Assembly: GCA_963978095.1 (NCBI GenBank)
Contig: CAXBQP010000046.1
Location: 1-25,847 of the forward strand
DNA: 25,847 nt
Reading direction: 5' to 3'
Origin: an uncultured bacterium
GTDB taxonomy: Bacteria > Gemmatimonadota > Gemmatimonadetes > Gemmatimonadales > Gemmatimonadaceae
Below, in pieces: positions 1 to 25,847 of this stretch; position 1 is the stretch's first letter, and each line of letters starts with the position of its first letter. The notes beneath the pieces are model-generated. The model was not told where the DNA came from. It made no database searches and saw only the letters and a list, made by a program, of their open reading frames with translations. The position numbers and the translations under genes are program-made.

Positions 1-201
1 AAGGCCACCACCGGTGCCGCGCGTCCGGCTTGGTACATCCTCTCCGACGTGCTCGCCGCGCTCGGCGACGGGACGGAGTACTTCACCGCGAGTGCCACGT
101 TCGATGCGCTGGCCAAGGCCGAGCCCGCCTTCGGTGGGTTGTCGTACGACACCCTTGGGCTGCGTGGTGCCACGGTTCAGCGCGCAACGGTGACCGCATG
201 A
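1..201 (+). CDS. nuoG: NADH-quinone oxidoreductase subunit G, C-terminal part (truncated by window edge)
   Basis: Frame 1 is open from base 1 (KATTGAARPAWYILSDVLAALG...FDALAKAEPAFGGLSYDTLGLRG...) to TGA 199-201, overlapping the nuoH ATG (ATGA). Resembles NuoG/molybdopterin-oxidoreductase C-termini and lies directly before nuoH. Confidence 0.7.
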   Translation, partial: KATTGAARPAWYILSDVLAALGDGTEYFTASATFDALAKAEPAFGGLSYDTLGLRGATVQRATVTA

Positions 202-1478
202 ACCACCTGAACCTCTTCGCGCTCGACGCGACCTCGCAGCTCCCCCCGACGACCGGGGTGTTCATCATTGCGAGCATCATCAAGATGATCGCGATCTTCA
301 CGTTGGTGATGGTCGGAGTCGCGTACACGACCTTCGCGGAACGTCGCATTTCCGCATGGATCCAGGACCGCCATGGTCCGAACCGCGTGGGGCCGCTTGG
401 TCTGTTCCAAGTGCTCGCCGACGGCATCAAGAACCTGATGAAGGAAGAGACCTACCCCGGGGACGCCAATCTCACGCTCTTCGTGCTCGCCCCGGCGCTC
501 GCCTTCATTCCGGCCATGCTCACGTGGGCCGTGATTCCGTTCGCTGCACCACTGCCGACGGCGTGGGGCCGGATTGACATGGTGGTGGCCGACCTGCCTG
601 TCGGTTTCCTCTTCACGCTCGCCATCAGTTCAATCGGCGTGTACGGGCTGGCGCTCGCCGGCTGGAGTTCCAACAACAAGTACGCGCTCCTTGGCGGGCT
701 CCGTGCCAGCGCGCAAATGATCTCCTATGAGATCGCGATGGGGATGAGCACCGTGTGCGTGTTGCTGCTGTCGGGCAACGTCCACTTGACCGAGATCATC
801 CAGCAGCAGAGCACCATGGGGTGGAATGTGTTCCTGCTGTCGATCGCATTCTTCCTGTTCCTGATTTCCGCCTTCGCCGAGACCAACCGGGTGCCGTTCG
901 ACCTGCCGGAAGCGGAATCGGAGCTCGTGGCGGGCTACCACACCGAATACAGCGCGATGAAGTTCTCGATGTTCCCGATCTCCGAGTACGCCGGCATGAT
1001 CACGGCTTCCGCCATGCTCGTGACGTTGTTCTTCGGCGGATGGGACATTCCCTTCACGCAGTGGGACAACACGGGCGAATACACCGTGCTCAAGACGCTC
1101 CTCACGTTCGCCTCGTTCGCGATCAAGACCTTGTTCTGGGTGTTCTTCTACATCTGGATCCGGTGGACGTTGCCCCGCTTCCGTTACGACCAGCTCATGT
1201 CGCTCGGCTGGAAAGTCATGCTGCCGATCGCGCTGAGCTACGTCACGATCGTCGCCGTGCTGGTACTGGCGCTGGACATGGCCGGACTGCCGCGCGACTG
1301 GCGGTTCGGCGGCGCTATGTTCGCCGTGAACGCGGTGCTGGTGGTGCTGTTGTTCTTCGTACTCGATCGCGGTCGGATTGTGAGCCCCGCGTATTCGCGG
1401 CTGGACAAGGCGGCGGTGGATCGTCTGCGCGCGGTGACGGCGACGCGGGCCGCCCTGACGACTGCAGAGGAAGCCTAA
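198..1478 (+). CDS. nuoH: NADH-quinone oxidoreductase subunit H
   Basis: Motifs ERRISAWIQDRHGPNRVGP, SNNKYALLGGLRASAQMISYE, ETNRVPFDLPEAESELVAGYHTEYS, RWTLPRFRYDQL. Start moved from 30 to ATG 198 (ATGA overlap with nuoG). Confidence 0.97.
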   Translation: MNHLNLFALDATSQLPPTTGVFIIASIIKMIAIFTLVMVGVAYTTFAERRISAWIQDRHGPNRVGPLGLFQVLADGIKNLMKEETYPGDANLTLFVLAPALAFIPAMLTWAVIPFAAPLPTAWGRIDMVVADLPVGFLFTLAISSIGVYGLALAGWSSNNKYALLGGLRASAQMISYEIAMGMSTVCVLLLSGNVHLTEIIQQQSTMGWNVFLLSIAFFLFLISAFAETNRVPFDLPEAESELVAGYHTEYSAMKFSMFPISEYAGMITASAMLVTLFFGGWDIPFTQWDNTGEYTVLKTLLTFASFAIKTLFWVFFYIWIRWTLPRFRYDQLMSLGWKVMLPIALSYVTIVAVLVLALDMAGLPRDWRFGGAMFAVNAVLVVLLFFVLDRGRIVSPAYSRLDKAAVDRLRAVTATRAALTTAEEA

Positions 1479-1975
1479 TGGCGATCATGGTCAAGGAAGT
1501 GGAGCGGCCGGTCGGCGAGGTCAGTTACCTCCGCGCGACCGTCAGCGGATTGGCGCTCACGCTCAAGCACATGTTCGATCCGCACAAGGTCACGACGCAG
1601 TATCCCGAGCAACGCTGGGAGCTGTCGCCCCGGTGGCGCGGGACCCACCGGATGCTCACCACCGAGGACGGTAAGGCCAAGTGCGTGGCGTGCGGCCTGT
1701 GCCCCACGGTGTGCCCGGCCAACTGCATCAAGCTCGTGCCGGGCGAGGACGAGGACGGCAACCGCTACCCGCTCTTGTTCGAGATCGACGAGTTCCGGTG
1801 CATCTTCTGCGGCTACTGTCAGGAAGTGTGCCCGGAGGAGGCGATCCACGTGGGGCGTCACTACGAGAACGCGGAGTACAGCCGCGATCGGTTCGTCTAC
1901 GATTTGGCTCGGCTCACGTCGCAGACGCATGCCGTGAGCGAGATGTGGGACCCCGCTGACCCCAAGGGGGAATGA
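1478..1975 (+). CDS. nuoI: NADH-quinone oxidoreductase subunit I (2x[4Fe-4S])
   Basis: Two ferredoxin motifs CVACGLCPTVCP and CIFCGYCQEVCP. Start ATG 1478 in TAATG overlap with nuoH (ORF-track start 755 is a spurious extension). Confidence 0.96.
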   Translation: MAIMVKEVERPVGEVSYLRATVSGLALTLKHMFDPHKVTTQYPEQRWELSPRWRGTHRMLTTEDGKAKCVACGLCPTVCPANCIKLVPGEDEDGNRYPLLFEIDEFRCIFCGYCQEVCPEEAIHVGRHYENAEYSRDRFVYDLARLTSQTHAVSEMWDPADPKGE

Positions 1976-2529
1976 TGCAGAACGAATTCGTTCCGCTCTT
2001 TTACGGCTTCCACTTTTATCTGTTCGGCCTGATTGCGCTGGCGAGCGCGCTCATGTTTGTGACCCGGAAGAGTCCGGTGGCCGCGGCGTTGTGGCTCGTC
2101 CAGACCATGTTCGCGCTGGCCGCGCTGTACGTGATGATGGATGCCCAGTTCGTCGGTGTCATGCAGGTGCTCGTGTACGCTGGCGCGATCATGGTGGTCT
2201 TCTTGTTCGTGATCATGCTGCTGAACCTTGGCCATCCGAGCGAGATCTCGGACATCCGGGGCAAATGGGGGCGGATCATTGCCGGGTTGTTCGGGATCGC
2301 CTTGCTGGCCCAGCTCGGCGCGGCCTCGCGCAACGCCCTGGTGCCGGCGTTGCAGCTCCCCCAGGCACCGACCGATGGCGCGATCAACGGCACCGCGGGC
2401 GTGATCGGGCCGATCGCCGGTCCCATGTTCAAGGAGTACCTGCTGGCCTTCGAGCTGACGAGCGTGTTGCTGCTCGTCGCGGTCATCGGCGCGGTCGTCC
2501 TCGGAAAGAAATCGTCCAATGCTCGCTGA
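1972..2529 (+). CDS. nuoJ: NADH-quinone oxidoreductase subunit J
   Basis: [20 protein letters not shown] and [16 protein letters not shown] motifs; operon position. Start 1972 or 1975. Confidence 0.95.
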
Positions 2530-2812
2530 ATCCCTCGCGCTCTCGGCAGCGCTGTTCGCGATCGGCGTGGTGGGGGTCCTCACACGTCGCAATGCGATGA
2601 TCGTGTTCATGTGCGTTGAGCTGATGCTCAACGCGGTGAACCTGAGCTTCGTCGCACTCTCCCGTCTCTACGGGGCCACCGGTCAGGTGTTCGTCATCTT
2701 CGTGATGACGGTCGCTGCCGCCGAGGCCGCGGTGGGGCTCGCGATCGTGATCGCGATCTTCCGCCACAAACAGTCCGTGGACCTCCAGAACATCAACCTG
2801 CTCCGCGGCTGA
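2519..2812 (+). CDS. nuoK: NADH-quinone oxidoreductase subunit K
   Basis: RRN...ELMLNAVNL and [12 protein letters not shown] motifs; 97 aa, three hydrophobic helices. Confidence 0.97.
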
Positions 2813-5004
2813 TGATGACCACACATCTTCCCGAGACGGGGCATCCGCTGGCCGACACGGCCGCGCGGTTCGTGTGGCTGTTGCCACTGCTCCCGCTACT
2901 CGGTTTCCTGATCAACGGCGCGCTGGCACTGACCGCCGCCGCCAAGATCGGCCCCGACGACCCGTCCGCCGGGCACGGCCACCACAACGATCATGACGCC
3001 GCTCACGGCCACGATGCGCATGATCATGGCCATGGCCACGACGATCATCATCCGGTGCGCCACCCGCATGCCGGCATCGTGAGCCTCGTCGGCCCGGGGG
3101 TGCTCCTCGCCGCCTTTGGTCTGGCCGTCGCGATCTTCCTGGCCATGAAGGGCACCAAGATGGAAGAGCCGTACGTGCTCGATCTCTTCCGGTGGATGCC
3201 CGTCGGCGACCTGAAGATCAACGCCGCCTTCCAGCTCGATCCGCTCTCGATGGTCATGGTCATGATCATCACCGGCATCGGGTCGCTGATCCACATTTTC
3301 AGCGTCGGCTACATGCAGGACGACCCCGGGTACCCGCGCTACTTCGCCTACCTGAATCTGTTCGTCTTCTTCATGCTCTTGCTGGTGCTCGGCGCCAACT
3401 ACCCGCTGATGTTCGTCGGCTGGGAAGGGGTGGGGCTCTGCTCGTACCTTCTCATCGGCTTCTGGTTCAGCGAGGAGGCCAACGCGAACGCCGGCAAGAA
3501 GGCCTTCATCGTCAACCGCATCGGCGACTTCGGTTTTCTGATCGCGATGTTCCTGTTGTTCGCGAACATCGGGACGCTGGATTATGTCGGCGTTGCCGAA
3601 GCCGCGTCCAAGCTCCCCGTGGGTGGTGCGGTGATCACGGCGATCTGCCTCTTCTTCTTCCTCGGGTGCACCGGCAAGAGCGCACAGATCCCGCTTTATG
3701 TGTGGCTCCCCGATGCCATGGCTGGACCGACGCCGGTCTCGGCGCTCATCCATGCCGCGACGATGGTCACCGCTGGTGTGTACCTGATCGCCCGCAGCTC
3801 GATCCTCTTCTCGATGGCCCCGACCGCCTCGCTCACCGTGGCGCTGGTAGGTGGACTCACCGCGCTCTTCGCGGCGACGATCGGGCTCAAGCAGTGGGAC
3901 ATCAAGAAGGTGCTGGCGTACTCCACCGTCTCGCAGCTCGGCTACATGTTCGTCGGTGTGGGAGTGGGTGCATACACCGCAGGCGTCTTCCATTTGATGA
4001 CGCACGCCTTCTTCAAGGCACTGCTCTTCCTCGGGTCAGGCTCGGTGATCTTCGCGATGCACCGCGCCTATCATGCCACACACAACCACGATGATGCGCA
4101 GGACATGCGCAACATGGGCGGACTCAGGAAGTTCATGCCCGTCACGTGGGCGCTGATGTGGATCGCGACACTGGCGATCGCCGGCATCCCGCCCTTCGCC
4201 GGGTTCTTCTCCAAGGACGAGATCCTGGGCACCGTGTTCGCCCGAGCGAATGCCGGCCCTCTCTCCACGGCCTCGCTGCTCGGCATACCCGGACACTCGG
4301 TGCTGCTCCTCGTGTACGTGATCGGCCTCGCCTCCGCGCTCCTCACGGCGATTTACATGACCCGCATGATGATCTACACCTTCCACGGTCCGAACCGCAC
4401 CGGCGCGGCGGAACAGCCGCACCTCGCGGAGGCGCCCTGGATCATGACCGGTCCGCTCATCGTACTCGGCGTGCTGAGCGCATTCGGCGGGTGGTTGAAT
4501 CTGCCTGAGCTCCTGCCGATCGGTCCCATCGGCACACTCGAGCACTGGCTCGAACCCGTGGTGGGGGCAGCGACCGCACGGATGGCCGGCGCCGGTGAAC
4601 ATGTCACCGTCAACACCGAGTGGGTGTTGATCGGCGTGGCTGTGGCGATCGCCGTCGTCGGCATGTCGATCGCTTTCGCACGGCTGAAGCCCGCATTGCT
4701 GGTCCCCAAGAGTGCATCGCCGGAGGCCGAAGGATTTGCCAAGGTGCTCGAGCACAAGTACTACGTGGACGAGTTCTACGACGACGCGGTGGTCCAGCCG
4801 CTGAAGGGGCTCAGCTCGACCGTCCTCTGGAAGGGGGTGGATGCCGGCATCATCGATGGACTGTTCGTGAACGGCAGCGCGGCCGTCACCCGGGCCTTGG
4901 GGTGGTTGGGAGCGCAGGTGCAGTCCGGTCAGGTCGGCACCTATGCCTGGGTGCTCGTGATCGGTGTCTTGGCGCTGCTCGGCGCCTTCACTTCCGGCCG
5001 CTGA
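2812..5004 (+). CDS. nuoL: NADH-quinone oxidoreductase subunit L
   Basis: GWEGVGLCSYLLIGFW, KAFIVNRIGDFG, KSAQIPLYVWLPDAMAGPTPVSALIHAATMV, HAFFKALLFL motifs. Confidence 0.97.
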   Translation: MMTTHLPETGHPLADTAARFVWLLPLLPLLGFLINGALALTAAAKIGPDDPSAGHGHHNDHDAAHGHDAHDHGHGHDDHHPVRHPHAGIVSLVGPGVLLAAFGLAVAIFLAMKGTKMEEPYVLDLFRWMPVGDLKINAAFQLDPLSMVMVMIITGIGSLIHIFSVGYMQDDPGYPRYFAYLNLFVFFMLLLVLGANYPLMFVGWEGVGLCSYLLIGFWFSEEANANAGKKAFIVNRIGDFGFLIAMFLLFANIGTLDYVGVAEAASKLPVGGAVITAICLFFFLGCTGKSAQIPLYVWLPDAMAGPTPVSALIHAATMVTAGVYLIARSSILFSMAPTASLTVALVGGLTALFAATIGLKQWDIKKVLAYSTVSQLGYMFVGVGVGAYTAGVFHLMTHAFFKALLFLGSGSVIFAMHRAYHATHNHDDAQDMRNMGGLRKFMPVTWALMWIATLAIAGIPPFAGFFSKDEILGTVFARANAGPLSTASLLGIPGHSVLLLVYVIGLASALLTAIYMTRMMIYTFHGPNRTGAAEQPHLAEAPWIMTGPLIVLGVLSAFGGWLNLPELLPIGPIGTLEHWLEPVVGAATARMAGAGEHVTVNTEWVLIGVAVAIAVVGMSIAFARLKPALLVPKSASPEAEGFAKVLEHKYYVDEFYDDAVVQPLKGLSSTVLWKGVDAGIIDGLFVNGSAAVTRALGWLGAQVQSGQVGTYAWVLVIGVLALLGAFTSGR

Positions 5005-5016
5005 GCGACGACGACC

Positions 5017-6600
5017 ATGATGAGTTTCCTCGATTCGATCGGCTATAACAACTGGATCCTCCCGGTCCTCCTTCTCCTCCCCTTGGCCGGCGCGCTGGTC
5101 GTTTCTGCGCTCGGCATGGCCGCCGGGAAGGATGCGGACCGCCAGATGGACGGGCTCCGGCGCATCGTCCTCGCGATTTTCACGCTGGAGGCGGTGCTCT
5201 CGCTCGGACTGTGGTGGTCAGTGAACGTGGGCTCGCCCGAGTGGCAAGCCACCTTCTCACTGCCGTGGATCCCCGCGTGGGGGATGCGATTCGCGCTCGG
5301 CGTGGACGGCATCGCGATGACGCTGATGCTGCTCACCACGCTCCTGATGCCGCTCGCCGTGCTGGGCGGGTGGACGAGCATCCGCGAGAAGATCCACAGC
5401 TACTACGCGCTGCTCATGGTGCTCACGACCGGCATGCTCGGCGTCTTCATGGCGCTCGACCTCATGCTGTTCTTCGTGATGTGGGAACTGATGCTGGTGC
5501 CGATGTACCTGATCATCGGGGTGTGGGGCGGGCAGCGCCGGCTCTACGCCAGTCTCAAATTCTTCCTGTATACGATGTCCGGATCGATGCTGATGCTCGT
5601 CGGCATCATCTACCTCGGCACGCAGGCGGCGGATCTCGCGGGACATCCCAGCTTCTCCTACGACCAGATCCTGCACAACGCCGCGCTCAGCCCGGCGGCG
5701 CAGATCTGGCTCTTCATTGCGTTCGCGGTCGCGTTCGCGGTGAAAGTCCCCATGTTCCCGTTCCATACATGGCTCCCTGATGCGCACGTCGAAGCGCCAA
5801 CGGCCGGATCGGTGATTCTTGCCGCCATCATGTTGAAGATGGGAACCTTTGGGTTCCTGCGATACGCGCTGCCGTTGTTCCCCGGCGCGGCCATGCACCC
5901 CACGATTCGCGGTGTGATCCTGACGCTTGCCGTCGTCGGAATCGTGTACGGCGCACTCGTCGCGCTCGTGCAACCGGATTTCAAGAAGCTCGTCGCCTAC
6001 TCGTCGGTGAGCCATCTCGGTTTCGTGATGCTCGGAATCTTCGCCCTCACGCCGCAGTCCGTGCAGGGTGCGTTGATGGTGAACCTCAGCCACGGCGTGT
6101 CGACGGGTGCGCTCTTCCTCATGATCGGCATGATCTACGAGCGTCGCCACACCAGGTTGATCGCCGATTACGGCGGCATCGCGAAGGTGATGCCCGTGTT
6201 CGCCACGTTGCTCACCATCGTCTGCCTGAGTTCGATCGGCGTCCCGGGGACGAATGGGTTCGTCGGCGAGTTCCTGGTGCTCATCGGCTCATTCCGCACC
6301 CAGCCGGAGTACGCGGTGATCGCGGCTACCGCCGTCATCTTCGCCGCGGCCTATCTGCTCTGGGCGTTGCAGCGCATCATCTACAATCCGCTGACCAAGC
6401 CCGAGAACGAACACCTCCACGATCTCAACTGGCGTGAGATCGGACTCCTGATTCCGCTGATTGCGGCCATCGTCTGGATGGGTGTGTATCCGTCGCCCGT
6501 GCTGGAGAAGACGTCGGCAGCGGCCAATCGATTCGTCACACACGTTCAGCAGGCAGGGAACATGGCCGGCGCCGGCATGATGGGCGAGGAGATCCGCTGA
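5017..6600 (+). CDS. nuoM: NADH-quinone oxidoreductase subunit M
   Basis: FAVKVPMFPFHTWLPDAHVEAPTAGS, KKLVAYSSVSH, PGTNGFVGEFLVL motifs. Confidence 0.97.
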   Translation: MMSFLDSIGYNNWILPVLLLLPLAGALVVSALGMAAGKDADRQMDGLRRIVLAIFTLEAVLSLGLWWSVNVGSPEWQATFSLPWIPAWGMRFALGVDGIAMTLMLLTTLLMPLAVLGGWTSIREKIHSYYALLMVLTTGMLGVFMALDLMLFFVMWELMLVPMYLIIGVWGGQRRLYASLKFFLYTMSGSMLMLVGIIYLGTQAADLAGHPSFSYDQILHNAALSPAAQIWLFIAFAVAFAVKVPMFPFHTWLPDAHVEAPTAGSVILAAIMLKMGTFGFLRYALPLFPGAAMHPTIRGVILTLAVVGIVYGALVALVQPDFKKLVAYSSVSHLGFVMLGIFALTPQSVQGALMVNLSHGVSTGALFLMIGMIYERRHTRLIADYGGIAKVMPVFATLLTIVCLSSIGVPGTNGFVGEFLVLIGSFRTQPEYAVIAATAVIFAAAYLLWALQRIIYNPLTKPENEHLHDLNWREIGLLIPLIAAIVWMGVYPSPVLEKTSAAANRFVTHVQQAGNMAGAGMMGEEIR

Positions 6601-8111
6601 TGACTTTCGATCTCTCGATTCCCGCGCAGTTGCTCGCGGCGCTCGCGCCCGACTTGATCCTCATGGGCGGCGCGATGATCCTGATGGTGATCGCTGCCCT
6701 GCGCCCGGAGACCAACGAGAACCAGCGCGCGATCGGCGGCATGGCCGTGATGGTGCTCCTCGCGGCCGCCGCTGCGGTGGTGTGGATGATCAACGCGGGA
6801 CACAACGTGAACCCCGGCGTGATTGCCGTCGATCGCTACCGGTGGACCGCCGATCTGATCTTCCTCGCCGCCGCCCTCGGTACCGTCGTGCTCAGCATGG
6901 AATACGGCGCGAAGGAGAGCATTCGGCAAGCCGAAGTGCACGTCCTGGTTCTGTTCGCCACGTCGGGCATGATGATCCTCGCGGCCGCGCGCGACCTGAT
7001 GATCGTGTTCCTCGGCATCGAGATCATGTCGATTGCGGTGTATGTGCTCGCGGGACTCAACCGCCGCAGCGCGAAGGCAGCGGAGTCTGCGTTGAAGTAC
7101 TTCCTGCTCGGTGCATTCGCGACCGGCTTCCTGCTGTATGGGATTGCGCTCACGTATGGTGCCACTGGGTCGACCAACCTCTCGACGATCGGGAAGGTCA
7201 TCGTCGAACACCAGCTGCAGTCGCAGTCGATGCTCCTGGTCGGAGTTGGGCTGTTGCTCGTCGGGTTCGGGTTCAAGGTGGCGGCGGTGCCATTCCACAT
7301 GTGGGCACCCGATGTGTATGAAGGCGCCCCCACGCCGACGACCGCCTTCATGGCGTCCGCAGTCAAGGCGGCGGCGTTCGCGGTCTTCCTCCGGATCTGG
7401 CTCGAGGCGTTCCCGCAGATGGACCGCGCGTGGATCGTCCCGGTGTGGTGGCTGGCGGCGGTCACGATGCTCGTCGGCAACGTCGTGGCGCTCGTGCAAC
7501 GCAACATCAAGCGGCTGCTCGCCTACTCGAGCGTGGTGCATAGCGGGTATTTGCTCGTCGCCGTCGCGGCTGGCACTCGGCTCGGTTCGGCGTCCTTCCT
7601 GTTTTACCTGATCGCCTATACGCTCGCGACGTTCGGTGCATTCGCTGTGGTGGCGACGATCGGTACGGCCGGGGAGCGGGGCCAGGACCTGACCGATTAC
7701 GAAGGACTGTGGTCGGTCCGTCCAGGACTCGCCATCGCCATGGGCGTCTGCATGCTCGCGCTCATGGGTTTCCCGCTCTTCGGCGGCATCGGGTTCTTCG
7801 CGAAGTGGTACCTGTTGCAAGCGGCGCTCGGGTCGCCACACAACCTGATCCCGTTGAGCGTGGTTCTCGTGCTGACCTCCGTCATCGCAGCCGGCTACTA
7901 CCTGAACGTGATACGCGTCATGTTCATGAAGCCGCGGCCGGAGGGAGCGGCTGAGGTGGGCCCGATGGGTCCCCTGTCGCAGGGCGTCTTGGCCGTCACC
8001 GTGGCGCTGATACTGGGGCTCGGGCTCTTCCCCTCGCAGTTGGCCGTCTGGACGCGTGGTAGCACGCCGATGGCGCCGAATCAGACTGCTGCGCAAGCCA
8101 CCAACAAGTAA
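6600..8111 (+). CDS. nuoN: NADH-quinone oxidoreductase subunit N
   Basis: ESALKYFLLG, FKVAAVPFHMWAPDVYEGAPTP, KRLLAYSSVVHSGY motifs; TGATG overlap with nuoM. Confidence 0.97.
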   Translation: MTFDLSIPAQLLAALAPDLILMGGAMILMVIAALRPETNENQRAIGGMAVMVLLAAAAAVVWMINAGHNVNPGVIAVDRYRWTADLIFLAAALGTVVLSMEYGAKESIRQAEVHVLVLFATSGMMILAAARDLMIVFLGIEIMSIAVYVLAGLNRRSAKAAESALKYFLLGAFATGFLLYGIALTYGATGSTNLSTIGKVIVEHQLQSQSMLLVGVGLLLVGFGFKVAAVPFHMWAPDVYEGAPTPTTAFMASAVKAAAFAVFLRIWLEAFPQMDRAWIVPVWWLAAVTMLVGNVVALVQRNIKRLLAYSSVVHSGYLLVAVAAGTRLGSASFLFYLIAYTLATFGAFAVVATIGTAGERGQDLTDYEGLWSVRPGLAIAMGVCMLALMGFPLFGGIGFFAKWYLLQAALGSPHNLIPLSVVLVLTSVIAAGYYLNVIRVMFMKPRPEGAAEVGPMGPLSQGVLAVTVALILGLGLFPSQLAVWTRGSTPMAPNQTAAQATNK

Positions 8112-8126
8112 GGTTGGGCAGACCCA

Positions 8127-8156
8127 CGGGGCGGGGCGCTACAGCGCCCCGCTTCG
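8127..8156 (+). terminator. GC-rich hairpin after nuoN, possible terminator or 3' stabilising stem
   Basis: GCGGGGCGCT (8131-8140) and AGCGCCCCGC (8143-8152) are exact reverse complements, extendable with G-U pairs to 8127/8156. No real U tract. Confidence 0.5.
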
Positions 8157-8158
8157 GC

Positions 8159-8164
8159 TATAAT
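8159..8164 (+). promoter_or_regulatory. sigma70-type -10 box, probable leaderless promoter of the PMM/PGM gene
   Basis: Perfect TATAAT, 6 nt (TCCCCC), then ATG 8171; no Shine-Dalgarno; no clear -35. Confidence 0.65.
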
Positions 8165-8170
8165 TCCCCC

Positions 8171-9541
8171 ATGATCGACTCCAATATCTTCCGGCAGTAT
8201 GACATCCGCGGCGTGGTGGGGCAGGACCTCACCGTCGAAGCCGCAGAGGCCATCGGACGCGCCTACGGCGCACTCCTGACCGAGCGCGGGATTCCCCTCG
8301 AGGTCGCCGTCGGGCGCGACAATCGGCCCAGCGGCGACGCCCTGCGCGATGCCCTCGTGCGGGGTCTCCGGTCCACGGGAGTCAACGTCGTGGACATCGG
8401 CGTCGTCCCGACTCCGCTGCTGTACTGGAGCCTTCACCACCTGAAGGTCAGTGGCGGTATTCAAATCACCGGTTCGCACAATCCGCCTGAGTTCAACGGT
8501 TTCAAGCTCTGCGTCGGGACAGGTTCACTGCACGGGGACGGGATCCAGCGACTCCTGCAGCTGATCCAGGGAGCGGACTTCCCGGTCGGTGACGGCACGC
8601 TGCGCGGCGAGGCGGTCATCGATCGCTACTGTGATGATGTGGTGGCGCGCATCGGCCCGCTGTCGCGCCCGCTGAAGGCCGTCATCGACTGTGGCAATGG
8701 CGCGGGTGCCCTCGTGGCTCCCCAGCTCTTCCCGCGATTGGGGATCACCCCCACGATGCTCTTCGCCGAGAGCGACGGCACCTTCCCCAACCATCATCCC
8801 GATCCGACGGTCGTCGAGAATCTCCAGGATCTCATCACGGCAGTGCGGCGCGAGGGGGCGGATCTCGGCATCGGCTTCGACGGCGACGCCGATCGCATCG
8901 GCATCGTCGACAAGCACGGCACGATCATCTGGGGCGACTACCTGCTCATCTTGTACGCGCGTGACGTTCTGGCGCGGACCGGCCACGGCCAGTCGGTGAT
9001 TTTCGACGTGAAGTGCTCGCAGGCGCTCCCCGACGCCATCACGGCGGCCGGAGGGACTCCGGTGATGTGGAAGACCGGCCACTCACTCATCAAGGACAAG
9101 ATGAAGGAGCTCCACGCGCCGCTGGCCGGCGAGATGTCCGGCCACATGTTCTTCACCGAGGGGTTCTACGGACACGACGACGCGATCTACGGGGCGGCAC
9201 GCGTGCTGCGGATCGTGGCCGACGCCAATCGCGGCGTCGACGAGTTGCTCGCGGATATTCCCCGGTACGTGGCCACCCCCGAGATCCGTGTCGACTGTCC
9301 CGACGATCTGAAATTCCGTGTGGTCGAGCGGGCACAGGCGCACTTCCGGACACTCCACGACGTCATCGACGTGGACGGCGTGCGCATCCTCTACGGCGAC
9401 GGCTGGGGATTGATCCGTGCGAGCAACACCCAACCCATCCTCGTGGTCCGCTTCGAGGCACTGTCGCAGTCGCGTCTCGACGAGATCCGGGATGAGGTGG
9501 CCGCGTGGCTTGCCACGCAGGGCGTGACCTTCCCGCGGTAG
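8171..9541 (+). CDS. Phosphomannomutase/phosphoglucomutase (AlgC-like alpha-D-phosphohexomutase)
   Basis: N-terminal IFRQYDIRG, phosphoserine loop TGSHNP, metal loop FDGDADR, sugar loop GEMSGH, RASNTQP. Start at ATG 8171 rather than TTG 8114. Confidence 0.93.
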   Translation: MIDSNIFRQYDIRGVVGQDLTVEAAEAIGRAYGALLTERGIPLEVAVGRDNRPSGDALRDALVRGLRSTGVNVVDIGVVPTPLLYWSLHHLKVSGGIQITGSHNPPEFNGFKLCVGTGSLHGDGIQRLLQLIQGADFPVGDGTLRGEAVIDRYCDDVVARIGPLSRPLKAVIDCGNGAGALVAPQLFPRLGITPTMLFAESDGTFPNHHPDPTVVENLQDLITAVRREGADLGIGFDGDADRIGIVDKHGTIIWGDYLLILYARDVLARTGHGQSVIFDVKCSQALPDAITAAGGTPVMWKTGHSLIKDKMKELHAPLAGEMSGHMFFTEGFYGHDDAIYGAARVLRIVADANRGVDELLADIPRYVATPEIRVDCPDDLKFRVVERAQAHFRTLHDVIDVDGVRILYGDGWGLIRASNTQPILVVRFEALSQSRLDEIRDEVAAWLATQGVTFPR

Positions 9542-9568
9542 AGGGTGCCGAGACCCCTGTCACGTCGC

Positions 9569-9574
9569 TAACTT
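9569..9574 (+). promoter_or_regulatory. Candidate -10 box for sucCD-ndk
   Basis: GC-TAACTT matches the TAnnnT pattern of the other intergenic regions; weak -35 GTGCCG (9545-9550) 18 nt upstream. Confidence 0.35.
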
Positions 9575-9625
9575 TGACGGCTGCGTCACCTCTGGCGCAG
9601 GCAGTCCTCTCCGACCGCATTTGTC

Positions 9626-10765
9626 ATGAATCTTCACGAATATCAGGCGAAAGACATTCTGAAGGGGTTCGGCGTGCCGATCCCCCCCGGTGAAGTCGCC
9701 ACGACGCCCGAACACGCCAAGGCCCTTGCGGAGCAGTACGGCACCGCCGTCATGGTCAAAGCGCAGGTGCACGCCGGCGGCCGCGGGAAGGCCGGCGGCG
9801 TCAAGTTCTGCAAGACGCCCGCGGACGCGTTCGAGAAGGCCAGCAACATCCTCGGCATGGAGATCAAGGGGCTCACGGTCGAGAAGGTACTCGTGACCGT
9901 GGCCGCCGACATCGGCAGCGAGGCGTACGTGGGGATCATCGTCGATCGGGCGCGCAAGAAGCCCGTCTTCATGGTCAGCGCGGCCGGCGGCATCGACATC
10001 GAGCAGGTAGCTGCCGAGACCCCAGAGAAGATCAAGTACCACCCGGTGGACGTACGCTATGGCCTCCAGACGTACGAAGCCATGCAGCTCGGCTTCTTCC
10101 TGTATCAGGATGTCAAGCTCGCGCGCGCCGCGGCCAAGATCATGCAGCAGCTCTACGCCGCCTTCATGGCGAGCGGATGCTCGCTCGCCGAAATCAACCC
10201 GCTGGTCGTCACCCCCACTGGCGACGTGCTCGCGGTCGATGGCAAGATGGTGATCGACGACAACGAGCTCGACCGCAAGCCGGCCATCGCCGCGCTGCGC
10301 GACGAGTCGAGCGAAGCGCCGAGCGAGGTGGACGCGCGCAACAACAACCTCACCTTCATCAAGCTCGACGGTGACGTCGGCTGCGTGGTGAACGGCGCCG
10401 GTCTCGCGATGGCGACGATGGACCTCGTGAAGTACTACGGCGGCGAGCCGGCGAACTTCCTCGACATCGGCGGCTCGTCGAATCCGGAGAAGGTCGTCAA
10501 CGCGCTCCGCATCATCACGGCCGATCCGAACGTCAAGGCGATCCTGTTCAACATCTTCGGCGGCATCACCCGCACCGACGACGTCGCGAACGGTATCGTG
10601 ACCGCCACCAAGGCCAATCCGCTGAAGGTGCCGATCGTGATCCGCCTGACGGGGACCAACGAAGAGATCGCCATGAAGATTCTCACCGAGAACGGATTCT
10701 CCGCCTCGAGCGACATGGACGAAGCGGTGCAGAAGGCCGTCGCCCTCGCCAAGGGAGGGAACTAA
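9626..10765 (+). CDS. sucC: Succinate-CoA ligase (ADP-forming) beta subunit
   Basis: [55 protein letters not shown]. Confidence 0.98.
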
Positions 10766-10766
10766 G

Positions 10767-11639
10767 ATGAGCGTTTTCATTAATAAGGACACCAAGCTGG
10801 TGGTGCAGGGGATCACGGGTCGCGACGGCTCCTTCCACACCAAGCAGATGATGGAGTACGGCACGCAGGTCGTGGCCGGTGTGACGCCAGGCAAGGGCGG
10901 ACAGAAGTTCGAGGACCGGGTCCCCGTCTTCAACACCGTCGCCGACGCGGTCAGCGCGACCGGTGCGAACACCGCCGTGATCTATGTACCACCGCCGTTC
11001 GCGGCCGATGCGATCATGGAAGCCGCCGACAGCGGCGTGCAGCTCGTGGTCTGCATCACCGAAGGCGTGCCGGTGCTTGACATGACGAAGGTGTACCCCT
11101 TCGTGAAGGAGCGGGGCATCCGGCTCATCGGCCCGAACTGCCCGGGGCTCATCAGCCCGGGCGAGTCGAAGGTCGGCATCATCCCGGGGCGTATCTGCAC
11201 GCCAGGCCCGGTCGGCGTCGTGAGCCGCTCCGGTACGCTCACCTACGAGATCGTCTACCAGCTGACCCGTGCCGGCATCGGCCAGACCAGTTGCGTGGGA
11301 ATCGGCGGCGACCCGATCAACGGCACCAACTTCATCGACTGCCTCGCGGCATTCGAGGCGGATCCGAATACGAAGGCCGTAGCGATGATGGGCGAAATCG
11401 GCGGCACGGACGAGCAGGAAGCCGCCGACTTCGTCAAGCATCACATGACCAAGCCCGTCGTCGGTTTCATTGCCGGCCAGACCGCTCCGCCGGGCCGCCG
11501 CATGGGCCACGCGGGGGCCATCATCTCCGGGTCGGCGGGAACAGCGGCGGAAAAGATCGAAGCCTTCGAGGCGGCCGGAATGGGCGTCGCGAAGCGCCCG
11601 CTCGATTTCGTCGAGCTCATCAAGGCGCGCCTCAAGTAA
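10767..11639 (+). CDS. sucD: Succinate-CoA ligase alpha subunit
   Basis: [28 protein letters not shown], phospho-His RMGHAGA; SD-like GGGAGGG upstream. Confidence 0.98.
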
Positions 11640-11659
11640 CTCACACCTCCATCATTGCG

Positions 11660-12082
11660 ATGTCGAATCGTACACTGACCATCATCAAGCCGGACGCCTT
11701 CGCCGGCGGCAAGGCGGGGCTCATCGTGGCCCACCTCGAAAAGCAGGGGTTCAAGTTGATCTCGGCGCGCGTGCTCAAGATGTCCAAGGAGCAGGCCGGC
11801 GAGTTTTACGGGGTGCACCGCGCCCGTCCGTTCTTCGGCGAACTCGTGGAGTTCATGACCAGCGACTACTGCATGCCGATGGTGCTGGAGAAGGAGAACG
11901 CCGTCGTGGCGCTGCGCGATGCCATCGGTGCCACCGACCCGGCCGAGGCCGCCGAGGGTACCGTTCGCAAGCTCTACGCCGAGTCCAAGGGAAGGAATGC
12001 GATTCATGCCTCGGATTCCGACGAGAATGCCGCTCGGGAAGCCCGGTTCTTTTTCGCCGAAACAGAGCTGATTCGGGCGTAA
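11660..12082 (+). CDS. ndk: Nucleoside diphosphate kinase
   Basis: [23 protein letters not shown], catalytic NAIHASDS; 140 aa from ATG 11660. Confidence 0.97.
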
Positions 12083-12140
12083 GCCCGCTTCTCGGACGAT
12101 CGTACTGGTCGTTCGGGGGCTGGAAGTCGCCTAACTCACG

Positions 12141-12170
12141 CAGGGATGCGGAGTTGACCCCGCATCCCTG
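12141..12170. repeat. Perfect 11-bp inverted repeat (terminator hairpin or operator)
   Basis: CAGGGATGCGG (12141-12151), 8-nt spacer AGTTGACC, CCGCATCCCTG (12160-12170), then TTGT. Confidence 0.8.
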
Positions 12171-12182
12171 TTGTCGTATATT
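12154..12182 (+). promoter_or_regulatory. sigma70-type promoter of the yceD-rpmF-plsX-fab operon
   Basis: TTGACC (12154-12159), 17 nt, TATATT (12177-12182); ATG 8 nt downstream. Confidence 0.75.
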
Positions 12183-12190
12183 GCATAGCT

Positions 12191-12667
12191 ATGCTGTCGA
12201 TTCCGGTTCGGACCGTCCTCGCGGGTGCAGTGCAGGTGAGCGGCAGCTTGGATGCCGACGATGCCATATGGGAAGCAGGCGATGGTGTTCCGGTCGGCAC
12301 CATTTCGGTGGTGGGCCGGTTATCGGTCGCCGGAACGGGGCGGTATTACTTCAGTGGGCAGTTCTCCGGATCCGCGCACGGGGAATGCCGCCGTTGTCTG
12401 ACCGAGATGCAAACGCCGGTGCATGTGGAGTCGCAACTGATATTCGCCGAGGATCTCTCGGAGAGTGAGGACGACCCCGATGTGTACCCGGTGGCTGGGG
12501 GAAAGCGCGGAGATGAGATCGACCTGCGTCCGGCCCTTCGCGAGCAGTGGTTGCTGGAAGTTCCCGCATTCGTGCTGTGTCGCCCCGACTGCAAGGGGCT
12601 GTGCCTGACATGCGGTGCCAATCTGAACCAGGGTGCCTGCAGCTGCGCCCGGAAGAGCAAAGAGTGA
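12191..12667 (+). CDS. yceD: DUF177/YceD family protein
   Basis: ECRRCL and LCRPDCKGLCLTCGANLNQGACSC motifs; usual position upstream of rpmF. Confidence 0.9.
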   Translation: MLSIPVRTVLAGAVQVSGSLDADDAIWEAGDGVPVGTISVVGRLSVAGTGRYYFSGQFSGSAHGECRRCLTEMQTPVHVESQLIFAEDLSESEDDPDVYPVAGGKRGDEIDLRPALREQWLLEVPAFVLCRPDCKGLCLTCGANLNQGACSCARKSKE

Positions 12668-12670
12668 ATC

Positions 12671-12853
12671 ATGGCCGTACCGAAGAGAAGGACTTCCAAG
12701 CGGAAGAAGCGCGCCCGTAACACGCACAAGGTCGCGCCGAAGATCGCGATCCAAGCGTGCCCGAAGTGCGGCGCCACCAAGCGTCCGCACCACGTGTGCG
12801 GTGAGTGCGGCTTCTACGCCGGCGAACAGCGGGTCGCGGCCAAGGAAGCCTGA
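12671..12853 (+). CDS. rpmF: 50S ribosomal protein L32 (zinc-ribbon form)
   Basis: MAVPKRRTSK...CPKCG...PHHVCGECGFY. Confidence 0.97.
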   Translation: MAVPKRRTSKRKKRARNTHKVAPKIAIQACPKCGATKRPHHVCGECGFYAGEQRVAAKEA

Positions 12854-12855
12854 CA

Positions 12856-13887
12856 TTGGCCCGCATCGCACTCGATGCGATGGGGGGTGATCACGCGCCG
12901 TCGGCACCCGTCGGTGGCGCGCTGCTCGCTTTGCAGGAACTCGACGCGGCCCACAGCATCCAGCTGGTGGGGCGGGAGTCGGTCGTTCGCGCCGAACTCG
13001 ACCGGCAACTCGCGGGCGATTTCGGAGGGCTGCGCGATGTCGTGGCAGCGCGCCTCTCGATCGTGCACGCCGACGAGGTGATCGAGATGACCGACAAACC
13101 GTCGGTCGCGATCCGGGGAAAACCGAACAGTTCGATGGCGGTCGGATTGCGCCTGCAGCCGGAGGGGAAGTCGGAGGCCTTCGTGTCCGCCGGCAACACC
13201 GGTGCGCAGATGGCCGCATCCACCTTCATTCTGCGGCTCCACGACGGATTGACGCGCCCCGCCATTTCCACGCTCTTCCCGACGGTCTCCCACCCCTTGG
13301 TGGTGCTTGACTCCGGGGCCAATGTCGACTGCAGTGCGCAGGAGTTGGTCTCCTTCGCGCGCCTGGGGTCGGTGTACGCGGCGGATATCCTGGGGCGGCA
13401 GAACCCGAGCGTCGGACTCTTGTCCATCGGCGAGGAGGCGGAGAAAGGGAACGCCGTGGTGAAGGAGGCGCACCAGCTGTTGCGAGCTGCGGAAGGGATC
13501 AATTTCCAGGGCAACATCGAAGGGCGGGACCTCCCGTTGGCCGCCAGCGAGCGCGGACCGATCGACGTGGTGGTCTGCGATGGTTTCGTCGGCAATGTCC
13601 TGCTGAAGTTCTACGAATCGGTCGCTCCGATGATCTTCGGGGTCCTCGGCAGGCACGGGGTGACGCGTGAACAGATCGCCGGTGCCCTCTCCCATCTGGA
13701 CTATGCGAGCGTGGGCGGCGCGCCATTGCTTGGGGTCAAGGGCGTCAGCATCATCTGCCACGGGAAGTCGTCCCCCAAGGCGATCAAGAACGCGGTGCTC
13801 GTGGCCACGAAAACCGTGGAAAGTGGCATGAGCACGCACATCGGCCAGGCGCTGAGCCGCACCACGCCTCCCGAGGAGAGGGCATGA
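12856..13887 (+). CDS. plsX: Phosphate acyltransferase PlsX
   Basis: IALDAMGGDHAP, SAGNTGA, DSGANVD, GEEAEKG, VVVCDGFVGN, GGAPLLG, HGKS. Start TTG 12856, 2 nt after the rpmF stop. Confidence 0.95.
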   Translation: MARIALDAMGGDHAPSAPVGGALLALQELDAAHSIQLVGRESVVRAELDRQLAGDFGGLRDVVAARLSIVHADEVIEMTDKPSVAIRGKPNSSMAVGLRLQPEGKSEAFVSAGNTGAQMAASTFILRLHDGLTRPAISTLFPTVSHPLVVLDSGANVDCSAQELVSFARLGSVYAADILGRQNPSVGLLSIGEEAEKGNAVVKEAHQLLRAAEGINFQGNIEGRDLPLAASERGPIDVVVCDGFVGNVLLKFYESVAPMIFGVLGRHGVTREQIAGALSHLDYASVGGAPLLGVKGVSIICHGKSSPKAIKNAVLVATKTVESGMSTHIGQALSRTTPPEERA

Positions 13888-14873
13888 AACGGCCGTACGC
13901 GATGATCGCGGGAACGGGTCATGCGACACCGAAGCGCGCGATGTCGAATCACGACTTCGCGGCGATCGGCGTGGACACGTCGGATGAGTGGATCCGCGAG
14001 CGCACCGGCATCGGTCAACGGTACGTCGCCGCCGAAGGGGAGACGTTGACCAGCATCTCCGTCGAGGCGGCGCGTCAGGCGATGGCCGCCGCCGGGGTCA
14101 CGGCCGCCGAGCTCGACGCGATCCTTCTCGGCACCGCATCACCGGATCGGCTGTTGCCGGCAACCGCCGTCGAGATCCAGGCGGCGCTGGGCGCCACGCG
14201 TGCCGTCGCGTTCGACCTGAGTGCGGCGTGCAGCGGCTGGCTCTATGCGTCGCAGGTGGCCGAAGGGCTGATGGCCACCGGCGGCTACGAGACGATCCTC
14301 GTGATCGGCGCCGAGCTGTTGAGCCGCATCATCAACTGGCAGGACCGCAACACCTGCGTGATCTTCGGGGACGGCGCGGGTGCGACGATCATGAAGCGCT
14401 CCACCAAGGGTCGCGGCGTGCTCTCCGCCTATATGCGGAGCGATGGAACGCTTGCCGACCTGCTGCAGCGCGCCAAGGGCGGTGCGGCCTTCCCGAGCAC
14501 CCCGGAGGTGCTCGCCGAGGGCAGCGACAAGATCACGATGGCGGGTCGCGAGGTCTTCAAGAACGCCGTCCGCTCCATGGCGGACGCCAGCGATCGCGCC
14601 CTCGATGGCGCCAAGTTGAGTGCCGCGGACATCGACCTGATGATCCCGCACCAGGCCAACATCCGGATCATCGAAGCGACGGCCAAGCATGCGGGCATTC
14701 CGCTCGAGAAAGTGTTCGTGAATGTCGATCGATTCGGCAACACCTCCGCCGCCTCCATCCCGATCGCACTCGACGAAGCCATGCGCTCCGGTCGAATCCC
14801 CGAGGGCTCGCTGGTGATGTTCGTCGCCTTTGGCGCCGGATTCACGTGGGGCTCGATGGTCGTCCGCTTCTAG
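13884..14873 (+). CDS. fabH: 3-oxoacyl-ACP synthase III
   Basis: DTSDEWIRERTGI; Cys-His-Asn triad in AACSG, PHQAN, GNTSAAS; FGAGFTWG. Confidence 0.96.
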   Translation: MKRPYAMIAGTGHATPKRAMSNHDFAAIGVDTSDEWIRERTGIGQRYVAAEGETLTSISVEAARQAMAAAGVTAAELDAILLGTASPDRLLPATAVEIQAALGATRAVAFDLSAACSGWLYASQVAEGLMATGGYETILVIGAELLSRIINWQDRNTCVIFGDGAGATIMKRSTKGRGVLSAYMRSDGTLADLLQRAKGGAAFPSTPEVLAEGSDKITMAGREVFKNAVRSMADASDRALDGAKLSAADIDLMIPHQANIRIIEATAKHAGIPLEKVFVNVDRFGNTSAASIPIALDEAMRSGRIPEGSLVMFVAFGAGFTWGSMVVRF

Positions 14874-14886
14874 CCCGTCGCGCGAC

Positions 14887-15849
14887 ATGGATCAGCAGCA
14901 GTTCCTCGTCATGTTCCCGGGGCAGGGGTCGCAGAAGCCCGGGATGTCCAAGGACCTCGTCGCTGCGTTCCCCGAGGCGGCGCAGGTGTGGGAACAGGTG
15001 GATCGCGCGCTGGGGGTGAAGCTGAGTGACTTGGCCTTCGATGGATCCGCGGAAGAGCTGACCCTCACCCACAATGCGCAGCCCGCCCTCTTGGCGCACA
15101 GCGTGGCCGTGTGGCGGGTGCTGGCGACGCGCGTGCCGCGTACGGCGTTCATTGCGGCGGCCGGTCACTCGCTCGGGGAGTTTTCCGCGTACGTCGCAGC
15201 CGGGACGCTCGAACTCGGGGAAGGGGCGCGGCTGGTGCGCCGGCGGGGCGAGTTGATGCTGCAGGCCGGCACGGACCGTCCCGGTGCGATGGCGGCCGTC
15301 ATGGGGCGGACGGATCCGGGGATCGAGGCGATCTGTGCGCTCTCGGGGCACGTCGGGACCGTCGTCCCCGCGAACTACAACTCCCCGGAACAGGTCGTGA
15401 TCTCGGGTGAGATCGACGCGGTGGAAGCAGCCATGGCCCGCGCGAAGGATGCCGGGGCGAAGCGCGCGATGCGCCTGAATGTCAGTGGCGCTTTCCATTC
15501 GCCGCTCATGCGCCCCGCGGCGGAGGCGTTCTCGGTGGCGCTGTCGCAGTGCCACGTGCGACACCCGACCATGCCGGTCTACTGCAACGTCTCCGCCGAG
15601 GCCGTTCGCGATGCCGAGTCGGCGGCGATCCTGCTGGTGGATCAGCTGACGAGCCCCGTCCGCTGGGTCCGCGTCATGGAGACCATGTGCGGCGACTACC
15701 CCCGGGTTCCGGTCATCGAGATGGGGACCGGGAATGTGCTGTGCGGTTTGGCCAAGCGGATCGTCCCTGATGTGGAGTGTTTCCCGGTGGGGATGACGAC
15801 CGATGTCGAGAAGTTCATGGCGCGATTCTCTTCTTCCTCCCAGGCATGA
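14887..15849 (+). CDS. fabD: Malonyl-CoA:ACP transacylase
   Basis: FPGQGSQ, GHSLGE, VSGAFHS, SPVRW; start ATG 14887. Confidence 0.96.
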   Translation: MDQQQFLVMFPGQGSQKPGMSKDLVAAFPEAAQVWEQVDRALGVKLSDLAFDGSAEELTLTHNAQPALLAHSVAVWRVLATRVPRTAFIAAAGHSLGEFSAYVAAGTLELGEGARLVRRRGELMLQAGTDRPGAMAAVMGRTDPGIEAICALSGHVGTVVPANYNSPEQVVISGEIDAVEAAMARAKDAGAKRAMRLNVSGAFHSPLMRPAAEAFSVALSQCHVRHPTMPVYCNVSAEAVRDAESAAILLVDQLTSPVRWVRVMETMCGDYPRVPVIEMGTGNVLCGLAKRIVPDVECFPVGMTTDVEKFMARFSSSSQA

Positions 15850-16589
15850 CCCTCGCAATCGATCTGTCCGGCAAAGTGGCACTCGTCACTGGCAGCACCC
15901 GCGGCATCGGACGCAGCATCGCGTCGACGTTGGCGGCGGCGGGGGCGCGCGTCGCGGTCGTTGGACGTGACACGGCCAACGCGCAGGCGGTAGCCGCCGA
16001 ACTGGGCGACGCGCACCGTGGATTCGGCTGCGACGTCTCGGACCCGACCCAGGTCGCGGCGCTCGTGGCGGCAGTTGAGGAGCAGCTGGGCAGCTGCGAC
16101 ATCCTGGTGAACAACGCCGGCATCACCCGGGACAACCTGATGCTCCGCATGAAGGACGACGACTGGGATGCCGTGCTGGACGCGAACCTGCGCTCCGCCT
16201 TTGTGGCGATCCGTGCCGCGAGCCGTGGGATGATGAAGCGGCGCTGGGGGCGGATCATCAACATCACGAGTGTCGTCGGCCTGATGGGCAACAAAGGGCA
16301 GGCGAACTACGCGGCCAGCAAGGCCGGGTTGATCGGTCTGACCAAGTCCGTGGCCAAGGAACTTGCGTCCCGCAACATCGTTTGTAACGCAGTGGCTCCG
16401 GGTTTCATCCAGACGGACATGACCGATGCGATGACCGCCGAGGCACGCGCCGTGCTGCAGGGGCAGATTCCGCTGGAGCGCCTCGGGGCGCCGGGGGATG
16501 TCGCCCAAGCGGTGGCGTTTCTGGCCAGTGACATGGCAGCCTACATGACGGGTCAAGTTCTGGTCGTCGATGGCGGCCTGTTGATGTGA
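15846..16589 (+). CDS. fabG: 3-oxoacyl-ACP reductase
   Basis: TGSTRGIG, NNAGITRD, YAASK, PGFIQTDMT; ATGA overlap with fabD. Confidence 0.96.
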   Translation: MTLAIDLSGKVALVTGSTRGIGRSIASTLAAAGARVAVVGRDTANAQAVAAELGDAHRGFGCDVSDPTQVAALVAAVEEQLGSCDILVNNAGITRDNLMLRMKDDDWDAVLDANLRSAFVAIRAASRGMMKRRWGRIINITSVVGLMGNKGQANYAASKAGLIGLTKSVAKELASRNIVCNAVAPGFIQTDMTDAMTAEARAVLQGQIPLERLGAPGDVAQAVAFLASDMAAYMTGQVLVVDGGLLM

Positions 16590-16615
16590 CGTTGGACTGC
16601 TCCATTCGCTATATT
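16586..16615 (+). promoter_or_regulatory. Candidate internal promoter for acpP-fabF
   Basis: GTGACG (16586-16591), 18 nt, TATATT (16610-16615). Confidence 0.55.
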
Positions 16616-16621
16616 TCTGCA

Positions 16622-16666
16622 GTGTTTTCCCACCCTATCGATCAGAGGATTGGAGTCTATGGCTGA
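16622..16666 (+). other. Candidate 14-aa leaderless uORF ([14 protein letters not shown])
   Basis: GTG 6 nt after the -10 box; TGA 16664-16666 overlaps the acpP start (ATGGCTGA). Confidence 0.3.
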
Positions 16667-16898
16667 CCATTCGGAGAAGGTCAAGGACATCATCGAGAAG
16701 GAGCTCGGTGTGGAGCGTGAGAAGCTCACCAGCGAGGCGAGCTTCATCGAGGACCTTGGCGCCGACAGCCTCGATATCGTCGAGCTGGTGATGGAGTTCG
16801 AGAAGGAGTTCAACATCGACATCCCTGACGAGGACGCGGAGAAGCTCCGCACGGTCGGCGATGCGACCACGTATTTGAACGGCAAGATCGGCGCCTGA
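16659..16898 (+). CDS. acpP: Acyl carrier protein
   Basis: Acidic 79-aa protein with DLGADSLD phosphopantetheine site; AGAGGA/GGAG upstream of ATG 16659. Confidence 0.97.
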
Positions 16899-18139
16899 TG
16901 AAACGGCGGGTCGTCGTCACCGGTATCGGGTGCGTCACGCCGGTCGGAAACGACGTGGCGACGACCTGGGATTCCCTCCTGGCCGGACGGTCAGGCGGGG
17001 CTCCGATCACGCAGTTTGATACCACGGCATTCAAGGTCAAGTTCGCATGTGAGGTCAAGAACTTCGACCCGCAGCAGTACATGGACCGCAAGGAAGTGAA
17101 GCGCACCGACCGCTATTCCCAGCTCGCGATGGCCGCTGCGGTCCAGGCGATGGCGGATGCGTTCCCTGATGGCACCGGGTACTCCCAGGAGACGACGGGT
17201 GTCGTGATCGGCAGTGGCATCGGGGGGATCTCCACGTTCGAAGAGCAGCTCGACGTCTACAAGCGTCTTGGCCCGTCCAAGATCTCGGCGTTCTTCGTCC
17301 CGATGTTCATTGGTGACATCGCGTCCGGTGTGGTGTCCATGCGGTTCCACGCGAAGGGGCCGAACTATGCGGTGCAGAGTGCCTGCGCCACGAGTGGACA
17401 CGCCATCGGCGATTCCTTCCGCATGATCCAGTACGGGGACGCGGACGTGATGATCTGCGGCGGTTCGGAGGCGTCCGTCTCGCCGATGGCGATGGGCGGC
17501 TTCACCAACATGCAGGCGCTGTCCGAGCGGAACGATTCCCCTGCCACGGCGAGCCGTCCCTTTGATGCAACGCGCGATGGTTTCGTGTTGGGTGAGGGAT
17601 CCGGCATCCTGATTCTCGAGGAGCTGGAGCACGCCAAGCGTCGCGGTGCCAAGATCTACGCCGAAATCGCCGGCTACGGCGCCACGGGCGATGCGTACCA
17701 TCTGACCGGCCAGCCGGACGCGCATGAAGGGCTGCAGCGCGCCATGAAGAAAGCCATGGCGGACGCGAAGATGGGTCCGGCGGACGTGCAGTACATCAAT
17801 GCGCATGGGACGAGCACACCGCTGAACGATCCGAACGAGATCCGCGCCATCAAGGCCGTGTTCGGCGCGCACGCAACGGCGCTGAACGTCAGCTCGACCA
17901 AGAGTGCAACAGGGCACATGCTGGGTGCGGCCGGAGCGGTGGAGTCGATCTTCACCTCACTGGCGATCACGCATGGGACGATTCCGCCGACGATCAACCT
18001 CCAGACTGCCGACCCCGAGTGCGATCTCGATTGCACCGCGAACGTGCCTGCCACCCGTCAGGTCACCGGGGCACTCAGCAACTCGTCGGGCTTCGGCGGT
18101 CACAACGTCTGTATCGCGATCCGGCGATACCAGGAGTAG
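16898..18139 (+). CDS. fabF: 3-oxoacyl-ACP synthase II
   Basis: RRVVVTG, SACAT, SRPFD..RDGFVLGEG, INAHGTST, KSATGHMLGAAG, GFGGHN. Confidence 0.97.
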   Translation: MKRRVVVTGIGCVTPVGNDVATTWDSLLAGRSGGAPITQFDTTAFKVKFACEVKNFDPQQYMDRKEVKRTDRYSQLAMAAAVQAMADAFPDGTGYSQETTGVVIGSGIGGISTFEEQLDVYKRLGPSKISAFFVPMFIGDIASGVVSMRFHAKGPNYAVQSACATSGHAIGDSFRMIQYGDADVMICGGSEASVSPMAMGGFTNMQALSERNDSPATASRPFDATRDGFVLGEGSGILILEELEHAKRRGAKIYAEIAGYGATGDAYHLTGQPDAHEGLQRAMKKAMADAKMGPADVQYINAHGTSTPLNDPNEIRAIKAVFGAHATALNVSSTKSATGHMLGAAGAVESIFTSLAITHGTIPPTINLQTADPECDLDCTANVPATRQVTGALSNSSGFGGHNVCIAIRRYQE

Positions 18140-18141
18140 TC

Positions 18142-19329
18142 GTGTTCGAAGGGAAGGTGGCGGTCGACCTGCGCGGGCTGGCATTCGACAGAATCTCCGA
18201 CGGTGCGGTCCGCCGGATCGCCGAGCGGGTGGCGGCCGGAGAGCGACTCGCCCCGGCCGACGCGTTGGTCCTGTACCACTCGCACGACCTGCTGGGTATC
18301 GGGACGCTGGCGGACGCGGTCAACCGCGCCAAGAACGGTGACATTGTCACCTTCGCGTCCAATCAGCACATCAATCCGACCAACATTTGCACGTTGCGTG
18401 CCACCTGTACCTTCTGCGGCTACGCGCGACTCCCGAAGGAGTCGGGGGCGTATCGCTACACGATGGACCAGGTACTCGCCGAGGCCGCACACGCCGCGGA
18501 CGGCATGACGAAGGAGTATCACATCGTTGGCGGCCTGGACATGAAAGCGGGGCTTGCCTATTACCAGGAGATGTTCCGGACCCTCAAGGCCAACTTCCCG
18601 CACGTGCATATCAAGGCACTGACGGCGGTGGAGATCGCGCACATCGCGCGCATCGAGAAGATGACTTGGAGGGACGTCCTGATCGCGTTGCGGGAGGCAG
18701 GGCTCGATACCATGCCGGGAGGGGGTGCGGAGACCTTCAGCGCCGCCGTCCGGGAGAAGATCGCGGGCAAGAAGCTCGCGGGTGCCGACTACATCGGGGT
18801 ACATCGGGCGGCGCACGAGTTGGGGATCCGCTCCAACTGCACCATGCTCTACGGGCACGTGGAGACGCTCCAGGACCGCGTGGACCATTTGGTGATGCTG
18901 CGCGACCTGCAGGACGAAACCGGGGGATTCCTCGCCTATATTCCGCTCGCCTATCACCCCGACGACAACGCGCTCGGAGCGGAACTCGGGCGTCGCGGGA
19001 CGTCGACCGGCGGCATGGATGACCTGAAGATGCTCGCCATCGGCCGCATCTTCCTCGACAACTTCAGGCACGTGAAGAGCCACTGGATCATGGTCACGCA
19101 GGCCATGTCGCAGGTCGGCTTGCACTTCGGCGTGAACGATCTCGAGGGGACCGTGGTGCGGGAAAAGATCTATCACGCGGTCGGGGCGCACACCCCGCAG
19201 GGGATGACGCTCGAGGCGTTGCTGACACTCATCCGCGGCGCCGGGAAGCAACCGGCGGAACGGGATTCATTCTATCGCATCCTGCGCACCTTTGACGCCG
19301 GTGCCCCCGAGCTGCCGATCGCCGTATGA
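18142..19329 (+). CDS. mqnE: Aminofutalosine synthase MqnE (CofH-like radical SAM enzyme)
   Basis: HINPTNIC, HIVGG, HIKALTAVEI, MPGGGAE, SNCTMLYGH, LRDLQDETGGF, EKIYH; next to mqnA and mqnC. GTG 18142 with AGGAG upstream. Confidence 0.85.
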   Translation: MFEGKVAVDLRGLAFDRISDGAVRRIAERVAAGERLAPADALVLYHSHDLLGIGTLADAVNRAKNGDIVTFASNQHINPTNICTLRATCTFCGYARLPKESGAYRYTMDQVLAEAAHAADGMTKEYHIVGGLDMKAGLAYYQEMFRTLKANFPHVHIKALTAVEIAHIARIEKMTWRDVLIALREAGLDTMPGGGAETFSAAVREKIAGKKLAGADYIGVHRAAHELGIRSNCTMLYGHVETLQDRVDHLVMLRDLQDETGGFLAYIPLAYHPDDNALGAELGRRGTSTGGMDDLKMLAIGRIFLDNFRHVKSHWIMVTQAMSQVGLHFGVNDLEGTVVREKIYHAVGAHTPQGMTLEALLTLIRGAGKQPAERDSFYRILRTFDAGAPELPIAV

Positions 19330-20189
19330 CCATGCGCGTCGGCCGGATCCCCTACATCAACTGCTATCCCGTGTACGGTGCCGTGGATCGCGGGATCGTT
19401 CCGCTTGCCGGATCGATCGTCGATGGGGTTCCCACCGCGCTGAATCGCCGCATGGCCGACGGGACCCTCGATGTGAGTGTGGTGTCGGCCGTGGAATATG
19501 CCCGCGACTGGGAGCGGTATTTGCTCCTGCCGGACCTCGCGATTTCGTGCGATGGCCCGGTCCGGAGTGTGATGCTCTTCAGCAATCAACCGGCCGAATC
19601 GCTGCATGGCCGTTCGGTGGTGGTGAGCCGCTCGTCGATGACGAGTGTGCACCTGCTCGAACTGCTGTTCGAGCACGTGTGGAAGGCCAGCCCCGTGTTC
19701 GTGCCGGGCGATGCGGAAGCGGCCGATTTGGTGGATCCTCCCGGCACACACGAACCGGCGCGCCTGGTGATCGGCGACGCCGCGCTGATGCTGGCTTCGG
19801 GGGCCCTGCGCCCGTGCCATGCCGATCGCACGACGTACGAGTACCGTTACGTGTACGATCTCGGCAGCGTCTGGAAGGAGTGGACCGGGATGCCGTTCGT
19901 GTTCGCGGTCTGGGTGGCGCAGCGGACCGCGCCAACGGCCGCCGCGCTCGGTGTGCACGCGTCCCTGATCGCCTCGCGCGATTGGGGGCTCGCCCATCGG
20001 GACGTCCTGGCGCAGCAGGCGCACGAGCGCACCGGTGTTCCATATGCCGCATGCCTGACATACCTCTCCGGCCTCGACTACGGACTCAGCTATCCGCATC
20101 TCGGGGGACTCACCGAGTTCTACCGTCGTTTGACCCTGGCGGGGAAAGTCGCGCCGGGGCGCCTCGCGTTCCTGTCGGCTGCCGCGTGA
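19326..20189 (+). CDS. mqnA: Chorismate dehydratase MqnA
   Basis: GRIPYINC, ISCDGPVRSV, SMTSV, LVIGDAAL, DLGSVWKEWTGMPFVFAVW. Confidence 0.9.
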   Translation: MTMRVGRIPYINCYPVYGAVDRGIVPLAGSIVDGVPTALNRRMADGTLDVSVVSAVEYARDWERYLLLPDLAISCDGPVRSVMLFSNQPAESLHGRSVVVSRSSMTSVHLLELLFEHVWKASPVFVPGDAEAADLVDPPGTHEPARLVIGDAALMLASGALRPCHADRTTYEYRYVYDLGSVWKEWTGMPFVFAVWVAQRTAPTAAALGVHASLIASRDWGLAHRDVLAQQAHERTGVPYAACLTYLSGLDYGLSYPHLGGLTEFYRRLTLAGKVAPGRLAFLSAAA

Positions 20190-20230
20190 TGCGCACGCGC
20201 GTGGCCTCTATCGTCTCTCTTGGCCGATGA
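20189..20230 (+). other. Candidate 13-aa bridging mini-ORF (MRTRVASIVSLGR)
   Basis: ATG overlaps the mqnA stop (TGATG); its TGA overlaps the mqnC start (ATGA). Confidence 0.35.
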
Positions 20231-21255
20231 AAGACTTACTCGACTGGTACAAGCACGCCCCCTTGCTGGAACTCGGCGCCGAAGCGGACAAGGTGCGCAA
20301 GGCATTGCACCCCGAGGGCGTGGTCACGTACATCGTGGACCGCAACATCAACTACACGAACGTGTGTGTCGCGGATTGCGGCTTCTGCGCCTTTTATCGT
20401 CGTCCCAAGGACGGTGAGGGCTGGACGCTCAGCTACGAGCAGATCGGGGCCAAGATCGATGAAGTGAAGGCCCTCGGGGGCGTGCAGATCCTGATCCAGG
20501 GCGGGCACAATCCCTACATCCCGTTCGAGTGGTATCTGGAACTGCTCCGGTACATCAAGAAGTACCACCCGATCCACATCCACGGATTCAGTCCGAGTGA
20601 AGTGGATTTCTGGAGCACGTTGTACCGGATGGATGCGCGCGATGTGATCCGCGAGTTGGTGAAGGCCGGACTGGACTCGATCCCCGGCGGCGGCGGCGAG
20701 ATCCTTGTGCAGCGGGTCCGCGATTTGGTCGCCAAGAAGAAAGCAGGCGCCGACCGGTGGCTGGACGTCATGGAGATGGCGCACCAGGAAGGACTGAAGA
20801 CGTCGTGCACCATGATGTACGGCATCGGTGAGACGTTGGAGGAGCGGTATGAGCATCTGCAACGCCTGCAAGCCGTGCAGAAGCGAACCAACGGTTTCAC
20901 CGCGTTCATCTGCTGGCCGCTGCAGCCGGAGAACACACCGATGCTGAGCCACATGCCGAAGACGGACGCCGTCGAGTACCTGCGGACCACGGCGTTCGCG
21001 CGTGTCGTGCTCGACACCATTCCGAACATCCAGGCCAGCTGGGTCACGATGGGCATGAAGGTCGGACAGACAGCATTGCATTTCGGCTGCAACGATTTCG
21101 GTTCGCTGATGCTCGAGGAGAATGTGGTGTCGGCGGCCAACACCACCTACCGGACCACGATCGACGAGATGGAACGTCTCATTCGCGAGGCTGGATTCTC
21201 GCCGCGCAAGCGTCGGCAGAACTACCAGCTCATCGAAGCGGACGCGGCGGCCTGA
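20227..21255 (+). CDS. mqnC: Cyclic dehypoxanthinyl futalosine synthase MqnC (radical SAM)
   Basis: VTYIVDRNINYTNVCVADCGFCAFYR (CX3CX2C), IQGG, SIPGGGGEIL, GFTAFICW, QASWVT, DFGSLMLEENVV. Confidence 0.92.
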   Translation: MKDLLDWYKHAPLLELGAEADKVRKALHPEGVVTYIVDRNINYTNVCVADCGFCAFYRRPKDGEGWTLSYEQIGAKIDEVKALGGVQILIQGGHNPYIPFEWYLELLRYIKKYHPIHIHGFSPSEVDFWSTLYRMDARDVIRELVKAGLDSIPGGGGEILVQRVRDLVAKKKAGADRWLDVMEMAHQEGLKTSCTMMYGIGETLEERYEHLQRLQAVQKRTNGFTAFICWPLQPENTPMLSHMPKTDAVEYLRTTAFARVVLDTIPNIQASWVTMGMKVGQTALHFGCNDFGSLMLEENVVSAANTTYRTTIDEMERLIREAGFSPRKRRQNYQLIEADAAA

Positions 21256-21260
21256 TCGCC

Positions 21261-21746
21261 ATGAAGATTCGCGTGGGCATCGGCTACGACTCGCACCGGT
21301 TCATCGACGGCGACGGCGTGATTCTCGGCGGTGTGAAGGTCCCATCGGACAAGTCACTCGTCGGTCACTCGGACGCCGACGCCGTGTGTCACGCCGTCAC
21401 GGATGCGATCCTTGGCGGCTCCGGACTCGGCGACATCGGGGAGATGTTCCCGGACAACGACGACGTGAATCGTGGGCGTGATTCGCTCGAGATGCTGCGG
21501 CTGGCCGTGCGCCGCGTGCGCGAGGCGGGTTGGGCCGCCGTGCAGGTCGACCTGAGCATCATCGCGGAAGAACCGAAGATCGGACGCCATCGCGAGCGCA
21601 TCCGGGCCAAGCTGGCCGGAGCACTCGGGGTCGAACCGAGCGCCGTCATGGTGAAGGGAAAGACGAACGAGAAGATGGGCTGGATCGGCAAAGGGAAAGG
21701 GCTGGCCGTCATTGCCGTGTGCACCCTGGAGTCCGTTGCCACGTGA
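21261..21746 (+). CDS. ispF: 2-C-methyl-D-erythritol 2,4-cyclodiphosphate synthase
   Basis: RVGIGYDSHRF, GHSDAD, HAVTDAILG, GDIGEMFPD, KGKTNEKMG. Confidence 0.94.
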   Translation: MKIRVGIGYDSHRFIDGDGVILGGVKVPSDKSLVGHSDADAVCHAVTDAILGGSGLGDIGEMFPDNDDVNRGRDSLEMLRLAVRRVREAGWAAVQVDLSIIAEEPKIGRHRERIRAKLAGALGVEPSAVMVKGKTNEKMGWIGKGKGLAVIAVCTLESVAT

Positions 21747-21778
21747 GTGATGTCCACGACCACGGGCCGCTGACGTGA
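21743..21778 (+). other. Candidate 11-aa bridging mini-ORF (MSDVHDHGPLT)
   Basis: GTG overlaps the ispF stop (GTGA); its TGA overlaps the dedA GTG start (GTGA). Confidence 0.3.
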
Positions 21779-22440
21779 ACGCGCTGCTGGATACCATCCA
21801 AGGGTGGCTGGCCACGATTCCGATTCCGGGGCTGTACGTGCTCCTCGGCATCGTGGCTTTCATCGAAGGAATCTTTCCGCCGTTGCCGGCGGATCTGGTG
21901 GTCGCCCTTGGCAGTTTCCTAGCGGCCCGCCGCGGCGCGACTTTGCCGGCCACCGCCGCCTCGATCGTCGTTGGAAGTGTGGCGGGTGCCATGGTCGTGT
22001 ACGGGGTGGCCCGCCGATTCGGCGCCGTGTGGCTCCATGAGCGCCTCAAGAGGGCCGGCGTCGAGAATCTGGAGCAGCGTCTTGAAGTCATGTACTCGAA
22101 GTACGGGCTGACCGCGCTGTTCGTGAGCCGATTCCTCCCGGGGCTCCGGGCGATCACCCCACCAATGGCGGGGGCCACACGGATCCCTCCGATTCGCACG
22201 ACGCTCGTTTTTCTGGCGGCATCGGCGGTGTGGTACGGGGCCATCTCGTGGATCGCGTTCACGGTCGGGGATGATTGGACGCAGATGCAGCGGATGGTCC
22301 GTCGATTTGCCCGTCAGGTCGGAGTGGTGGCCGCCATCGCGGCAGGACTCATCGCGGTGATCGCGATCGTCGTGATCCGCCGACGCGCCGCAGCCAAGGT
22401 CGCCGCCGCACTCGAACGCACCGGCTCCGGAACGGAATGA
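21775..22440 (+). CDS. DedA family membrane protein
   Basis: EGIFPPLPAD and SRFLPGLR DedA motifs; hydrophobic profile. Confidence 0.88.
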   Translation: MNALLDTIQGWLATIPIPGLYVLLGIVAFIEGIFPPLPADLVVALGSFLAARRGATLPATAASIVVGSVAGAMVVYGVARRFGAVWLHERLKRAGVENLEQRLEVMYSKYGLTALFVSRFLPGLRAITPPMAGATRIPPIRTTLVFLAASAVWYGAISWIAFTVGDDWTQMQRMVRRFARQVGVVAAIAAGLIAVIAIVVIRRRAAAKVAAALERTGSGTE

Positions 22441-23348
22441 CGGCGCCGGGCGGGGATGCCAGAGCGTTCCTCGTCGAGCGGTTTCAGGAATATCTCGCTC
22501 TCGAGGACGGTGCATCCGCGCTGACGATCGAGGCGTACGGCCGAGATCTGCAGCAGCTCGTCCGATGGTGTGCCGGCAGGGGGATCACCGATCCGGCGGA
22601 GCTCACCAGCGCCGCGTTGCGCGAGTTCGTGTATGCGCTCAAGGACCTGTCACGATCGCCGGCCACCATCCGGCGGGTCGTGTCGGCCGTGCACACCTGG
22701 TTCGCGTTCCTCCTGGCGGAAGGGGTCGTGCGCGCCGACCCGAGCGAACGCCTCGAAACGCCCAAGCGATGGCGCACGCTGCCCGAGGTTCTCTCCGTCG
22801 ACGAGGTGTCACGCCTCTTGTCGGCAGTCTCCCTCGATGAGCCGATGGTCTTCCGCGACCGGGCGATGCTCGAGCTGGCGTACGGCGCCGGACTTCGGGT
22901 CAGCGAGTGGATCGGCATCGAAGTCAAGGATCTGCTCCTGGAAGACCACGTGATCCGCGTGTTCGGCAAGGGAAGCAAGGAGCGCCTGGTGCCGATCGGC
23001 CGAACCGCGATCGGGGCGGCAGGAATGTACCTGCGCGAACTGCGACCGACGCTGGAGCGGGGAGAGGGGAAGGGGAAACTTTTTCTCACTGCGCGTGGGC
23101 GGCCCCTGTCCCGGATGTATGCGTGGCGGATTCTGCGGAAATATGTCGAGCGGGCCGGCATCGAGAAGCATGTCAGTCCGCACACGCTGCGGCATTCGTT
23201 CGCGACGCACCTGCTGGAGGGCGGCGCCGACCTGCGCGCCGTCCAGGAGATGCTCGGGCACGCCGATATCTCAACCACCCAGATCTATACGCATGTCGAC
23301 CGCGAGTACCTTCGCTCGGTGCACCGGCAGTTCCACCCGCGCGGTTGA
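22437..23348 (+). CDS. xerD: Site-specific tyrosine recombinase XerD
   Basis: TIEAYGRDL, RDRAMLELAYGAGLRVSE, GKGSKERLVP, SPHTLRHSFATHLLEGGADLRAVQEMLGH, TTQIYTHV, FHPR end; ATG 22437 overlaps the dedA stop. Confidence 0.9.
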   Translation: MTAPGGDARAFLVERFQEYLALEDGASALTIEAYGRDLQQLVRWCAGRGITDPAELTSAALREFVYALKDLSRSPATIRRVVSAVHTWFAFLLAEGVVRADPSERLETPKRWRTLPEVLSVDEVSRLLSAVSLDEPMVFRDRAMLELAYGAGLRVSEWIGIEVKDLLLEDHVIRVFGKGSKERLVPIGRTAIGAAGMYLRELRPTLERGEGKGKLFLTARGRPLSRMYAWRILRKYVERAGIEKHVSPHTLRHSFATHLLEGGADLRAVQEMLGHADISTTQIYTHVDREYLRSVHRQFHPRG

Positions 23349-23377
23349 TGCGCGTCCCCGGCATCCACGCGTTCCGC

Positions 23378-23383
23378 TAGATT
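23378..23383 (+). promoter_or_regulatory. Candidate -10 box, leaderless promoter of the pabA/trpG fusion gene
   Basis: GC-TAGATT-CCCCCT-ATG, nearly identical to GC-TATAAT-TCCCCC-ATG before the PMM/PGM gene; no SD. Confidence 0.55.
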
Positions 23384-23389
23384 CCCCCT

Positions 23390-25096
23390 ATGCTGCTTGT
23401 CATCGATAACTACGACTCGTTCACCTACAATCTCGTGCAGTACTTCGGCGAACTGGGTGAGCGTCCGCGCGTTGTGCGCAACGACGAACTGACTGTCGAC
23501 GCCGTCGGCGCCCTGAACCCCGACGCCATCGTGCTGTCGCCCGGCCCCGGCGCCCCGGCGCACGCCGGCATCTGCATCCCGGTCATCCGGCGCTATGGCG
23601 CATCCGTACCGCTGCTTGGCGTCTGTCTGGGCCATCAGGCAATCGGCGAGGCCTACGGCGGAACGGTGATTCGCGCGCCGCGCGGCGTGATGCACGGCAA
23701 GACCAGCCGGATTCGCCACGACGGCACGTCGCTCTTCGCCGGCCTCGAGGATCCCCTCGAGGTCATGCGTTACCACTCGTTGGTCATCGAACACGCCACG
23801 ATCCCGGCGGAACTTCGCGTGACGGCCAAGGCGGTAGACGATCCCACGGAGATCCACGCGGTGCAGCATCGACGTCATCCGGTCTGGGGGGTCCAGTTCC
23901 ATCCCGAGTCTATCTTGACGCAGCAGGGTAAGCAGTTGCTTCAGAACTTCCTCCACCTGGCGCGCGGGGGCGCGGGGCGCGCCGTCCTCGGGACCCTGCT
24001 CGCGGGGTGGGCGATGCTGTCCGCGCTCATCGCGCCGCTTCAGGCACAGGAGGTCTACTCGACCCCAACGCTTGAGGGCCCCCGCGCGACGGCAGCGAGC
24101 GCCTACGTGGTGTCACGCATGTCCGCGGGGTTCGCGGGCGCCATTCTCGTGGCCCACCACGGAAAAGTCGTCTTGCGTGGTGGCTACGGTATGGCCAACC
24201 GCGAGCGCGGGATTCCATGGAGCACCTCGATCGTGGCGCCGCTCGGTTCGGTGACCAAGGTATTCACCGCCGCCGCCGTCGTGGACCTCTGGGACCGCAA
24301 GTTACTGGCACCCTCGGACAAGCTCGGGAAGTTCTTCCCCCGATTCACGACCGCGTCCACGGCAGACCTGACGGTCCAGCAGTTGTTGACGCACACCTCG
24401 GGGTTGGACACGTTCAGCGGCGATGATTTCGAAAAGATCGGCCTGAGCGAGTTCCTGACCCGCACGCTCGGGAGCGCGCCCAAGAGTGCGCCGGGGACGA
24501 TGCGCACGTCGAACATCGGATTCAGCCTGCTCGCGGCCATCGTCGAACGGGTCGGTGGGCTGTCGATGGACAGTTTCCTGCGCCGGCGTCTGTTCAACTT
24601 CGTCGGGATGACGCATACCGGATACAATCTGCCGAACCTCCCGAGCGATTCGATGGCGGTGGGGTACCTGAACGATATCCGTCGCGGCACGTTGATCGAT
24701 TCGCTGGCACCGCTCGGGGCGGATTTCTGGAACTTGTACGGGAACGGCGGCATGCAGGGCTCGGCGGAGGAGCTGTACCTCTGGGTCCGCGCGCTCGCCG
24801 ACGGGAAGGTACTGTCTGCCCAAGGACGCCGAGCCATGTGGGCCCCTCAGGCCCGGCGCCCCGATGGGGCGGAATACGGTTACGGCTGGTCCGTGCGGCG
24901 GGACGCCAAGGGGGAGCTGGAGCAGGTCAGCAACAGCGGTTCGGACGGCGTGTTCCTGGCCAGCCTCAACTATTTCCCGCAAGAGGATCTGTTCGTGTCC
25001 GTCGTCAGCAACGTCGGGGGGCGCGAAAGCATGATCAGCAACACCATTTCGGGGGTGCTCCGGGTGATGCTCGGCGGCGAGTCGCCGACCCCGTAG
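23390..25096 (+). CDS. Fusion: anthranilate/aminodeoxychorismate synthase component II (class I GATase, aa 1-~190) + signal-peptide-like helix + beta-lactamase-family serine hydrolase (aa ~220-568)
   Basis: N-half: IDNYDSFTYNLVQY, LSPGPG, GVCLGHQ, MHGK, MRYHSL, GVQFHPES. C-half: GYGMANRE, SxxK in GSVTK, LLTHTSGL, LLAAIVERVGG, GNGG, YGYGW. One uninterrupted frame. Confidence 0.85.
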   Translation: MLLVIDNYDSFTYNLVQYFGELGERPRVVRNDELTVDAVGALNPDAIVLSPGPGAPAHAGICIPVIRRYGASVPLLGVCLGHQAIGEAYGGTVIRAPRGVMHGKTSRIRHDGTSLFAGLEDPLEVMRYHSLVIEHATIPAELRVTAKAVDDPTEIHAVQHRRHPVWGVQFHPESILTQQGKQLLQNFLHLARGGAGRAVLGTLLAGWAMLSALIAPLQAQEVYSTPTLEGPRATAASAYVVSRMSAGFAGAILVAHHGKVVLRGGYGMANRERGIPWSTSIVAPLGSVTKVFTAAAVVDLWDRKLLAPSDKLGKFFPRFTTASTADLTVQQLLTHTSGLDTFSGDDFEKIGLSEFLTRTLGSAPKSAPGTMRTSNIGFSLLAAIVERVGGLSMDSFLRRRLFNFVGMTHTGYNLPNLPSDSMAVGYLNDIRRGTLIDSLAPLGADFWNLYGNGGMQGSAEELYLWVRALADGKVLSAQGRRAMWAPQARRPDGAEYGYGWSVRRDAKGELEQVSNSGSDGVFLASLNYFPQEDLFVSVVSNVGGRESMISNTISGVLRVMLGGESPTP

Positions 25097-25196
25097 GCGT
25101 CAGCCTTAGAACCGACCGCCACGTCACCTAAACCACGCCGGATCAAGACCTTCCGCCTCGTGATCGGCCGCGGGAGGCCGTAGTTCGGTCCGCGCT

Positions 25197-25225
25197 TTGC
25201 GCTCGCGAGGTCCGAGGCCTATATT
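25197..25225 (+). promoter_or_regulatory. sigma70-type promoter upstream of kdsB
   Basis: TTGCGC (25197-25202), 17 nt, TATATT (25220-25225). Confidence 0.65.
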
Positions 25226-25232
25226 CCGTGGC

Positions 25233-25277
25233 GTGGATTTTGCGTATGCGCCCCCGATGCCAGCGGTGCTTTTGTGA
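25233..25277 (+). other. Candidate 14-aa leaderless uORF (MDFAYAPPMPAVLL)
   Basis: GTG 7 nt after the -10 box; TGA 25275-25277 overlaps the kdsB GTG (GTGA); kdsB lacks an SD. Confidence 0.4.
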
Positions 25278-25847
25278 GCGCCTTGGTCGTCATCCCCGCT
25301 CGTCTCGGGGCCACGCGGCTCCCCCGTAAACCGCTGCGACTCCTCGGTGGTCAGCCGATCATCGTGCGTGTGTGGGAACGGGTGCGTGCCATGCCCCTCG
25401 ATGCCAGGATCGTGATTGCCACCGATGCCGAAGAGGTGGCATTGGCCTGTCAGGCCGTCGGCGCCGAGGTCGTGCTGACGCGATCGGACCACCCCTCTGG
25501 TACTGACCGGGTCGCGGAAGTCGCCGCGAGGCCCGAATTCGGCGGGTTTGAGGTCATCGTGAATGTCCAGGGGGACGAGCCCTACATCAACAGTGATGCG
25601 GTGCTTGGGGCGGCCGCCCTCGTCCGCAGCGGACGGTTCCCGCTCGGTACGGCAGCCTCGCACGCGCCGACCGGGATTCTCACGAATCCGGATGTCGTGA
25701 AGGTCGTGACGTCGTCCGAAGGGCGCGCGCTGTATTTCAGTCGTGCCCCGATTCCATTCCTGCGGGATCAGGCCGATCGGGCGCTCCAGGACGCGATCCT
25801 CAAGCAGCACATCGGGGTATATGCGTACACCCCGGCGGCACTGCAGC
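25274..25847 (+). CDS. kdsB: 3-deoxy-manno-octulosonate cytidylyltransferase (CMP-Kdo synthetase), 5' part, runs off window
   Basis: Hand translation from GTG 25274: MSALVVIPARLGATRLPRKPL...IATD...HPSGTDRVAE...IVNVQGDEP...NPDVVKVV...ALYFSRAPIP...HIGVYAY. Not in the ORF track because it has no stop in the window. Confidence 0.95.
   Translation, partial: MSALVVIPARLGATRLPRKPLRLLGGQPIIVRVWERVRAMPLDARIVIATDAEEVALACQAVGAEVVLTRSDHPSGTDRVAEVAARPEFGGFEVIVNVQGDEPYINSDAVLGAAALVRSGRFPLGTAASHAPTGILTNPDVVKVVTSSEGRALYFSRAPIPFLRDQADRALQDAILKQHIGVYAYTPAALQ

What the first reader, a model, noticed from the sequence alone, without database searches (positions are those of the whole stretch)
23390..25096. PabA/TrpG glutamine amidotransferase fused through an internal signal peptide to a beta-lactamase-fold hydrolase
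Seen: a complete class I GATase with intact Cys-His-Glu triad ends at its usual LLQNFL (about aa 190), but the frame continues ARGGAGR-AVLGTLLAGWAMLSALIAP-LQA|QE (basic, hydrophobic, SPase I-like site after A219, base 24046) and then about 350 aa of serine hydrolase. Neither shifted frame has a stop within 30 codons of the junction, so a single indel error in the G run does not restore a normal pabA end. An in-frame TTG at 23936 with AGGG upstream could start a stand-alone 37-aa signal peptide. Known: PabA/TrpG is cytoplasmic and its usual fusions are to PabB, TrpE or TrpD; beta-lactamase-family hydrolases are often exported. I do not know this combination. Inference: a membrane-spanning protein with cytoplasmic GATase and periplasmic hydrolase, a polyprotein split by signal peptidase leaving a membrane-tethered GATase, or a recent strain-specific fusion.
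Basis: partly seen in the sequence, partly recalled or inferred. Interest (0 to 1): 0.72.

Follow-up and report, generated by a model that had tools for sequence, protein, structure and literature searches.

The report
Tryptophan enzyme fused to exported hydrolase
In one freshwater bacterial species, the gene for a cytoplasmic tryptophan-pathway enzyme runs in one reading frame into a formerly separate gene for a likely exported hydrolase and keeps that gene's predicted export signal mid-protein, so one gene would likely supply proteins to both sides of the membrane; similar joins at this gene were found in two other lineages.

Summary
Real fusion, not an assembly error. The 568-aa frame is bridged without indels by contigs from three studies. 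Ten distinct 568-aa variants exist. The N-terminal half is the only TrpG-type amidotransferase found in this genome. The linker is the passenger's own signal peptide, minus its Met and basic start. A close relative has trpG, a dipeptidase and the hydrolase as three genes, so a deletion likely made the fusion; 0 of 54 relative loci are fused. New here: two further Gemmatimonadota-type TrpG fusions carry different exported passengers behind internal signals, one lipoprotein-type. Their unfused relatives have overlapping stop/start codons. Best reading: a two-in-one precursor, likely cut by signal peptidase I (inferred, untested). The hydrolase lacks the usual catalytic Tyr and is not a class C beta-lactamase. 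The scan has noted this general design on other DNA, so the principle is not new; the visible, repeated origin at one gene is.

The parts
23378..23383 (+). TAGATT, a -10-like hexamer 6 nt before the ATG (predicted leaderless transcript)
   Evidence: TAnnnT lies 4-9 nt before the trpG start in 23 of 51 scored loci (this one included) versus 0.75% of random genome positions
23390..23962 (+). TrpG-type class I glutamine amidotransferase (aa 1-191), triad C79 (23624), H171 (23900), E173 (23906)
   Evidence: Pfam PF00117; TIGR00566 227.8 bits versus cut-off 121; motif positions
23936..23938 (+). In-frame TTG (L183): possible but unsupported internal start
   Evidence: Also TTG in 6 and ATG in 8 of 54 unfused relatives; anti-SD duplex -3.9 kcal/mol, matched or beaten by 22% of internal NTG codons
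23963..23980 (+). Junction RGGAGR: the old trpG tail, now standing in for the passenger's n-region
   Evidence: G020 trpG ends LARRRAAVGV* with similar DNA; the exact breakpoint is inferred
23981..24046 (+). Retained h- and c-regions of the hydrolase's signal peptide, AVLGTLLAGWAMLSALIAPLQA, with predicted SPase I cut after A219
   Evidence: Aligns to the N-terminal signal of stand-alone ortholog P0003 (25 of 40 identical over signal plus mature start); hydrophobicity maximum
24047..25096 (+). Serine hydrolase of the beta-lactamase/DD-peptidase fold (aa 220-568): S287-x-x-K290 intact, Y-S-N replaced by T373-S-N, H replaced by N515
   Evidence: PF00144; model pLDDT 96.4; Foldseek top hits R61 DD-peptidase and 2qmi, then AmpC; motif columns
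22437..23348 (+). Upstream xerD-like tyrosine recombinase (usual upstream neighbour, not part of the fusion)
   Evidence: Pfam; synteny
25274..25847 (+). Downstream kdsB-like cytidylyltransferase (cut by the window end)
   Evidence: PF02348; synteny

Best explanation
The gene joins a TrpG-type glutamine amidotransferase in frame to a beta-lactamase-fold hydrolase through that hydrolase's own retained signal peptide, likely after a deletion removed the gene between them, and the product is predicted to be threaded through the Sec channel and cut by signal peptidase I after A219 into a cytoplasm-facing TrpG and a periplasmic hydrolase. Shown: the open frame, the homology of the linker to the ortholog's signal peptide, the three-gene state in a close relative, and 10 variants all full length. 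Inferred steps: (1) an in-frame deletion removed the trpG stop, the M19 dipeptidase gene and the hydrolase's Met and n-region; (2) a probably leaderless mRNA gives one 568-aa chain; (3) TrpG folds first, and the internal h-region acts as a signal anchor with TrpG inside and the hydrolase outside; (4) SPase I cuts LQA|QE; (5) TrpG stays tethered by the 28-residue stub, or is freed by RseP, and supplies ammonia to TrpE. The two halves most likely have unrelated jobs. The fusion replaces the stop/start coupling that relatives use to translate the gene after trpG.
For: Open frame bridged in 3 studies; 10 variants of 568 aa. G020 has trpG (88%), dipeptidase, hydrolase (78%, own signal) and kdsB in that order; G000's best dipeptidase match is 27.5%, on another contig. 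The linker aligns with P0003's signal peptide including A-P-L-x-A|Q-E-V-Y. The only linker variants, S211F and I214V, keep it hydrophobic. Listed contig variants in the hydrolase are 9 synonymous to 2 non-synonymous; dN/dS against G020 is 0.155/1.21 (hydrolase) and 0.088/0.95 (GATase). This is the only TrpG-like gene found, with one TrpE-like and one TrpD-like gene elsewhere. Two SPase I genes and RseP are present. Parallel cases: P0009/P0010 (NFLKLAG-VFALSFTLG|C plus beta-propeller; passengers 79% identical to each other) and P0014 sit at separate places in the TrpG tree among unfused relatives. Precedent: SPase I cuts RsiP and RsiV after a transmembrane segment that follows a cytoplasmic part (PMC8844934, passages); SecA targets RodZ by an internal segment (PMC5674894, abstract).
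Against: No protein, RNA or localisation data; the one RNA run covers only 25023-25110. No SignalP-type predictor was available. The retained cut site may be inherited without being used, because the fusion is young. The n-region has only two Arg (R192, R197). dN/dS against G020 includes time before the fusion. The within-species counts are small (19 variants taken from cut tables), and the GATase itself shows 4 synonymous to 4 non-synonymous. The hydrolase lacks the Tyr kept in 58 of 62 homologues, so its activity is uncertain. The DNA of P0009, P0010 and P0014 was not seen, and P0014 is a single sequence. G022 and G026, which group with this TrpG, have neither downstream gene, so the order of losses is not fixed.
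Confidence: 0.55

Rival explanations
1. The chain is inserted the same way but not cut, giving a permanent single-pass protein with TrpG inside and the hydrolase outside.
For: The 19-residue segment 199-217 (mean hydropathy 1.88) is long enough to span a membrane. Uncleaved signals act as anchors (PMC9360617, passages).
Against: The c-region P-L-Q-A|Q-E matches the stand-alone ortholog and is unchanged in all 10 variants. In P0009/P0010 the Cys after a short h-region is kept while its neighbours differ, which suits processing.
Confidence: 0.17
2. Ribosomes also start inside trpG (TTG 23936 or 23915) and make an ordinary pre-hydrolase. The full-length chain serves only as TrpG carrying a tolerated tail.
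For: A start at L183 gives a normal-looking 37-aa signal peptide. TTG is used for 10% of Leu codons in window genes, yet occurs at both sites. Real starts in this window often have weak Shine-Dalgarno matches too.
Against: TTG occurs at each site in 6 of 54 unfused relatives. The SD match is unremarkable. There is no upstream stop codon to couple a restart, whereas relatives use overlapping stop/start codons.
Confidence: 0.14
3. A tolerated accident: the buried signal is not used, the passenger stays cytoplasmic or is degraded, and it is on its way to loss.
For: The fusion is young and confined to one cluster. Close relatives G022 and G026 do without the hydrolase. TrpG tolerates C-terminal fusions (many TrpG-TrpD hits). 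The catalytic Tyr is absent.
Against: No stop or frameshift in any of 10 variants; 9 synonymous to 2 non-synonymous variants in the passenger. The Tyr loss is shared with unfused orthologs P0003-P0005, so it predates the fusion. The P0009/P0010 fusion persisted through 21% passenger divergence.
Confidence: 0.12
4. Assembly or sequencing error at the junction.
For: Metagenome-derived genome; 4 of 7 runs list no bridging contig.
Against: Three studies bridge the junction without gaps; 10 distinct full-length variants; no single indel restores a normal end.
Confidence: 0.02

Closest known systems
Bradyrhizobium japonicum FbcH cytochrome b/c1 precursor (recalled from memory; paper not held)
   Same: One gene, two proteins, separated at an internal signal-peptidase-like site.
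   Different: There both products are subunits of one membrane complex. Here a soluble cytoplasmic enzyme precedes the signal, the two halves appear unrelated, and the unfused ancestor state is visible.
Anti-sigma factors RsiP and RsiV (PMC8844934, passages read)
   Same: Cytoplasmic part, one transmembrane segment and an outside part; type I signal peptidase cuts first, then RasP/RseP.
   Different: Their cleavage is regulated and destroys the protein as a signal. Here constitutive maturation of two enzymes is proposed, and nothing points to signalling.
TrpG fusions such as TrpG-TrpD (PRK14607, PRK09522) and fusions to chorismate-binding or DAHP-synthase domains
   Same: N-terminal TrpG with a C-terminal passenger.
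   Different: Those partners are cytoplasmic pathway enzymes with no signal peptide. Of the 120 listed hits in each, only this cluster combines PF00117 with PF00144.
R61 DD-peptidase / AmpC / AmpH-like serine hydrolases (MEROPS S12-type, label recalled; PDB 1ikg, 2qmi)
   Same: Fold (TM about 0.77-0.81), S-x-x-K motif, exported form in orthologs.
   Different: About 20-24% identity; Y-x-N is T-S-N; far below the class C and AmpH cut-offs.
Internal-signal fusions noted earlier by this scan (Maf-M48, TatD-barrel, EpmB-lipoprotein, NodB-LolA, GMC-sulfatase, unchecked AI notes)
   Same: Cytoplasmic enzyme, then a retained signal peptide, then an exported protein.
   Different: Most are described as conserved across a clade. 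This one is young, its origin can be read from neighbours, and the same gene fused three times to different passengers.

Membership tests
TrpG/PabA class I glutamine amidotransferase (TIGR00566) | Profile score above the curated cut-off | tested here: met
   227.8 bits versus 121.05
TrpG/PabA class I glutamine amidotransferase (TIGR00566) | Cys-His-Glu triad | tested here: met
   C79, H171, E173
TrpG (anthranilate synthase component II) rather than PabA | Partner synthase in the genome is TrpE | tested here: inconclusive
   One PF00425 gene scores best on TrpE models but just under cut-off (495 versus 518); TrpD present; no dihydropteroate synthase above cut-off; genome 91% complete
Class C beta-lactamase (AmpC) | Profile score above cut-off | tested here: not met
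   NF033085 52.5 bits versus 415
Class C beta-lactamase (AmpC) | Y-x-N motif tyrosine | tested here: not met
   T373-S-N; Tyr in 58 of 62 homologues
PF00144 serine hydrolases (beta-lactamase/DD-peptidase fold) | Fold and S-x-x-K nucleophile motif | tested here: met
   178 bits versus 27; S287 and K290 invariant in 62 of 62 homologues; model and Foldseek
PF00144 serine hydrolases (beta-lactamase/DD-peptidase fold) | Catalytic activity and substrate | not testable with these tools
   Needs an assay
Signal-peptidase-split bacterial precursor (FbcH-like) | One uninterrupted frame for both proteins | tested here: met
Signal-peptidase-split bacterial precursor (FbcH-like) | Internal segment with basic, hydrophobic and small-x-small parts | tested here: met
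   RGGAGR / aa 198-216 / LQA|Q; homologous to the ortholog's N-terminal signal. Position -3 is Leu as in P0003; judged by eye, no predictor run
Signal-peptidase-split bacterial precursor (FbcH-like) | Cleavage shown in vivo | not testable with these tools
   No proteomics available
Signal-peptidase-split bacterial precursor (FbcH-like) | No separate start codon for the second protein | tested here: inconclusive
   TTG 23936 is not special but cannot be excluded

The most novel reading that the evidence does not exclude
The end of trpG in Gemmatimonadota is a recurrent birthplace of signal-peptidase-processed polyproteins. The gene is often followed, stop overlapping start, by an exported-protein gene. 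At least three times a small or large deletion has spliced TrpG's basic C-terminal helix directly onto the neighbour's hydrophobic signal core. This yields precursors for both SPase I (P0001, P0014) and SPase II (P0009/P0010) that work at once and persist. Internal cleavable signals behind a folded enzyme would then be an easy and general route to gene fusion in bacteria.
Probability: 0.4. Interest if true: 0.7.

Novelty: new variant of a known kind. Interest (0 to 1): 0.5.

Why it matters
Signal-peptide predictors and annotation assume the signal sits at the N-terminus, so such precursors are labelled simply as anthranilate synthase component II (as P0010 and P0014 are). Three natural before-and-after pairs at one gene offer a direct test of whether Sec with SPase I or SPase II handles a signal placed behind a 190-residue folded enzyme. 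TrpG gives a simple growth read-out. The biology of this single fusion is probably modest, because the halves look unrelated, and the hydrolase is not a recognisable resistance gene.

Tried and rejected
Single-sequence AlphaFold of the full protein failed (pLDDT 33) and was not used. The 50%-representative search listed 150 hits, none with a best stretch spanning both halves. All 20 listed phylum matches with open frames of 342 aa or more ended within 222 aa; 328 further matches were not listed, and several long-frame matches were not fetched. P0008 (ArsA fragment plus this hydrolase from the junction on, 1,466-nt contig, one sequence) looks like a chimeric contig and was set aside. Genome searches with P0010 (401 genomes) and P0014 (251 genomes) found no match covering both halves. 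No Rfam match in the window; no terminator-like site in 23200-25400. Literature searches (listings only, except the four papers opened) showed no TrpG/signal-peptide fusion; subscription journals are mostly absent from that library. No complex prediction was run, since binding between the halves is not claimed. The tree is the quick version, without test_one_clade.

Full report
Observation. The frame 23390-25096 is open for 568 codons. It holds a Pfam GATase domain (aa 3-189) and a Beta-lactamase domain (aa 250-545). Between them lies the most hydrophobic stretch of the protein (aa 199-217), ending in LQA|QE at base 24046. Shifted frames from the G run stop only after 32-35 or 92-95 codons, so no single indel restores a normal end.

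It is real. Eleven public runs hold part of the stretch; seven were laid. Contigs of X1, X5 and X6, from three studies, bridge the junction without gaps. X4, X7, X8 and X11 list no bridging contig, and none lists an indel there. The protein collection has ten distinct sequences in this cluster, all 568 aa. They differ from the window by 1-8 residues, and the only linker changes are S211F and I214V in one variant. A search of 120-384-aa proteins listed no stand-alone TrpG closer than 89% (120 listed), so no unfused form of this species was found. Close homologues in that list are labelled Gemmatimonadaceae or Gemmatimonas, which places the organism by inference.

How it arose. In the 61-genome search the amidotransferase's closest matches are 87-88% identical. 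In 54 relative loci the frame ends 20-55 residues after the HPES motif, and none is fused. G020 shows the unfused state: trpG (ending LARRRAAVGV*), an M19 dipeptidase with its own signal, the hydrolase (78% identical, own signal peptide), then kdsB. The dipeptidase also follows trpG in seven other fetched genomes, while G000's best match to it is 27.5% on another contig. The window's linker from A198 aligns with the N-terminal signal of the stand-alone ortholog P0003. RGGAGR resembles G020's trpG tail at DNA level. The simplest account (inferred) is an in-frame deletion from the trpG tail into the hydrolase's n-region. G022 and G026 group with this TrpG but have neither gene between trpG and kdsB, so the order of losses is uncertain.

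The halves. The N-terminal half passes TIGR00566 with an intact triad. The genome (91% complete) has one chorismate-binding enzyme, scoring best as TrpE though just under cut-off, a TrpD on contig C34, and no dihydropteroate synthase above cut-off. Of six PF00117 matches, only this one is TrpG-like; the next best is 35% identical. The fusion is therefore probably the cell's only TrpG. The C-terminal half models confidently (pLDDT 96.4) on the R61 DD-peptidase/AmpC fold. S287 and K290 are invariant in 62 of 62 homologues, but the Tyr kept in 58 of 62 is T373, and the His kept in 55 of 62 is N515. Both changes are shared with unfused orthologs P0003-P0005. It is not a class C beta-lactamase (52.5 versus 415 bits), and its substrate is unknown. 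dN/dS against G020 is about 0.09 (GATase) and 0.13 (hydrolase). Among 19 variants taken from the listed contig tables, the hydrolase has 9 synonymous and 2 non-synonymous changes and the GATase 4 and 4; the tables were cut, and position 23431 was left out as coming from other organisms.

It has happened more than once. In the search for long TrpG forms, the four best hits are this cluster, P0009, P0010 and P0014; the other listed hits are mostly TrpG-TrpD and similar cytoplasmic fusions. All four have a hydrophobic segment right after the TrpG C-terminal helix. P0009/P0010 read NFLKLAG-VFALSFTLG|C (AFAFAFTLG|C in P0010) before a beta-propeller, a lipoprotein-type signal judged by eye. They are 93% identical in TrpG and 79% in the passenger, so that fusion has lasted. 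In four genomes of a related genus the same propeller is a separate gene whose start overlaps the trpG stop; in two more it lies further off. P0014 reads NFLRLA-VSGLAIAIAALTAVPVNG|Q; in 6 of 6 loci checked its passenger's relatives start at an ATGA overlap with trpG. In each fusion the passenger's Met and basic start are missing, which a one-base error would not produce. The TrpG halves fall in three separate places among unfused relatives (quick tree). The DNA of these three proteins was not seen, and P0014 is one sequence. The setting explains the recurrence: in 15 of 49 loci chosen by TrpG similarity alone, the next gene starts within -8 to +10 nt of the trpG stop, and 14 of these 15 begin with a basic-then-hydrophobic segment by a crude test (26 and 25 of 62 with the loci fetched through P0010 and P0014). 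One row in these counts and in the tree (L023) comes from the unpublished genome G036; no conclusion depends on it.

Translation. TAGATT lies 6 nt before the ATG. A TAnnnT hexamer lies 4-9 nt before the start in 23 of 51 loci versus 0.75% of random positions, which suggests a leaderless mRNA. The internal TTG at 23936 is shared with unfused relatives, and its Shine-Dalgarno match is ordinary. An internal start is neither supported nor excluded.

Mechanism. Whatever else happens, TrpG is made only as part of the 568-aa chain, barring a frameshift. I judge it most likely (0.55) that the internal segment targets the chain with TrpG inside and that SPase I releases the hydrolase. The genome has two SPase I genes and RseP. 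Precedents: RsiP and RsiV are cut by type I signal peptidases next to a transmembrane segment, then by RasP (PMC8844934, passages). RodZ is targeted by an internal segment through SecA (PMC5674894, abstract; PMC9360617, passages). The FbcH precursor is recalled, not read. PMC10783764 (passages) gave only background on leaderless mRNA. Rivals: uncut anchor 0.17, internal restart 0.14, tolerated dead passenger 0.12, artefact 0.02. No supplementary files were read; none is known to bear on these claims.

Novelty. The searches (listings) showed no TrpG fused through a signal peptide. The general design has precedents, and this scan has noted it in at least 9 other genomes (unchecked notes); it had no note on look-alike DNA of this locus. 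I class this as a new variant of a known kind. Its value lies in the visible origin and the repeated use of one gene. Interest 0.5.

Noticed in passing
window 25220-25275 (before kdsB); L001-L026: A strongly conserved DNA motif, TAT(A/C)TT-(C/G)C-GTGGCGTGGATTTTGC, lies about 50 nt before the kdsB start in 18 of 30 loci. It could be a -10 box with a leaderless upstream frame (V/M-A-W-I-L...) overlapping kdsB, or a regulatory element of the kdsB-pyrG operon. No Rfam match.
   Followed up: partly
window 24506-24514 and 24932; P0003-P0006: A small clade of PF00144 hydrolases has T-S-N or S-S-N where the family has Y-S-N (4 of 62 homologues plus this one). This resembles the S-x-N motif of penicillin-binding proteins (recalled). 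Activity unknown.
   Followed up: partly
window 23378-23392 and relatives' trpG starts: Predicted leaderless trpG transcripts in 23 of 51 loci. Several window genes lack a Shine-Dalgarno match.
   Followed up: partly
L053-L056, L004, L007, L178, L203 (slot between trpG and kdsB): This slot is a variable cargo site: an M19 dipeptidase, a peroxiredoxin-like gene (by eye), the hydrolase, a propeller lipoprotein, or nothing.
   Followed up: partly
G004:C73:11101-11666: trpG appears in two overlapping pieces in different frames: a frameshift or an assembly error.
   Followed up: no
L052 (G018:C25:9000-20000): A cluster of several PF00144-like hydrolase genes, including the next-closest homologue (41%) of the passenger.
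   Followed up: no
P0169, P0191, P0256, P0065, P0090: Other TrpG fusions outside this group: chorismate lyase, chorismate mutase, EPSP synthase, a tRNA-synthetase domain (PF00579) and a GNAT domain.
   Followed up: no
G000 genome: No dihydropteroate synthase above cut-off and only one chorismate-binding enzyme: possible folate auxotrophy, or the missing 9% of the genome.
   Followed up: no
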